This document shows, in pieces, positions 1 to 60,626 of a stretch of 60,626 bases of DNA; the stretch's first letter is position 1; each line of letters starts with the position of its first letter. The stretch spans positions 1-60,626 of the forward strand of contig JBHLLJ010000004.1 of NCBI GenBank assembly GCA_048885705.1, in the 5' to 3' direction. Below the pieces are notes generated by a model. The model saw only the letters and a list, made by a program, of their open reading frames with translations, was not told the origin of the DNA and did not search any database. This DNA comes from Candidatus Hermodarchaeota archaeon. GTDB taxonomy: Archaea > Asgardarchaeota > Lokiarchaeia > Sigyniarchaeales > SOKP01. The position numbers were made by a program, and so were the translations under genes.

Positions 1-431
1 ATCGCTTTTTCACAATATCGTTTTGTAGGAGGATAGTCCCAAATTCCTGAATGAGTTTTCGATAAATCTTCAAGGATGATATGAGACCATCCCGATTCTT
101 CAGAAAACACCGCATTATAACATGTCGGAATTCTTCCTTGATTCATGGTTTCAGCTATGATGCTATAAAATTTTGCTTCATGTATACCTAGAATTTTGCC
201 AACAGGTTTGGGGATTTTTACAACGATATGAGGAATAGATGGTTTCGTTTGAGCATCATTAGAAAATTTTACCTTCAAGAAATGCATATTAGAAGTGATA
301 GTTACTTCCGTATGTTTCAAAATTATTTTGGTTACTTTCCCTTGGCTAAGATAACCCTTGTTTTTGAAGATAATTGTCAACCATTCTGGTGTTAACTGCT
401 CTATATTAGTAATTATTTTATTCTCTCTCAT
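1..431 (-). CDS. Aminoglycoside phosphotransferase / choline-ecdysteroid kinase-like protein, N-terminal part (runs off window edge)
   Basis: Manual translation from ATG at 431 (preceded by GAGGTAG): MRENKIITNIEQLTPEWLT...IVVKIP...HEAKFY...IPTCY...HIILEDLS; open to the window edge. The LTPEWLT, VVK, E-x-x-FY and LEDL motifs fit APH/EcKinase-like kinases. Not in the ORF track. Confidence 0.7.
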   Translation of the reverse strand, partial: MRENKIITNIEQLTPEWLTIIFKNKGYLSQGKVTKIILKHTEVTITSNMHFLKVKFSNDAQTKPSIPHIVVKIPKPVGKILGIHEAKFYSIIAETMNQGRIPTCYNAVFSEESGWSHIILEDLSKTHSGIWDYPPTKRYCEKA

Positions 432-631
432 TTTTCTACCTCAGATTATTAGTACATGTGCTTTTTTAAACGCAATTCTATCTATAATCCAATTAAAAGC
501 TTCACGAATCTCAACAATGCTATAAATATTGATAGGTATGAATTTGATAATTTTGGTATATTCAAAAACACTTTGGGACCAATTATACTATCAAAATGAC
601 TTAAAACTAAGTTAAGCATTTAATCACCTTT

Positions 632-1306
632 TCATTTTTGTTCAGATAATATTCCTATTTCTTTATATAACGCTTCTATTTTAGCTCTTAAACTTTCATT
701 AATTTTTTTAATATCTGAACGTTCTTTTTCTGGAATTTTATCAATCACCTCCATGTATAATGCTTTAAAAAGTCCTTCTGAGTTTTTTAATTGTAAAGCA
801 AATTCAGTACATATTTCCTGAATACTCTTTTCTAACAACCTATTTGGCAGTTTATCTAAAATCACGCTGATCATGAGCATTTCTTTTCCGCCACGAGCCC
901 ATTCTGAAGGAATTTCAAAATAGTAATTCAAGGATGATGGTACCTTGCTTGACTGGTGGACAAAGAAACCCTCTTTAAATACTTGATCCATTATATTTGC
1001 AATTTGAATGGAAAAATCTTCTTCTAGAATACCTTTGGGATAAGCATAGAATACAAGAGGACCCTTTTTTCGAGCAAAATAACTTAGTGCTACAGTAGTT
1101 TTAGTAGCGATTTTAATTTCGGGTATTAAAATAAGAGTATATACTATTTCAGGATCTAAAAGTTCATCATCAATATAGGTCTTACTTATTGGAAATTTTG
1201 CCCCATTCTTGTGTACTCTTAAAGATTGTCGTCGCAGACTTAAACCACCAAATTTTTGTACTTCTGAAATTATATTCTTTCTATCTTTTTCAATCATCAT
1301 TTTCAT
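632..1306 (-). CDS. uDENN/longin (folliculin/SMCR8-like) domain protein with small N-terminal domain
   Basis: C-terminal region ALSYF..KKGP.VFY.YP ... YYFEIPSEWARGGKEMLMISVI resembles the F-x4-GP and ARG motifs of FLCN/SMCR8-type uDENN domains. Confidence 0.6.
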   Translation of the reverse strand: MKMMIEKDRKNIISEVQKFGGLSLRRQSLRVHKNGAKFPISKTYIDDELLDPEIVYTLILIPEIKIATKTTVALSYFARKKGPLVFYAYPKGILEEDFSIQIANIMDQVFKEGFFVHQSSKVPSSLNYYFEIPSEWARGGKEMLMISVILDKLPNRLLEKSIQEICTEFALQLKNSEGLFKALYMEVIDKIPEKERSDIKKINESLRAKIEALYKEIGILSEQK

Positions 1307-1718
1307 AATTGAACACCTTTATATAATATTATAGAACTTTAATATTTAGAATTTTTGTTTTATTTTTAAGTTAAATTTTGGACAATTAGATGAACAGATG
1401 CAAAAAACAATATTTATAGAACGTCTATTAACAAAATTCGTAATAATTGATTTTCAAAGATCCCATTTTTATTTTTTTATAATATTATATTTAAAAGAAT
1501 CAGACTTGTAATGCTAGTAAACCAAATATTTTTTGATTTAGAATAAATTAAATCCAATTATAGTAATTCTTGGAGAATTAGATTATCAGAAGAGTATAGA
1601 AAAATAATATTATAGTATACTAATAAAATATTTGATTTTTAAAATAATATATATTAAGAATTAAATTTGCTTAATTCTTTATTAATATTCATATCCATAA
1701 AAAAACAATAAGATATGT

Positions 1719-3029
1719 ATGACTGATTTTAAAATTACTAAAATTAAATCTAGATGGATTTTAGACTCCCGAGGAAATCCAACGGTTGAGTCTGATGTTT
1801 TTGCCGGAAAAGTTTATTCAAGAGCTGCTGTTCCCTCAGGAGCATCGACAGGAATTTTGGAAGCACTTGAACTGAGAGATGGGGGAAAGAAGTTCATGGG
1901 AAAGCATGTTTTAAAGGCTGTTAATAACGTTAATGAAATTCTGGGTAAAAAATTGATAGGTTTTGACGCTAGAGAACAAGAAAAAATAGATGAAGAAATG
2001 ATTTCTATAGATGGAACAGAAAATAAGAGTAATTTAGGAGCTAATGCGATATTATCGGTTTCATTAGCAACAGCTAGATTAGCTTCTCAATTATCTGAAG
2101 TACCATTATTTAAATACCTTTATAATCTGGCATATAATAAAACTAGAGATGATTTTTTACTTCCCCTTCCTTGTTGTAACATTATAAACGGTGGTGAACA
2201 TGCGGGTAATAATTTGTCAATTCAAGAATTTATGGTTTTACCAGTAGGGGCTAACACTTTTTCTCAAGCAATTCAAAATGTCGCAGAAGTATATCAAACA
2301 TTAAAGAAATTATTGGAAAAAAAATACGGTCCTTCTTCTATTAATGTTGGTGATGAAGGAGGATTTGCACCAAACCTTAATTTGACATCTGAAGCTGTTG
2401 AAATTATTATTGAAGCAATTGAGACTGCAGGTTTTCTCGTTGGGACAGATTTTGTCCTGGGAATGGATGCTGCTGCTAGTGAATTCTTTGAGGAAGGTTC
2501 CTACAACATCGACGGGAGGAGATTATCTGAGGAAGAATTATTGGAATATTATATTGATTTAATCCATGAATATCCTTTTAAATCTATTGAGGACCCTTTT
2601 AATGAAAAAGATTTTAGGAATTTCTCTAATATAACAGCCAAAGTTGATAAGTCCATTCAAATTGTTGATGATGATATAACAGTTACAAATATTAATATCT
2701 TAGAGAAAGCAATAAAAGAAAAAGCAGGAAATGCGTTATTACTTAAAGTAAATCAAATCGGCTCTTTAACTGAAGCTATAAAGGCAGCCAAAATGTCTTT
2801 TAAGAATGGATTTAATGTTATGGTTTCTCATCGCTCTGGTGAAACAGAAGATACATTTATCGCTGATTTAGCAGTTGGACTCTGTACAGGGCAATTGAAA
2901 ACTGGCGCTACTAGTAGATCAGAACGAACTTCCAAGTTCAACCAGTTGCTTAGAATAGAAGAATTTTTAGGAGAAAATGCAAGATATCCTAAGAAGTTAG
3001 ATTCTTGGAAAAATTTTATAAAAATCTAA
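1719..3029 (+). CDS. eno: Enolase
   Basis: DSRGNPTVE, PSGASTG, GDEGGFAP, LLKVNQIG and SHRSGETED motifs. Confidence 0.98.
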   Translation: MTDFKITKIKSRWILDSRGNPTVESDVFAGKVYSRAAVPSGASTGILEALELRDGGKKFMGKHVLKAVNNVNEILGKKLIGFDAREQEKIDEEMISIDGTENKSNLGANAILSVSLATARLASQLSEVPLFKYLYNLAYNKTRDDFLLPLPCCNIINGGEHAGNNLSIQEFMVLPVGANTFSQAIQNVAEVYQTLKKLLEKKYGPSSINVGDEGGFAPNLNLTSEAVEIIIEAIETAGFLVGTDFVLGMDAAASEFFEEGSYNIDGRRLSEEELLEYYIDLIHEYPFKSIEDPFNEKDFRNFSNITAKVDKSIQIVDDDITVTNINILEKAIKEKAGNALLLKVNQIGSLTEAIKAAKMSFKNGFNVMVSHRSGETEDTFIADLAVGLCTGQLKTGATSRSERTSKFNQLLRIEEFLGENARYPKKLDSWKNFIKI

Positions 3030-3047
3030 CTCTTTTACTTTTCTTTA

Positions 3048-3692
3048 TTATTTTCTTATGAATCGGTACACACTAACCTTAATTTTTTTTGCTTTTTGAG
3101 TATGGAATGGAAATGCTCTTTCCAAGACCATGGTAAAAGGAAGAACATTATCAATTTTCCATCCAAATTTCTTTACATAATTTGAAATAAATTTATGGAC
3201 CTTGGGACTTTCAAGGTGAATTGAGTATACAACATTTGAAAAGTTAAGGGCCCTACCTAAAAATACTCTGTCTGCATATTTAGTTTGTACTCCGAAAGGA
3301 GGATTCATAATTGTCGTAATGTTCATATCTTTAGGTATTAATCTTCTTGAAATTTCAAAATATTCAATATCTGCACATATAGGAAATATTACTCGGTTTA
3401 AACCAAGAGAGAATACATTTTTTTTTAAAATTTCCAATGCACATTTATCAATGTCAACACTCAAAACATAACTAGCATTAAAAAGAGCACATAAAATAGA
3501 TAATCTTCCCGTTCCTGCCCCCAAATCCGCAATAAAAGCTCTGTTGATATCATTATACTCAAATCCTGCATAATAAATTAGATCTACAGCACAATTTGCA
3601 TCGATACAATACTGTTCCAATTCAATTTTAGGATTGCTGAATGATTCAGTGTTCTGTATAATAGAGATCAGTTGTTTTTTGCTGAGTTTCAT
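3048..3692 (-). CDS. METTL5-family N6-adenine RNA methyltransferase
   Basis: F.NPKIELEQY N-terminus, DLGAGTG SAM motif, MNPPFG catalytic motif, C-terminal FH..K. Confidence 0.9.
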   Translation of the reverse strand: MKLSKKQLISIIQNTESFSNPKIELEQYCIDANCAVDLIYYAGFEYNDINRAFIADLGAGTGRLSILCALFNASYVLSVDIDKCALEILKKNVFSLGLNRVIFPICADIEYFEISRRLIPKDMNITTIMNPPFGVQTKYADRVFLGRALNFSNVVYSIHLESPKVHKFISNYVKKFGWKIDNVLPFTMVLERAFPFHTQKAKKIKVSVYRFIRK

Positions 3693-3794
3693 CCAAAAAA
3701 ATGTTTACTCTTTTAGAATTAATACATTAAATTTATTTATATTATTTAATACTATTTACTTAAAATAGAAAGCGTTTGAGAAATTAAAAAACTA

Positions 3795-4406
3795 TTGTTG
3801 ATACTATTGGATAAGAAATCTCTTAAGAGTGGAAACATTGTCTTAACAGGAGAAAAACTTGGAGTGGTTGAAGAATTCCTTCCTGATAAACAATCTACAT
3901 TTACAAAGGATGGAAAAATATATGCTAGTAAAACAGGTATAATTAGTATTGATGAAAATCAAAGGAAAATTGAAATCAGTACTCACCAAGAGAAAGATCG
4001 AAAAGTAGTAAAAATTGGAGATATTGTCATTGGTTCAATTCTTTTTTTAAGACAATATTCAGTTGGACTCAATTTTTATACAATCAATAAAAAATTACAT
4101 TTTAATTCATACTATTTTGGTAATATACACGTCTCACAGATTTCAGATAGGTATGTAGAAAAGATTAGTGATGCTTTTCAAATAACGGATATAATACGCG
4201 CTCGTGTAATAGAAAAAGATTATAATGAATACAAATTAAGCACTACTGGTAAGAATCTGGGGGTTATTTATGCAGATTGTGTAATCTGTGGTGATCCACT
4301 TCAAAAAATCGGACACAATAAACTTAAATGTGATCGATGTGGTAATGTAGAAAGTAGGAAACTTGCCATTGATTATGGAAATGCAACTGAAAATTTAAGA
4401 TTCTAA
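3795..4406 (+). CDS. csl4: Exosome complex RNA-binding protein Csl4
   Basis: N-terminal GE.LG..EEF, S1 domain (IHVSQIS, DIIRARV), C-terminal Zn ribbon CVICG..CDRCG..ESRK. Start may be the TTG at 3807. Confidence 0.92.
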   Translation: MLILLDKKSLKSGNIVLTGEKLGVVEEFLPDKQSTFTKDGKIYASKTGIISIDENQRKIEISTHQEKDRKVVKIGDIVIGSILFLRQYSVGLNFYTINKKLHFNSYYFGNIHVSQISDRYVEKISDAFQITDIIRARVIEKDYNEYKLSTTGKNLGVIYADCVICGDPLQKIGHNKLKCDRCGNVESRKLAIDYGNATENLRF

Positions 4407-4441
4407 TTTTCTTATTAATTAAAAATTATGAGTGTTATTAC

Positions 4442-4660
4442 TTGAGAAAGTTAGGGAAAAGGGTTATTCATTTCTATAACAATAGTGGTTCACTTGATAA
4501 TATTATTAAATTTCTTGAAGATGTTCAGAAAAAAGTAAATTACCTGAATCTAAATGTATCGGTTGAAGGAAAAAGCATAAAAATCACCCTTTTTGGTTCA
4601 AGAGATCTTCAACATTTAGCAATTGAGAGACTTAAAGATCTAGCTAATCGTTATTTGTAA
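4442..4660 (+). CDS. Small conserved protein, DUF2067-like (short form)
   Basis: 72-aa ORF between csl4 and rpoL, the position DUF2067 genes occupy in other archaea; IKITLFGS pattern. TTG start. Confidence 0.5.
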   Translation: MRKLGKRVIHFYNNSGSLDNIIKFLEDVQKKVNYLNLNVSVEGKSIKITLFGSRDLQHLAIERLKDLANRYL

Positions 4661-4761
4661 GATTCCAGTATTTTTATTTTTATTAAAACCATAAAAAATT
4701 TATTTTATTCTGTATATAATTTATTAGGATTTTCAAGTCCTAATCATTGGGAGTTGTAATA

Positions 4762-5253
4762 ATGGCAAAAAAAAAAGCTGTAAAAACAGATAGCGAAGAA
4801 GATGAACTTGATGATTTGGTTGAGGATTTATTGGGCGATGAACAGATTGAAAGAGTTTACCCAAAGCTAGAAGAAACCAAGAAAAAAGAATCGATACCGC
4901 CTTCAGAAGAAGAAATCATAGAAGAGGAAGAATTTGAATTAGAGGAAGAACCGAGATTTCCCGATTATAAATATCTCAATTTAGAAATAACAAAAGGCCA
5001 AAGCGAAAATGATTATGAACTTACAATAGAAGGACAATCACATGGATTCTGCAATATCTTTGTAAAGCATTTATTAAAAACTGAAGGTGTAAATATTGCC
5101 GCTTATAAGGCTACTAATATAGAACCTGCAAAAATATTTATTCGTCTTGAAAATTCAAAACCTTACAAAATTAAAGATATTTTACATAAAAGTATTGAGT
5201 CCTTAAGAGAAGAAGTTATTGGGGTTCAAAAATTATTTAAAAAATTAATGTAA
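4762..5253 (+). CDS. rpoL: DNA-directed RNA polymerase subunit L (Rpo11) with acidic N-terminal extension
   Basis: ELTIEGQSHGFCN...GVNIAAY matches the RpoL/Rpb11 motif EGE.HT..N...V..A.Y; synteny with csl4. ATG at 4762 preferred over the track's TTG at 4747. Confidence 0.8.
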   Translation: MAKKKAVKTDSEEDELDDLVEDLLGDEQIERVYPKLEETKKKESIPPSEEEIIEEEEFELEEEPRFPDYKYLNLEITKGQSENDYELTIEGQSHGFCNIFVKHLLKTEGVNIAAYKATNIEPAKIFIRLENSKPYKIKDILHKSIESLREEVIGVQKLFKKLM

Positions 5254-5310
5254 AATATTATGCTTATTTTTATGAAAACTTTATAAGATGCCTAAATTCA
5301 ACTTATCTTA

Positions 5311-5763
5311 ATGGATTACGAGTTTTTAGTCTCCGATATAAATCTTAAAAAATCTCAAAAGTCTATTGGAACCGATAAAGGTTTGGCTAAAATTGGAGAT
5401 GGAATAATTAATTTAGTTTATTCAGTAGCAAAATCTATTTATTTAACGAAGAATAATCCTAAGAACAACGTTGTTAGGACCGGTAAAAAAGTTAGCAAAA
5501 ATGTTTTAGAAATAGCTTTAAAGAATGCAAATATGAAAGGTTTTGCAAAAACTAGAGCCGATGCTCATGATCTTGCTGATACTGTTGAAGCCTTAATAGC
5601 TTATGTATGGATTTGTAATAAGATGTCAATAAAAGAGATTATCAACTTTTTAGTAGAAAATCTTTCAGGGGATCTTTACAATAGAAATGAAGAAATTAAA
5701 AACTCAACGACAGCATTTACTAATCTTTTAACTTATATTAAAAAATTTTTACCTGAAAATTAA
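5311..5763 (+). CDS. Archaeal ribonuclease III-like domain protein (no dsRBD)
   Basis: DKGLAKIGD..INLVYS and ADTVEALIAY signature-like motifs. Confidence 0.8.
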   Translation: MDYEFLVSDINLKKSQKSIGTDKGLAKIGDGIINLVYSVAKSIYLTKNNPKNNVVRTGKKVSKNVLEIALKNANMKGFAKTRADAHDLADTVEALIAYVWICNKMSIKEIINFLVENLSGDLYNRNEEIKNSTTAFTNLLTYIKKFLPEN

Positions 5764-5765
5764 AA

Positions 5766-6326
5766 ATGAAAGATAATCCTATAACAATTGGATTTGATGA
5801 TGCTTCCTTCGAATTACATTCAGAGAAAAAATATACTCAATTAATCGGAGTAATTTGCCAAGGAACAAGAATGGTAAGTGTTATACGGGATGAAATCGAA
5901 ATTGATGGTGATGATGCAACTGAAAAATTAATTAATTTAGTAAAAAAAAATGAAAAACATGTACAATATGTTATAACCCATAGTATAACTTTCGGAGGTT
6001 TTAATCTCATCAATTTAAACCAAATTTATAATGAATTACAAAAACCAATTATAGCTTTGACTGAAAAGGAAGTAGATTTTGATTCTGTAAGAAACGCACT
6101 TTTGCAAAAATTTCCCAATAGCTATAAAAGTAAAATTAATAATATTCTTGATGCTGGTAATTTATATGAAGCAGAAATTAGTACTTCAGGAGGATTGTCA
6201 AAAGCATATTTCCATTGTAAAGGAATTGCACCTAATGAAGTAGAAATACTATTAACAAAAATTTGTATAGATTCTAAGTTACCAGAATCCGTAAGATTAG
6301 CACATCTAATTGGAAAGTTATTTTAG
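5766..6326 (+). CDS. DUF99 family (endonuclease V-like) protein
   Basis: IGFDD, IDGDDAT, ITFGGFN and KLPESVRLAHLI motifs. Confidence 0.88.
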   Translation: MKDNPITIGFDDASFELHSEKKYTQLIGVICQGTRMVSVIRDEIEIDGDDATEKLINLVKKNEKHVQYVITHSITFGGFNLINLNQIYNELQKPIIALTEKEVDFDSVRNALLQKFPNSYKSKINNILDAGNLYEAEISTSGGLSKAYFHCKGIAPNEVEILLTKICIDSKLPESVRLAHLIGKLF

Positions 6327-6342
6327 AGACATTTTCCTCATT

Positions 6343-6837
6343 TTATTCTGTATCTAATTCATACTCTAATATATCACGCATTCGATCTCGTAAATCCAAT
6401 CTTATAGCAGACATACCATATGTGCGGATGCCTAATTTTTTCTGAACTTTTTTGGCACTCAAAGCATTGGGAAGATCTTGTTTATTGGCTATAGCAATGA
6501 TTTTAGTATTCATATAACGGGAAAATTTTTCAAAGATTTCTTTAGTTTTTTTAATATTATCTTCTGTAGAATCACATACTAAAACAGTTAAACCTGCTCC
6601 TCGTAAAAAATCTTGCCACATGAACCTAAACCGCTCTTGACCTCCAAAATCCCAAACGTTAACTTTTTTCCCGTTTAGGCTTGAATCCTCGATTTCTAAT
6701 CCTACCGTAGGAATTGCTTCTTTTGTAATATCTCGACCCTGAAGTAAAGATAATAGTGATGATTTACCAACCCCACTGTGCCCTACAATGCAAATCTTTT
6801 GTTTTGTAGTATAAACTTTATGTCGACCTTTTCTAAT
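6343..6837 (-). CDS. Arf-like small GTPase; full ORF extends upstream of the track ORF, start codon non-canonical or uncertain
   Basis: Manual translation upstream of 6621 in the same frame gives KICIVGHSGVGKSS (G1), IPTVG (G2), WDFGGQERFRFMW (G3), followed by ANKQDL (G4) and MSA (G5). In-frame TAA at 6846-6844; first near-cognate codon is ATT at 6837. Confidence 0.85.
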   Translation of the reverse strand: MRKGRHKVYTTKQKICIVGHSGVGKSSLLSLLQGRDITKEAIPTVGLEIEDSSLNGKKVNVWDFGGQERFRFMWQDFLRGAGLTVLVCDSTEDNIKKTKEIFEKFSRYMNTKIIAIANKQDLPNALSAKKVQKKLGIRTYGMSAIRLDLRDRMRDILEYELDTE

Positions 6838-7109
6838 GCAAAATTACATTAAGTAGAAAAGGCTCAAAATTGTTCAAAAATTAAAATGATATTGACATGA
6901 TATGAGATTATTATAAGAAAAATTCTATTTTATCAACTTCAAATAGTACATACTAATAGATATGTTAATAGCTAAATTTTTACTCTTATATCTTTTTTCT
7001 GTTAAAAAAGAATCTCAGAGGTTTAGGAAAAACTTACTTAATTAAAGATAGAGTTTCAAAAAAACAAATAATAGGTTAAATAGAATAAAAAAAATCAATT
7101 ATAGGCTTT

Positions 7110-8405
7110 TTAGGTGCCTGTGTCAATTTCCTTGACAATACCAACAGCCACAGTACGTCCCATATCCCGAACAGCAAATCGACCCATTTCTGGAATTACT
7201 TCATACTTTTCGAGACACATTTTCTTAATCGGAGATAACTCTACAATAGCAGATTCATTTTTCTTCAAGAATTTTGGCGAATCTTCAATTACAGCACCAG
7301 TTTTCTGATCCAATTTTTTTAGCAAACCAGCAAACCTCGCAGCTACTTGCGCTGTATGTGCATGAATTACTGGTGTATAACCTTGTGCGATCGCTGTTGG
7401 ATGCCAAATCACAATAATTTGTCCTGTCCATTTTCCTTTTGGGGTAATAACCGTAGGAGGGTCGCTTGGATGGCCAAGACAATCGCCGCGGCTGGCATCG
7501 GCCATAGTTATACCTCTAATACTAAACCCTACATTATCTCCTGGAATTGCTTGTGGAATCTCTTCATGATGCATCTCTATACTTCGAATCTCTCCTTGAA
7601 AGCCAGTTGGCATAATAATAATTTTATCTCCTTTCTTCAAAATTCCCGTTTCAACTCTACCAACAGGAACAATACCAGTTCCTTTAATTCTATAGGCATC
7701 TTGAATGGGAAGTCTTAAAGGTTTGTTTGTTGGCTTTTCAGGAAGAACAAATTGATCAATCGCATCAATCAAAGTTGGACCGTCATACCATGGCATTTTA
7801 TCACTTTTCTTTGAAAGGTTTTGCATTTGCATTCCGCTAGTAGGAATAAATTTCACATCTTTAAATCCGATGCCTTTTAGAAGATCACCAACCGATTCTT
7901 TACATTCATTAAAACGATCCTGGGAATAATCATAAACATCAGCTTTATTGACTGCAACTACAAGCTGCTTAATACCTAAGGTCTGAGCTAAATAAGCGTG
8001 TTCTCTGGTCTGTCCATTAGCCGCGATTCCAACCTCCATTTCCCCTTTCTTACCAGAAACCACTAAGATAGCAGCATCGGCTTGTGAAGCACCTGTGATC
8101 ATATTTTTAACGAAATCAGCATGACCTGGTGCATCGATTATCGTAAAATATTTAGTAGCAGTCTCAAATTTTCGAAATGCTAAGTCAATGGTAATTCCTC
8201 TTTGTCGTTCCTCTTTTAATCTATCAAAGACAAAAGCGTATGACCAAGAATCTCTGTCGTATTCTTTTGCGAGTTTTTCCAATTCACGAGCTTCTCTATC
8301 GGTAACGGCGCCCGTTTCAATAAGTAAAGCTCCCATCATCGTCGATTTGCCATGGTCTATGTGCCCGATTATTACAAGATTTAAATGGTCTTTAGTTTTG
8401 CTCAT
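7110..8405 (-). CDS. tuf: Translation elongation factor EF-1 alpha
   Basis: GHIDHGKST, RGITID, DAPGH..FVKNMITGASQAD, NKAD, GRFAVRDMG. ATG at 8405 preferred. Confidence 0.98.
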   Translation of the reverse strand: MSKTKDHLNLVIIGHIDHGKSTMMGALLIETGAVTDREARELEKLAKEYDRDSWSYAFVFDRLKEERQRGITIDLAFRKFETATKYFTIIDAPGHADFVKNMITGASQADAAILVVSGKKGEMEVGIAANGQTREHAYLAQTLGIKQLVVAVNKADVYDYSQDRFNECKESVGDLLKGIGFKDVKFIPTSGMQMQNLSKKSDKMPWYDGPTLIDAIDQFVLPEKPTNKPLRLPIQDAYRIKGTGIVPVGRVETGILKKGDKIIIMPTGFQGEIRSIEMHHEEIPQAIPGDNVGFSIRGITMADASRGDCLGHPSDPPTVITPKGKWTGQIIVIWHPTAIAQGYTPVIHAHTAQVAARFAGLLKKLDQKTGAVIEDSPKFLKKNESAIVELSPIKKMCLEKYEVIPEMGRFAVRDMGRTVAVGIVKEIDTGT

Positions 8406-8787
8406 ATTTATCAATTTCCTTAATTTTTTATGATTTATTTGTACTGAATATAATATTTAATATTAAAATTATTTTTATTAGATGTTAATTGTAAATGTTG
8501 TTGAATTTATATTTTTTACTATATTTAAGCGTAATTATCGAGTATTAAGAACGATAATGATGAAATAATATCGACCTCTAAATATACAGTTTATTTTATT
8601 AAGTTCGATATATATTTGGACTTCGGGAGAAGTTCAATATTTAAAACTATAAATTGGCAAATTTCATTATTAAAAATAAATCTAGACTATTAATAGAAAA
8701 GCGATATTTCATTGAAATAAGAATTATAAATAAGATGCAATTTAAATAAATATCAAATGATATTAATAATTAAAATAAGGGTTTTAA

Positions 8788-10653
8788 ATGGTTAATGGAT
8801 ATACAGGAAATATTCTTCGTGTAAATTTGTCAAATGGAGCAATCTCAATTGAAAATCCTGATGAAATTTTCTATCGTCGATATATTGGTGGTGAGGGATT
8901 CATAGCTTACTATCTTTTGAAAGAAGTTCCACAAGGTATTGACCCGCTGAGTCCTGAAAATAAACTAATTTTTGCAACAGGTCCTTTAACGGGTTTCGCG
9001 ATACCAGGAACCGGTAGAAATAGTGTTGGGGCTAAATCTCCCTTAACAGGTGGTTTTGGTGAAGCCGAAGTTGGAGGACATTGGGGTGCAGAATTAAAGC
9101 ATGCAGGATTTGATGCTGTAATAGTGGAAGGAAAAGGAAAAAATCCTGTTTATTTATGGATTAATGATGGAAAGGCAGAATTAAGGGATGCTAGTCATCT
9201 TTGGGGAAAATTAACAGGAGATGCACAAAAAATTATTCAAGAGGAGTTGGATGATAATTTAATTCGTGTGGCACAAATTGGGCCTGGAGGAGAGCAATTA
9301 GTTCGTTATGCGTGTGTTATAAATGATCTAAGAAATGCTGCAGGTCGTACCGGAATGGGTGCTGTAATGGGTTCAAAGAACTTAAAAGCTATTGCTGTGA
9401 GGGGTCATAAAAAACTTGAAGTTAACGATAAAGAAAAATTAAGGGCTAAGATAAAAGAGTTTAATGAAGTTGCGTATAAACCTATGAGGGGTTATTTTGA
9501 ATATGGCACTGGGGGTGCTATAATGGAGCGATTTGCTACATCTGGGAATCTTCCAACAAGGAATTTTCGAGATGGAAATTTTTCTGGAGCAAAAACATTG
9601 GATCCTAGTATTATGAAAGACGAAATTAACCTTAAAATGGAAGCTTGTTATGCGTGTTCAATTCGGTGTAAAAAGATTGTGGAAATTGAAACACCTTGGA
9701 AAGTCGATCCGACTTATGGGGGACCCGAATATGAATCGATTGGGGCATTTGGATCCAATTGTGGCGTGCATGATATAAAAGCCGTTTGTAAAGCAAATGA
9801 ATTTTGTAATAAATATTCATTAGATACGATATCTACTGGAGTTTCTATAGGATTTGCTATGGAATGCTACGAGAATGGACTTATAACTGATAAAGATACT
9901 AATGGAATTAAATTAAATTTTGGAAATGCAGAAGCTATGGTTCAGATGGTTGAAATGATTGCTAAACGTGAAGGACTAGGTGATATTTTAGCAGAGGGTG
10001 TAAAAAGGGCTTCTCAAAAATTAAAGAATGGCTCAGAGAAATTCGCTATGCATGTTAAAGGTCAGGAGATCCCAATGCATGAACCTCGCTTAAAACAGGG
10101 ATTGGGAGTTGGATATACAGTTTCGCCTACCGGTGCCGAACATATGGCGAATATGCATGATACTTCAGTCGCAAGTGAAAGATCCATAGCATTTCATAGT
10201 GCTATTGGGATTTTAGAGCCACTTAAGGTTGATGACTTAGGATCGAAAAAGATCCGAGCTTTAACATATATCAGCAATTGGCAAAACTTATATAATGCCT
10301 TATTAATATGTTATTTCTTACCTTGGGACTATGTTGATGCTCCTGAAATCTTGAGAGCTGTGACTGGCTGGTATACTTCGACATGGGAGTTAATGAAAGT
10401 AGGAGAGAGGATTACTACTATGGCAAGAGTTTTCAATATAAGAGAAGGTTTCACAAAAAAGGATGATTGGTTACCCGAAAGATTTTTTAAACCTCATACA
10501 TCAGGAGAACTCAATGAGACTTCAGTTAACCCAGATGAGCTTAAAAATGCAATAACGACTTATTATAACATGATGGGTTGGAATGAAGATGGAATACCAA
10601 CAAAGTCAAAATTAAAAGAATTAGAGTTGGAATGGCTAATTCAATTTGTTTAA
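8788..10653 (+). CDS. aor: Tungsten-containing aldehyde:ferredoxin oxidoreductase family protein
   Basis: KSPLTG, GRTGMGAVMGSKNLKAI, CYACSIRC Fe-S motif, GPEYE, DTISTG. Confidence 0.93.
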   Translation: MVNGYTGNILRVNLSNGAISIENPDEIFYRRYIGGEGFIAYYLLKEVPQGIDPLSPENKLIFATGPLTGFAIPGTGRNSVGAKSPLTGGFGEAEVGGHWGAELKHAGFDAVIVEGKGKNPVYLWINDGKAELRDASHLWGKLTGDAQKIIQEELDDNLIRVAQIGPGGEQLVRYACVINDLRNAAGRTGMGAVMGSKNLKAIAVRGHKKLEVNDKEKLRAKIKEFNEVAYKPMRGYFEYGTGGAIMERFATSGNLPTRNFRDGNFSGAKTLDPSIMKDEINLKMEACYACSIRCKKIVEIETPWKVDPTYGGPEYESIGAFGSNCGVHDIKAVCKANEFCNKYSLDTISTGVSIGFAMECYENGLITDKDTNGIKLNFGNAEAMVQMVEMIAKREGLGDILAEGVKRASQKLKNGSEKFAMHVKGQEIPMHEPRLKQGLGVGYTVSPTGAEHMANMHDTSVASERSIAFHSAIGILEPLKVDDLGSKKIRALTYISNWQNLYNALLICYFLPWDYVDAPEILRAVTGWYTSTWELMKVGERITTMARVFNIREGFTKKDDWLPERFFKPHTSGELNETSVNPDELKNAITTYYNMMGWNEDGIPTKSKLKELELEWLIQFV

Positions 10654-10708
10654 ATTTTATTTTTTTTAATAGTGTTTTTTTTCATTCAATTTGAATATTT
10701 GAATTTAT

Positions 10709-11152
10709 TTAATCGTCATAGTATTTTCCTTTTAGATCCTCATACAATTCTTTTTTGTTTTCTTTTAATAGTTTGAAAATTTCTTCCAAATCTTTTTGGA
10801 AATTTATTACATTACCTTGTGAATCAACAATTTCAATTATAACTTTATTCTGTAAGAATTTCTCAAAAACTAAATCCATGTCATAAATATTAACATGAGT
10901 TTCCTTAAAAAAATCTAAGAGATGATGTAAATAAAGAGCTTTAATATAACCTCTTTTCTTTTTATCTTTTTCACAGAAATATTTTAATTGTTGAGAAATA
11001 ATGATTTCGTCGTTGCTATCAGATTTTCCATTATCGCGTTCATGAAAAGCCCAATTGAAACCGTAATCACATGCTCTATTTACTAAATCTGCAATATCTC
11101 TGTGAATACCTGCTTTCTCAGCCCATTTATTGTGAATAAACCAATTTGGTAT
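10709..11152 (-). CDS. Putative Zn-dependent hydrolase (phospholipase C/P1-nuclease-like motifs), ATA start; missed by ORF track
   Basis: Stop-free frame of 148 codons from ATA at 11152 to TAA at 10711-10709: (M)PNWFIHNKWAEKAGI...ACDYG...ALYLHHLLDFF...YYDD. No in-frame ATG/GTG/TTG upstream before the previous stop. Confidence 0.7.
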   Translation of the reverse strand: MPNWFIHNKWAEKAGIHRDIADLVNRACDYGFNWAFHERDNGKSDSNDEIIISQQLKYFCEKDKKKRGYIKALYLHHLLDFFKETHVNIYDMDLVFEKFLQNKVIIEIVDSQGNVINFQKDLEEIFKLLKENKKELYEDLKGKYYDD

Positions 11153-11266
11153 TTTTAACCACTTTTTATTTTTATGTGTAAGATAAAAAAGATAAAAAAT
11201 TATAGATCGTTATTAAAAATAATAATTCTAAAAAAATAAATAATAAACAATATTCTCATCATAACA

Positions 11267-12088
11267 ATGGTAAAAAGTAGAACAAAATTTCCAAGAGAAG
11301 GCGAGTTTGTAGTTGCGAAAGTAACTGAAGTAGAAAATCAATATGTTTACGTTGATTTAATTGATTTTGAGGGGTTAGATTCAGAAGAATATGCACGAGG
11401 TATGATTCACATCTCAGAAATAAGTTCTCGATGGATTAAAAATATCCGTAATTATGTAAGAATTGGTCAAAGAATAGTATTACGTGTATTAAGAGTAGAC
11501 TCTGATAAGGGACATGTAGATTTATCATTACGAAGAGTGAATTCTGCTCAAAGAGAAAATCGAATAAAAGAATGGAAATATGCACTAAAATTTGAAAACT
11601 TACTTCAATTTCTCATAGAGGTAGAAGGAATCAATATGACCCTTGATGAAGCTTATGAGCTAATAGGATTTCCTGTATTGGATTTTTTTGATACATATCA
11701 AGAAACTGTTGAAGGTTTAAAAGAAAGTGGTGAAGAAATATTGTTAAGTTTAGAAGGAATAACAGCTGAAATTAAGGATGCACTTCTGAAGATTATTGAT
11801 GAAAATGTAAGTATTTCAACCGTAAGTATATCTGGTAAGGTTAAGCTTGCATTTAATTCAGAGAATGGGATAGATCATATTAAAGAATCCCTTTTAAAGG
11901 CTCTTAAAGTAATAGAGCCAAAATCAACAAGAAATATTAATATTAATTATATTGCTGCTCCTTTTTATAGGTTGGAAGTTGTCTCAAAAGATTATTTAGA
12001 CGCTGAAAACATTTTATCTGATGCTTTAGAGACAATCGAAAAGAATGCTGAGAAATATCATGGTACCTTTGAATTTATTCGAGATTAA
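11267..12088 (+). CDS. eif2a: Translation initiation factor 2 subunit alpha
   Basis: FP.EGE.V, IHISEISSRWIKNI, VLRVD..KGHVDLSLRRV, AAPFY. Confidence 0.96.
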   Translation: MVKSRTKFPREGEFVVAKVTEVENQYVYVDLIDFEGLDSEEYARGMIHISEISSRWIKNIRNYVRIGQRIVLRVLRVDSDKGHVDLSLRRVNSAQRENRIKEWKYALKFENLLQFLIEVEGINMTLDEAYELIGFPVLDFFDTYQETVEGLKESGEEILLSLEGITAEIKDALLKIIDENVSISTVSISGKVKLAFNSENGIDHIKESLLKALKVIEPKSTRNININYIAAPFYRLEVVSKDYLDAENILSDALETIEKNAEKYHGTFEFIRD

Positions 12089-12113
12089 TTAATTAATTTT
12101 TAAGTTTATACTT

Positions 12114-12299
12114 ATGACCAAATACCTTCAAAAATGTAAAGAATGTAAGAGATATGTATTACAAAACCCAAAAGCAATATGTCGTTATTGTGGAGGCCAG
12201 TTAATAAACCCAAAACCTCCAAAATTTTCTTTAATTGATAAATATGCAGAATATCGATTAGATTATTTTAAAGAAGAATTTGATGAAAAATTTAAATAA
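12114..12299 (+). CDS. nop10: H/ACA RNP / ribosome biogenesis protein Nop10
   Basis: CxxC..YVL..CxxCGG...P.PPKFS..DKY..YR; directly follows aIF2-alpha. Confidence 0.92.
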   Translation: MTKYLQKCKECKRYVLQNPKAICRYCGGQLINPKPPKFSLIDKYAEYRLDYFKEEFDEKFK

Positions 12300-12301
12300 A
12301 T

Positions 12302-12967
12302 TTAATTAATTTCTATCTTTTCAGCAAATTTTTCAATTATAAGGATTTTTGCATTCTTTTGGGGAAGATTTGCGATATCCTCCTCTTCAAAAGGGCCATA
12401 ACTTATAAGATCAATCCCTACTAAAGGAGGTGTTTTCTTTAAAAATCTTACAAGAGTATAATTAATTTTTTCTTTACCATTCTTTTTTATGGAACCAAAA
12501 ACTTCGGAAATTTTTTCTTCTTTTGAAATTGGGGTAATCTCAACTTCAGATTCTATTTCTACTTCTTGTTCAATTGTGTTCTCTTTGGACTCATCATGTT
12601 CTCCATAAAGCGAAATTGCTTTTACTTTTTTATATCCCTTAATTGAACTTACTAGATTTTCATAAAGTAATTTCTCAGCTTCAATTACATTATTTAAATT
12701 AATTTCTTTAAGGGCTAAAGCTGAAGTTATTATTTTAAATTCTCTAATCTTTAAAAAGTCTTTAAATAAAAAATTTAAATTATCTTTGTATGCTGTTAAT
12801 ATCTGATCCTTTAATTCAGACTTCTTTTTTTGCTGATAACTATTGATAAAATCTAAGAGTTTTTTGTATTCATTGAAAATCTCTTGCGTTATCTGTGTTA
12901 AATCAATATCTTGGAACTCTTTTAGCCAATGTCCATATAGTTTTTCATATTCTTTTCGTAAATCCAT
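12302..12967 (-). CDS. gins15: GINS complex subunit Gins15/Gins51
   Basis: Helical A-domain (IRE.KI), acidic linker and B-domain LVRFLK..P..VG.D...YGPF..EDIA.LP..NA; downstream of priS. ATG at 12967. Confidence 0.88.
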   Translation of the reverse strand: MDLRKEYEKLYGHWLKEFQDIDLTQITQEIFNEYKKLLDFINSYQQKKKSELKDQILTAYKDNLNFLFKDFLKIREFKIITSALALKEINLNNVIEAEKLLYENLVSSIKGYKKVKAISLYGEHDESKENTIEQEVEIESEVEITPISKEEKISEVFGSIKKNGKEKINYTLVRFLKKTPPLVGIDLISYGPFEEEDIANLPQKNAKILIIEKFAEKIEIN

Positions 12968-13027
12968 GATAATCGAATTTTTCAATTTAATATTATAAAA
13001 AGGAGTTCTGAGTTTAAATTTTTTAAC

Positions 13028-14308
13028 TTAAATTGTTTTTGCAACTCCTTTACATAATAAAAAAACAGCAAAATAGTGAGGAACTTCAATTTTTTCTCCT
13101 TGGACATAAGGTCCGTAAGTCTCACCTTTTATTTTCGTAATTGGTACCTCAGGTTCAATAATTTCCATTTTTTGAGTAATCTCTTTTTCACTTTTAAACA
13201 CAATGGGATCTAGTTTTTCATTCGACTCATTCAAAGGATTAAAACTGTCAAGTTCATCAGGATATAATTCTTGAACTTTAAAACCTGTTTTACCATGCAG
13301 GGATCCAGGGTACCTAATTAATCTATGGACATCGATTGAAACAGGTACATCAATTTTAATTCCGATCTCTTTAATCAATTTTTTTAAAAATTTGTACCAA
13401 GTGTTTAAACTAAATCCAACCAAGGTCCAATTGTTATTTTGATTATTCTTAATTATCCTATAGAAATTATCTTTAAAATTTATAAAATTCTCTACAAGTT
13501 TCTGACTTAAATTAAACTTTCTTTTATCTGAGAGTATAGTTTCTATTTCTAGATTCGATTTACCTAATATTTTTTCAATTTCATTAATTATTTTTCCAGG
13601 CCATCCAATGGTTTCTCTTGAAAATCCAAAAATATTTCCTCCTTTTTCTTGTAAGCCAAAAATCTCAAAAGAGATATTATCCCCCTTGACATAATCGACA
13701 ATTTCTCTCCTTTCATCGCTAGTTAAAGTTCTTATTCTTTCATCTTCAATTTTTAGATGATATCCTCTGTGTCCTGAAAAAGCAATCTTCATTTTTTCAA
13801 TATCAATATTGAAATCTGGAATTAGGAAGTTATAAATTAACTTAATAATTTCATTTTTCGCAACATTTAAGCAATCTTCACAAATCCAATTTAACTTTTT
13901 CAGTTTTAATTTACCACAATTTGGACAATTTTCAACCATACCTTTACCAATTTCGCTACATTCTTTACAATACCAAACATCATGATGTTCTTTGCAAGGA
14001 GTATAAAAATGATCTACATCAATATCAAAAATCAAATCACAACCCTGATAACCTTTTTCTTGCATATCTTGATTTTCTGGTCTAATAAAAAGGGAACCGC
14101 TCGAATACGCATGTTTTGGAGTATTATTAATGAAGTACTTTTTCAAATTAATAGGGGATGTAAAACCAATATGCCTATTCATAATTTGTTTTTCAAAAGG
14201 TATAAAGCCAAATTCTCTTCTTTCAAAAAGACTAATTATTGGAAGATCAGCTTGCTTTTCTTTATAATATGCTTGAAAAATCCTTTTTAAATATTTTTCA
14301 TCAGACAT
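13028..14308 (-). CDS. priS: DNA primase small (catalytic) subunit
   Basis: REFGF, DLIFDID, FSGHRGYH, ID..VS.D.HRLIR.PGSLHGKTG. ATG at 14308 overlaps the priL stop. Confidence 0.96.
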   Translation of the reverse strand: MSDEKYLKRIFQAYYKEKQADLPIISLFERREFGFIPFEKQIMNRHIGFTSPINLKKYFINNTPKHAYSSGSLFIRPENQDMQEKGYQGCDLIFDIDVDHFYTPCKEHHDVWYCKECSEIGKGMVENCPNCGKLKLKKLNWICEDCLNVAKNEIIKLIYNFLIPDFNIDIEKMKIAFSGHRGYHLKIEDERIRTLTSDERREIVDYVKGDNISFEIFGLQEKGGNIFGFSRETIGWPGKIINEIEKILGKSNLEIETILSDKRKFNLSQKLVENFINFKDNFYRIIKNNQNNNWTLVGFSLNTWYKFLKKLIKEIGIKIDVPVSIDVHRLIRYPGSLHGKTGFKVQELYPDELDSFNPLNESNEKLDPIVFKSEKEITQKMEIIEPEVPITKIKGETYGPYVQGEKIEVPHYFAVFLLCKGVAKTI

Positions 14309-15491
14309 TCTTATCATTCAAATTGGTTTTTTCAGCTTTTGTTTTAATTGAAAGAACAAATTGTTTATATTGAATATAAAATAATGGATGTGAGATTTGT
14401 CTCTGTTCTTGTAATTTATTTGAAAAATACCCTTTCAAGCACAAATTATCTTCATACTTGGTGGCCAAACATAAAGTATATGATTTTAATGATTTACATG
14501 AGTAAGGAGTATATCCTTTTTTAATAGCATACTTTACTTGATATTCTGTTTTTTCTCTATCAAAATCAGGTAGTGTTGAAAAGACATCAATAATTTTATC
14601 TTCTGGATATTTGAGTGCATTTAAAACCCATAGTATAAATAGTCTCTCAGTATGTATTAAGTTTTGACCTTCTTGGGCTTTTGATAAGATTTCCTTAATA
14701 CAAGGAGGGAAAACTTCGGATATATCTTGACCTTCTTTGAAGGTTATGTCTACTTTATATTCAAACTCATCTTTCTTTAATTCCCAAATCGAGACGATAT
14801 TATCAAATAATTCTTTAAATTCTTGTATTTCTAATAATTTTTCTTTAAAAGCATCTATAGTATTAGAATCTTTAACATTTTGATTCAATAGTTTCATTCG
14901 TATATTTTCTTGTAATAATCTATTAAGACTTTCAGGCTTAACATAAACATAACCGTTTGAAAGGGCATTGTTTACTAATTTTCTATAATCATCTTTTAGA
15001 TTAGATGCTAGTTTTAAATAATCGATAAAAGAAATCTTGAAGTTAGTTCTAGAAATTTCTTCTTGGCTTTTTAATACAATTTTTTTATATATAGTAGGTT
15101 TCTCTTCATAAACAACATTCAAATCTAAATCCTTATAAATGTAATACAAATTGAATTCATTTTCTTTATTTAATTCATTGTAAGTGGTTTTAGAGTATAT
15201 ATTAGCTACTCGATTTGATAAAACCTTATCATTTAAAATATAGAGCAATATTCTTAGAATTAAATAGAGATAAATATTAGTTTCATCAAAAGTATAATCC
15301 GAAATTTGTTCGATATTATTAAAAGCATCAATAAATAGGTTTAAAGCTCTATTTCTTAAAGCTTCAGATTGATTTGATGAAAGAATTTCATTAATAAAAT
15401 CTAAAGGATTCTTTAAAGCTATATTAGAATAATATGTTTTTAAAGAAGGGAGCCATGGATACCGTTTTATTAAGTCATAGATGTCGCTCAT
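14301..15491 (-). CDS. priL: DNA primase large subunit
   Basis: YPWL N-terminus, KLVN..L..GYV, FPPCI, PDFD...T.YQV, Y.PYSC..L...LC Fe-S cysteines, HPL. Confidence 0.93.
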   Translation of the reverse strand: MSDIYDLIKRYPWLPSLKTYYSNIALKNPLDFINEILSSNQSEALRNRALNLFIDAFNNIEQISDYTFDETNIYLYLILRILLYILNDKVLSNRVANIYSKTTYNELNKENEFNLYYIYKDLDLNVVYEEKPTIYKKIVLKSQEEISRTNFKISFIDYLKLASNLKDDYRKLVNNALSNGYVYVKPESLNRLLQENIRMKLLNQNVKDSNTIDAFKEKLLEIQEFKELFDNIVSIWELKKDEFEYKVDITFKEGQDISEVFPPCIKEILSKAQEGQNLIHTERLFILWVLNALKYPEDKIIDVFSTLPDFDREKTEYQVKYAIKKGYTPYSCKSLKSYTLCLATKYEDNLCLKGYFSNKLQEQRQISHPLFYIQYKQFVLSIKTKAEKTNLNDKNV

Positions 15492-15647
15492 TGCCTAAAA
15501 TTTCCCTACATTTGAAGCTAAATAATTATAATCTAAAAAACATGATGAGATTAAACTTTAATAGATTAAGAGTAAATTAGTTTACTGATATTTTTAATAA
15601 ATCTATTAATAAACTAATAAATAATAAATAGGGAAAGAAGAACTTAA

Positions 15648-16451
15648 TTAAAATTCATCCATATCATCCTCATCTTCGAATTCAGCTTCTTCTACTCTTG
15701 GTGCTAAAAAGTAGCTTAATTCTCCTCCTTCAAGAAGATTAAAGATCATTTTTAATGGATGATCAGTTTTTAATGATATTTCTAGCTTCTCTGTGATCGA
15801 GGCTATTTTTAAAATTGCTTTTAAAAAGGTCAAGGAATATGCACCACTACTAGTTCCGTTAATATCTGTCTCTATTAAATCATCTTCACGAAGATCATAT
15901 TCCATTTCACCAATTTGTCCTGTGGAACTAAAAATTAAACCTTGTCCCTGCGTTGCAGTCATATTAAGAATCTCGGAATAAATTTCAGCGTCTTTTATTG
16001 CTTCAACTAAGAATTCGGGGTCAATTACCCATTTTGAAGGATATTCTATCTTTAATAAATTATCCATAGGAATTTCTTCAATCTCAATATCCAATAATGC
16101 TAAACTAAACGTTCTTGTTCGTGATGTACCTTCGCGTTTCATTTTAATTCTTATTTTCTGATCAGCTTCATTAAAATCAATTTCAACAGAATCATTTGTA
16201 CCACTCCTTTTTAATATCTTGTCTAAATCATCTAGGTTTAATCCAACTTTTGATTCCTTATCACATTGATAATCATCAAAATTTTCGTTATTAATTGAGA
16301 GTTTTAACAAACAAATTCTGCTCGGGTCCATAGCTGAGATGGTAAACTTTTTAGGAGTGACTCGAAACTCGGTTTCATCAATGATACTCGCGAGAGTTTC
16401 AACTATTCCTTTCAATATCCGACTATTTTCTAATTTTAATGTAAAACTCAT
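15648..16451 (-). CDS. pcn: DNA polymerase sliding clamp PCNA
   Basis: AMDPSRICL, YSL.FL, PLK..F, YFLAPR; acidic tail. Confidence 0.97.
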   Translation of the reverse strand: MSFTLKLENSRILKGIVETLASIIDETEFRVTPKKFTISAMDPSRICLLKLSINNENFDDYQCDKESKVGLNLDDLDKILKRSGTNDSVEIDFNEADQKIRIKMKREGTSRTRTFSLALLDIEIEEIPMDNLLKIEYPSKWVIDPEFLVEAIKDAEIYSEILNMTATQGQGLIFSSTGQIGEMEYDLREDDLIETDINGTSSGAYSLTFLKAILKIASITEKLEISLKTDHPLKMIFNLLEGGELSYFLAPRVEEAEFEDEDDMDEF

Positions 16452-16631
16452 AATCTTTCAGTATATTTATTGAATTATAATTAAGATAAATATGTTTTAT
16501 TCACATTATTAATAATGTTTGATATTAGTCTTTTAATAATACCAATTTTAGGTATTAAATTAATTATTTATACTTATCTTAAATTTTCAAAATTGTATTA
16601 AATAATAAAATGATTCATATTTAAAAAAAAA

Positions 16632-16952
16632 ATGTCTTTTCAGTACGCTAAGCAAAGAATGATTAAGGATATTTCTATAGAAGATGAACGAATTCAAGTA
16701 ACTGGTTACATAAAAACCAAGATAAATGATAATCAAATAATTTTAGAGGATAAGTCTGGAGAATTAATTGTTAATCTTATGAGTATTAATGATTTTAAAT
16801 TTAAAGAAAATGATTTAATTAACGTAATAGGAGATCTTGAGTTCCAATCCTCAGGAGAAAAATTACTTAATGCGGATGTTGTTCAAGACATGAATAAGTT
16901 AAATTTCGAATACTATCAAAAATTATATCAGCTAAAAAAAGAGCTTGAGTGA
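16632..16952 (+). CDS. Single OB-fold protein, RPA small-subunit (RPA3/RPA14)-like
   Basis: I.VTG.I, LEDKSG...V, INVIG, and a C-terminal helix NFEYY; divergent from PCNA. Confidence 0.65.
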   Translation: MSFQYAKQRMIKDISIEDERIQVTGYIKTKINDNQIILEDKSGELIVNLMSINDFKFKENDLINVIGDLEFQSSGEKLLNADVVQDMNKLNFEYYQKLYQLKKELE

Positions 16953-16977
16953 AAAATCATCTTTTTTTAAGGTATTT

Positions 16978-17337
16978 TCAAATTTCTAAAAATTTTTGAA
17001 TTTCTAGTGTATATCCATTAGGATCTTTTAAGAAAAAATGATAGATTTTGAATTTTTCATTGATTTTGGGCTTCTCTTTTATGTTCACTTTTAATTTGAT
17101 TAATTTATTATAAATTTTATCTACATCATCAGTAATAAAAGTGATAATTGGACTTTTATCTTGATAGACTACCGGTATATGCTCACAAAAACCTATTTTA
17201 CTATTAATAGTAACATTAAATATTAAACAGACACCTTGGTCTTTGTATAGAGTTAATCCAATGATATTTTGGTAAAATTGAGATGTCTTTTCGAGATCTT
17301 TAGTCCCTAAAAACGTAATAGATTCCTTAAACTTCAT
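16978..17337 (-). CDS. VOC/glyoxalase family protein
   Basis: DLEKT..FY..IIGL and FFLKDPNGY.LE motifs. Confidence 0.9.
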   Translation of the reverse strand: MKFKESITFLGTKDLEKTSQFYQNIIGLTLYKDQGVCLIFNVTINSKIGFCEHIPVVYQDKSPIITFITDDVDKIYNKLIKLKVNIKEKPKINEKFKIYHFFLKDPNGYTLEIQKFLEI

Positions 17338-17499
17338 AAATCTCGGTCTTTAATTATTTGTTATTCAATAGATTTTAAACTTTTAAATGATTGTACATTT
17401 ATATAAAAAATTTATTTAGTTTTATAATTAGGATAAAATTTTTTAAACTTTAATATTTTTTAAAGTTAAGAATTACTAATTTATGGCATAAGAATCAAA

Positions 17500-17838
17500 A
17501 TGGTCGAATTTTGCCCAGAATGTTCCAATCTTCTCCGCAAGAGAAAAATTGACGAACAAGTATTTTTATCATGTAAATGTGGTTATCAACAAGAATTAGA
17601 AAATGATAATAGTAATATAGAAAAAAACATCAGAAAAAAGAATAGAGCTTTAGAAAAAAATTTACTTATAGTTTCAGATGAAGATAAAATTTCAATTCAC
17701 CCAAAAACTAAAAAAGATTGTCCTAAATGTGGCAATTTAGAAGCAGAAACCTGGCAAGTGCAAATAAGGAGTTCTGATGAACCAAGCACACATTTTTTTA
17801 AATGCACAAGTTGTAAATATACTTGGCGCGAACAATAA
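17500..17838 (+). CDS. tfs: Transcription factor S (TFS/RpoM)
   Basis: FCPEC..LL N-terminal ribbon; CPKCG...QIRSSDEP.T.FFKC..C..W with intact acidic DE hairpin. Confidence 0.95.
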   Translation: MVEFCPECSNLLRKRKIDEQVFLSCKCGYQQELENDNSNIEKNIRKKNRALEKNLLIVSDEDKISIHPKTKKDCPKCGNLEAETWQVQIRSSDEPSTHFFKCTSCKYTWREQ

Positions 17839-17994
17839 TTACTTTTATCGGCTTTTTTTATATTATTGGAATCTAGATCAATTTACGTGAAAGAACAGTT
17901 TCACGAATAATTTTTAATAAGGAAATCCTTAATAATGTCATCAAAAAATTGTTAAGTCATAATAAGAAATATTTCAAAAAAAAAAGTGTGAAAA

Positions 17995-18447
17995 ATGGAA
18001 AAATTAACATTAAAAATCGGCTCATTTCTAATACTTTTTATGGGAATGTATACCATTGTAATGTCATTTCTTTGGATATTCGTAACTGAAATAATGTTTG
18101 TGAGCGACTTTGCTCATCACACAGGCCTAACTTACCCAGAATATTTAATTGCTGCGCCAGATTTTGCAGAGATTTACATTATAACAAAAAAATTAATCGG
18201 TTTTATTCTGTTAGCTGATGGTATTATGATCGTCTTAATAAACCAAAATAGCTATCGTAAAGGCGAGAAATGGTCCTGGTATGCAATTCTTGCAGGCGGT
18301 GGAATTTCTTGGAGTACGTTTATAATATATAAAATATATATTGGATATATTGGATATAGTATGGTTACCTTCGTTGTTGGAATTACTCTTCTCATAATTG
18401 GTCTAGCTGTTCCGGCTAAAGAAATATTGATGAGAAAAACTTCTTAA
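17995..18447 (+). CDS. Hypothetical membrane protein (about 4 TM)
   Basis: Hydrophobic segments; YRKGEKWSW loop. Confidence 0.7.
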   Translation: MEKLTLKIGSFLILFMGMYTIVMSFLWIFVTEIMFVSDFAHHTGLTYPEYLIAAPDFAEIYIITKKLIGFILLADGIMIVLINQNSYRKGEKWSWYAILAGGGISWSTFIIYKIYIGYIGYSMVTFVVGITLLIIGLAVPAKEILMRKTS

Positions 18448-18562
18448 TTAGTTTAAAATCTAAAAAGGGAAAAAATTACTGAGCAACCTAATTTATAATT
18501 ACAAATTTTTTTCTTTTCTTGATTTAAAATGAAAGATAGTTGAAAACTTAAAATTTAAACAA

Positions 18563-18769
18563 TTAAGAAAGAACTTCCAATATTTTTGTTAGGATTCTAG
18601 CTTTACCCCCTGTTGATTGAAGTAAGGTTTTCCCACAAACTAAACATTCTACATCTGTAGCAGAACATCCAAATATTATTTGTTGATTTCCACAATTTAA
18701 ACATTTCACACGCAAAAATCTACTTTTTGGTTGTGGGATAAGTTCTTTTGCTTTTCTTTTATGTACCAT
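18563..18769 (-). CDS. rps27e: 30S ribosomal protein S27e
   Basis: [10 protein letters not shown]...QIIF...V.C..CG..L...TGGKA. Confidence 0.97.
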
Positions 18770-18783
18770 AGTTCCTCACTCTT

Positions 18784-19065
18784 TTATACTTCTTGTAATT
18801 CGAGCCTTTTTACTCGATAAGATTTAGCATACTGTTTTTTGCCACATTCAGTACATTCTAACATTGGAGTTGTTCTCTTATTAATTTTGGCATTTTTATG
18901 AAAGATTTCCTTAGGAAAAGAGCCATAACCTCGCTTTTTTCTTTCTAATCTTCTCCTTCCATGATTTAGCATTCTCTCCTTACCTTTCTTATAAATATTT
19001 ACGTTATGAACTTGATGTGAATGGCAGGTAGAACAATATCGCCTTACTGTTCGAGGATACTTCAA
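18784..19065 (-). CDS. rpl44e: 50S ribosomal protein L44e
   Basis: MK.P...RRYC..C..H..H, GRRR..RK.RGYG, LEC.ECGK. TTG start after AGGTGG. Confidence 0.96.
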   Translation of the reverse strand: MKYPRTVRRYCSTCHSHQVHNVNIYKKGKERMLNHGRRRLERKKRGYGSFPKEIFHKNAKINKRTTPMLECTECGKKQYAKSYRVKRLELQEV

Positions 19066-19226
19066 ATTAACAGACCACCTATATCTAATTACCTTTAATA
19101 ATTAATTATAAATTTTAAATTTTATTAGTTCTGGCAAGGTCTTTTTAAATCCCATCATTTTTAATAAAAAACAATTTAAATCTTATTTACATAATGTTAA
19201 TAAAAACATATTTTTTGAGAAGATAA

Positions 19227-20144
19227 ATGTTTAAAGAGAAATTTAGCGAAGGAATTATAAGTGCAAAGCAATTTGATAGAGAAGATATTGAATATATATT
19301 AAAAAAAGCTAAAGAAATGCTCAAAATCAAGAATTCAAATCTTCTTCATGGTAGGATATTAGCAACATTATTTTTTGAGCCTTCTACTCGTACTCGTCTT
19401 AGTTTTGAATCTGCAATGTACAGATTAGGTGGAAGCGTAATTGGATTTCATTCTGGAGATGTTTCTTCAATAAAGAAAGGTGAAAGTATTGCTGATACAA
19501 TAAGAACTGTTGAAAATTATAGTGATTGTATAGTTATACGCCATTCTCTTGAAGGTGCTGCTCGAATGGCATCAAAATTTTCCAAGGTTCCTATAATTAA
19601 TGCAGGTTCGGGAAGTGGTGAACATCCCACTCAAGCATTATTAGATTTATTAACAATTACTGAAGAAATTGGTTCATTAGATGGTTTGAATGTAGGTTTA
19701 ATGGGAGATCTTAAGTATGGAAGGACAGTTCATTCGCTATCAATTCTGTTATCAAATTTCGATGTAAATATTTATTTTATAAGCCCTAAGGAATTGAGAA
19801 TGAGGAATCGTGATAAAGATTTCCTACAACAACGACAAGCTAAGTATAAAGAAATTACAGATTATAGGAAAATACTAAACATTTTAGATGTTCTTTACAT
19901 GACTCGTATCCAAAAAGAAAGATTTGTTGATTTGGAAGAATATGAAAGAATTAAAGGGTTTTATATATTTGAAAAAGAAGATCTCAACAATACTAAAGAT
20001 ACTTTTAGATTATTACATCCGCTCCCTAGAATTACTGAAATTTCTTCTGACGTCGATAGCTCGGAAAAAGCACTTTACTTCAAACAAACTTATTATGGAA
20101 TCCCCATGAGAAAAGCTCTCTTAGCTGAATTGATGGCAGAATAA
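19227..20144 (+). CDS. pyrB: Aspartate carbamoyltransferase catalytic subunit
   Basis: FFEPSTRTRLSFE, HPTQALLD, GDLKYGRTVHS, TRIQKER, HPLPR. Confidence 0.97.
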   Translation: MFKEKFSEGIISAKQFDREDIEYILKKAKEMLKIKNSNLLHGRILATLFFEPSTRTRLSFESAMYRLGGSVIGFHSGDVSSIKKGESIADTIRTVENYSDCIVIRHSLEGAARMASKFSKVPIINAGSGSGEHPTQALLDLLTITEEIGSLDGLNVGLMGDLKYGRTVHSLSILLSNFDVNIYFISPKELRMRNRDKDFLQQRQAKYKEITDYRKILNILDVLYMTRIQKERFVDLEEYERIKGFYIFEKEDLNNTKDTFRLLHPLPRITEISSDVDSSEKALYFKQTYYGIPMRKALLAELMAE

Positions 20145-20182
20145 TTTTAATAAGATTATCTTTATTTTCAAGTTATTTCTTA

Positions 20183-22144
20183 TTACGCACGGTCTCTTAA
20201 ACAAATAGCACCTATTTTGGATTCAATTAAGGTTTTTAGTAACTTTTCTAATTCAATATCTACATCATTAATCTTCATTGAAAATAAAGAGCCTTTGCCA
20301 ATAATTCTTTCAAATTTCTTAAATAGCTTGATTCTTCTATTGATTGAAAGATTTGATTCATGTCTTATTAAACTTGATGAGTATTCAGTTATATTTTGAT
20401 CGAATTCTGTTATGCCGTTATTCCAACAGCCTTGTAAGTAAGAGTCATAATGAGGTTGACTTAAAACAAAATTATTTCCATTTACATCGTTTTTTTCATC
20501 AATAATCTTTTTCATTAAACCAATTATTTTTAGAGCAAAAGATTCGCTATTTTCTGTTTTATCAAGTTCAATTCCACAATGATTTAGCACAGCTTCATTA
20601 AGGCCAAAAAAACTAATGGATTTTAAGGCATTTTTGAAGATATCTCTTTCATCATCTTTAAAAACGTTTGATATAATGGAATTCCATTGTTTTAGTGAAC
20701 CTAATTTCTTTTTTACTAATTTCTCTTTATAATCGAATAATTCAAAAACATAATTTAATTTTTGATATAATATTTCTAGGAATTTTTCGTCATTTTGCTT
20801 TGCATCAACTGATATGATGGGTAAATTGACTAAGATCTTATCGAGTATTAATTGGTTTGACTCAGAACTAGGTATTTGAACAATAGTTGAATTAAATAAA
20901 TTGGAATATGTTTTGTTATATAGAATTATGTTATCTCTTAAATTATTAACAATTAAATTATTTGTACTCTTATAATTTGACTCTGAAGAGAATATCGTTG
21001 AATATTCAAACAATAATAAAGGTTTAATAAATTCTCCACATTTTTTATTTAATGAATTAAGAAAAAATTCATCAATTTGACAATTATTCAATTGAGTCCC
21101 ATTAAAATTGAACTCAAGAGTTAGAGAACTTCTTGTTTTATTAAAAAGATTATTGAATCTAAGGATTTGAGAAACCAGTAAAGAAAGATCAGATAATGTT
21201 GTTTTTGGTTTTGAAAATGAAGAAAGGAATTCATTGTTAAAATTTCCTAAGACTAAGTCCTCAGAATAATAAGGTTTAAGAGAATACAAAAGATCTAGGA
21301 GTTGAATAACCATTTCTGAATGATTTATTTCATTGTTTATTTTATTTTTAGAGGTTTTGAAAAGATAATCTATCAGTGTTTTTGTATTGATATAGAGGCT
21401 TAAAGGCCTTAAAGCCCAGTAATTTAAATGCAAGAGAGCGATTTCGCCTGATAAATATAGATCCGCTAAATTTTTAGGAATAAGATTTAAAAGCAAAAAT
21501 TGCTCAGAAACATCAGAACCTAATTTTTCAATGAAAATTTCAGGATTTATTAGGTCATTGTTGGATTCAAATAATTTAGATACTTCAACGGGAGGGGTTC
21601 CTAATCGAGTTAATTTATGCCTTACTTCCTCTAAACCATTTTCTAATAAAACCGCATTAATATATTCCCGCATTAAAGGAGCTGTCATGTATTCTATATT
21701 AGTCTTAGAAAGACGTTCCTCTACTTCACGAGCAATTTTTCTAGCTAAAAATCGTTCTAATTCACCTTCAGAAATTAAATAATCCTCGATTTTACTTGCA
21801 TCAAAAAGTTCCTTTGAATATTTAGAAGTCCGAATCATTCTTGTTTTATTTTGTTGGTTTAAAATTTCTTCAATAGAAAAGATTTTGTCTATAATCTGTT
21901 CACCTAAAAATGTAATTGAATAACCCTCATTGGAAGAATCTACTAATTCACTTTTTTTCAATGTTTTTAAGTGAAAAGATAAATTAACAGAGGATATATC
22001 ATTTCCTAAAACTTCTTTTTGCAACCTTGAGAAGGGTAATGGAATTTGACTATTTTTTAATTTTTTTAGAATATCAATTCTAATCTTCTGCCCTAGTGTT
22101 TTAAGTTGCTTTTCTAAAATGTTAGGGTTTTTGTCGGTATCCAA
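20183..22144 (-). CDS. ArsR-type winged HTH + ATP-cone + degenerate class III ribonucleotide reductase (NrdD)-like fusion
   Basis: RIDILK.L...FS.L...NLSFHLK.L (HTH); IRTS....FD..KI...L..E...A..IA.EVE...TAPLMRE (ATP cone); RLG.P, LIP..LAD.YLSGEI and SISFFGLNEAV (NrdD-like). No glycyl-radical motif. Confidence 0.8.
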   Translation of the reverse strand: MDTDKNPNILEKQLKTLGQKIRIDILKKLKNSQIPLPFSRLQKEVLGNDISSVNLSFHLKTLKKSELVDSSNEGYSITFLGEQIIDKIFSIEEILNQQNKTRMIRTSKYSKELFDASKIEDYLISEGELERFLARKIAREVEERLSKTNIEYMTAPLMREYINAVLLENGLEEVRHKLTRLGTPPVEVSKLFESNNDLINPEIFIEKLGSDVSEQFLLLNLIPKNLADLYLSGEIALLHLNYWALRPLSLYINTKTLIDYLFKTSKNKINNEINHSEMVIQLLDLLYSLKPYYSEDLVLGNFNNEFLSSFSKPKTTLSDLSLLVSQILRFNNLFNKTRSSLTLEFNFNGTQLNNCQIDEFFLNSLNKKCGEFIKPLLLFEYSTIFSSESNYKSTNNLIVNNLRDNIILYNKTYSNLFNSTIVQIPSSESNQLILDKILVNLPIISVDAKQNDEKFLEILYQKLNYVFELFDYKEKLVKKKLGSLKQWNSIISNVFKDDERDIFKNALKSISFFGLNEAVLNHCGIELDKTENSESFALKIIGLMKKIIDEKNDVNGNNFVLSQPHYDSYLQGCWNNGITEFDQNITEYSSSLIRHESNLSINRRIKLFKKFERIIGKGSLFSMKINDVDIELEKLLKTLIESKIGAICLRDRA

Positions 22145-22469
22145 TTTATTTATTAACCCTGTTCTGATTCTTTAATTATACTTAACTAAATAATATGATA
22201 TTCAAATATATAAAAATATAGAAATTTTCTGATGTATCAATGAATAGGGGTAATATGTGGGTGATATTAACTCAAATTTTAATAGATGTAATCGCTTCCT
22301 AGAACTTCTTCTATTTATTAGAGATTTTAGTTCTAAATTTTATCATTTATTACAAATATTATTTCAATTTTAAAAATTGGACTCCTTTTCTGTTAAATCT
22401 AATTATTCAGTATAAAAGATTATAAAATAAATCACGAAAAAACTATATGAAAAAATGTGAAAAACGACA

Positions 22470-23984
22470 ATGACAAATAGAAATCAAACGACTAAATTAA
22501 TCACAATTGAGAGAGAAGAAGAAGTTGTAGCGAGTGGCAGAGAAAATTTTTTCCAAATAGATATCTTGAAAGCAGCGATGATCTTTTTAGTAATTTTTGA
22601 CCATATAGTTTCTTGGAATATCAAATCTTATATTGGTGTTTCTCTTTGGGAACGAATATCAATTCCTGTATTTTTAGTGATAATGGGTTTTAATATGGGT
22701 CGCTCATTTCAAAGACAAGAAGTACAAACTCTAAAGGAATTGTATTCATGGAGTTATTTCAAAAATAAAATCATTCGATATATATTACCATTTTTGACGT
22801 TATATATTGCCTCGACATTTATTGGATTGTTTATGTATGGATTTGACTTAACTGCAATGTGGTGGGGTCAATATTATCCAGAACATGGTTTTATGCAGCT
22901 CTTTATTGGTTACTTACTATTTTGGGGTCCAGGAAACTGGTTTCTGCCAGTTCTTTTCCAATCTATATTAATAATGCCTTTACTTTACTTTTTATTCAAA
23001 AAGAAACCAATTTTTGCCTTAGTATTATGTTTTGTGGTTGAGATAGCGTTTCAATTAGGCATATTCTTCTTTATCGGTGATATTACATCATGGGAAGAAG
23101 TTCATATCTTAAACCTTATTATGAACTCAGTTTTATTCTACCTTCCTGGTATTGCTTTAGGCTTGTGGTTCTCATTTGGATATAATCTCAATGAAGATCG
23201 AAATTTCTTCGTTTGGCTTTTATATCCAATAAGTTTAGCATTCATAGTTGCACACCAATTTTTCTCTTATAGAATCAGAATCGATGGTATTCCGTTACTC
23301 AGGGGAGATTATCATTTCTTAATAATTCCTTATTCAGCGTTTCTATTTCTGCTTGCGATGAAATTTCTCCCTCAAAAATCAGATTGGCGAATTTCACGAG
23401 GAATTTCTCTTATTAGTAGATCAACTTATCATATTTTACTTACGCAAATTTTAGGGTACGGAATGATAACAGCTTTTTGGGGTACTCATTATGTTATTGA
23501 TACGTTAGTAACCTTACCTTTAGATTTGAATGAAATATTTTTATTGATAGAATATGCCCTAAATTTGATTGTTTTAGGTGTCTTATTTGTTTCATTTGGA
23601 ATCCTTTGGTATAAAATAGACCAAAATAAGAATATACTAAGACGAATACTCTATTATTTCAACTTTTTTATAGTCTTCTCTTCATTATTTTTTCTATCAT
23701 TCTGGGCACAAACACCTAGTATACCAATACCTATTCCCCTTATAATTATTATTGCTTATGCTATTGCTGCTTTAATCACTTATGTCATAATAAGAAGACC
23801 ACTTAAAACAAAAGTCTTAGGTTTTTGGACGCTATTTTTAGCAATAACATTCACGATGATGGTATTGGAAATATCACTTATCCCCGCTAATTTTTACTGG
23901 TTCTCTTGGATTCCTATTAGTATATCCCTAGCTGGTGCTGTTATTATCACCGTATTAGATTATATCTCAAAAAAAATAAATTAA
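22470..23984 (+). CDS. Membrane-bound acyltransferase 3 family protein with extra C-terminal TM helices
   Basis: IDILKA..IFLVI.DH, P.F..IMGF, WFL..L.Q and S.STY.I.L.Q motifs. Confidence 0.8.
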   Translation: MTNRNQTTKLITIEREEEVVASGRENFFQIDILKAAMIFLVIFDHIVSWNIKSYIGVSLWERISIPVFLVIMGFNMGRSFQRQEVQTLKELYSWSYFKNKIIRYILPFLTLYIASTFIGLFMYGFDLTAMWWGQYYPEHGFMQLFIGYLLFWGPGNWFLPVLFQSILIMPLLYFLFKKKPIFALVLCFVVEIAFQLGIFFFIGDITSWEEVHILNLIMNSVLFYLPGIALGLWFSFGYNLNEDRNFFVWLLYPISLAFIVAHQFFSYRIRIDGIPLLRGDYHFLIIPYSAFLFLLAMKFLPQKSDWRISRGISLISRSTYHILLTQILGYGMITAFWGTHYVIDTLVTLPLDLNEIFLLIEYALNLIVLGVLFVSFGILWYKIDQNKNILRRILYYFNFFIVFSSLFFLSFWAQTPSIPIPIPLIIIIAYAIAALITYVIIRRPLKTKVLGFWTLFLAITFTMMVLEISLIPANFYWFSWIPISISLAGAVIITVLDYISKKIN

Positions 23985-24095
23985 ATTATTCTTTTTTTTT
24001 ATATTTAAAAACTGGACTACTAATAATTTTAATAAGTTTTTACTATATTCTTAAATATCAGATATTGTAAATTTCTTTATCCGAAGTGCTTTTTT

Positions 24096-24770
24096 ATGAG
24101 TTTAAATGACATTAAAAAAAAATTAAACATTGGAACAATAGGATTATGGGTAATCTTCTCCATTGTTACTATTGTAATGGTGGCATTAGTAATAGGGGAT
24201 GTTTTCAGACCTAACGATTATTGGATCCCTATTATTCCTATTGGTGTTCTTCTTATTTTGGCAATTATGGCTACTTTAGTGGATTTTAGGAGTGAACGGA
24301 AAATTAAAGTAGGAATTATTGGAGCATGGACAATATTTCTAATAACTGTAGTCGTGTTTGCTGCTCTTATTTATGGTCAAGTTTTTACACCTGAGGAATA
24401 TTGGATTCCTGCAATTCCTATTGGTACATTATTTGTACTAGCACTTGTTCCTACTATATTAGAATATATTTCAGGAGAAATTAGGTACTGTCATAAATGT
24501 GGAAAAAGATTTGAAAAAAAATGGGAGTTTTGTCAAAATTGTGGAGCAAGAGTGCTTACAGGCTGTCCAACTTGCGGTACGAAAGTAAGAGGAAATCCCA
24601 AATTCTGTTATAAATGTGGAACAAATTTGAGTGAAGCAAAAATTGCCCAGATTTATCGACCCCCTGTAAAACCTAAAATTAGAAATCAAGCTAACTTCTG
24701 TCATGAATGTGGTAGTCTTGCAAATCCAGAAGCAAAATTCTGTGGTTATTGTGGAGCTGCCCACAAATAA
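24096..24770 (+). CDS. Membrane protein with duplicated two-TM unit and C-terminal zinc ribbons
   Basis: Two repeats G.IG.W.IF...G.VF.P..YWIP.IPIG.L..LA...T, then six CxxCG motifs. Confidence 0.8.
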   Translation: MSLNDIKKKLNIGTIGLWVIFSIVTIVMVALVIGDVFRPNDYWIPIIPIGVLLILAIMATLVDFRSERKIKVGIIGAWTIFLITVVVFAALIYGQVFTPEEYWIPAIPIGTLFVLALVPTILEYISGEIRYCHKCGKRFEKKWEFCQNCGARVLTGCPTCGTKVRGNPKFCYKCGTNLSEAKIAQIYRPPVKPKIRNQANFCHECGSLANPEAKFCGYCGAAHK

Positions 24771-24834
24771 TTTTTTTATTTTTTATTTTTTAAATTTCAA
24801 AAGTTCATATTAAAATTAGTAATTGAAAATGATT

Positions 24835-25452
24835 CTATCTTGCAGACACTGCTATTCTCTCTATTTCATCTTTACGCTTCACAGCTCTAGATTCTTGATT
24901 GTTGTTCGCAGCTAGTATTAGTTCTTGTGCTAGATTTTCTTCAAACTGTTTGACATTACCATGAGATCTAGCACCAATTGCTTGAACAAGATATTTGATC
25001 GCAAGGTCAATTCGACGCTGGGGCGCAATATCTACCGCTGACGCATAGCTAATCCCGCCCATAGCGATTTTCGTCGTTTCTTCTCTAGGTGCGGTATTAA
25101 TTATTGCATCTACTAAGACTTGAATAGGATTTTGACCAGTGATCAATTCGATTAAGGTGAATGCATTCTCAAGACTTCTTAGTAATTTAAATTTTTTGCC
25201 AGAATTATAAGAACTTTTATGACCTTTAATTTTACCGCTGATAAAACCAGGAGAGAGCAATCGATTATTGAATCGTTCAATTATAGAGACTTTAGAGGAC
25301 TTCCAAAATCTTTTATGTTCATGTTTTCCAGCTGAATGTGGTACAATAATAGGTCTTAAATTAATATAATTTTCAAGAGTTATATCATCAACTTTGATGT
25401 CTGCAAAAGACCATTTATTAAATAATTTTATATCTTTCTTTACTTTACTCAT
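24835..25452 (-). CDS. rps7: 30S ribosomal protein S7
   Basis: KLF.KW, PHSAG.H, NPIQVLV.AI.N.APREE, VDIAP.RR.D, E.ERIA.SAR. Confidence 0.97.
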   Translation of the reverse strand: MSKVKKDIKLFNKWSFADIKVDDITLENYINLRPIIVPHSAGKHEHKRFWKSSKVSIIERFNNRLLSPGFISGKIKGHKSSYNSGKKFKLLRSLENAFTLIELITGQNPIQVLVDAIINTAPREETTKIAMGGISYASAVDIAPQRRIDLAIKYLVQAIGARSHGNVKQFEENLAQELILAANNNQESRAVKRKDEIERIAVSAR

Positions 25453-25465
25453 ACTTCAAAACCTC

Positions 25466-25900
25466 TTAACGGAGTGGTTTTTCTTTCTTTCCAGTTAAAA
25501 GAGCATCAAGACTTACACCGTTTACTTTAACAACCTTGTAACGCACTCCTGGAAGATCCCCAATACTTCTTCCTTTTGCTCCTCCAATTCCTTCAACAAT
25601 TACTCTATCGTGCTCTTCTATGAAATTAAGCGCACCATCCCCTGGAAGGAAGGCTGTTACACCTTTTCCATTCTTTTTTAATTGAACCCGAACACATTTT
25701 CTAATTGCTGAGTTAGGTTGCTTACTTTCACGACCAACTTTCTGAAGAACTATACCAAGAGCTTGACATGAGCCTTCCAATGGATCTACCTTCTTTTTTA
25801 ACTGAAGTTTTCTCCTTTTATATTTTGTTTTTGACCATCGAAATTTTTTTCGATTAATTTGAAGTTTTCGAGCAGCATAGAGTCCTTTTGGGTTACCTAT
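25466..25900 (-). CDS. rps12: 30S ribosomal protein S12 (start ATA at 25900 or GTG at 25909)
   Basis: [41 protein letters not shown]. The start position is inferred. Confidence 0.96.
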
Positions 25901-26028
25901 CTTTAACACCTTTATTTGATAGAATATTAGTAGAGGAAAAAATGATTCCTTAAACTTAAAATTTATGGATATGAATTAGGTTCTTGTCAATTTTAATTTG
26001 GATTCATTAACAAAATAAGGTGAGTAAC

Positions 26029-27285
26029 TTATTCAACTCTCAAATCTAGAGTTTTTGTAGCATTATAACAAATATCAATGCATCCATTTAGATTTTCATT
26101 AGAGCATAAATCAAGTGTATCCTTCCTAGAATGTATATATTTTGTATCTTTTTTTGATAGAAAGCAAGTTACTTGAAAACCCTTCTTTTCTTTTTTTTGC
26201 GTAAATGCACGAAATACTAAATGATCACTCCCAGATCCGAAAGATAACTTAGATTTCTCAGAGGGGATTAAATTTTGTTTATCAGATGCTTTCAAGACAT
26301 CATTTAGATTTTTATTTATTTTTTTCTTTTTAATCAGACCAGTTTCATCAACTAATCCTATATAAGTGCCCACCATATCAATGTTAATGTTATATGATTT
26401 ATTTAGATCATAATCACGATCAAATTCTTCAAAATGTTTAGAAACATATTGTTTTGAACCCCATAATCCCATTTCCTCTGCTCCACACCATAAAAAGATG
26501 ACATCGATTTTTTCAAGAGGATTATTTTTGATTAATTTTGCCAATTCTAACAGAATTGCTACACCTGAGGCATTATCAACCGAACCGACCGATTCATTGC
26601 TAGTTTTCATAAAAAAAGTTAAAAATATTTCAGTCAGGAGTATTCCACCAATAGTTAAAGAGATAGTTCTTATCATTAAATATATAACTTCAATTTGGAG
26701 TGTAGTGAATAAAACTATTATCGACCAAATTGAAAGGACTAAATTTAATAATATATAAGAGAGAAGTAAGAATACTGCTGAAAGAAGTAAGACTTTAGTT
26801 ATTTTGGACGGAAAATTATGAGAAATTGAATCATAATGGGCTGAAAAGAATATTACAGGTCTTTTCGGATAAAGATCTTTTGCTCGAATCGTTGCTATGA
26901 TATTACGAGATTCTTTCCTCTTTCCGATAAATACCTTTTTGGAATAGTCAAAGATATTTTTAACACCTAAAATTAAAACCAGAAAAAAAATACCATCAAG
27001 AGGGATGATTAGCCATGTTAAATTAGGATATAACAATAATATTTCATTAGCTAATATAAAAGCAAAAATCCATAAGAAGATCAATTTTTGCATTTTTCTT
27101 AAACTCTTAGACCATTCAAAAGATTCTACATTACTTTCAATGTTTTTTTTGTCCAATTCTCGTCGAATATAATTTAGTGCTTTTGTTTCTCCTTCGGTTG
27201 CAGCGTTCCGTGTAAATGCTAAGGATTTAACATGATTTATAGCAGCCTCTTCATCATATAAATTTAATTTTGAAATGTTGATCAC
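26029..27285 (-). CDS. Membrane-embedded M28 family metallopeptidase
   Basis: SAHYDS, DNASGV, GAEEMGLWGS, IN.DMVG, SDH and IHS..D motifs, interrupted by TM hairpins. Confidence 0.88.
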   Translation of the reverse strand: MINISKLNLYDEEAAINHVKSLAFTRNAATEGETKALNYIRRELDKKNIESNVESFEWSKSLRKMQKLIFLWIFAFILANEILLLYPNLTWLIIPLDGIFFLVLILGVKNIFDYSKKVFIGKRKESRNIIATIRAKDLYPKRPVIFFSAHYDSISHNFPSKITKVLLLSAVFLLLSYILLNLVLSIWSIIVLFTTLQIEVIYLMIRTISLTIGGILLTEIFLTFFMKTSNESVGSVDNASGVAILLELAKLIKNNPLEKIDVIFLWCGAEEMGLWGSKQYVSKHFEEFDRDYDLNKSYNINIDMVGTYIGLVDETGLIKKKKINKNLNDVLKASDKQNLIPSEKSKLSFGSGSDHLVFRAFTQKKEKKGFQVTCFLSKKDTKYIHSRKDTLDLCSNENLNGCIDICYNATKTLDLRVE

Positions 27286-27350
27286 TAAAAATGGTAACTT
27301 TGTTATTAAGTTAAGAGTAATTATTAAATCTAATTTTTAGGTAATAGGAT

Positions 27351-27827
27351 TTATACATTTTTCGTGTTAATAATTACATTATCAACTTCAAAATATCTTA
27401 ATACTAATTCTTTGATTTTTCTTATCATAGAACCATCTTTACCAATAGCTTTTCCACGATCTTGAGGCCTTACTGTTATAACAACAGTCTTTTTTTGGTT
27501 TCTATTTTCTTTTATTTCAATGTTTTGAACTATTATTGTATTTTTTGTTGTTTGTAAGATATTTTGAATAAATTTGCTTAGATTCTCGGAGAAAGCAATT
27601 ACGTCAATTTTTTTTTGGAGTTTTGATTTTAGGTCTTTAACATGTTCTCCTGATTTGCCTATTGCTTTTCCAACATCTTCTTCTTTTACCAAAAATATAA
27701 TAATTTCAGAGCCATTCTCAGGTGATTTGAAAATAAAACAATCTTTAATAATGGCACCAGAAATGTTATTGAAAAGAGAGATAAGTTCCATTGCTTCCCG
27801 GTCAATTTTGATATTTTTTTTTAACAT
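27351..27827 (-). CDS. nusA: Transcription factor NusA (archaeal, two KH domains)
   Basis: Two G.AIGK.G KH motifs; downstream of rpl30e. Confidence 0.95.
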   Translation of the reverse strand: MLKKNIKIDREAMELISLFNNISGAIIKDCFIFKSPENGSEIIIFLVKEEDVGKAIGKSGEHVKDLKSKLQKKIDVIAFSENLSKFIQNILQTTKNTIIVQNIEIKENRNQKKTVVITVRPQDRGKAIGKDGSMIRKIKELVLRYFEVDNVIINTKNV

Positions 27828-27859
27828 AGAAAAACCTAGTTAATTTATTATTAATAAGA

Positions 27860-28234
27860 TCATTTAGTTTTTAAAGAAATTAAATCTGAATCTCCAAAAT
27901 CAAGTATCCCTATAATAGAAATCATATAAGGTTTAGCGCAAGCTAAACCTAAATCCCAACTTGAACCTTTGTATTTATAAATGAAAATTTTATCTTTTAA
28001 ATGACTATTGTAATTATCAAGCTCATTAATTAATTCTGTAGGGCAATTATTGCTTATAATTAACATCTTATATGGATTTTCTTTTTGTAAGCGTTTAAGA
28101 ACTTGGCTTTTTCCATAAATAATTTTACCAGTTTTATAAGCTACTTTGATATTGGTGTCTACATCAAATTCCTTTGTTTTTTTCCTACTTAGATCAACTT
28201 TCTCTTCGGATGTTTTAGTTTTTCTTTTTACCAT
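27860..28234 (-). CDS. rpl30e: 50S ribosomal protein L30e
   Basis: KTGK...G, NNCP, Y.GSS.DLG.AC.KPY, D.GDSD; basic N-terminal extension. Confidence 0.94.
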   Translation of the reverse strand: MVKRKTKTSEEKVDLSRKKTKEFDVDTNIKVAYKTGKIIYGKSQVLKRLQKENPYKMLIISNNCPTELINELDNYNSHLKDKIFIYKYKGSSWDLGLACAKPYMISIIGILDFGDSDLISLKTK

Positions 28235-28335
28235 AGTATTTTCAAACAGTTTCTATATAATAAGTATTAAGAATGATACTTTTTTAATTTTTTTTTGCTT
28301 GGTTAAGTTGTTTTATCTGAATTCAATGTTTGTGT

Positions 28336-29538
28336 TTAACTTTGTTTTTTTTTCTTCTTTAATAATTCTAAATTAGCATCTAGATCAAACATTACATTAA
28401 CGCGTCCAGAACCGATGGGACTGATTTGCCCTACGATGACATTCTCGGGAATGCCAAGTAAACGCTCTTCTTCGCCGTAAAGCCCTGCATCTAATAATTG
28501 ATTTACTGTAACCTCAAAAGCAGCTCTTGCAAACACACTAGATTTTGAACCTGAAATCCCATGTCTACCTATCGATTGTATTGATCCAGAATAACACATT
28601 AGATCAGCTAAGATTAAAAGATGTCTCAAATCTACGTCTAATCCCTGTTGTTCAAGTACTTTTTGAGATTCTAATATTATCATTTGACGCGCTGCCTCAA
28701 TTCCATAGAGTTTTTCTATCTCATGAATATGATTTGATACTGTTCTGGTGATATCTACTCCTTCTATTTGAATAACACTTGGTAGATTTGTACCTTCAGT
28801 TTTTATTATCCATTCTTCACCATCATCAGAAGGAGTTAGTAAACCTCTTTTTACACCTCTAATTCCTTTCACTACTTTTTTAAGAATTTTTTCCCTTAAT
28901 TTTTGCAAACTTTGTAAATCTTCAATGCCTGGATCAATAATAATAGAATTATCTTCACGTTTAATTGTGCCTTTTTTCTTGTAACGCTTCAAAATTTCTG
29001 GTATTTCATTAATATCAATCCCTTTTTTTTCACATATTTCAGGGATTAAGTTAATAACAATATTCCAATTCACAAAATCTAAATCTATATCATGAATAAT
29101 TTGTTCAATACGAATTTGTTCAATTCGATTATGTACTTCAATTGCTTTACCTTCAGATTCCGAATAAGGTTTTTCAAGATACACAGACATTTGTGGTGTA
29201 CTTGGAAAGCGACGTGCATCTACGATTTCTATTAGCCGAGGTAATCCTTGTGTAACAGAGAACTCTTCTACACCTGCATAATGAAATGTACGAAGCGTCA
29301 TTTGAGTCCCTGGCTCACCAATTGATTGTGCTGCAACCGTACCAACAGGTTCTGAAGTTTCAACGATCGCATTATTAAAATTAATGAAGATTTTATTTAA
29401 AAGGTATTCAAGTTGTTCTATTTGTAAATCTTCATTAATGACTTTTTCTCTAATTCTAACTATTAAATCTTCTGGAATACCATCTTCTTTTAAGATTTCT
29501 AATTGTTCATCTAAATATTTTGGAGTTACTTTTGTCAT
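28336..29538 (-). CDS. rpoA2: DNA-directed RNA polymerase subunit A''
   Basis: [53 protein letters not shown]. Confidence 0.98.
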
Positions 29539-29570
29539 TAATATCTTTCCTTTAATTTAATTTATTTAAT

Positions 29571-32474
29571 TCATTTTTTTTCTTTCCATTCTATATATGC
29601 ATTGGTTTCTTTACCACGCCAAACAGCTTTTTTCCCCGTCTCTTCCTCAAATTGAGCTTTTAAAGAATCCTCATCTATTACTTTTTTTTCTGGTTTTACT
29701 TTAGTTTCAGGTTTTTCACCTTTCTTTTCCTCAGATTTAGCTTTTTTTATAGTAGAACCCTTTTTAATCTCTTCTCGTACCTCTTCAACATTGAGTGCTT
29801 TTGCTTTTAATAATAGAACGTCTAAATTCACCGCTGCGCCATGATCAGTGTGCATTGCATCAATACCATCATCTCCAAAGCAAAACTGAATTACATTTTT
29901 ATCAGAATTCCTGACAGTACCGTCATTTTCGACAACCATATCCTGTAATGCATTAACCAATCTACGTTGCATGTATCCCGATGTGGATGTTCTTACAGCT
30001 GTGTCAACTAATCCTTCTCTTCCACCCATAGCATGGAAAAAGAATTCTTCTGGCTTTAATCCATTTCTATATGAAGAAGAAACAAATCCTCTTGATTTAG
30101 GTGATAGATCGTTAATTTTAAAGTGAGGCAATGTTCTCATACTATATCCTCGATTAATTCTTTCACCTCTAATAGCTTGTTGTCCTACAACAGCGGACAT
30201 CTGTCCTAAATTCAAAATATTCCCTCTTGCACCAGATTTTGTCATGATAACTGAATGAGCTTCATCTCCAATAAAGTCTGCAGCAGTCTCTTCAGCTTTT
30301 TTTCTGGCTTCTGCTAAAACTTGTCTGATTCTTAACTCTAAAGTCTCTCTCATTGAACGCCCAGGAGCTCTTTTAAGAATTTTTGTATCATTTTCATAAA
30401 AAGCATTGATTAATTTTTCGGATTCTTTATTTGCTTCTTTTAATATCTTTTGAATTGCATCATAAGCATGTCCGTGTACATAAACTTCATCTAATCCCAT
30501 TGTCATTCCATTCTGTCGAATGACATATAAAAGCATCTTTGTAGCACTGTCTAAAAATATTCTTCCCCGTGCATTTCCGTGATCTTTAATAATGCGTTGC
30601 AATATACTATTTGATTGCATGGCACCAAACGAGTTTTCATCAATAGTTCCAGTGATTAAATGCCCATTCTTAATTACAACGTAGGCATCATAAGGGCATT
30701 GTTCTTCTTCACATATTTTGCATTTTTTGCAAAACTTAGATTTTACTTTAATATTAAGATCATCTGGGAATAATGTACTGAAGATATCTTTACCGGAATA
30801 CATTGGTGTTGGGTCAGTTATCACAGGAGTGAGCCAATCCAAACTAAAATTAGGATTATTTTTAAATACATCTCCAGTATATAATAATTTTAATGCGTCT
30901 TTTTTAGTGTATAAAGAATCTTTACTCGTAAATTGAAATACGCTTGAAATAAAGTCCTGAATACCTCCTAATATTGGTCCACCAAATCTCGGAGATAATA
31001 TATGTTCTTGGACTTTAAGAAGTAGTTCTGCTTCTGTACGTGCTTCTTCGCTTTGAGGTACATGCAGATTCATTTCATCTCCATCAAAATCAGCATTATA
31101 TGGTGGACATACAGTTAAATTTAACCGAAATGTTCTTCCTTCCATTATTTTCACTTCATGAGCCATTATTGACATTCTATGAAGAGAAGGTTGACGATTA
31201 AATAAGACTAAATCTCCATTGTTTAAATGTCGCTCAATTGTAAAGCCTGGAGCAAGCATATCTGCAATAATTTTTCGATTCTTTACATATCGAAGATCAA
31301 TTCTTCTACGATCGTTCCTAATGATATAATTTGCGCCTGGATGCTTAAACGGTCCATTTAAGACCATTTGTTTCATTTCCTCAATATTCCAATCGTTAAC
31401 ATTAGTGGGGATTGTTAAAATTTTTGCTATTTCTATAGGAACACCTACATCATTAATACTGATATAAGGATTTGGTGATATCACACTACGAGCAGAGAAA
31501 TCAACCCTTTTACCACTTAAATTACTTCTAAATCGCCCTTCTTTACCTTTTAACCTCTGAGTTAATGTCCTTAGCGCTCTACCAGATCGGTGCCTAGCGG
31601 GAGGAATACCCGATACTTGGTTATCAAAATAGGTTGTGATATGATATTGTAATAATTCCCAAAGGTCCTCAACTATTAAATGGGGCGCTCCTGCATCGAT
31701 ATTTTCTCTTAATCTTTGATTGATTCTAATAACATCAACTAATTTATGGGTTAAATCATCCTCAGAACGAATACCACTGTCTAATGTAATTGATGGTCTA
31801 GCACATACAGGCGGAATTGGTAAAACCGTAAAAACTACCCATTCAAGACGAGCATTCTCCGGAGAGATTCCAAGTGTCCTAAGATCAACATCATTCATCT
31901 TTTTTAGACGCTCTAAAATCTCAATAGGTGTTAATCTCCGTGAACCTTTTCCTTCTTCTTCTTCATAAAAGGTTGTAGGCTTTTCAATAATTATCTTTTT
32001 CTTTTTTGCACCACAATAGGGGCATATTTTGGTCTTTCTTGCTCGTTTAAAGACAATTTTTGCAGCATCTTCATCACCTTCAAAGAAAATCTTTCGATGC
32101 TTGATTTGTTCGTCTCTAAATTTCTCTTTTTCATCTGTTGTAAGCATTAAACGTGAACATTCAGGACAAATACTACGTAAAACTTTTAAGACTTTTTTGG
32201 CATACCCTACATGAAGAACTGGTCTAGCAAGTTCTATATGGCCAAAATGACCCATACAATTACTTACAAGATTACCACAAGTTTGGCAACGTTGACCTGG
32301 CTCAATAGTACCTAATCTTTGATCCATAAGACCACTTGGAATTGGTAGGCCATCTTCATCATATGTATCTGCTGTTATTATACGAGCAGCAGACATTTTT
32401 CGAATCTCATCTGGACTAAGCAGACCAAACTTGATCTTTTCAATCATCTTTGTCCTTGAAAAAACATAGCTCAT
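29571..32474 (-). CDS. rpoA1: DNA-directed RNA polymerase subunit A'
   Basis: C.GHFGHIEL, GKEGRFR.NLSGKRVDFSAR, NRQPSLH, YNADFDGDEMN, GGREGLVDTAVRT..SGY.QRRL. Confidence 0.99.
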   Translation of the reverse strand: MSYVFSRTKMIEKIKFGLLSPDEIRKMSAARIITADTYDEDGLPIPSGLMDQRLGTIEPGQRCQTCGNLVSNCMGHFGHIELARPVLHVGYAKKVLKVLRSICPECSRLMLTTDEKEKFRDEQIKHRKIFFEGDEDAAKIVFKRARKTKICPYCGAKKKKIIIEKPTTFYEEEEGKGSRRLTPIEILERLKKMNDVDLRTLGISPENARLEWVVFTVLPIPPVCARPSITLDSGIRSEDDLTHKLVDVIRINQRLRENIDAGAPHLIVEDLWELLQYHITTYFDNQVSGIPPARHRSGRALRTLTQRLKGKEGRFRSNLSGKRVDFSARSVISPNPYISINDVGVPIEIAKILTIPTNVNDWNIEEMKQMVLNGPFKHPGANYIIRNDRRRIDLRYVKNRKIIADMLAPGFTIERHLNNGDLVLFNRQPSLHRMSIMAHEVKIMEGRTFRLNLTVCPPYNADFDGDEMNLHVPQSEEARTEAELLLKVQEHILSPRFGGPILGGIQDFISSVFQFTSKDSLYTKKDALKLLYTGDVFKNNPNFSLDWLTPVITDPTPMYSGKDIFSTLFPDDLNIKVKSKFCKKCKICEEEQCPYDAYVVIKNGHLITGTIDENSFGAMQSNSILQRIIKDHGNARGRIFLDSATKMLLYVIRQNGMTMGLDEVYVHGHAYDAIQKILKEANKESEKLINAFYENDTKILKRAPGRSMRETLELRIRQVLAEARKKAEETAADFIGDEAHSVIMTKSGARGNILNLGQMSAVVGQQAIRGERINRGYSMRTLPHFKINDLSPKSRGFVSSSYRNGLKPEEFFFHAMGGREGLVDTAVRTSTSGYMQRRLVNALQDMVVENDGTVRNSDKNVIQFCFGDDGIDAMHTDHGAAVNLDVLLLKAKALNVEEVREEIKKGSTIKKAKSEEKKGEKPETKVKPEKKVIDEDSLKAQFEEETGKKAVWRGKETNAYIEWKEKK

Positions 32475-32740
32475 AAGTAAATTACCTCCAATAGAATAGT
32501 TTTATTAAATAAATTTGAAGAAGGAGTGGAATTCATAGGAGAAAACATCCTCTATAATTGTTATAATATGTTATTTTTAAAAAATAAGAATACGAGTCTT
32601 CCACTGTACGTAAATAAAGATAGCAAATATTAAAAATTTTACTGTTTTGGGCATTTTTAAATTTAAAATAGATTTAAATAGATAAATTTGTTTTTGGTAT
32701 TTTAAATATATTTTAATGTAAACAAAAGGTAAAAAAGAAA

Positions 32741-34234
32741 ATGAAATCCTATAAAATTAGAAGACTTTTAGCTTTGATTTTAGGATTTATTCTCATATTG
32801 GGATTATTTACTTTGAATTCATGGGCACAAGATGGTCCTCCAAATCCTGAAGATGCTTTTAATGGCCGTACATTTGATGAAAACTATTGGGATGAGGATA
32901 TTTACAATAATTCTAAATGGGATCATCCAGAAGTTAGACCTGAAGTATCGTGGCAAGATAATACTTGGAATATGAAATGGATGAAGGAAGGTAATTTTGA
33001 GATGGGGATGATGGCATTTATTGATAAAAACCAAGAAGAGAGTGGGGAAAGTGTAATGTACACTACTCCTGCACAAATGTGGTGGCAACATGCTTATCTT
33101 AATGGGTCCGAGATTTATATTGCCTCAATGCATTGCGCTTGGTTTGGATTTGCTGATAAAAATAATACAGACATGTATGAAGATGGTGAAGAAATTACTC
33201 CATTTTTCTATATGGGTTCTAATAATACGGAATTGAGAGAGACAGTAGGTATTAAATCAAATCCAAAAACGATAGCAAAACCTTTAGAGCGTACAGTAAG
33301 CGGATCAACTGTTACTTACAAATGGGGTTATAATTATACTGATATTGTCTTTTATGTGCCTAACATAAACCATACTCTAACTGGATTTGGGTTTGAATGG
33401 GGCTTTAATTATTCTGATCCAGGATCTTATATTAATGGTTCACATGTGATTGGGAATCAAACTTATCTATCCTATGAATATACACTAGATATTGATACAG
33501 CTTTAGGTGTTGCAACCCTATATCAAGATTATGAAACTGGTAAATTTGGGACATTAATGTATAGAGAAAATGAGACCTCTCCTTGGGTAGAAGCCCATTC
33601 TGGAGAACAGGGTTATATGCCTGAATACTGGGCGATGTGTTTAGGCACATGGTCATTTATTTGGGCTGAACAAGATTGGTCATTAACGGATCATGCTTTA
33701 GGTGAAATCAATGCAACTGTTCATAAAACAGGATTAACTACAGTTGAAACTACCTTGGGTGGAGCGCATGCATTTGATTTTAGATTTAGTCAAAAACCAA
33801 CTTATCACCTAACACATCATAATGGAACAGACATGGGTGATAAGGATGTGCTTTATGAATGCTTAGATGTAAATGCAGATAATGAATTCATTGAATTCGT
33901 GTCAGGGATGCTTCCGTTAGTCGGAGAGTTCGGTCGTTTAATATGTTGCTATGCCATTAATCAAACAAATAGATTCGTTGATGGAATTCCGTTTGATCTG
34001 GTCTGGAATGATTTGGAACCTAATAAAACAGCTGCATTTTTTGTTACTGCTTATCCTGACTATGGGGAAGGTCAAGGAGGAATACTAAAACATGATCCGG
34101 TGTTTACTGCTTATTTCAGTCCTGCAATAGACGCTATTATTCCAGGTTACAAAGTAGAGATTCTTACTGTGGCTTCATTAGTAGGAATAACAATTGTAAT
34201 AATAACTAAAAAGAAGCTCAAAAAAAGGATTTGA
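32741..34234 (+). CDS. Secreted cell-surface protein with C-terminal IPGY-TM-basic (Loki-CTERM-like) sorting signal
   Basis: Signal peptide (basic + hydrophobic + SWA), many N-x-S/T sequons, HDP motif, ends IIPGY + TM + KKKLKKR. Confidence 0.8.
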   Translation: MKSYKIRRLLALILGFILILGLFTLNSWAQDGPPNPEDAFNGRTFDENYWDEDIYNNSKWDHPEVRPEVSWQDNTWNMKWMKEGNFEMGMMAFIDKNQEESGESVMYTTPAQMWWQHAYLNGSEIYIASMHCAWFGFADKNNTDMYEDGEEITPFFYMGSNNTELRETVGIKSNPKTIAKPLERTVSGSTVTYKWGYNYTDIVFYVPNINHTLTGFGFEWGFNYSDPGSYINGSHVIGNQTYLSYEYTLDIDTALGVATLYQDYETGKFGTLMYRENETSPWVEAHSGEQGYMPEYWAMCLGTWSFIWAEQDWSLTDHALGEINATVHKTGLTTVETTLGGAHAFDFRFSQKPTYHLTHHNGTDMGDKDVLYECLDVNADNEFIEFVSGMLPLVGEFGRLICCYAINQTNRFVDGIPFDLVWNDLEPNKTAAFFVTAYPDYGEGQGGILKHDPVFTAYFSPAIDAIIPGYKVEILTVASLVGITIVIITKKKLKKRI

Positions 34235-34339
34235 GAGTAAAACCTTTAAGAATAAATCTAACATTTTTTTATTAATTTATTTTAAATTTTAGATTTAATT
34301 AGAAGAGTTAAATTTTTTAAATTATTTAGATAATTATTA

Positions 34340-34948
34340 ATGAAGATTATTGATGTTCTAAGAACTAAACTTGTCCTCTTTTTAATTCAAACCCTAATTT
34401 TGAATTTTTTTGTTTTTTTTTTTGGATATAACATTAGTCTTAGTTTTGATATAGGAACATCTTTAGAGCAAAGAGTAATCATTCAATTTTTGGCAAATTA
34501 TACCTTATTTGATTTCTTGCCTAGTTTATTTTTTATTTATTCTATTTGGATTTCAGTCTCCTTAATTCCTATTTTTATTTATAAAGATTTTAAAAAATCC
34601 TATTCAATGAATTTGTTAACATTTTTTTTCCCTAATTTTTTACTTTATGTATTTTTATCTAGATATGCAAAAGGATATTTTGACTCATTTTTTGTCTTTC
34701 ATCTTATACATACAATATTACTTGGAATTGTATTAATTTTTCTTTCAATTGTCCTTTCTTTTATTATTAAAAAAATCTTAAAATCTAAAGTTGTTCAGCG
34801 AATAGAGGATTTACATGAAATTGTTAAAGCTGGGAAGATTATTTGTCCAAAATGTGGAATAGAGTTTGAGTCTATACCCAAAATTTGCTATAATTGTAAC
34901 ACTAATTTAATAATAAAGATTGAAGACAAAAAGAGTGAAGAAGAATAG
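34340..34948 (+). CDS. Membrane protein with C-terminal zinc ribbon
   Basis: About 4 TM segments, then CPKCG...ICYNC. Confidence 0.75.
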   Translation: MKIIDVLRTKLVLFLIQTLILNFFVFFFGYNISLSFDIGTSLEQRVIIQFLANYTLFDFLPSLFFIYSIWISVSLIPIFIYKDFKKSYSMNLLTFFFPNFLLYVFLSRYAKGYFDSFFVFHLIHTILLGIVLIFLSIVLSFIIKKILKSKVVQRIEDLHEIVKAGKIICPKCGIEFESIPKICYNCNTNLIIKIEDKKSEEE

Positions 34949-34989
34949 CAATCCAAAACAATTTATGTCTTCTTTAATTTACGTTATCA

Positions 34990-35955
34990 ATGTTAGGAGA
35001 ACTTATCGCAATATTAGCTGTATTAACCTTTGTTGTATCTAATGTTATTTTTAGAAAGACTGAGAATCAAGCAAGCCCCACTTTTATTAATTTTTTTCGA
35101 ACTGCAATTGGTACTATAACCTTCCTCTTAATTGTTTTATTTTTAAATATGCTAAATCTTATCATTATAATACCCTGGGAATTATGGATATTATTGATTT
35201 TAAGCTTTGTCTTTGGTCAAGTAATCGGGGATACTGCTTATTTTACAGCCCAAAAAGAATTGGGAACAACAATAACTCTTGCTATTTCAATGACATTTCC
35301 CCTTTTTACATTTATATTATCTCTTATCTTTTTCAATCAAGTTTTTAAACTGAATTTAGTATTATCTCTAATTTTGATCGGTAGTGGAGTTATTATTATC
35401 GGAAATTCTAAAACTAATTCTGAGAAAGAGAAGCCGCAGAGGAACAATATTTCAGATCAATCATCACAAGAAATTTTAAAAAAAAAATATATAAAAGCAA
35501 TAGGATTTTGTTTCGCAGCCTCCTTTGGATGGGCTATTGGGGCTGTTTTAATTGAGTTTGCAACAACTCGAATTGATGAAATTATTAATATTAAAGAATT
35601 AAGCTCTGTGATAGGGAATTTTATTAGGTTTCCATTTGCATTAATGATTTTGGGTTCAATGGTGGTGAGAGAAAATCATATATTAAAAAAAAATAAATCT
35701 ATATCTTACCAGAAGAAAACATTACATTCGTGGATTCTTTTATTAGTTGCTTCAATTATAGGAACTTCATTAGGCGCATATTTATATACTGAGTCCGTAC
35801 ATCTAGCAGGTGCAAGTATAGTTTCATTAATAGCTACTGCTAGCCCATTATTTGCTCTTCCATTAACATATCTTGTCAATAAAGAACGTATTTCCATGTT
35901 TGGTTTGATTGGAGTTATATTGACAATTTTAGGAGTAATATTCATCCTAATATGA
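34990..35955 (+). CDS. DMT/EamA family transporter
   Basis: Ten TM segments in two repeats; GD.AYF.A...LG, PLF, KERIS...G. Confidence 0.9.
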   Translation: MLGELIAILAVLTFVVSNVIFRKTENQASPTFINFFRTAIGTITFLLIVLFLNMLNLIIIIPWELWILLILSFVFGQVIGDTAYFTAQKELGTTITLAISMTFPLFTFILSLIFFNQVFKLNLVLSLILIGSGVIIIGNSKTNSEKEKPQRNNISDQSSQEILKKKYIKAIGFCFAASFGWAIGAVLIEFATTRIDEIINIKELSSVIGNFIRFPFALMILGSMVVRENHILKKNKSISYQKKTLHSWILLLVASIIGTSLGAYLYTESVHLAGASIVSLIATASPLFALPLTYLVNKERISMFGLIGVILTILGVIFILI

Positions 35956-35966
35956 TTTAAAAGTAA

Positions 35967-37046
35967 TTATTGATAATATTCTTCGAATAACTTTAATTCC
36001 TCCGAAATTTTTTCTAATTCAGTAAGCTCTGTTTCTGTTGGTGGTTCTTCTTCATAAATATCAAATAATTTTTGTTTAAGATTTTTTCTTACTAGCTTCT
36101 CTAATTTATTTATTTTTTGTTTGGTCGCAAAATATTTTATTAGTTTAAATTTCAGTTTATTAATCTTCTTTTCCCATTCTTTAGTAAATTCACCATCTTG
36201 AATTTCTTTTAAGATTTTTTCCATTTTATCACGAAGGGGGAGTTTCCTAAACCGTATACCTCTACTCATAGCTCCATATTGGCTTGTCTGAGAATGAAAG
36301 TTTACTTGTTTAACTAATCCTACCTCTGCCATCTTTTTATATGTATAAGACATCTCATTACTCATATACATTTCAATTAAGACCGCTTCTGGGGGATATC
36401 CTGCGTCAATGAGTGTGTATATGCTCGTTAGTAATACTCTTCCAAATGCGGGTCCAAAAGCTTGTTCATTAAACAAATCTAATTCTGCTTCTTGTTTGAA
36501 TGTTAACATTATCGCTCCTTTTTTTAAAGTTCCGATACCTTTTGCTAATGCAAGTAGAATCTCCTTAGCTTGCCCCGTAGCATTTTGTTCTATGGCAATA
36601 AAACTAAAGAACCCTATATTTCTCAGAAAATTCTCTCTTACTCCAACTCCAATCATTCTGGGAGCAATTAATACAACATCTATGTTATTAGGTGGTTTTA
36701 ATATGTTGAAACCAATATTATATCCACTAGCAAACACAATTGTACATTTTGGTTTTAAATTCGGTTTAATATCCCGCTCAAATATATTATTCAAAATCTC
36801 ATCTGGGAGAAGAAGGAAGATAATATCTGATTGTTTAGTGACTTCTTTAATTGGAAAAACTGAAAAATTATCCTTTAAAGCGATATTTTTGTATCTATCT
36901 TCAATATTACCTACGATAATATTTAAACCAGAATCTCTCAAGTTAAGTGCTTGAGCCCTCCCTTGGTTTCCATATCCAATAATGCCTATTGTTTTTTCTT
37001 TTAAAATTGAAAGTTCTCCATCTTCATTATGATATATATCAACCAT
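35967..37046 (-). CDS. ilvC: Ketol-acid reductoisomerase (divergent)
   Basis: IGIIGYGNQGRAQALNLRDSG, LLPDE, F..E.ELDLF.EQ, L.DAGY.PE, S.TSQYG. Confidence 0.88.
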   Translation of the reverse strand: MVDIYHNEDGELSILKEKTIGIIGYGNQGRAQALNLRDSGLNIIVGNIEDRYKNIALKDNFSVFPIKEVTKQSDIIFLLLPDEILNNIFERDIKPNLKPKCTIVFASGYNIGFNILKPPNNIDVVLIAPRMIGVGVRENFLRNIGFFSFIAIEQNATGQAKEILLALAKGIGTLKKGAIMLTFKQEAELDLFNEQAFGPAFGRVLLTSIYTLIDAGYPPEAVLIEMYMSNEMSYTYKKMAEVGLVKQVNFHSQTSQYGAMSRGIRFRKLPLRDKMEKILKEIQDGEFTKEWEKKINKLKFKLIKYFATKQKINKLEKLVRKNLKQKLFDIYEEEPPTETELTELEKISEELKLFEEYYQ

Positions 37047-37116
37047 TTCAATTACACCTCAACTTTTAACCCATTCCTATAGAATTATTAATTAGAAAAT
37101 GGATTTTTATTGTTCT

Positions 37117-37725
37117 TTATAATAATCGATCAAAATCCAACTTGTTTCTATTTAATATTTTGATTACAAGTTGCTTAAAAATTATGTTAATATTATAATT
37201 TTCTTTTGAAGAAGTTTTATAAAATTCATTTTCTTCATGTCTTTCCATAAATCTTTTGATAACCAAATCATCTACTTTAGTTTTTTCATCTGCTGTTTTA
37301 ACAAGATCATTTTTAGCCCCAATACACATTCTCGGTGTGAGTGCATGATTGTATTCTGACAGTCTCTCATACCACCAGTCTAATCTTAATAATGTTTGAA
37401 GATCTATAAGATTAAAAACCATAAAAATCCCATTAGCACCATTAATATAATAGGGAAATAGCTTTTTGAACTGCTCTCGTCCACCAAAATCCCAGATACT
37501 AAGTCGTACAAATGATTTTTCACCATCAACAATAATAGGAAGATCTTTTGTATAAAATTCAATCCCTAACGTTTCTTTTGTATTAACATCAAATGTATCA
37601 AAACATAATCGTCTTGCGATACAAGTCTTCCCAACTCGTTCTTGACCTAGAATTGTTATTTTAAAAATGTAAGCTGGTTTCCCCTTGCCATTCGTCTCAG
37701 AAAAGCTATTAATGTGCTCAGACAT
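37117..37725 (-). CDS. Rab-like small GTPase
   Basis: FKI.ILGQERVGKT, TLGIEF, IWDFGGREQF, GAKND, TSSK. Confidence 0.9.
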   Translation of the reverse strand: MSEHINSFSETNGKGKPAYIFKITILGQERVGKTCIARRLCFDTFDVNTKETLGIEFYTKDLPIIVDGEKSFVRLSIWDFGGREQFKKLFPYYINGANGIFMVFNLIDLQTLLRLDWWYERLSEYNHALTPRMCIGAKNDLVKTADEKTKVDDLVIKRFMERHEENEFYKTSSKENYNINIIFKQLVIKILNRNKLDFDRLL

Positions 37726-37788
37726 GAAATTAAAAGTTCAATTATACTTAAAAAAAACAAACTTATTATTAAAAAATAAAAGCTTGGA

Positions 37789-37811
37789 TTTATAGGTTTT
37801 GAACCTATAAA
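37789..37811. promoter_or_regulatory. Perfect 10-bp inverted repeat TTTATAGGTT-ttg-AACCTATAAA
   Basis: Exact inverted repeat between the phosphoesterase stop and the GTPase start; function (operator or terminator) unknown. Confidence 0.4.
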
Positions 37812-37851
37812 AATAATTTAGTGCTGAAATCTGTTAACATTCTATTGATCT

Positions 37852-38937
37852 TTAAGATAAGTGGATATTAGAATAAGATTTCAAATTTAGCTTTCCTTTT
37901 AAGAGAATTTCAACATAAGAAGGTTGTACATGTTGCCAAGCTCCAGAATTTATTATTTCTACTCTCTGATTGTTGATATTTCCATAAGCTATTCCACTGT
38001 GATGAGAATGACCATATATCACATGATTTACTTTTGATAAATTAGAATTTTTTTTTTCCAAAAATTCTTTTATTTCATCAAAATAGTAATCAGGTTTACT
38101 TGCCCGTTGCCATTTTTTCAATATTCGCATGTTTGCTTTAATTAGATTAAATTCTACATTATTTAATTCCGAAAAAAGATTCTCTATTAACTCTAAAGGC
38201 ATTTTCTTTAATTTAGCTAATTCATTTTTCATATTTTCAAAGGTAATAGGTTTTACTTTTCTACCATTCTTAATTACTTGATTCCAGAAATAATCATACG
38301 TTTCCTTAATTTCAAACTTATTATTAGAAATCAATGATTTCCATATTTGTCCTACAAAAAATCGATATATTTCACTATCAAACTGAAAACCATGTGTCAT
38401 AAAACATTCATAATCATTATCCAATTCTATACCTGGAATGCTTACTTCATTAATTGGATTTCCTTCAATTTGATTTCGTGAATCATATAAAAATAGGATA
38501 TCTTCTTTTTCCTTCTTCTTTAATATTAGATATTGACAGAAAATCTCATTATCAAATAATTCATTGAAATCACTCTTTTCAAATCTTTTTATGAATTTTT
38601 CTTTTCGAACCTTAAATTTCTCATCATAATCCCCCGTAACAGGTATTTCATGATTTCCAAGTACAAAAATAAGTTTAATTTTTTTCTTAATTTCTAATAA
38701 AAGCCTAAATATTTCTTGGACTTTTTCTCTTTCCAATAGAGTGTTAGGAATGTCGGTACACAAATCAATAAAATCCCCTAATATTATAAGACCTTGTAAC
38801 TCATTTCCGTACTCTCCATTAAGAATGCTATTTAAAAATTGAATAAATAATTCTCTTTCACAATCTAAGGAACCTAAATGAATATCAGATACAACTAAAA
38901 GTTTACATTCGATTTCATTCACTTTGTTATACTCCAA
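37852..38937 (-). CDS. Calcineurin-like metallophosphoesterase
   Basis: SDIHLG, GDFID, GNHE, THG, GHSH and NSG.W motifs. Confidence 0.9.
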   Translation of the reverse strand: MEYNKVNEIECKLLVVSDIHLGSLDCERELFIQFLNSILNGEYGNELQGLIILGDFIDLCTDIPNTLLEREKVQEIFRLLLEIKKKIKLIFVLGNHEIPVTGDYDEKFKVRKEKFIKRFEKSDFNELFDNEIFCQYLILKKKEKEDILFLYDSRNQIEGNPINEVSIPGIELDNDYECFMTHGFQFDSEIYRFFVGQIWKSLISNNKFEIKETYDYFWNQVIKNGRKVKPITFENMKNELAKLKKMPLELIENLFSELNNVEFNLIKANMRILKKWQRASKPDYYFDEIKEFLEKKNSNLSKVNHVIYGHSHHSGIAYGNINNQRVEIINSGAWQHVQPSYVEILLKGKLNLKSYSNIHLS

Positions 38938-39489
38938 TATATGATAATTTATTATAATTTTGTTAAAATAGAATATAATAAAAGTATTAAGAAGATTGCT
39001 AAATCTTTAATTAGATAAATAAAAAATTAAATTTAAGAATAATTTTTTTGTAAAAGTTATGATATCTGTTTCAAAATTCTTATATTGTTTACTTTTGATG
39101 TATTTTAATATCAAATCTTTTACCTCTTATTATATTTAAAATAAATGGGTTAAAATATTTTACCAAAATATAACAAAGTTTATTCTTTAGATCTTACAAT
39201 TATATTATCTGAAATCAAAAATTGATCATTTTCCATGAATTGAATTCACTAATAAAAAATTTATAAGTTTTTTTCATTTATTTTTTTTGTCGACCATGTT
39301 TGAGTGATCTTATTTATCGGATTAATGATGATCAACCAACATATTTAAATATAAGAAATACTAATTAAGATTTAAATACATAATCAAAATTTAATAAAAA
39401 TATAAAAATTAATATCCTTTTCCTATTTTACCAAACGGGTTAGGGAGATTAAAATTAAATAAAAAATTCGTGGAGGATTGAAAAATATT

Positions 39490-39696
39490 ATGGCAGCATT
39501 CGCTTGGTCTCCTTTGCGCGCTTTAATGAAGAAAGCTGGAGCTGAAATCGTAAGTCGCGCAGCGGTTGACAAATTAATGGATTACTTAGAAGAGTACGCA
39601 AAGAGTCTTACTGGTTGCGCGCTCGATATTGCTAAGCATTCCGGAAGAAAGAAAGTTACTGCAGCAGATATGAAAATCGCTATTGGATTAATATAA
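39490..39696 (+). CDS. Archaeal histone (tail-less, Loki-type)
   Basis: AWSPLR.LMK.AGA..VS..AV..L...LEE....A...A.HSGRK.V...D histone fold. ATG at 39490 after GGAGG. Confidence 0.94.
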   Translation: MAAFAWSPLRALMKKAGAEIVSRAAVDKLMDYLEEYAKSLTGCALDIAKHSGRKKVTAADMKIAIGLI

Positions 39697-39760
39697 AGTG
39701 ATTATCTGCTATTCTTACGGATTGCTTACTTCAAAGAATTAAATTTTTTCTTTTTTTTTT
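39696..39760 (+). terminator. Hairpin plus long T-tract after histone gene
   Basis: AAGTGA..ATCTG / CGGAT..TTACTT imperfect stem (39696-39731), followed by a T-rich run at 39744-39760. Confidence 0.5.
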
Positions 39761-39899
39761 ATTTAAATAAAACAAATTCTTAATTAGTTCAATTTTTACT
39801 ATTTTTAAGAACTTTTTTAATGAAATTATAAAATATACTCTGAATAATGAGGTACCAAAAAAAAATTCATTTTTTATACTTAGGTGAAAAAAAAATTTT

Positions 39900-40754
39900 A
39901 TGGTACTTCAAAAAAAAAAAGTAGTCTATTTATTTCTATTAGTATTTGGTGTAATAATCGGAACTCTCTCTATTCTCTTGTTATATGCGTTTAATTGGAC
40001 TATCATAACTACTACTTACCTAACACATGAAGGGACTTTAGGAATAGTCCTCACTATTGGTGTTAGAATAATTATTGTTTCTTTAATGGCGATATATACA
40101 TTCTATAGATGGTTTAAACAAGAACGACAATATTTCTCAGATATACCCTTCCTGTTTGGTGTATTTTTCTTACTACTTATCTTTGGAAAAATGTTGGACC
40201 TATTCATTGATTTTAGTTATTTTGGATTAGATAGCGCATTACAACTCCTTGTATTTAAAGGCCGGTATTTGATTGCGATTTTGGACCTCCTTCCTATGAT
40301 ATATCTGAGTATTTTTATGATATTATTGTCACTTTCGGTAAAAAGACGATTCAATAAATTAACTAATGAAAAATATCTGAATATAATAAGAATGAGGCTT
40401 TTGTTAATTATTATAGCTATTGAAGTCTTTGTCTGTATCTTCGTTGTAAATGTAGCAATTGCTCCTATTATATATCCAATTACGATACTTCCCTCTCTGA
40501 TTGCGATTGTGTGGCTCTTTAATTTTGCCTGGAGAAATCACCGTCTTTCACAAGTGAATACCTTTATTCTCATGATTGGATTCGGATTATATTTGATCAC
40601 ATCAATTCTGAGACCATTAATCCAATACATTGTTGGAGAATCACCTCTATTTGTCATAATTGCTGAATCATTAGACATTATCATTTTCTTGATCATATAC
40701 CTTGGCCTTTATAAAAAATCAAATTATTCAAATAATGATAACCAGAAGGTTTAA
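39900..40754 (+). CDS. Hypothetical polytopic membrane protein
   Basis: About 8 hydrophobic helices; no catalytic motif recognised. Confidence 0.75.
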   Translation: MVLQKKKVVYLFLLVFGVIIGTLSILLLYAFNWTIITTTYLTHEGTLGIVLTIGVRIIIVSLMAIYTFYRWFKQERQYFSDIPFLFGVFFLLLIFGKMLDLFIDFSYFGLDSALQLLVFKGRYLIAILDLLPMIYLSIFMILLSLSVKRRFNKLTNEKYLNIIRMRLLLIIIAIEVFVCIFVVNVAIAPIIYPITILPSLIAIVWLFNFAWRNHRLSQVNTFILMIGFGLYLITSILRPLIQYIVGESPLFVIIAESLDIIIFLIIYLGLYKKSNYSNNDNQKV

Positions 40755-40949
40755 GGATTTCAAGTATATTTATTGAACTTTGGAATTGTAACACCAATTA
40801 CCAAGTTATTTTATTTACTTCCATTATTTTCTATTTTTTTGAAAATCCATAAAATTGAATTAATTATTTGCGAAAAAAATATTAGTTCTAGATAGAATTA
40901 TTAACAACATAAATTCATAATATATTATTAAAATGTATGTGGAAACTTT

Positions 40950-41495
40950 ATGCTCTTAAATAGATTTAAAGATTCTCCGAAAAATAAATATATAATTATA
41001 ATAACTCTAATAGGTTTGATGATAGTCTTATTAATTTATCTACTTGTTTTTATACCTATTGAAGCTGTTGTATCAACATATGGTATTCTTGATTACGAAT
41101 TTGCCTGGACTCCCGATAGAATATTAATCATCTTTTCAGCATGGGGTTCTGAAGGAATGGCTAACCAAGCTCTAGCAATATATTGGGATTTTTTATTCAT
41201 AGTCGGATATGTTTCTTTTGCTCTTGGACTAATACTTATTGTACTAAGAAGATCAGAAGGAAAAATGCAAACTATTGGAATTTATTTTACCTTAACTCCT
41301 TTTATGACCGGGATTTTTGATATAATTGAGAATTTAAACCTGCTTATAATCCTTAGCAATCCTACTTCAATCTCAATTATTAATTCTTTAACCGCATCTT
41401 TAAGTGCACTAATCAAGTTTAGTTTCTTATTTAGTGCGATTATATATTTTGTAATAGCACTAATTACCATAATCCTAAACAAGATTAGAAAATAG
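40950..41495 (+). CDS. Hypothetical membrane protein
   Basis: Hydrophobic helices with D.LFI..Y and D..EN motifs. Confidence 0.75.
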   Translation: MLLNRFKDSPKNKYIIIITLIGLMIVLLIYLLVFIPIEAVVSTYGILDYEFAWTPDRILIIFSAWGSEGMANQALAIYWDFLFIVGYVSFALGLILIVLRRSEGKMQTIGIYFTLTPFMTGIFDIIENLNLLIILSNPTSISIINSLTASLSALIKFSFLFSAIIYFVIALITIILNKIRK

Positions 41496-41588
41496 AAAAA
41501 GTAAAAATTCTATTTTTCTAATTTTTATTTTTTTACTAAACCGTCCTACTTATTCGTTTTAAATACGTCTTGGAGTGATTTTATTGTT

Positions 41589-41771
41589 ATGTTATCAAGT
41601 ACAATATGCGATAAATGTGGATATCTTATGAATTATAATGTTAAACATCAAGAAAGTTGTTTAGATTGTACTCAATTCTATTGTTCTAAGTGCGGTTATA
41701 GATATGAAGTAGGTTTTCGATATAATAGTCTAATTGAAAAACATGTTAAATATATAAGATTTATTCAGTAG
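41589..41771 (+). CDS. Small zinc-finger protein
   Basis: 60 aa with CDKCG, CLDC and YCSKCG. Confidence 0.55.
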   Translation: MLSSTICDKCGYLMNYNVKHQESCLDCTQFYCSKCGYRYEVGFRYNSLIEKHVKYIRFIQ

Positions 41772-41806
41772 TTTTGAATTATTTTATTAAAAACTAATAA
41801 TTAAAT

Positions 41807-42298
41807 TCATAAATTCCTTTGCATCCAGATTATATCAAAATTGTGATTAAATTTTTTACCAATATTCTTAAATCTTCCACATTCAACAAAACCATGTTTT
41901 TTATGAAAATTTAAGCTTGACTGATTTAACGAAGATAAATTTACTAAGAGAATACTAATTCCGTGTTCTTTAGCATCTTTAATTAATTTATTTAATAATA
42001 ATGTACCTAAACCCTTATTTGTGTGTTTTTCATTAATAAAATATGTTATCTGACCAGTGTGTTCAAAATTTTTGTATGGCAAGTAATTTTTTAAGAACGC
42101 AAAACCAATAGTTCTTGTTCCTAATTCTAATATATAAAAGAATTGAGAAGTTTGCATAATATCATGAAAAAAATTAGTCTTTACTTCATCCTCAAGATAA
42201 GCAGCAAAAGAGTTTTTTATATAATAATTAAAAATAGATAAAATATCATTTATATCGGAAGTATTAGCATTCCTTATTATAAATTCATTTTTCATCAT
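41807..42298 (-). CDS. GNAT N-acetyltransferase (phosphinothricin acetyltransferase/YncA-like)
   Basis: IR.A...D, I.N.YI, KGLGT.LL, N..SL.FH.K.GF...G.F...G.KF...D..WMQ. Confidence 0.9.
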   Translation of the reverse strand: MMKNEFIIRNANTSDINDILSIFNYYIKNSFAAYLEDEVKTNFFHDIMQTSQFFYILELGTRTIGFAFLKNYLPYKNFEHTGQITYFINEKHTNKGLGTLLLNKLIKDAKEHGISILLVNLSSLNQSSLNFHKKHGFVECGRFKNIGKKFNHNFDIIWMQRNL

Positions 42299-42366
42299 TA
42301 TAGATCTATAAGGTATTTAGAATCTTATTTAATGAATTTTTTCCAATGAAAAAGAAAAAAAATAAT

Positions 42367-42439
42367 AATCCCAAAACCCTTGCAAGGTCGTCTATGAGTG
42401 TCTCACTTTTTCACACTCAATTCATTCTTATCTGGGATT
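42367..42439 (-). promoter_or_regulatory. SECIS-like RNA element in the 3' UTR of the UxxU peroxiredoxin-like gene
   Basis: Minus-strand transcript: UAA-GA-AUGAA-U-UGAGUGU-[GAAAAAGUGAG]-ACACUCA-U-AGAC, giving an AUGA/GA core, 7-bp stem and A-rich loop; flanked by AAUCCCAGA / UUUGGGAUU pairing. Confidence 0.75.
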
Positions 42440-42955
42440 TTTAATATATTTATCAATTAGTAAAATCATTGCTCCTACTGAAGGTCTATCTGTCTTGTCT
42501 TTTCCTATATATTTCCAAATAATTTTACCATTCTTATTGATTAAGAATTTACTAGGTATCGCTTGTTTTACTTTAATTTTTCCCCAACCTTCAGCAAACC
42601 AATAGACATCATAGTCTTTAGCAATTTTAGCACCTCGATCAGAGATCATATCTACAGGGAAGCCATTTTCTTCTTTAAATTTTCTCAAAAGTCCGGGTGT
42701 ATCACTAGATATGGATATAATTTTTATATTTCGTTTTTTAAACTCTTGGAAGTATTCGGTTAAATGTATCAATTCTTCTTTTCAATAAGTTCACCAACTA
42801 CCTCGGAAAAAATCAATTAATATGCCGTTATGATTTTTTAATAGATTTTCGAAACTTATTGGTTTGTTATGTATATCTACTGTATTTATCATTGGTGCTG
42901 TAGAATGTAATGTCAATCCCCTAGGTTTATGTGTTTCTATTTTATTTGAATCCAT
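42428..42955 (-). CDS. Peroxiredoxin-like (AhpC/TSA) selenoprotein with UxxU motif, 175 aa
   Basis: From ATG at 42955: MDSNK...GL...AP....DI....I....LL....ILIDFFRGSW-TGA-TY-TGA-KEELIHL, continuing in frame into the track ORF (ISSD, SD...IA..Y, P..FLI...GKI.W.Y...DRP). TGAs at 42793-42791 and 42784-42782 occupy both positions of the FRG.WCPYC motif. Confidence 0.88.
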
Positions 42956-43093
42956 CTTATCTCATACCATAAATTAATTTCAATGCAATAAATCAACTTT
43001 CCTGTAATAATAAAGTCTATAGTTTTAAACATTAGGAATTCGAAAGATTTTTATTTTTAAACTTTATTTTAAACTGATTTCATAATTGGCTCT

Positions 43094-43630
43094 TCACTCA
43101 CTTGAAAATTTTTCAAAAAGGATTTCAGTTATTACATCAAAAGCTCTTTCAACATTAGCACCTGTTTTTGAGGATAATTCAACAAAAGAGGCAAGATTAT
43201 ACTTTTTTGCTGCTAATATTCCATCTTCTCTAGGAACCACTCTAAACTCTTCAAGATCTACCTTAGAACCTATTAACATGATTGGTATATCCCCTGCATG
43301 TTCCCTTATCACTTGTGTCCAATCTGGAAGATGCTCTAATGATGATTGATTGGTAATATCATATAAGAAAAAAGCTCCATTTGCACCCTTACAATACTGA
43401 GAGAGTAAGAACCGAAACCTTTCTTCCCCACCAAAATCCCATATCTGTAATTTTACTTTTTTATCATTGAAATTTGTCGTTTTAGAATAGAAATCTACTC
43501 CAATCGTTAATTTCAAGTCTTCTTGAAAAAAACCCGAAATATATCTTATTGTAAGTGATGTTTTTCCCACGGACGCATCTCCCAACATTAACACCTTAAA
43601 TGTATAATCGTATTGAGTCAAACTAATCAA
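43094..43630 (-). CDS. Rab-like small GTPase
   Basis: YDYTFKVLMLGDASVGKTSL, TIGVDF, KLQIWDFGGEERFR, GSKVDL, ELSSKTG.NV; no C-terminal cysteines. Confidence 0.95.
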   Translation of the reverse strand: MISLTQYDYTFKVLMLGDASVGKTSLTIRYISGFFQEDLKLTIGVDFYSKTTNFNDKKVKLQIWDFGGEERFRFLLSQYCKGANGAFFLYDITNQSSLEHLPDWTQVIREHAGDIPIMLIGSKVDLEEFRVVPREDGILAAKKYNLASFVELSSKTGANVERAFDVITEILFEKFSSE

Positions 43631-43785
43631 TAATAATTAAATTTTTAGGGTTTTAATCAAATAATTAAGTGGATGGATTAAACTTTTTACTAAGTCAGAA
43701 TAAATTTTAATTTATAAAATTAATATACCTAATATTAATTAATTTTTGTCTAATTTAAAAATTATAATTTCGTATATAATAGAAA

Positions 43786-44427
43786 TCAAATTACCAACAA
43801 TAAAATATTAAAAAAAGAATGAGCAACAGAACCTGGAATTATCGAATAATTAAAATATACATATATGAAGGATAAGAAAAGTCCAAAAGTAAAATAATAC
43901 CCAAAGAAAGTTATTATTGTAGGCATCGGTACTAAAAATGGCGGAACATGGTAAACAGTAAAAATGGCAGAAGAAATAAGAATAGAGTAAACTAATTTTA
44001 ATTTGAAATTAAACTTCTTAATAAGAAATCCCCTAAAAAAAGATTCTTCACAAGGCCCAGTTATGATAATTTGCATAATTATTATAATACACAACTGAAT
44101 AGCACTAGGTTGTAGAGGAGTTGTACTAATAGTTCCTTCTTGAGCTTGTTGAACAAATTCATTACCAAATAGATTTCTGATAATCAAATCTCTAAATAAA
44201 ATGAGAATAAAATTACTAAAGAAGAAAAACAAAATACCAAAACTTAACCCTAATAGAATTTTTATAAACATATTCTTATTTTTTTGAAAACCCATCTCAT
44301 TTATTTCATCCATGAATGATTTCTTCATTAATCGACTGCTAATTAAAGCCGGTAAAACAACAAAAAGTATCTCAAAAAGCATTATCCCTATTAAAATCCA
44401 AGTATTTTCTCCCAACTGCAGGCTCAT
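43786..44427 (-). CDS. CPBP (Abi/CAAX) family intramembrane glutamic protease
   Basis: EESFFRG, FTVYH and HSFFN motifs intact. ATG at 44427 preferred. Confidence 0.9.
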   Translation of the reverse strand: MSLQLGENTWILIGIMLFEILFVVLPALISSRLMKKSFMDEINEMGFQKNKNMFIKILLGLSFGILFFFFSNFILILFRDLIIRNLFGNEFVQQAQEGTISTTPLQPSAIQLCIIIIMQIIITGPCEESFFRGFLIKKFNFKLKLVYSILISSAIFTVYHVPPFLVPMPTIITFFGYYFTFGLFLSFIYVYFNYSIIPGSVAHSFFNILLLVI

Positions 44428-44521
44428 TTTATATATGTTTTTTATAATTATTTTTAGCATATAAATCAAAAAATTGAAGATCTCATTATTATTATTATTA
44501 ATTCGATTATATGTACTTTTA

Positions 44522-45802
44522 ATGACAATTAGGGATAATTATATTAATTCAGAAAGTACAAATTTTAATAATTTTTCCCATAATGCTGATGCTATCAATA
44601 ATTATGGACTGACAAAAGAGCAAATTCTCCACAATTACCTTAGATTAATTGCTAAAGAATATTTAGCAATTGAAGAGTTAAAGAACTCCTTTGTCAAAAT
44701 AGTTCTTGAAAATATAGAGGAATTAAATTTTTCTCAATTCATAAATTTCCCTAAATTTAATATTAAAGAAGTTTTTTTGAAAAAAGAAGTTAAACCTGCA
44801 AATATTAGAGGATTAAATGTAGTATCTGTTGATGGAAGCTCTGTAACCAAGAAATATGCGGATGTAGACTTCTCATTTTTAAAAGCTATAGCAGTAAAGT
44901 ATTACTTCAGAAAAAACCATGTTGCTAATATTGCTTATTTCCCCGATCTTAATGGTTTTAATAATTATTTAGTTCAAAGTAATTTCCTTAATCGAGATGA
45001 AATAGCAGTTGAAACTAAAATATCCATTGATATGACGTTTATGGAAATCAACCTATTAAATAATATGATTGAAAAATCTTCTGATATTGATATGATAATA
45101 ATTGATGGTTCGATTGTTATTATGCCAATAAATTTGGTATTTACTAAAGATCTTGAGATTTCTAAGATGTACGATAAATTATTGAAAGAATACCAGAAAT
45201 TATACTTAAATTGTAAAGAAAAAGGAATATTATTAATAGGTTCAATTAAAGATACAAGAACTTCTGCTTTATGTCATTTATTAAGAGATTCTATTCAATT
45301 ATTAAAACCTAATCAGACAAGATTAACTGATTTTATTAAGGCTGATTATCGAAAAGTAATAGAGTATTTTTCAGATTTAGATTTGTTTAATAGAATAATG
45401 AAAAAGTCTGAAAGAACCTGTATTTTCAATTGTAAAAGAGAAATTGATAAAATAAGAGATACAGGAATTAAAAAAGAAATTCCATATTATTTTCCTCTCT
45501 CTTTTTATGCATTCTATCTAAAGACTGTCCAATATGATACTCCTTGCAGAATTGAGTTTTTTATGGAAGAGACACACTCTTTTAAAAAGGCTTCAGAAAA
45601 AGCAGATCTAATTACATCGATTATATTACCAATATCAAATTTGAATGAGAATTATGGTTTACCTATTCCTCAAGTTGAAGCCCATAAGAGAGCTGTTTTT
45701 AAAGCAACAGAAGTAGATCTATTACTCAATAATCTGACTAGAACTTTGAATCTACATGGTATTTCTCTATTAGAAAAAAGAAGAAATAGGAGACCATTTT
45801 AG
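44522..45802 (+). CDS. nurA: NurA-family nuclease
   Basis: VSVDGS, E..L, IIIDGS, G..KD, RIEF, YG.P.P..EAH..A. ATG at 44522 preferred. Confidence 0.8.
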   Translation: MTIRDNYINSESTNFNNFSHNADAINNYGLTKEQILHNYLRLIAKEYLAIEELKNSFVKIVLENIEELNFSQFINFPKFNIKEVFLKKEVKPANIRGLNVVSVDGSSVTKKYADVDFSFLKAIAVKYYFRKNHVANIAYFPDLNGFNNYLVQSNFLNRDEIAVETKISIDMTFMEINLLNNMIEKSSDIDMIIIDGSIVIMPINLVFTKDLEISKMYDKLLKEYQKLYLNCKEKGILLIGSIKDTRTSALCHLLRDSIQLLKPNQTRLTDFIKADYRKVIEYFSDLDLFNRIMKKSERTCIFNCKREIDKIRDTGIKKEIPYYFPLSFYAFYLKTVQYDTPCRIEFFMEETHSFKKASEKADLITSIILPISNLNENYGLPIPQVEAHKRAVFKATEVDLLLNNLTRTLNLHGISLLEKRRNRRPF

Positions 45803-46482
45803 CGTTTATTGTATTTAAGCCTATTTAAATAAAGATCTTCGAAAAATATATGTTTTTTTTTGACAATTTCATTGTAATACCCCAATCTGGTGATTTCCTT
45901 ATTTAACACTTTTAAATTGGTTCTACTGGAAGTAGTACAATAAATATAATGTTCTTTGTTTAAATTCAAAAAAGAAGTGGCATTTCTAAGAAATTTAACT
46001 AAAATTTCATAACCTTTAATTCCACCATCCCAACTATAGTCTATAGCTTTCTTTTCTTCTTCTTTTATTAATTGAGAAGAAGGTAAGTAGGGTGGATTAA
46101 ATACAATAATGTTAAAGGCATGTTTAAGGTTATTTGGAAATGCATTAAATAAATCCGAATGCAAAAATGTTATTTTATGATCGATTCCATTTGCTACCTG
46201 ATTAATTTCTGCACATTTTATTGCCTCCACTAAAATATCCGATCCGAAAATCTTTGGCTTAAAATTTAAATATTCCATTTTTATTAGTTGAAAGAAAATT
46301 GCAATTATGCCGGTTCCCGTACCTAAATCAAGAATATTTTGAATCTCATTTATATTAATGCCATCAAAAGAAGTAGAATCAATATGAGATTTGAAATAGT
46401 CTAATAATAGATAAGTATCATCCGAAGGTGCATAAACACAATTAAAATCAAAGTTAATTATTGGATCTGGAAATTTAAACAT
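45799..46482 (-). CDS. HemK/PrmC (Mtq2/N6AMT1-like) release-factor glutamine methyltransferase
   Basis: VYAPSDDTYLL, LDLGTGTG, SDLF, FNPPYLP, W.GG..G, FFE.L. Confidence 0.92.
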   Translation of the reverse strand: MFKFPDPIINFDFNCVYAPSDDTYLLLDYFKSHIDSTSFDGININEIQNILDLGTGTGIIAIFFQLIKMEYLNFKPKIFGSDILVEAIKCAEINQVANGIDHKITFLHSDLFNAFPNNLKHAFNIIVFNPPYLPSSQLIKEEEKKAIDYSWDGGIKGYEILVKFLRNATSFLNLNKEHYIYCTTSSRTNLKVLNKEITRLGYYNEIVKKKHIFFEDLYLNRLKYNKR

Positions 46483-46503
46483 CTTAATTTTTAAAAATTT
46501 TTT

Positions 46504-47349
46504 TTATGAATAGAATAACTTACATATTTCAGTATAATCATCAATTTCAAAGTTGAATACTTTTTTATTTTCATAATTGTTATTCCGTAAAATTGATTGA
46601 ATTTGTTCTTTCGATAACATCCTAATTTTTTGAGTTTTAAGAAATAGATCAATTGCGTTAACTATATTTTTATTCTTATATGGCATTATCCCACCAATAA
46701 ATTTTAAAAAGAATTCAATTGCATCTTTTTCTAAGAAGAAAGTATTAATTTTTTCTCTAGGGATGAGTTTTATTAATGATATAGGGATTTCTGGGATAGG
46801 GTAAAAGCTTTTTTTTGAGATATTTAATCTTAAGACAGGTTTCATGAAAGTGTTGACACTTATACTAATTCGTGATAAATTTTTATAATCTCCTGTTAAA
46901 AAAATTCTATCAGTAATACTTTTTTCAATAGATAAGATTCCGATTGGTCTTTCTCTTTTGAAAAATATCTTGTCCAATATTGCCCCTGTTATCGTATAGG
47001 GTATATTAGATATAACTTTATGATGAGTAGGAACTTCTACTTGGAGTATATCTCCCTGAATGATTTCTATATTATTATATGTAGAGAATTTATTAATTAA
47101 ATATGAAGATAACCGGTGATCTATTTCAATAGCATATATTTTTTTTGCCAACTTTACTAATTCTTGAGTTATAATTCCTAGCCCCGGTCCAATTTCTAAG
47201 ATAACATCGTTTTGAGTGACTTCAGAAACAGATATAATTTTTCTTACTATATTTTTATCTGTTAAGAAATTTTGCCCTAGCTTTTTATTTGGATTTATTT
47301 TAAGTTGCTTTAAGGTAAGTTGTGTTTCTATTTTATCCATAAGGTTCAT
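46504..47349 (-). CDS. ksgA: 16S rRNA dimethyladenosine transferase KsgA/Dim1
   Basis: KKLGQNFL, LEIGPGLG, IEID, SNIPY.I, F.P.P. Confidence 0.95.
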   Translation of the reverse strand: MNLMDKIETQLTLKQLKINPNKKLGQNFLTDKNIVRKIISVSEVTQNDVILEIGPGLGIITQELVKLAKKIYAIEIDHRLSSYLINKFSTYNNIEIIQGDILQVEVPTHHKVISNIPYTITGAILDKIFFKRERPIGILSIEKSITDRIFLTGDYKNLSRISISVNTFMKPVLRLNISKKSFYPIPEIPISLIKLIPREKINTFFLEKDAIEFFLKFIGGIMPYKNKNIVNAIDLFLKTQKIRMLSKEQIQSILRNNNYENKKVFNFEIDDYTEICKLFYS

Positions 47350-47990
47350 TCATACTTTTGAGTCTTACTGAAAATGTAGTATTTCTCTTCTCTTTGAAGT
47401 TCTTTTATAATTCTCTGTGCAATCAATTTAGCTGGGTTAGAAATACTGGTTCTATCAGCAATATCTTGAAATGTTCCGAATTTTTGCCTCTCTCTTGCTT
47501 CAAGAATTTCCCACATATGCTTTTGCCCTACACCAGGTAATAATTTTAAAGCATGCATCCTGGGAGTAATTGAAGTAGAGTTATTAAAAAAGTTGATAAA
47601 TTCTTCTTCATATTTTAAAACTTCTTTCTCGAGAATTGGCAGGATTAGAGCTTTTGAAGTGCTAGTTAAATCATCATAATCGATTTTCTTTAGAACTTCT
47701 TTTAATTTGTCTTCGTTTAAAAACTCTTCATAGGTTTTTTGTTCTTGAACTTCAATTCTAGAATTTTTATTAACTTTAACCTCATAAAGAACGAAATCCG
47801 GAAAAGTAAGAACTTGAGCTATAGGGGTTTTTGCCCAACTAGGTTTATCTTCTTCGGGATGTCCATGCATTAATAGATCTAAGATAATAACTTCCCGAAA
47901 TTTTTTTATAAATTGCTTTTTCTTCTTCGGACCACCACGATAATCTCTTCTGCGTGGAGGACCTCTGTATCGCTCTCTTCTTTCCATCAT
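47346..47990 (-). CDS. DUF655 family predicted nucleic-acid-binding (HhH) protein
   Basis: I.YDDLT, FINFFN...IT.RMH.L.LLPGVG.K, R...F..F.DI..R; conserved rpoF-DUF655-ksgA synteny. Confidence 0.9.
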   Translation of the reverse strand: MMERRERYRGPPRRRDYRGGPKKKKQFIKKFREVIILDLLMHGHPEEDKPSWAKTPIAQVLTFPDFVLYEVKVNKNSRIEVQEQKTYEEFLNEDKLKEVLKKIDYDDLTSTSKALILPILEKEVLKYEEEFINFFNNSTSITPRMHALKLLPGVGQKHMWEILEARERQKFGTFQDIADRTSISNPAKLIAQRIIKELQREEKYYIFSKTQKYE

Positions 47991-48157
47991 TACTGAATAT
48001 TTTATTTTTAACTTTTCCGATTACCATTTCAAAATTTTTATAATAATAAACTACATAATTAGATGGGATTGCTCATTGAATTTAAAATAATTTAAATTTA
48101 TAAGTTTAACGGTTCTTAGAACCAACAATTAAAACTTCATGTTTATATTACTAAAAA

Positions 48158-48523
48158 TCAAGATGATTTTAGTTCTTCAATTTGAGAAAGAATTTGTAAT
48201 AATTGTTCATCTGTTAAAGTTTTGCCTGTAAAACTTTTCTCTAATATGATCCGTAACTCAGGAATAGTTTGAGGAAAAATATTAATAATATTAATAGCAT
48301 ATAATTCTTCAATCTCATACTTATCTGTTAACAATTTCATAATTTTTTTAGCAGTTTTCGCATCACATTTCGCAAATTTATTCACATAGTTATACGTGAT
48401 TTCTTGAAAGTGAGACATTCCTTCATCAGCATCAATTTCCATCAATTGATCTTTTAGGTTTTCCATTATTTTTTTTACTTCAGGAATAGAAACGCTTCTC
48501 TCTTCTATTTTTCGGCCCGACAT
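48158..48523 (-). CDS. rpoF: DNA-directed RNA polymerase subunit F (Rpo4)
   Basis: VSIPEVK.I, Q..T..Y..KF.K, A..I.NI.P....ELR.I; downstream of rpl21e. Confidence 0.92.
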   Translation of the reverse strand: MSGRKIEERSVSIPEVKKIMENLKDQLMEIDADEGMSHFQEITYNYVNKFAKCDAKTAKKIMKLLTDKYEIEELYAINIINIFPQTIPELRIILEKSFTGKTLTDEQLLQILSQIEELKSS

Positions 48524-48550
48524 ATTAAATCATAATTGATTAAAACATTT

Positions 48551-48856
48551 TTATTTTATAGAAACAGAATTTAATCTAAGATGTTCTTTACCTATTATTA
48601 GAGTTTTTTTAGAGTTTCCCAGTTTTACTTCTACCAAATAACAACGACCTCTTTGGCCAATAACTGTGCCTGTACGACCATGAAATCTTCTACTCGGCAT
48701 TCCTCGTTTATGCTGAGAGGGATCCGTGATAACATCTACTTTATCTCCTCGATTATAGTCAATTAAATATTTTTCAATGGAACCAATTCCTCTATCTCGT
48801 ACATTCTTCCTATGCTTTTTGCGCGTCTTATTTCGATATCCCTTGTGTATTGTCAT
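48551..48856 (-). CDS. rpl21e: 50S ribosomal protein L21e
   Basis: KGYR.KTR, GDKV....DPS...GMP..RFHG.TG, EHL. ATG at 48856. Confidence 0.96.
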   Translation of the reverse strand: MTIHKGYRNKTRKKHRKNVRDRGIGSIEKYLIDYNRGDKVDVITDPSQHKRGMPSRRFHGRTGTVIGQRGRCYLVEVKLGNSKKTLIIGKEHLRLNSVSIK

Positions 48857-48981
48857 AGCAATCAAGATTTTGAATATTGAATAATCAAGAAAATTAATCA
48901 TTCTTTTTTTAGTTTTCTTTTTTTCATTCTATAGAAAGATAACCTAATTACATCAAAAAAGAATTATAAAAGCTATAGATT

Positions 48982-50340
48982 CTAAAGCAAGATTTCAATA
49001 ACATCTAATTCTATACAATCAAGTGGGGTTTTAAAAACTTCAGAGAAAGATGGACTAGTGCGTCCGTCATCACTGTTAATAAGTTCTTTTATGTATGTGC
49101 CCCCTTGTGTTTTTATTTTAAATTCAAATAAATTTGATTTTATATATTTTCCCTCAATATGATAAATTTTTTTCTCCCTTACTTTATCAGTTCGACGGTG
49201 AGACACTCTATAGGGTGTCCTTTGATATATTTGCTTATTTTCAAAAACTTCTTTCAAAAGGTTTACTTTCTTGTGAAATTCTTCTTCATTTAACCTCTGT
49301 TCAGATTTTACAATGGCCTTATATGTTTTTTCTGTATTTTTAGCTTCTTTTTTCAATTTTATTACTTCCTTTTTATTACTATATTTTAGGTTATAAATTC
49401 CTATTTTCTTTTTATTCTGTTTATTGACTTTTTTTTGTATTTTGTTCAAGTTTAAAGATCTAATTTTAGGATTTCTCAATTCGATAATAAACGGTCTTCC
49501 AGAACCTAACATTCTTACATCAATATCTTCTCTTCCAGCACCATGGAACTTCAAATCAGTCGCTTTTGATGCATCAATAAACTCTGGACTTATTAGTTCT
49601 TCAACACTAATCAAATACTGTTTTCCGGTATAATTACAGGATTCACAACCAATTCCCATGCACTTTTTACAAAACCAATGGGTTTGGGGAATTCCTCTTA
49701 TTAATTTTTTATATTTTCCGTAAATAAAGATGGACCTTAATACTAATTCAATGGAAAATTCTTCATAATCTAATGAATATATTATTAATAGATCAGGTTT
49801 GGAAAATTCAGGAGTTTTATTTAAAATTGATAATAGTTGTTTTCCTAAAACACGATTAAAATGACTTTTAAAAGATTCTGCTTCTAAAAGATTAAATTCT
49901 GATTTGAATTTATCCTCTCGGTTAACTATTTGAGAACTAGGTTTTGAACCAATTAAAAAATTCTCAAATTCTATGCTTTCAAGCAATCTAATTGCTTCAT
50001 GGGTGTAATTTCCAATATTAGAAAAAATATTATTACAAAGATAGCATATTTGATTTGAGTTAGCTTTCACATATTCTATTCCCTCATTTTCTAAGACTTT
50101 TTGAGCAGGTTTGTAATATGCATTGATAGCTAGTACTTTTAAATTAGTAATAGCTTCTTTCTGCTTAAGTTGATTCCCCGATATATAATTCCTATGATTT
50201 TCCATTGTTAACGAGAGTAATAAAGAATTACCTCTTTCTTGGTTTGTTGTATTAGAAGCTAAAAGGGAAAACATTCTACCAAGACAATGTATACAAATAT
50301 AGTACTTCTGATAAATTTCTAAAACTTTGTCGAAAATCAT
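48982..50340 (-). CDS. pus10: tRNA pseudouridine(54/55) synthase Pus10
   Basis: C..CLGR, R.IPQT.W, FHGAGREDIDVRMLG.GRPF, QRTP.RV.HRR, GGTYIKE. Confidence 0.96.
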   Translation of the reverse strand: MIFDKVLEIYQKYYICIHCLGRMFSLLASNTTNQERGNSLLLSLTMENHRNYISGNQLKQKEAITNLKVLAINAYYKPAQKVLENEGIEYVKANSNQICYLCNNIFSNIGNYTHEAIRLLESIEFENFLIGSKPSSQIVNREDKFKSEFNLLEAESFKSHFNRVLGKQLLSILNKTPEFSKPDLLIIYSLDYEEFSIELVLRSIFIYGKYKKLIRGIPQTHWFCKKCMGIGCESCNYTGKQYLISVEELISPEFIDASKATDLKFHGAGREDIDVRMLGSGRPFIIELRNPKIRSLNLNKIQKKVNKQNKKKIGIYNLKYSNKKEVIKLKKEAKNTEKTYKAIVKSEQRLNEEEFHKKVNLLKEVFENKQIYQRTPYRVSHRRTDKVREKKIYHIEGKYIKSNLFEFKIKTQGGTYIKELINSDDGRTSPSFSEVFKTPLDCIELDVIEILL

Positions 50341-50510
50341 ACCTATTTAAATTAAGTAAACTATTATTTATTGATTTTATCTAAGAAGAAAGTGAGTTTA
50401 AAAAAATTTTAAAATAACAATTTATTTTTCTATATAATTTTAATAAATACTACTGATGCTAAAACAAAAATATTTTAGTTTTATTTTAATTATAAACAAG
50501 AGAGTTATCT

Positions 50511-50747
50511 ATGGCTAAGAAGAAGAATCAAGGGATCGTTAAATGGTTTGATGCGAAAAAAGGTTATGGTTTCATCAGCGTTGCAAATCAAGAAGATGTT
50601 TTCGTTCATTTTTCAAATATTGATATGAGTGGATTTAAAAAGCTGGATATGGGCGACGAAGTAGAGTTTGAAATTAAGGATTCTAATGATGGAAAAGGTC
50701 CCGAAGCATTAAAAGTAAAGGTAATCTCAAAGGATAGAAGATATTAA
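50511..50747 (+). CDS. Cold-shock domain protein
   Basis: G.VKWFD..KGYGFI, DVFVHFS, GKGP.A..V. Confidence 0.95.
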
Positions 50748-50897
50748 AATCTGAAATATTTTTATCGTTTATCTTTTTTATCTCATTTTATTTTACGCTT
50801 AATTAAATTCTCGTTTCTTTATCATTTATTGATAATTAATTTGCCATGTGATAAGTTAAAAAAAAAATTATATTGAATGTTTTGAATTATTCTTTTC

Positions 50898-52226
50898 TTA
50901 TGTCTTCTCCCAATCAAAATCAATGTTAACAAATTTTCTCGAGTAGAAGTAAGCTCCTATTAGAATTACAGAACAAATTGGTCCCCACCAAACATAAAAC
51001 AAAGCATCTCCCATTAGGAAAGCCATTAAAGAGGAAAATGCCAATCCTATTGCTTGAAAAATATTAAGAAGAATACTAGAAAACCCTTGATATATACCTG
51101 CTTTCAACTCCCCAGTTTTTTTTTCACTATCTTCAGCAAGATCAGCGTAGAAGATATATGGAAACAAATTCCATCCACCAAGTGCTGCAACCACACCAAT
51201 TAGAAAAATTATGCCAAAAATTAGATATGAACTCATTGGAATAAATCCTAATAATGAAAACGGTAATACTAAAATTGCTATAAGAAAAAGATATAAAAGA
51301 CTTTTCTTTTTTCCAATTTTTTCGATAATCAATCTCCAAAGATAAAGAAAAATCAAAATGCCAAAAATAACTATTGCACCTCCAATGATATATTCCATAG
51401 TCCCAAAATTTAATACTTCTTCTATATAAACCAACATCATAGGAGAAATAATTGCCCAAGCTATACTTGCAAATCCTTGTAAAAGATTAATTAACAAATA
51501 GTTCCGATTATGAAGAATTTCAATTAGATTACTCTTTAAACTAGATTTTATTTTAAAATGTGGTTCAGTTGGCATTAAGAAAACTACAATATAAAATAAT
51601 GCTACAGTTAATACTGCAAATAATAGAACACTAAATAGATAATCAATTGAGATGATAGCTGGATCTATTAAAACCTGATCTTTATATGAAGTTAAGACAA
51701 ATAAAGAAAAAATCTGAGCAAATCCAGCTCCTATATATATAAATAAGTTTAAAAATTGTGATGCTTTTGGTCTTTCATTAACGTCAAACTGTTCTGCCAT
51801 CCATGAATTATATGGTGTAGTTAATCCATAGCTCGCTTGAAATATTATATTCCATATTAATAACCAGTTAAAGAGTGTTAATTTATCAGATATTGAAATA
51901 AATAAATTTGGGAGAGTTAAGAAAATAAATGAAATGGCCAAAAGTGGACTCAAAATTATGATATAAGGTTTTCTCCTTCCCCAACGCGTGTATTTTGCAT
52001 CACTTAACCATCCTAGCAAAAATTGAGATGCTGCAATGCTAAGTTTTCCGAAACTGAAAGCTAAGAGGGTTTGCCATGCATCAAGTTGAAACCCTAATGA
52101 GTATAAAGTTAATAAAGCAAAATCTACGATAGTTAAGACAAAATTTGTTCCTAATCTTGGTAACCCAAATAGAATATATTTTTTCAAGCTACTTTTTTGT
52201 CTTTGAAATGAATTATTTTCTATCAT
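50898..52226 (-). CDS. MFS transporter, glycoside-pentoside-hexuronide (MelB-like) type
   Basis: G.LSD...TRWGRRKPY, PY.S..., ER, AD..E, G.Y.G; about 12 TM. Confidence 0.88.
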   Translation of the reverse strand: MIENNSFQRQKSSLKKYILFGLPRLGTNFVLTIVDFALLTLYSLGFQLDAWQTLLAFSFGKLSIAASQFLLGWLSDAKYTRWGRRKPYIIILSPLLAISFIFLTLPNLFISISDKLTLFNWLLIWNIIFQASYGLTTPYNSWMAEQFDVNERPKASQFLNLFIYIGAGFAQIFSLFVLTSYKDQVLIDPAIISIDYLFSVLLFAVLTVALFYIVVFLMPTEPHFKIKSSLKSNLIEILHNRNYLLINLLQGFASIAWAIISPMMLVYIEEVLNFGTMEYIIGGAIVIFGILIFLYLWRLIIEKIGKKKSLLYLFLIAILVLPFSLLGFIPMSSYLIFGIIFLIGVVAALGGWNLFPYIFYADLAEDSEKKTGELKAGIYQGFSSILLNIFQAIGLAFSSLMAFLMGDALFYVWWGPICSVILIGAYFYSRKFVNIDFDWEKT

Positions 52227-52372
52227 ATTACTTTTCTATAGAGATATTTTTAGTTTTTATCAAAAATATTTTTATTATAGATTAGAGAATAGATTATTTA
52301 AAATTTATTAACTTTAAAAAAATAGTATAGTTTCTGATCAAAATAATTATCTAAGGGTCTAGGAAAAAAATG

Positions 52373-53356
52373 TTAATCTTCTTCTTCCCACCCTAAGTCT
52401 CGTAAAACTGAACCTAATGCTTCTGATTCTTCTTCGAGTACAAATTCGGTATCATATTCAGAAGCAGACACTTCTGAGTCAAAATCTGGAGGTCCAAGTT
52501 CTTCAAATGAGGGTAATTCATCAAGTGATGGTAATGGTTCAATAACCTCTGGTTCTTTTAAAACAGGTGGTTTTTCTTCAATGATGGGTTCATCCTCAAT
52601 TTCCATGGGAGTATAATCATCAAGAGGGATAGGGGGGACTTCATCTTCATACACTTTAAATTCAGATTCCATTGTTAAACTTTCTTTAGCTTGAGTGGCT
52701 GATATTGCAGTTGCAGCTTTTATTTCTTTCTCAAGCCCCAAACCTACTGATTTAGGAATTGATACAATACCACTTTCAGTTGTAGGTTCAAGTTCTTCGA
52801 ATTCTTCATCGCCTTTTTCCCATTCATCTAGAAATCCTAATAAGTCATCTAAAGCAGCTTTATCTTGTTTTAAAGAAGGCTTTATTATAGTTTTGGCTTT
52901 TTCTACCAATTTTTGTTCTTCAATCTTTTCTATTTCAGACTCTTCAAGAGAGAGCATCATTTCAGTCATTTGATCGCCTGAAATGAGTCTATTTAATTTT
53001 CGTGCTAAAGTTCTTAAATATCCTAAATAATATCCAATGCTATAAATTCGAGACAGTCCTCCAAATACAATATATTCATCGTTTATAGCCATTAAAATAC
53101 TATATCCCGAAGTGTTGTGGAGTATAATCTCAGTTAAAGCCCCGTGAGCAGTAGCTTGATTTAATCTTAATCCTAAGTCTATCAAGGCAGTACTTGATGC
53201 AGAAGTAGCATCAGCATCTAATTCTGAAGAACTAGAGCTAGCTATTTTCATTCCTACTCGAGATAAAACCGCAAGATTTTCTAAATCAGTTTTTTGTTCT
53301 TCTTCTTTTAAAACAAGCATCATACTTTTGCGAATATCTTCAGCGATTGTAGACAA
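52373..53356 (-). CDS. Roadblock/LC7 domain protein with long acidic, proline-rich C-terminal tail
   Basis: N-terminal ~125 aa: AVLSR.G..IAS, A..AL..LG.R, G.L.EI......GY......; then about 200 aa rich in E/D/P. Confidence 0.82.
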   Translation of the reverse strand: MSTIAEDIRKSMMLVLKEEEQKTDLENLAVLSRVGMKIASSSSSELDADATSASSTALIDLGLRLNQATAHGALTEIILHNTSGYSILMAINDEYIVFGGLSRIYSIGYYLGYLRTLARKLNRLISGDQMTEMMLSLEESEIEKIEEQKLVEKAKTIIKPSLKQDKAALDDLLGFLDEWEKGDEEFEELEPTTESGIVSIPKSVGLGLEKEIKAATAISATQAKESLTMESEFKVYEDEVPPIPLDDYTPMEIEDEPIIEEKPPVLKEPEVIEPLPSLDELPSFEELGPPDFDSEVSASEYDTEFVLEEESEALGSVLRDLGWEEED

Positions 53357-53455
53357 TTATTTTCTCACCTTATTACAATGTAGACAAATGAGATTATTTT
53401 TAGGATAAATTTAAGTATAAATAGAAAGCCTATTTTAATATATTTTTTCATTCTC

Positions 53456-54187
53456 TTATTTTAAAAATTTCATTAAATTCATCTGAGTTGATAAGGGTTT
53501 TTCAAATTTATCGAAAGAATATCCTGATAACTGTTTTATAAGTTTCTTCATCTCATCGATTATATCATCTGGAGTAAGATCTTCTGTATTGATTGTAAAG
53601 ACCCCCTCTTTATTTGAAAGAAATTGTTTATAATAAGAAAGGATTTTTAATAAATAGTCTTTATCTTCTTCATTCCATTCTTTTCTTATTTTTTCTAAAG
53701 AACCTCTTTGAATTATTCGTTTCACAATTGTATTCGGTTCAGCGGTTAGATAGAATATATAATTTTCTTTCCATTCAATAGATTTATATGTGTCTAAAAT
53801 AAGATTATAGTCTTTTTCTTTTAAGTTAAGACTCTTAGAATAAATTAAGACGCATAATGGAGTTCTATCTAAAATTATGATTCTACCATTATATTTATTA
53901 TCAAAATTTACGATATTCTGATTACGTCTAATGAGTTGTTGAAGAAAATGGAGTTCACTTCTAAATCCAATTTGCTTATCCGTAGATCCGAAAGGAAAAG
54001 GGGGTTTTTTTACATATCTTTCAGGAAAGAACTTGAATTTTTTATTATTTTTAACTTTTTTATCTTTTTTAAACAGATTAAATATAGTTGTTTTTCCAAC
54101 ACCATGGACTCCCGCAATAGAGATAATAATGTTATCTTTACTTCCTTTATTTCTATATAGTTGTTTACCCAAATGTTTATACTCCAA
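53456..54187 (-). CDS. Deoxynucleoside kinase family protein with C-terminal PIP-box-like motif
   Basis: ISIAG..GVGKTT, F.PE, IILDRT, YL.A.P..I.KRI..RG; ends QMNLMKFLK. Confidence 0.82.
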   Translation of the reverse strand: MEYKHLGKQLYRNKGSKDNIIISIAGVHGVGKTTIFNLFKKDKKVKNNKKFKFFPERYVKKPPFPFGSTDKQIGFRSELHFLQQLIRRNQNIVNFDNKYNGRIIILDRTPLCVLIYSKSLNLKEKDYNLILDTYKSIEWKENYIFYLTAEPNTIVKRIIQRGSLEKIRKEWNEEDKDYLLKILSYYKQFLSNKEGVFTINTEDLTPDDIIDEMKKLIKQLSGYSFDKFEKPLSTQMNLMKFLK

Positions 54188-54281
54188 ATCTATTAGATTA
54201 AATCGTAATAATCATACTATAATTGAAATAAAAAATAAATCTAGAGTTTATTGATTTATTATATTTTATTAAATTTTATAT

Positions 54282-55343
54282 TTAGGGGGTAATGAATAGT
54301 ATTAGGATAATTAAAATCATATTATACAAAACATTAGCCACTATAGTATTATATATGTTTCGATTTATTTCATACAGAAATCCAAGCACAATATAGGCTA
54401 GAAAGTTGAATATAAAGAAGTATATTCCGTACGGAATAGTAAAAAATAGCAGTAGAAAGGAATAAACTGAAGCAACTATAAGTATCACAATGTAATTATT
54501 TTTAAATCGTTGTTTTAAAGTGTTATGCAAGACTCCCCGAAATACAATCTCTGATGAAATTGTTCTTACACATAAAGCTAATATAAGGATTATTACCCAC
54601 AGTATTTCGGAATTTCTAATGACTAGATTTTGCTCTTGGATAGCAGATGTTACATCAAAAATGTCTAAGTTTAAATCTGATAAAAAAGTAATTAAAAAAT
54701 CAGAAAAGAAATTAAGTAATAATAACATTATTGAACCCATAATACCAATTAAAAGTGCTATGGCAATCTTTTTAGATTCAGATTGAAATCCCAACTTGGT
54801 AAAGCTATGCTTTTTATTATAAATATACCATAGTGGATATATACCGAAAACTAATAAAGGAATTTGATTCAGTAGAATTTCTTCAATAGTTAAAGGAGCT
54901 GTTTCCAGTTGGAATGAAAAAGTCGCCAATAAAAAAAAGACAATTATTAATATGTAAAAACAAGTTCCAAAAACATTTAAACCTTCTTTTAGATTCCAGG
55001 TATCTTTCCTTAAAATAAACTTTTGTTCAGGTTCAAGTTTTTTTTCAGTAAAAATTAATCCAGGTTTTTTTTGAATTATAGTTTTTTTGAGTTCAGAAAT
55101 TTTCTCTAATTCTGTATTACAAATAGGACATTGGTCTAAAATTGTTGAATTAATTATAGAACCACATTCAGGACACTTTCTTGAAAAATCTACCTTAGTG
55201 GATGATTCTGGTTTTAAAATCTTTTTTTCTGATGAAATCTTAACAATTAGTTTACCACAATTAGGACAATAAGTCTTGCTTTGTGTTATATCAGCTCCAC
55301 AGAAGACGCAATACTTAATCTTTTTCTTGCTTTCTTTTGACAT
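54282..55343 (-). CDS. Zinc-ribbon + CPBP-like membrane protein with degenerate catalytic motifs
   Basis: Four CxxC motifs at the N-terminus; membrane domain has SEIVFRG, VYSFL and ANVLYN in place of EExxFRG, FxxxH and HxxxN. Confidence 0.75.
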   Translation of the reverse strand: MSKESKKKIKYCVFCGADITQSKTYCPNCGKLIVKISSEKKILKPESSTKVDFSRKCPECGSIINSTILDQCPICNTELEKISELKKTIIQKKPGLIFTEKKLEPEQKFILRKDTWNLKEGLNVFGTCFYILIIVFFLLATFSFQLETAPLTIEEILLNQIPLLVFGIYPLWYIYNKKHSFTKLGFQSESKKIAIALLIGIMGSIMLLLLNFFSDFLITFLSDLNLDIFDVTSAIQEQNLVIRNSEILWVIILILALCVRTISSEIVFRGVLHNTLKQRFKNNYIVILIVASVYSFLLLFFTIPYGIYFFIFNFLAYIVLGFLYEINRNIYNTIVANVLYNMILIILILFITP

Positions 55344-55467
55344 TGCTCTGTTTATAATAAAAATCTTTTTTATGATGTTATTTTGTAAAATATATAAACT
55401 AGAAATTATATAATTTTTGTTTACATTTTATTCAATTAACTCAATATCGCATTCAATTGAATATAGT

Positions 55468-55854
55468 ATGTTTAAAAAATTTTTTAGAAAAAGTATCAAT
55501 GAGATACATCAAAAATTTATTGATAAAAAAGTTTTGCTTGTAGACGATATTTCTAATTTCTTTGGATTAGAATCATCAGGAGTGTGGAAAATTCGTGGAA
55601 ATGGTGTTTTATTACTTACAGAAAATGAACTATTTTTTGGTATGTGGAAACCCAAACGAGAATTAGAAATACCAATTGAATCTATAATTGAGATCACAAA
55701 TCCAAAATCACACATGCATAGGTCAGTATTTAGACCCCTTTTAAAAGTAACATTTTCTAATAAAGATGGAAAAGTTGACTCCGCTGCTTGGTATGTACGA
55801 AATCTAGATAATTGGAATGAAGTTCTTAATAGATTAACTTCAAAAAAGAAATAA
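55468..55854 (+). CDS. PH/GRAM-like fold hypothetical protein
   Basis: RGNG.L.LT..EL.F, IP..SI..I, L.V.F, W.V.....W pattern. Start 55468 (ATG) or 55417 (TTG). Confidence 0.55.
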   Translation: MFKKFFRKSINEIHQKFIDKKVLLVDDISNFFGLESSGVWKIRGNGVLLLTENELFFGMWKPKRELEIPIESIIEITNPKSHMHRSVFRPLLKVTFSNKDGKVDSAAWYVRNLDNWNEVLNRLTSKKK

Positions 55855-55857
55855 TGT

Positions 55858-57123
55858 TCAAGTGTTTTTGTTATTGGTTGGCTTCTCTAAATTCTTATTT
55901 GTAATATTAATTAACTCCATTAATAAAAGTCCGTGATAATAAGATATTGAATCAAAAAATGCTTCTCCTAAATCTGATTTACCGTCATGAATCAATGCTA
56001 ATTGGGCATTTAATGCTGCTCTCATCAAAATTTCAATCCCCTTGTAAATTAAATTTGGAGACCAAGTCTTGTTAAGTGGATTAGCCCACCACATGGGACA
56101 GGAATAGACTCCTTTACTATAGAAGTGCCTAGCTGTATAATAATAATTATCTACTTCCCAATCCTTATTTAGACCAAGATTATCTAATAAGTTCATTAGA
56201 TTATTTAGACTTTTCATTATTTTCCAGTAATATTTATGAACATTATTATCCGGATGGTTCCAAAGAGGATATGGAACCTTAGCTTTAAGATCCTCATATG
56301 TTGTACTCCAACTTGATTCTAATGGAATAATTTTTTTCTTTGAAATTGGAAAATGTTTATCTAATTCTGATATGAAAATCGTTTTTAAATCTTCATCATT
56401 ATCTATTAAATCCAGACTTTTGCCTAAAAAGGTTTTTTCATAATCTTTAATATGATGTCCAAAAGTTTCCCCATCTAAAGCAGTTAAAATATACGTTGGA
56501 TTGTTTTTATCTTTGTTTTTATGCAAAATTTTAATTTCTTTAACAAAATTTTTTGCAGTAATATTATTAAAAGCAATTTTATTACTAAAAATGTCATCTC
56601 GAAAGAATAGTTGCAGTCCATTAGGGGATGTATAGATTTTATCATACGGCCAATCAACAGGACAGGCGATTCCGCTTATAATTACCCATTTATACCCTAA
56701 CTCACGAATAAATTTAGCAAGACCTCCTGAGATGGCTAATTCAGGTGGAAAGAAACCTTTTCTTTCCCATCCATTAAATTCTTTTCTATTTAAATCCTCA
56801 TTCATCTGAATTTGATTTTGAGCTTCTCTTTTTGGGATCAAAGGAAGAATTGGATGAAACTTTGCTGTTCCAACAATTTCAACTTTATTCTCAGAAACTA
56901 AATTCTTCAGTAAATCCATTGTATCAGACAAACCGAATTCATATAATAATTCAATAAGAACACCATTGATATTTAAAGAAAATTTTGCATTATCATAACC
57001 TCCAAGCAAAGAAAACAGCGGTTTATAACATTTTTTATCAATATTTTTTAAAACGTTAAAATCTTGGGTGGGGGGTTGATAAACGTGAAGCAAAGGCGCC
57101 CAATAAGTTGTCAAAACAATCAA
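55858..57123 (-). CDS. Glycoside hydrolase family 57 protein
   Basis: H.YQP, CY.P, E..G...FHP.LPL, FFPPELA (nucleophile), ALDGETFGHH (acid/base), SSW. Confidence 0.9.
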   Translation of the reverse strand: MIVLTTYWAPLLHVYQPPTQDFNVLKNIDKKCYKPLFSLLGGYDNAKFSLNINGVLIELLYEFGLSDTMDLLKNLVSENKVEIVGTAKFHPILPLIPKREAQNQIQMNEDLNRKEFNGWERKGFFPPELAISGGLAKFIRELGYKWVIISGIACPVDWPYDKIYTSPNGLQLFFRDDIFSNKIAFNNITAKNFVKEIKILHKNKDKNNPTYILTALDGETFGHHIKDYEKTFLGKSLDLIDNDEDLKTIFISELDKHFPISKKKIIPLESSWSTTYEDLKAKVPYPLWNHPDNNVHKYYWKIMKSLNNLMNLLDNLGLNKDWEVDNYYYTARHFYSKGVYSCPMWWANPLNKTWSPNLIYKGIEILMRAALNAQLALIHDGKSDLGEAFFDSISYYHGLLLMELINITNKNLEKPTNNKNT

Positions 57124-57215
57124 ACCATTTTACTAATAATTATTATCTAATTTTTATATAATATATAAAAAATACAATTATAAGATTTATAGTATTTCTA
57201 GGAGATCATGAAGAA

Positions 57216-57450
57216 TTGGTAATTACGAACAAACCAAAAGTTTATCTAAAATCCATTGAGAATGATATAGAAAATGAATTATTAAATGCAATAACTGATT
57301 ACTTTAATGAATTTGGTGGAGTTAAGAACATTGTTAAAGGATATGTGTTTTTAAAAGAAAATGCTACAGCTTTTAATCTTGATGCTATTAGAACTCCATA
57401 ACTAGTATTAGGAATCATCAAACTGATCAAGTATGTCATAGAAATCTCAA
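57216..57450 (+). pseudogene. Truncated DUF362-like gene remnant
   Basis: GG...IV...VFLKEN....RTP*LVLGIIKLIK resembles the DUF362 N-terminus (V.LKPN...T.PE.V.A.I..+K), with an in-frame TAA at 57399-57401 and no C-terminal part. Confidence 0.5.
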
Positions 57451-57471
57451 CTTCAGAAATAAAAAGAGGAT

Positions 57472-58587
57472 TTATTTTTCAATTATACTTTCTTTTATAA
57501 GAGTTCCAGAATGCAAGGCTACAGGGCCAAAATGAACTAATAACTCATCTCCAATCTTTATATTTACTACAGATATTGCTATTCTATCTGCTGTAACCAA
57601 TCGAACTGTTTCAGCATTTTGGCAAATGCAACTTATTTGAATTTTCCTATCACCCTCTAATGCTTCTAACTCAAATCGAAGCATAGGGCGAGTCTCAATT
57701 TTAATTCTTCCTATAGATAAACTCCTAACCTCTCCTTCGGCATTAACAGCTAATACTTTATCTCCTCCCTTTAATTCACTAAGATATTTAGTTCGATAAA
57801 TTTTTTGAGTATCTTCATCAGGAACTAATATATATGCTGATACATCCCCTGCATTTACTCTAAATGGTCTTGGTGCTATATATTCAGTTTCAAAAGTCTC
57901 AGCGTGAATTAGGCAGAATCCTGCAGCTGTTGAACCAACTAAAAATCCTTCTCCTAATTTTAAAAGTGAAGTAGTATCTACACAAACTCTTTCACTTTCA
58001 GAAATATTTTGAATTTTTTTAACTGTTGCTTTGTCTAATTTTAAGCTTAACTGGGTATGTAGAAGATTCTTTAACTTGATAATATCATTGACATTTTTGG
58101 GCTTTATCAAAATTCCATCAACTCCAATTTCTAAAGTCTTTAGCATGACTTCTGCTTCTTTTACTGTTTCAACAACAGCTATTAGATCTGTATCGTATTT
58201 ATGCATATTTGCAATAAGATTTTCAAAAGGAATAATCTTCCAATCTTGAGCTGAAACAATAATAAAATCCACATAATTTTTTCTCGATAATTCTATAATA
58301 TCATTTTCATCTTCCTTAGATTTCAATGCAACAAAACATCCGACGCTCTTATTGGCTAGATTTTCATTAATTATATTTTCTTCCAAAATCTTTTTATCTT
58401 CATAAACTAAATACTGTGTTGGAATTTTAGGATTCTTAGAATAAAGATTTACTCTTTCAAATTTTTCGAATTCCTTGTATGTATCTTGAGAAATTAAAAA
58501 ATCCTTAATATTGCTATTTAAGGCTTCATGTAATAATTCTGTTAAAATAGAATTTTTTGATTCGAAATCAAGTATAATTTTTTTCAT
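57472..58587 (-). CDS. aroB': 3-dehydroquinate synthase II (archaeal type)
   Basis: DWKIIPFENLIA, LE.GVDG, RVCVDT, GEG.LVGS, RPFRVNAG, YLSEL, GRIKIE.RP, QNAETVRL. Confidence 0.94.
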   Translation of the reverse strand: MKKIILDFESKNSILTELLHEALNSNIKDFLISQDTYKEFEKFERVNLYSKNPKIPTQYLVYEDKKILEENIINENLANKSVGCFVALKSKEDENDIIELSRKNYVDFIIVSAQDWKIIPFENLIANMHKYDTDLIAVVETVKEAEVMLKTLEIGVDGILIKPKNVNDIIKLKNLLHTQLSLKLDKATVKKIQNISESERVCVDTTSLLKLGEGFLVGSTAAGFCLIHAETFETEYIAPRPFRVNAGDVSAYILVPDEDTQKIYRTKYLSELKGGDKVLAVNAEGEVRSLSIGRIKIETRPMLRFELEALEGDRKIQISCICQNAETVRLVTADRIAISVVNIKIGDELLVHFGPVALHSGTLIKESIIEK

Positions 58588-58741
58588 AATACTTAAATTT
58601 TGGTCTAGCTAAACTTTTTTGATGAGAATTATTTTATAATATTATATCAAATAATATTAAATTTTTAAGTCAGAAATATTATTTAATTCATAAAATCACA
58701 TAAAAATATTAAATTAAAGGTCTAAATGGTGTAGTGATAAA

Positions 58742-59392
58742 ATGGGGTTAAAAAAGAAACTATTTCCACGTAAAAGTAAAGAAAAAGACGACTTAGTCGC
58801 AAAAGCGAAAGGTCATATCCATAAATTGAATATGATGAATAAAAATTATAATAAACGTGCTGAGATTAGTAGAAAAAACGCCAAAATTGCATTAAGACGT
58901 GGTGAAAAAGATCGAGCAAAATCGTATTTGGTACAATATAAAGCATATCAAGCAAAAGTTGACCGTAGTAATAATATCCGCTTAAAGATTGAAAGACAAA
59001 TTCAAGCGATAGAAGAGGGAATGCTCATCTCTCAAACAGGTGACGTAATGGGAGGAATAAGAGATGAATTAGAATACATTGCAACAAAAGCATCCCCTAC
59101 TAAAGTTGCTGAAATTGCAGAAGATTCTGAGGCTTATGTATCCGAGATTGAAGAAGCAGCTGAAATTTTGGCTGGTGATCCAGAAATTGATCTTGCAATT
59201 GATGTTACAGAAGAATTAAACCAACTTGAGACTGAAATGCTATTAGAACAAGGAGGCGCAATGCCAGAAATTCCTGCTGATGATTTAAAATATATACCAG
59301 AATACGATCTCGAAGAAGAAGAGGCTGAAGTTAAATCAAAAGATCAATTAAAAGACGAAATCGATAAACTTCGCAAGGAACTTGAAGGTTAA
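58742..59392 (+). CDS. ESCRT-III / Snf7 family protein
   Basis: Amphipathic MGLKKKLF start; basic helical hairpin with AK.AL.RG.K.RA...L...K; acidic C-terminal half with EELNQLE, MPEIP and a terminal DEIDKLRKEL. Confidence 0.85.
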   Translation: MGLKKKLFPRKSKEKDDLVAKAKGHIHKLNMMNKNYNKRAEISRKNAKIALRRGEKDRAKSYLVQYKAYQAKVDRSNNIRLKIERQIQAIEEGMLISQTGDVMGGIRDELEYIATKASPTKVAEIAEDSEAYVSEIEEAAEILAGDPEIDLAIDVTEELNQLETEMLLEQGGAMPEIPADDLKYIPEYDLEEEEAEVKSKDQLKDEIDKLRKELEG

Positions 59393-59437
59393 ATTTTTTT
59401 CATAAAAATCTTTTGTTAACTGCTTAATCTTAATTAA

Positions 59438-60469
59438 TTATAATAATACTTGCTTTAAATCATTCAAAGCAAGGACCATATTTCTCACTTTACTTATTGC
59501 TATTTCATATCCATCTTTTTCTCCGAAAATTTTCAAAGGGAAGAAACCACAATCTGGTTTAATTATTAAATTCTCTTTTCCATATTGCTCTATTGCTCTA
59601 TTAATATAAATTTTTAGTAATTCAACGTTTTCCACATAATCATTAATTTTCTTATCTTTAACCGGGACAAACTTTGATTCAACGGTTCCCAATGCTAAAA
59701 ATTTATCAGTTCCTTGAAAATGCTTTTTCTCGAACACTTTAAAATTCTCTTCATTTGTACTAAATTCGTGATCTAAGATTTTCACATTTGTCTTTAAAAG
59801 AAGATCTCGAAGATTGGGACTGATTCTTCCACAGACATGTATTGAAGGTAATCCCTTTATTCCAGATATAGCTTTATTTATAGTTCTAATAATAAAATCT
59901 TCTGAATGGAACAAGATTTTCCTTCCCACTAGCAACCCCAGAATTGGTTCATCGCAAGATATGATATCTATTTTCATATCATTGTAAGCTTTTCCGATTT
60001 GCTTTATAATTTCAGCAAACTTATCCACAATCCAATCTACCATTACTGCTCGTGGTTCTTCGAAGATTATCGGTTTTAATCCCTTTGCAATAGTATCTTT
60101 CAATATTGTCTCAAATGTTAAAGTAAAAGGCCCTGTTAAGCAAGCTTTTGTACCTCTAATTAATTTCCTAAGATCTGGATTTTCCTTAAAGAATTTAATA
60201 ATAAATTTCCCATATTCAAGTGCAATAGGTTCTTTTGGTATACTAAATTCATCATGTATATAGAATTTACCATTAATTTCTTCTAATTGAGGTACGATTT
60301 TAGATAAAGGAAAAAGAAATTGGTTCGTCATTGATAAAAGTTGAGGGTAACATGGATAATCAATGCCAAATTGAATTAAATCAGTAAAAATCTTTACCAT
60401 ATTATTATATGTATTGCTTAAAGGCCAACTTCCTACTACAGTAGTAAACAGCCCATCTTCTTTTTCCAT
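59438..60469 (-). CDS. Cobalamin-independent methionine synthase, catalytic-domain-only / URO-D-like
   Basis: TTVVGSWP, K.CLTGPFTL, I..DEP, IHVCG, HE and IKPDCG zinc ligands. Confidence 0.82.
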   Translation of the reverse strand: MEKEDGLFTTVVGSWPLSNTYNNMVKIFTDLIQFGIDYPCYPQLLSMTNQFLFPLSKIVPQLEEINGKFYIHDEFSIPKEPIALEYGKFIIKFFKENPDLRKLIRGTKACLTGPFTLTFETILKDTIAKGLKPIIFEEPRAVMVDWIVDKFAEIIKQIGKAYNDMKIDIISCDEPILGLLVGRKILFHSEDFIIRTINKAISGIKGLPSIHVCGRISPNLRDLLLKTNVKILDHEFSTNEENFKVFEKKHFQGTDKFLALGTVESKFVPVKDKKINDYVENVELLKIYINRAIEQYGKENLIIKPDCGFFPLKIFGEKDGYEIAISKVRNMVLALNDLKQVLL

Positions 60470-60545
60470 ATGATCTAATGTAATAATAAAAATATAAATA
60501 TAGGATAAAAAAACGAAATTCTACTAACGAATCAAGATAAACTTT

Positions 60546-60626
60546 CTAAGTATAAAAGCGCCTTTTATCAAAATTTCTACTATCTCTTTTGAGAGATTCT
60601 ACCTCTTCCATACTTTTTTGTAAGTC
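60546..60626 (-). CDS. C-terminal end of a probable proteasome-associated AAA+ ATPase (PAN-like), partial
   Basis: Manual translation DLQKSMEEVESLKRDSRNFDKRRFYT-stop: resembles the final D(F)..A+E.V AAA helix and ends in an HbYX motif (F-Y-T). Only 26 residues are visible. Confidence 0.45.
   Translation of the reverse strand, partial: DLQKSMEEVESLKRDSRNFDKRRFYT

Follow-up and report, generated by a model that had tools for sequence, protein, structure and literature searches.

In this study, we ask how a reading frame that is interrupted twice by TGA, each time at a predicted redox position, is to be read: as the gene of a protein with two selenocysteine (Sec) residues, or as the result of decay, of error or of a change in the genetic code. 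The frame lies on the minus strand of the window, by which we mean the whole 60,626-nt stretch of DNA that was analysed (contig C4 of a 3.4-Mb assembly, with a completeness of 92.9 % and a contamination of 4.1 %). On the basis of sequence comparisons, we propose that the locus is a real and conserved gene for a two-Sec, peroxiredoxin-like (Prx-like) oxidoreductase with its own SECIS element, and we put the probability of this reading at roughly 0.92.

Results

A frame interrupted at the redox box

The original prediction had placed a single frame between an ATG at 42955 and a TAA at 42430-42428, interrupted by no stop other than one TGA at codon 55 and another at codon 58, and the window sequence agrees with this description to the base. 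The coding sequence (42428..42955, minus strand) comprises 175 sense codons plus the TAA, and from the frame reading, Pfam and its orthologues we assign it to the PrxL.1-type selenoproteins, with an AhpC-TSA/Redoxin domain. The two TGA codons are located at 42791..42793 (minus strand, codon 55) and at 42782..42784 (minus strand, codon 58) and, as judged from the frame and from the homologue columns, would place Sec at positions 1 and 2 of a W-U-x-x-U redox box. The codon context TTC CGA GGT AGT TGG TGA ACT TAT TGA reads as F-R-G-S-W-U-T-Y-U, in which W-U-T-Y-U corresponds to residues 54-58, and the protein read in this way has 0 Cys. The gene is found next to genes for a GNAT acetyltransferase, a Ras-family GTPase, an Rce1-like protease and NurA, a neighbourhood that offers no functional clue.

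Under table 11, the frame is split into two pieces, 42791-42955 (54 aa) and 42428-42772 (114 aa), which are all that the list of open reading frames contains of it, and the public gene calls of its relatives are similarly cut short, to 'redoxin domain-containing protein' entries of 108-117 aa. Both observations might be taken to mean that the locus is a pseudogene, that is a CxxC redoxin gene with two nonsense mutations, or that the TGAs stem from an assembly or sequencing error. However, no variant is listed at either TGA in four independent sediment DNA runs, and one sediment DNA contig spans 42644-43000 with zero differences (the runs compared with the stretch are these four, as contigs, and no RNA runs are listed). 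One difference that is listed in these runs, at 42789, changes the Thr between the two Sec residues to Ser, as in relatives.

Conservation of the redox positions

A search with the protein gave matches at E<=1e-10 in 92 of the 161 genomes of the class, and all of the listed matches that cover the redox box have at least one TGA; the three rows without a stop span just residues 75-170, 80-166 and 93-164 of the query. The ten best matches outside the gene's own genome, which come from other genomes of the genus and are 68-78 % identical, all have two TGAs, and those of the next tier (about 60-68 % identity) mostly have one. From 70 loci, 80 records were pulled, of which the two that fall short of 150 aa (L081 and a fragment from L061) were left out of the tree. 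All 78 full-length records (>=150 aa) read U-x-x-[U/C], with 36 U-x-x-U and 42 U-x-x-C sequences, a ratio that is biased and not a frequency because extra two-TGA loci had been fetched on purpose. Of 38 close homologues, 12 have TGA/TGA at the two sites, 14 have TGA/TGT and 12 have TGA/TGC. The first site is thus TGA in 38/38 of them, and U in 78/78 full-length records, and the second site is TGA in 12/38 and TGT or TGC in 26/38. It had been argued that two chance nonsense mutations hitting exactly these positions are implausible, and the check proposed, conservation of the TGAs among orthologues, supports the argument, given that the same two codon positions hold TGA followed by TGA or TGY in every one of the close homologues.

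In comparisons with the window gene, dN/dS was 0.11-0.44 upstream of the TGAs (codons 8-54; 29 of 37 pairs computable) and 0.04-0.19 downstream of them (codons 59-168; 33 of 37 pairs computable), values that are rough because dS is high (0.67-3.07, near saturation). As they are well under 1 on both sides, they indicate that the sequence before and after the TGAs is translated and is under the purifying selection that had been predicted for it. Since both flanks are constrained, a pseudogene and a product limited to the C-terminal part are excluded on this evidence; with the codon conservation, the DNA runs and the conserved SECIS element that follows the frame, we consider decay or error extremely improbable. 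Residues that are invariant in 36 members of the family include R51, both redox positions, D85, D106, P134, W147 and R157-P158, and in some relatives 1-3 Cys are present in addition to the redox-box positions.

A different reading would be that the first UGA alone is efficiently recoded and that the second serves mostly to stop translation or to impose a regulatory pause, in which case the main product would be a 57-residue peptide and the full-length protein would be made only when selenium is plentiful. This would relieve a single SECIS element of serving two UGAs three codons apart, and it is in line with the ready toggling of the second site between TGA and TGY, from which it follows that Cys works there too. 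However, the 117 codons after the second TGA, with the low downstream dN/dS values given above, are the best conserved part of the gene, and UxxU forms persist in several old clades, so that we regard recoding of the first UGA alone as quite improbable and retain the two-Sec reading, with a yield that may depend on selenium.

When the two redox positions were masked, a maximum-likelihood tree placed the window gene inside a clade of 11 UxxU genes (SH-aLRT 96), which is nested among UxxC genes of the same genus. The tree requires 9 UxxU/UxxC changes, at least 5 of which are forced by well-supported branches, and the second site has therefore switched between Sec and Cys at least 5 times within the class. 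In seven genomes (G055, G059, G064, G079, G089, G100 and G107), the UxxU gene is preceded on its own strand by a UxxC gene, at a distance of approximately 200 nt, and this adjacency suggests a tandem duplication. The window genome has the UxxU gene alone, together with a remote Cys paralogue that is 29 % identical; a PrxL.2-like UxxC copy was not found in this 93 % complete genome. In 400 genomes of the phylum, no Sec-containing PrxL was found outside the class with this query, and the only matches there were distant, stop-free redoxins (E 1.3e-14 or weaker, <=38 % identity).

Use of TGA in the genome

The protein database also contains full-length versions of the family with W at both sites (P0002, P0003), and one might suppose from these that TGA is read as Trp, or as Gly, through a genome-wide change of the code. 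In this genome, however, TGA ends 156 of the 1214 open reading frames of >=300 aa, and the frames then close after a median of 7 codons; TGA is an ordinary stop elsewhere and is not reassigned genome-wide. In addition, the TGAs of the window gene fall on Cys, not Trp, positions of the fold, and the assembly has a tRNA-Sec (Rfam 61.1 bits, gathering score 47) that ARAGORN likewise calls tRNA-SeC, with anticodon TCA. It had been proposed that tRNA-Sec, SelB/EFSec, SelD, PSTK and SepSecS be looked for, and candidates for all of them were located. SepSecS (481 bits, cut-off 225) lies 70 nt downstream of tRNA-Sec, and a 472-aa EFSec-like GTPase is encoded on the same contig. SelD (185 bits, cut-off 125) itself carries one in-frame TGA. 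For the EFSec-like ORF, selB is the best family (236-237 bits, against 137 for EF-Tu), and this score and that of the PSTK-like ORF (146.5 bits) are below the curated cut-offs of 242 (a bacterial model) and 290.5, respectively, of models built without Asgard sequences; both ORFs are the top matches for their families in the genome. Internal stops are absent from the genes for SepSecS and for the PSTK-like and EFSec-like proteins. From these assignments the Sec pathway is complete-looking, and we hold a change of the code to be hardly conceivable as an explanation of the two TGAs.

Structures downstream of the stop codon

A SECIS-like element had been noted directly downstream of the frame. In a pattern scan, a match to ATGA-9-11-9-GA was found at 42425-42391, starting 2 nt past the TAA. 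This core of a eukaryote-like lokiSECIS (42391..42425, minus strand), an element of the Asgard type I eSECIS-like kind, is made up of AUGA at 42425-42422, a 9-position stem (42421-42413/42401-42393), in which 7/9 positions of the window copy are canonical pairs, an 11-nt apical loop at 42412-42402, which reads G-A-A-A-A-A-G-U-G-A-G (a G, five A, and AG at its end), and GA at 42392-42391. The main text of Mariotti et al. (2016, Mol Biol Evol 33:2441; PMC4989117) describes the lokiSECIS as an element close to the stop, in which AUGA is followed by a 9-bp stem with an 11-nt loop and then by GA; the first five positions of the loop are rich in A, and its last is an ultraconserved G that mostly comes after an A. 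The window element has each of the features of this set.

The structure is backed by cross-sequence comparison and not by thermodynamics. Across 37 homologous PrxL elements, the SECIS stem is 87.7 % paired, with compensatory changes in 7/9 pairs, and for the whole structure 88.0 % of the cells are paired, as compared with at most 54.8 % when the structure is slid along the alignment; the number of compensatory cells is 65, against 20.8 in shuffles. RNAalifold recovers the SECIS stem unaided. Taken as a single sequence, the 96-nt 3' region has a fold no more stable than those of its shuffles (z = -0.16). Rfam at its gathering thresholds gave nothing in the whole window, and a permissive Rfam scan of 42250-42500 gave just three chance-level snoRNA/lncRNA matches (E 6.6-9.7) and no SECIS family; according to the main text of PMC4989117, the SECIS models of the tools used there likewise missed the element. 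The covariation in the 37 elements thus argues that the proposed SECIS is genuine.

The pattern occurs 9 times in the genome, compared with 0-3 times in each of five local shuffles, and 5/9 matches follow frames with an in-frame TGA, namely the window gene, a VhuD-type gene, an HdrA-type frame and two orphans. The matches on C8, C22, C75 and C157 have no plausible upstream UGA-containing frame and were set aside as chance matches, consistent with the number seen per shuffle. A covariance model built from the 37 PrxL SECIS regions (R1) scored the window element at 105 bits in its own genome and also recovered the VhuD-type SECIS (C170, 34.8 bits) and a doubtful match (C89, E 0.54); with its PrxL-specific model and with scores for only 150 of the 5418 candidates, this search is not a census. 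Separately, the SECIS matches led to two orphan selenoprotein candidates, C44 and C25, elsewhere in the genome. These are not among the five and seven selenoprotein families named in the main texts of PMC4989117 and PMC11227280, and the two candidate families may be new.

The sequence around the SECIS can be drawn as a three-way junction (all coordinates are on the minus strand). A closing helix (helix I) would pair AAUCCCA at 42433..42439, which is also the last codons of the gene (Asn-Pro-Arg), with UGGGAUU at 42367..42373, as seen in the 37-sequence alignment and in the minimum free energy (MFE) fold, and a 3' hairpin (helix III; 42375..42389, from the alignment and RNAalifold) follows the GA of the SECIS and precedes the 3' strand of helix I. 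As the 5' strand of helix I consists of the last sense codons, a ribosome that reaches the stop would have to melt it. On the 3' side of helix I, a T-rich tract at about 42365-42348 may serve as a transcription terminator, as judged from its oligo-T run. Helix I is 89.0 % paired in the 37 PrxL elements, with pair 39-103 being CG in 31, UA in 5 and UG in 1, and it is present in the MFE fold of the 110-nt region and absent from the RNAalifold prediction. Helix III is 87.3 % paired, its pairs 87-99 and 86-100 covary, and it is predicted independently by RNAalifold. The same layout is seen in the MFE folds of four SECIS elements of this genome. In a VhuD set (n=30), the junction layout is 95.8 % paired, with a helix I that is uninformative because it is invariant, and in a set of 11 elements from a small membrane selenoprotein candidate, 91.9 % paired overall, helix I is 93.9 % paired and shows CG-to-UA changes at two pairs. 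We tentatively suggest, at somewhat less than even odds, that the SECIS of PrxL and of the genus's other selenoprotein genes is one arm of a conserved three-way junction that extends beyond the published stem-loop.

If functional, such a junction might for example be a docking platform that replaces the missing SBP2, or a switch by which the kink-turn becomes accessible only once the ribosome has moved beyond the UGAs, and it would represent an undescribed part of the transition from archaeal to eukaryotic SECIS elements. Published SECIS descriptions, in their main texts, give only the core, the upper stem, the apical loop and a generic lower stem; the main text of PMC4989117 makes no mention of a closing helix or a 3' hairpin, and the literature seen on lokiSECIS or on SECIS three-way junctions held nothing further on Asgard archaea. 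The junction context may therefore be new, with priority uncertain as the comparison covers main texts only.

Type of oxidoreductase

The read-through protein matches AhpC-TSA (PF00578) with 86.4 bits (cut-off 26, E 1.9e-24) and Redoxin (PF08534) with 71.7 bits (E 7.6e-20) over residues 19-163, and the claim that the frame is AhpC/TSA-like is borne out by the first of these. With the family profile, the nearest PDB sequences are the archaeal BCP/PrxQ proteins 2cx3 (2.1e-20) and 2ywn (6.8e-20), followed by ResA (4nmu, 4.1e-19). The alignments to 2cx3 and 4nmu place the TGAs on redox-box positions of CxxC type, as had been claimed. In the alignment to 2cx3, the Prx Pro is matched by R51, the Ser/Thr by U55 and the peroxidatic Cys by U58, which also aligns with the second Cys of ResA 4nmu.

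These alignments might be taken to describe a genuine peroxiredoxin, with U58 as the peroxidatic and U55 as the resolving residue, that detoxifies peroxides in an oxygen-sensitive archaeon. Such a function would be consistent with AhpC-TSA being the top Pfam family, with BCP/PrxQ proteins being the best PDB matches and with the alignment of U58 to the peroxidatic Cys of both 2cx3 and 2ywn. However, the PxxxS/TxxC motif is replaced by R-G-x-W-U-x-x-U, the conserved Prx Arg aligns to Gln in 2cx3 and 2ywn, an inserted I-P-S segment in the family, whose P134 is invariant in 36 sequences, matches the cis-Pro segment L-P-T of ResA 4nmu, and ResA scores nearly as well as the BCP proteins. With other residues in place of the Prx Pro, Thr and Arg, and with a cis-proline segment like that of ResA, the protein is in our view unlikely to be a true peroxidase. 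Of the label 'peroxiredoxin-like', then, the fold stands and the catalytic motif is absent from the alignments: the hallmarks of peroxiredoxins (PxxxT/SxxC and the catalytic Arg) are missing from the window protein, and it has a thioredoxin-type box with Sec at both positions, as in PrxL.1 (Sec at the first being the other form), and the absence of any further Cys that characterizes the Loki PrxL proteins. The best NCBIfam match is NF040769, 'SelL-related redox protein' (1.1e-14, residues 20-115), at 54.4 bits against a curated cut-off of 120, which places the protein outside that family. Overall, it looks like a thioredoxin-type (W-C-x-x-C) oxidoreductase on a BCP-like scaffold, ResA/TlpA-like in appearance, an assignment in line with the 'Prx-like' label of the literature.

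Discussion

According to the reading that we prefer, the locus would encode a cytoplasmic, 175-residue, thioredoxin-fold oxidoreductase of the PrxL.1 type with Sec at both redox positions. A single SECIS in the 3'-UTR, approximately 366 nt downstream, would recruit the EFSec-like factor with Sec-tRNA(Sec), and the same SECIS would recode both UGAs, which are three codons apart. The spacing of the UxxU motif at a CxxC position suggests a redox cycle in which a diselenol is converted to an intramolecular diselenide and back, and the protein may function as a very low-potential selenol/thiol-disulfide oxidoreductase. Within the genus-level group, a tandem duplication of the UxxC form (PrxL.2) would have given rise to the UxxU gene.

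To our knowledge, diselenide redox boxes are rare and the PrxL family is biochemically uncharacterised. The repeated exchange of UxxU and UxxC, like the frequent gene pairs in which the two forms lie in tandem, provides natural controls for biochemical work, and the Sec/Cys toggling offers natural matched pairs with which the benefit of a diselenide over a selenenylsulfide could be assessed. The value of the finding itself lies in annotation: the locus should read as a two-Sec PrxL.1-type selenoprotein, where standard gene callers shorten it to 108-117 aa or translate its two Sec codons as Trp. Possibly of greater importance than the two-Sec gene are the by-products; if upheld, the junction context and the orphan candidates would extend the selenoproteome of the survey by Huang et al. 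(2024; PMC11227280), which, as its main text describes, searched for known selenoprotein families only and found Prx-like selenoproteins in 43.2 % of Sec-using Asgard archaea.

The novelty implied by the original prediction does not hold. The main text of PMC4989117 already describes two Prx-like genes in Lokiarchaeota, PrxL.2 with one Sec and PrxL.1 with Sec in place of both redox-box Cys, each without other Cys and with a lokiSECIS after the stop, and it proposes a diselenide for PrxL.1, with SelL as the sole precedent. Two reviews tabulate the Prx-like family as UxxC/UxxU with 1-2 Sec. The window gene is therefore a correct rediscovery of PrxL.1, which was already known.

A comparison with known systems places the window protein as follows. 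With PrxL.1 of Lokiarchaeota there is no difference of kind: the fold, the replacement of both redox Cys by Sec, the lack of other Cys and the lokiSECIS right after the stop agree with the published description in PMC4989117, as far as its main text goes, and the window gene is the orthologue from another genome. The UxxC paralogue PrxL.2 is 60-65 % identical and shares the length, the SECIS architecture and the invariant residues; its box is W-U-S-H-C-K-K-H, as opposed to W-U-[ST]-Y-U-K-E-E in the UxxU gene, and it would form a selenenylsulfide where the UxxU gene would form a diselenide. A more distant relative is found among the proteins of the SelL type. SelL has an AhpC/TSA-like fold and a UxxU motif served by one SECIS; the window protein has the fold, the motif and, on our reading, the single SECIS in common with SelL/NF040769 without being a member. 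The archaeal BCP/PrxQ proteins (2cx3, 2ywn) and ResA/TlpA (4nmu, 1st9) can be aligned over approximately 150 residues (E 2e-20 to 4e-19). The resemblance to BCP concerns the scaffold and the SD...Y.V segment, and that to ResA the position of the W-C-x-x-C box and the cis-Pro segment. Unlike BCP/PrxQ, the window protein lacks the Prx Pro, Thr and Arg and, unlike ResA/TlpA, its N-terminus as inspected by eye shows neither a signal peptide nor a membrane anchor; it differs from both BCP and ResA in having, as predicted, Sec at both Cys positions.

Annotation of the window gene and its relatives

The family to which the two-selenocysteine redoxin gene of the window belongs is systematically mis-annotated in the public protein collection. 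Some relatives are stored with tryptophan at the Sec codons, the product of gene calls on short contigs in which TGA was read as Trp, and others are present as C-terminal fragments of 108-117 aa, under the names 'redoxin domain-containing protein' and 'peroxiredoxin family protein'; records mis-called in one or the other of these ways include P0002, P0003, P0009, P0019 and P0022, as well as P0056 and P0088. An in-frame ATG-GTA-TGA lies five codons upstream of the window gene's start (window 42956-42970, minus strand), and some public gene calls, P0002 among them, use this ATG as the start, with its TGA too read as Trp. We took ATG 42955 as the start because this is the position at which the orthologues begin.

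The gene is neighboured by genes for a Ras-family small GTPase (163 bits; 43094-43630) and an Rce1-like CAAX protease (43786-44469), both on the minus strand, and by a NurA nuclease gene on the plus strand (44474-45802). The small GTPase neighbour would be consistent with the window deriving from an Asgard archaeon. Elsewhere in the same genome, Sec genes are clustered at 15-22 kb of contig C49, where an EFSec-like gene (~15.0-16.4 kb, minus strand), tRNA-Sec (20418-20506) and SepSecS (20577-21878) are found inside 7 kb.

Candidate selenoproteins outside the window

Two further frames of this genome combine in-frame TGA codons with the Lokiarchaeial type of SECIS element (lokiSECIS), and we propose both as candidate new selenoproteins. 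The first, on contig C44 (22952-23182, minus strand; positions 150-383 of extracted locus L097), encodes a single-pass membrane protein of 77 aa in which the motif G-G-G-G-U-[AG]-C directly follows the hydrophobic helix, and its lokiSECIS lies 16 nt beyond the stop codon. Matches were obtained in 22 of the 54 genomes of the genus, every one with in-frame TGA (a single one in 21 genomes, two in the remaining genome). At all 12 loci that were fetched the U stands in the same G-G-U context, and the SECIS is present at 11 of them. No Pfam family was assigned to this protein, the only hits being noise at E values of 0.057 and 0.16, and neither the main text of Mariotti et al. (2016; PMC4989117) nor that of the Asgard selenoproteome survey of Huang et al. 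(2024; PMC11227280) names such a family.

The second candidate, a frame of ~158 aa on contig C25 (~10094-10567, minus strand; L096:195-668), would carry two adjacent Sec codons. It contains the stretch L-Q-P-D-S-G-C-TGA-TGA-E-K-V, after which comes a conserved tail of ~35 residues, and a lokiSECIS lies 12 nt past the end of the frame. Related DNA occurs in 51 of the 54 genomes of the genus, and C-U-U together with the tail is retained at the protein level in nine of ten orthologous loci; a Pfam search with the candidate returned nothing at E≤1. In this genome the frame holds a third TGA, two codons ahead of the TAA, and the relatives end at or near this point, 4/9 exactly there and 5/9 two to three codons beyond.

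Architecture of the SECIS elements

A three-way junction, in which a closing helix brackets the SECIS arm and a 3' hairpin, is common to the SECIS elements of the selenoprotein genes of this genome, being found in the window (42367-42439, minus strand) and on contigs C53, C58, C25, C44 and C170. In the Prx-like (PrxL) genes the gene-terminal Asn-Pro codons supply the 5' strand of this helix, and where the coding sequence of relatives stops earlier (e.g. at loci L038 and L041 and in the UxxC gene of L027), the same AAUCC element is kept in the 3' UTR. The C170 element (4866-4961, plus strand) belongs to a second VhuD-type gene, which has two Sec; its SECIS core opens with GUGA rather than AUGA, a variant that published work has described for the selD gene of Thorarchaeia.

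Follow-up and report, generated by a model that had tools for sequence, protein, structure and literature searches.

A probable eukaryote-like SECIS element set in a three-way junction downstream of an archaeal PrxL gene with two in-frame UGA codons

A PrxL gene with two in-frame UGA codons

The window analyzed here, a 60,626-nucleotide (60.6-kb) stretch of DNA from a Candidatus Hermodarchaeota archaeon, contains on its minus strand a reading frame (42955..42428) that is broken by two TGA codons under translation table 11. When TGA is translated as selenocysteine (Sec, U), the frame yields a 175-amino-acid protein with the sequence G-S-W-U-T-Y-U, a motif of the W-U-x-x-U type. This protein matches the Pfam families AhpC-TSA (1.9e-24) and Redoxin (7.6e-20). 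Its best NCBIfam match, SelL-related redox protein, is weak (54 bits, under the cut-off). The gene, termed PrxL, and the RNA element that begins within its last codons comprise the following features.

42428..42955, minus strand: predicted PrxL selenoprotein gene of 175 codons and a UAA stop, with W-U-T-Y-U as redox motif
42791..42793, minus strand: first UGA (codon 55), presumably read as Sec, 368 nt upstream of the AUGA
42782..42784, minus strand: second UGA (codon 58), presumably read as Sec, 359 nt upstream of the AUGA; U or C in relatives
42431..42439, minus strand: 5' strand of the closing stem P1, 9 nt, coinciding with the last three sense codons (N-P-R)
42428..42430, minus strand: UAA stop codon, separating P1 from the predicted kink-turn
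42422..42427, minus strand: 5' half of the predicted kink-turn, GA (42427-42426) and AUGA (42425-42422)
42413..42421, minus strand: 5' strand of the upper (NC) helix, 9 positions, of which the top 7 are Watson-Crick
42402..42412, minus strand: apical loop, 11 nt, A-rich at its start and A-G at its end
42393..42401, minus strand: 3' strand of the upper (NC) helix, from the sequence, RNAfold and pair counts
42390..42392, minus strand: 3' half of the predicted kink-turn, G-A (42392-42391) followed by an invariant C
42376..42388, minus strand: side hairpin P3, the third arm, with five base pairs and an invariant G in its 3-nt loop
42367..42375, minus strand: 3' strand of the closing stem P1, from the sequence, RNAfold and pair counts
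42349..42365, minus strand: U-rich tract just past the junction, read from the sequence

A search of 61 related genomes, from the organism's own genus, order and class, found PrxL in 33 genomes, with 47 matches at E<=1e-10. Each of these contains one or two in-frame TGA codons; thus, no Cys-only homologue was found among these genomes at this threshold. In public translations that read TGA as W, the UGA at codon 55 aligns with W, and the motifs of such code-4-style entries are WTYW, or WSHW versus WSHC. Seven database relatives either are TGA=W-style translations or start downstream of a TGA, and public entries for the family are mostly C-terminal fragments of 108-117 amino acids. The family is therefore truncated by public annotation. 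Close relatives of the protein are labeled "Candidatus Lokiarchaeota archaeon" or "Promethearchaeota archaeon."

Structure of the RNA downstream of PrxL

The original prediction placed a eukaryote-type SECIS core within a three-way junction that overlaps the PrxL stop codon, and its transcription of the minus-strand RNA from 42439 to 42367 is exact in every letter. The AUGA (42425-42422) begins 2 nt past the UAA stop codon (42430-42428), as described. The upper stem has the proposed seven Watson-Crick pairs and, adjoining the core, two non-standard positions, U-U and A-A. Both the 9-bp pairing between the last codons and the distal UTR and the small side hairpin are present in the sequence and in the structure calculated by RNAfold. 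The apical loop begins with G-A-A-A-A-A and ends with G-A-G. From the sequence, we infer a kink-turn in which G42427 would pair with C42390 at the end of the C helix, A-A-U would form a 3-nt bulge, and the G-A pairs would be sheared.

When 101 nt are folded by RNAfold, the minimum free energy and centroid structures are both the three-way junction. The folding energy of -20.2 kcal/mol is marginal (z = -1.79), given that 7 of 200 shuffled sequences fold equally well or better. The evidence that the element is more than a chance structure is thus comparative, and does not come from its folding energy.

Oligo-U termination is known in archaea, and is the source of our reading of the U-rich tract at 42349..42365 as a likely transcript end or terminator. 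T-rich tracts are likewise located 3' of the PrxL elements in relatives.

Relation to known SECIS elements

The text of Mariotti et al. (2016, PMC4989117) describes a Prx-like family of Lokiarchaeota with a CxxC-type redox box, in whose member PrxL.1 both Cys residues are replaced by Sec. The same text describes an element termed lokiSECIS that resides near the stop codon, with a 9-bp stem that is invariably preceded by AUGA and is followed by GA (or AA). The 11-nt lokiSECIS loop is A-rich in its first five positions and ends in an ultraconserved G that mostly follows an A. This class is called "type I eSECIS-like structure" by Huang, Xiao and Zhang (2024, PMC11227280), whose text assigns Prx-like selenoproteins to 43.2% of Sec-using Asgard archaea. 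The element in the window has the AUGA, the 9-position stem, the 11-nt A-rich loop with its A-G end, and the GA of these published descriptions. It also shares with the lokiSECIS of PrxL.1 the position adjacent to the stop codon and a PrxL gene in which both redox Cys positions are Sec codons, and its core does not differ from the one that the text describes. That text already contains both this type of element and a two-Sec PrxL gene (PMC4989117). The element itself is of modest interest because it is one more example of a published class.

What the window element adds to the published text is the remainder of the junction. The lokiSECIS descriptions model only the core, the upper stem, and the loop, whereas the element in the window also has P1 and the 3' side hairpin. 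In Huang et al., an internal loop and a lower stem are mentioned as lacking conserved nucleotides (PMC11227280). A 3'-side hairpin or closing stem was not found described in the running text, as distinct from the figures and the Mariotti supplement, of Mariotti 2016, Huang 2024, the Peiter/Rother papers, and a 2026 review (PMC13188914). The supplement of neighbor-gene alignments from Huang 2024 contains no mention of a hairpin, lower stem, or internal loop, nor of Prx-like proteins, and a literature search for Asgard SECIS elements as three-way junctions found nothing.

Two other classes of SECIS elements are more distantly similar. With form 1 of the eukaryotic SECIS (Rfam SECIS_1, RF00031), the window element shares the non-Watson-Crick quartet of AUGA and GA, the unpaired apical As, the location in the 3' UTR, and the service of several UGAs by one element. 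It differs from eukaryotic SECIS in having a third arm on its 3' strand, in lying 2 nt from the stop codon, and in having no match to an Rfam SECIS family at E<=10. With the SECIS elements of Methanococcales and Methanopyrus (eaSECIS), which have a GAA_A bulge, it shares the role of a 3' UTR Sec signal in archaea, but it lacks both the GAA_A bulge and the G-C clamps. Methanogen VhuD elements are described as also carrying AUGA and GAC/AAC (PMC4989117).

Searches with covariance models

Model R2 is a covariance model built from 30 VhuD elements of the genus and includes no PrxL sequence. When both strands of the window were searched with R2 with filters off, the highest-scoring match was at 42364-42443 of the minus strand (27.5 bits, E 6.7e-5). 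The alignment spans the full model, including the closing stem and the side hairpin. The runner-up among the 27 matches listed at E<=10 scored 15.2 bits (E 0.16). Searches with both Asgard and eukaryotic SECIS models had been proposed with the original prediction; the VhuD-only Asgard model R2 finds the element, and no Rfam model of eukaryotic SECIS matches. No Rfam family matched the window at gathering scores, and a search of 201 nt (42300-42500) at E<=10 gave eight matches, which are C/D-snoRNA-like or other chance-level ones and include no SECIS family. The silence of Rfam agrees with a remark in the text of Mariotti et al. that existing SECIS tools miss lokiSECIS; their elements likewise lacked a match to the curated eukaryotic SECIS model (PMC4989117).

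It is hardly credible that the element is a chance hairpin in AT-rich intergenic DNA and that PrxL is a gene broken or split at the two TGAs. Such an explanation can draw on the folding z-score of only -1.79 and on the fact that public annotation covers only the C-terminal 108-117 amino acids of the family. Against it are the match to the independent model R2, the retention of TGA at the redox motif in 47/47 homologue matches, and the presence of the element in the 3' UTRs of 28 of 30 loci, even though protein identity among these relatives falls to 57%.

L7Ae-family proteins bind AUGA/GA kink-turns. The element might therefore be a general L7Ae-type kink-turn RNA unrelated to selenocysteine, such as a C/D-box-like small RNA or an L7Ae regulatory site in a 3' UTR. 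Two weak Rfam matches at the element, to snoR21 (17.6 bits, E 5.6) and snR52 (17.1 bits, E 5.7), point in this direction. However, the better of them falls far below its gathering score of 45, with E about 5 in the 201-nt search. In addition, C/D-box sRNAs have the consensus RUGAUGA for the C box and CUGA for the D box, and the element has no CUGA. This type of element is furthermore found in the genome only behind genes with a conserved in-frame TGA, and we consider an L7Ae-type RNA very improbable. The original prediction drew attention to a gene in the window for the kink-turn binder L30e. The gene is real (27860-28234, minus strand; NF002172, 86.8 bits versus a cut-off of 77), but a specific link to the element is not upheld: it lies about 14 kb away and encodes an ordinary ribosomal protein, and a stronger L7Ae-family match is present on another contig, C39 (75.9 bits). 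To our knowledge, L7Ae and L30e are present in every archaeon; thus, their presence is uninformative for the element.

SECIS elements elsewhere in the genome

Pattern scans, two models, and inspection together identified ten elements in this genome, each following a frame with an in-frame TGA. By contig (C), these are as follows.

C4 (the window): element of PrxL
C53, C22 and C170: elements of three HdrA-VhuD tandems
C58: element of a lone HdrA
C21: element of a small VhuU-like ORF, whose UGA stop forms part of the AUGA
C95: element of selD, type II with a ministem
C25, C44 and C41: elements of three ORFs without a Pfam match

The gene ahead of the VhuU-like ORF on C21 resembles, by motif only, the large subunit of [NiFe]-hydrogenase. 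A comparison with elements behind other selenoprotein genes had been suggested as a check, and it is favorable: similar elements follow VhuD, HdrA, VhuU, selD, and three unnamed families.

In the genome-wide search, R2 recovers an element after HdrA (67.1 bits), the elements of the C44 ORF (52.3) and of VhuD on C170 (51.3), and those of the C25 ORF (35.8) and VhuU (34.8). R2 also matches the element of VhuD on C22 (24.8). The window element is absent from this genome listing, for which 150 of 7325 candidates were scored, and is listed by the filters-off search of the window. Model R1, built from PrxL elements, recovers only the window element (one of its seeds), C170, and C41, with 150 of 3481 first-look candidates scored.

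Simple descriptors are less informative. A strict type I pattern gives 113 sites in the genome, mostly by chance, and only those with lokiSECIS-like loops lie behind TGA-bearing ORFs. This pattern missed the elements of C170, C21, C41, and selD, which came later from the models or by eye. A loose descriptor of the three-way junction gives 35 sites, four of them true elements, versus 23 sites on the reversed genome; therefore, three-way architecture alone is not diagnostic. Cross-family MAFFT alignments (A1-A3) were dropped, as the PrxL element was misplaced or P3 and P1 were out of register.

The association with UGA codons also separates paralogues within families. Among 14 VhuD-like tblastn matches in the genome, all three that contain TGA are followed by an element. 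The type I pattern is absent within 160 nt of all 11 TGA-free (Cys-type) VhuD matches, with the limitation that the same pattern also missed the true element on C170. It is likewise absent after all 21 TGA-free HdrA-like matches in the genome. One HdrA-like match with stop symbols, on C164, was rejected as a Sec gene; its TGAs occur only at frame ends. The occurrence of the same hairpin after Cys-only homologues had been named as evidence that would count against a SECIS function. What we find instead is no Cys-only PrxL among the 47 matches and the pattern behind 0 of 11 Cys-type VhuD paralogues.

The genome also encodes factors for selenocysteine synthesis and insertion. ARAGORN identifies one copy of tRNA-SeC(tca) at C49:20418-20510. 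A SepSecS gene lies just downstream (481 bits, over the cut-off), and an EFSec-like gene is located about 4 kb from the tRNA on the same contig, at C49:15493-16389 (237 bits against a bacterial selB model, for which the cut-off is 242). A PSTK-like gene scores under its cut-off (146.5 versus 290.5 bits), and selD, with one in-frame TGA, scores over its own (185 bits). As judged by these genes, the genome is equipped to make selenoproteins.

The lokiSECIS geometry, the R2 match, the TGA-bearing genes, and the Sec machinery all support the proposal that the element is a eukaryote-like SECIS as found in Lokiarchaeia. It very probably serves the two-Sec PrxL mRNA. The further suggestion that one 3' element serves two UGAs three codons apart is also supported. 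In the same manner, each HdrA-VhuD tandem would have a single element for its four or five UGAs.

Conservation of the three-way junction

Thirty PrxL loci were fetched, and the 28 that have the element all come from the genus. Some loci contain tandem PrxL genes with one element per gene, for a total of 32 elements, of which 31 were aligned (A4); one was left out because it runs off its locus. The apical loop is 11 or 12 nt in these 31 sequences. In A4, 87.2% of the cells of paired positions are paired, compared with 80.0% in shuffled alignments (0 of 500 reach the observed value) and 30-55% when partners are slid. The covariation score is 0.314, versus 0.174 in shuffles (0 of 500). The upper helix P2 has 93.1% of cells paired and changes on both sides in seven of the eight counted pairs. 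The corresponding values are 82.8% and 4/9 pairs for P1 (columns 7-15 with 72-80), and 85.8% and 1/5 pairs for P3.

The 22 selD elements of alignment A5 come from five genera, and 90.0% of their cells are paired, versus 82.6% when shuffled and 29-53% when slid; both sides change in 4/6 pairs of P1, 3/4 of P3, and 3/4 of the ministem. The 30 VhuD elements of A6 vary little, with 94.4% of cells paired (92.7% shuffled, 26-61% slid) and both-side changes in 6/24 pairs overall and in 1/7 pairs of P1. These shuffle controls overstate the significance of the pairing, because the aligned relatives are kin and not independent. Within PrxL and VhuD, the conservation of P1 and P3 is mostly one of sequence, with little covariation, and could derive in part from close kinship or, for the 5' strand of P1, from coding constraint.

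Several nucleotides do not vary. The middle position of the P3 loop is a G, usually followed by C or U, in 31/31 PrxL, 30/30 VhuD, and 22/22 selD elements, or 83/83 in total. The last G-C pair of the C helix is invariant in 31/31 PrxL and 30/30 VhuD elements (pair 16-54). In the 3' half of the kink-turn, A52 and C53, numbered after the first row of the PrxL alignment, are invariant, and G51 is nearly so.

The ten elements of the genome are built alike, with their parts in this order: P1, a few nucleotides, the C helix, the bulge, the core with the upper helix, the return strand of the C helix, a P3 hairpin of 4-6 bp, and the 3' strand of P1. The C helix is short (one to three pairs) and ends in G-C or C-G, and the bulge is 3 nt. 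The original prediction regarded the side hairpin and the CDS overlap as atypical. In this lineage both are instead the rule (10/10 genome elements), and they are atypical only in comparison with eukaryotic SECIS.

The layout extends beyond these alignments. The selD loci of two further families, f18 and f21, have the same arrangement of P1 and P3 by eye; those of f18 are richer in GC, and their UGA stop lies inside the AUGA. In a sixth genus, R2 matches type I junction elements behind selD (51.0 and 43.7 bits). The two PrxL loci that come from the sister family f2 have no type I pattern. RNAfold gives three arms there, in which the AUGA/GA core was not recognized, and R2 scores at most 14.5 bits on these loci, with 13.4 bits (E 0.33) directly after the gene.

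These data bear on whether the SECIS might be the kink-turn hairpin alone, with P1 and P3 having no role in Sec insertion and being kept for marking or protecting the 3' end of the mRNA, or for termination or processing at the U-tract. The U-rich tract lies directly 3' of P1 in PrxL loci, P1 and P3 covary little within PrxL and VhuD, and the published models leave both helices out of the text (PMC4989117, PMC11227280). However, P1 and P3 are present at all ten genome elements regardless of the gene, including VhuD elements that have no U-run behind them. They covary in selD across five genera and recur after selD in two further families, the G of the P3 loop is invariant in 83/83 aligned elements, and no such fold was seen after Cys-type paralogues in the type I pattern test. 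We therefore regard the hairpin-alone explanation as unlikely.

Possible role of the junction

A kink-turn embedded in a junction has a precedent in the k-junction of TPP riboswitches (Wang, Daldrop, Huang and Lilley 2014, PMC4005666), where a helix is inserted in the non-bulged strand. P3 occupies the equivalent 3' (non-bulged) strand, between GA and P1, in 10/10 elements of the genome. In the Asgard elements, one to three pairs of the C helix separate the bulge from the branch point, whereas in TPP riboswitches the third helix is opposite the loop. The three-dimensional traits of the class are a kinked geometry with cross-strand hydrogen bonds and a T helix coaxial with the C helix. Functions and sequences are unrelated, and the window element is known from its secondary structure alone. 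Because of the intervening pairs and this basis in secondary structure, we term the element k-junction-like and do not make it a member of the class.

Judging from the protein families involved, the 3' element would recruit EFSec, the elongation factor of the archaeal and eukaryotic type, together with Sec-tRNA(Sec) to ribosomes at UGA-55 and UGA-58. Both codons would then be decoded as Sec instead of stop, and the product would be PrxL with a U-x-x-U redox center. The kink-turn would be formed by AUGA opposite GA, beneath the 9-position upper helix and the A-rich 11-nt loop. It would be set in a three-way junction composed of a one-pair C helix (G-C), P3 in the non-bulged 3' strand, and the 9-bp P1. 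This k-junction-like frame most likely fixes the kink and makes P3, including the invariant G of its loop, accessible to a docking protein, and the oligo-U tract presumably ends the PrxL transcript. Because the 5' strand of P1 consists of the last three codons, terminating ribosomes must open P1; therefore, the signal would have to refold between rounds.

Published text states that SBP2 was not detected in Asgard archaea (PMC11227280), that Asgard SECIS elements are bioinformatic predictions, and that a lokiarchaeal SECIS is non-functional in M. maripaludis (PMC11881835). We tentatively propose a broader scheme, which is possible although we would not yet call it probable. Asgard SECIS elements may be obligate k-junctions in which P1 sets the geometry and P3, through its invariant loop G, is recognized by an Asgard-specific factor, either EFSec itself or a protein of the L7Ae family acting with a partner. 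The eukaryotic SECIS might then have arisen by loss of the P3 arm when SBP2 took over. If true, an obligate k-junction would account for the inability of eukaryotic and methanogen SECIS models to detect Asgard elements, and could bear on the failure of the lokiarchaeal SECIS in M. maripaludis.

In every case examined, the Asgard kink-turn SECIS is framed by a three-way junction whose small 3' hairpin has an unvarying loop G, a part that is unmodeled in the text of the published descriptions. Should Sec insertion require this third arm, both the choice of what to clone for reporter and binding assays and the picture of the step from archaeal to eukaryotic SECIS would change. Models that include the junction find selenoprotein genes, and led in this genome to three UGA-bearing families.

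Additional ORF families with in-frame UGA codons

The 2026 review lists 11 archaeal selenoprotein families, of which PrxL, AhpF-N, and DsbA-like are confined to Asgard archaea (PMC13188914). The families of the C25, C44, and C41 ORFs seem to lie outside those named in the text of that review, Table 1 aside.

The C25 ORF (161 amino acids) has relatives in 53/61 family genomes and 13/13 genera, and the full-length matches listed contain two or three in-frame TGAs. Two adjacent TGAs occur within a conserved G-C-U-U motif in 12/12 fetched loci, 10 of which have a SECIS. The C41 ORF (307 amino acids) has relatives in 39/41 family genomes, with exactly one TGA in each. In 10/10 fetched loci this TGA falls ahead of the first ATG, close to the N terminus, in a motif conserved as A-T-U-N; eight of the ten have a type II junction element. 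The C44 ORF (77 amino acids) occurs in only 3/41 genomes, with one TGA each time.

Additional candidate selenoprotein genes

Junction SECIS elements, in which a predicted AUGA/GA kink-turn lies within a three-way junction, are also found downstream of TGA-bearing ORFs other than PrxL in the Candidatus Hermodarchaeota assembly. Three such ORFs lie on contigs here called C25, C41 and C44; coordinates within excised loci (L numbers) follow the equals sign.

TGA-bearing ORFs and an associated element
C25:10085-10564 = L008:183-668, minus strand: 161-aa ORF with two adjacent in-frame TGA codons (relatives L105-L116)
C41:11615-12535 = L120:716-1636, minus strand: 307-aa ORF with one TGA (relatives L122-L131)
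C41:11528-11610, minus strand: SECIS element of the C41 ORF, a type II junction (with ministem)
C44:22952-23182 = L009:200-433, minus strand: 77-aa hydrophobic ORF with the motif G-G-G-G-U-A-C (U, Sec read at TGA)

The C25 ORF, for which no Pfam match was found, carries its TGA pair inside a conserved motif, G-C-U-U-(E/Q), and has a type I junction SECIS 3' of its stop codon. Its relatives span 13 of 13 genera and 53 of the 61 family genomes, and the full-length matches listed contain two to three in-frame TGA codons each. The C25 group is a candidate selenoprotein family and was not found in the published lists of archaeal selenoprotein families consulted.

The C41 ORF likewise has no Pfam match. 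Its TGA lies in the N-terminal region, 5' of the first ATG, within a conserved motif, A-T-U-N-x-x-G-Y. Relatives are present in 39 of 41 family genomes, and all have exactly one TGA. In the Hermodarchaeota assembly, the in-frame codons 5' of the TGA include one TTG and two GTA. Because some relatives have no ATG, GTG or TTG in frame before the TGA, the start codon of this ORF may be non-canonical.

The search recovered the C44 ORF from only 3 of the 41 family genomes, with one TGA in each. Its type I junction SECIS scores 52.3 bits with R2, a covariance model built from 30 VhuD elements of the genus without PrxL sequence.

PrxL genes and their surroundings

The PrxL family is systematically mis-annotated. 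Under table 11, the sole ORF is a C-terminal stretch of 114 aa downstream of the second TGA (window 42428-42772, minus strand), and public relatives are mostly either fragments of 108-117 aa of this kind or sequences translated at full length with TGA read as W.

In the sister family f2, RNAfold predicts folds with three arms, including a closing stem and a small hairpin on the 3' side, downstream of the UGA-bearing PrxL genes of two loci, L043 and L044. The AUGA/GA core could not be placed in these folds, and the R2 match just after the gene reaches only 13.4 bits (E 0.33). The f2 elements may have a divergent core.

Other genes in the window
27860-28234, minus strand: ribosomal protein L30e (NF002172)
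43094-43630, minus strand: 178-aa protein, directly upstream of PrxL

The original prediction that L30e is encoded in the window is borne out: the gene scores 86.8 bits (cut-off 77) and is a standard housekeeping gene ~14 kb from the PrxL element. The 178-aa protein has the motifs G-D-x-x-V-G-K-T and W-D-x-G-G, by which it resembles a Ras/Rab-type small GTPase.

Sec machinery and other features of the assembly

The Sec machinery is clustered within ~6.4 kb on another contig (C49:15493-21878).

C49:15493-16389, minus strand: EFSec-like gene
C49:20418-20510: tRNA-SeC
C49:20577-21878, plus strand: SepSecS

ARAGORN, run with no intron search, reported only nine tRNAs in this 3.4-Mb, 93% complete assembly. 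Introns in the tRNA genes, or genes missing from the assembly, may account for this low count.

Five matches to the ATGA-stem-loop pattern, spread over two contigs, share a near-identical sequence of 35 nt, which constitutes a repeat family.

C80:14126, 9139 and 6625, minus strand: 35-nt repeat copies
C181:2178 and 4818, plus strand: 35-nt repeat copies
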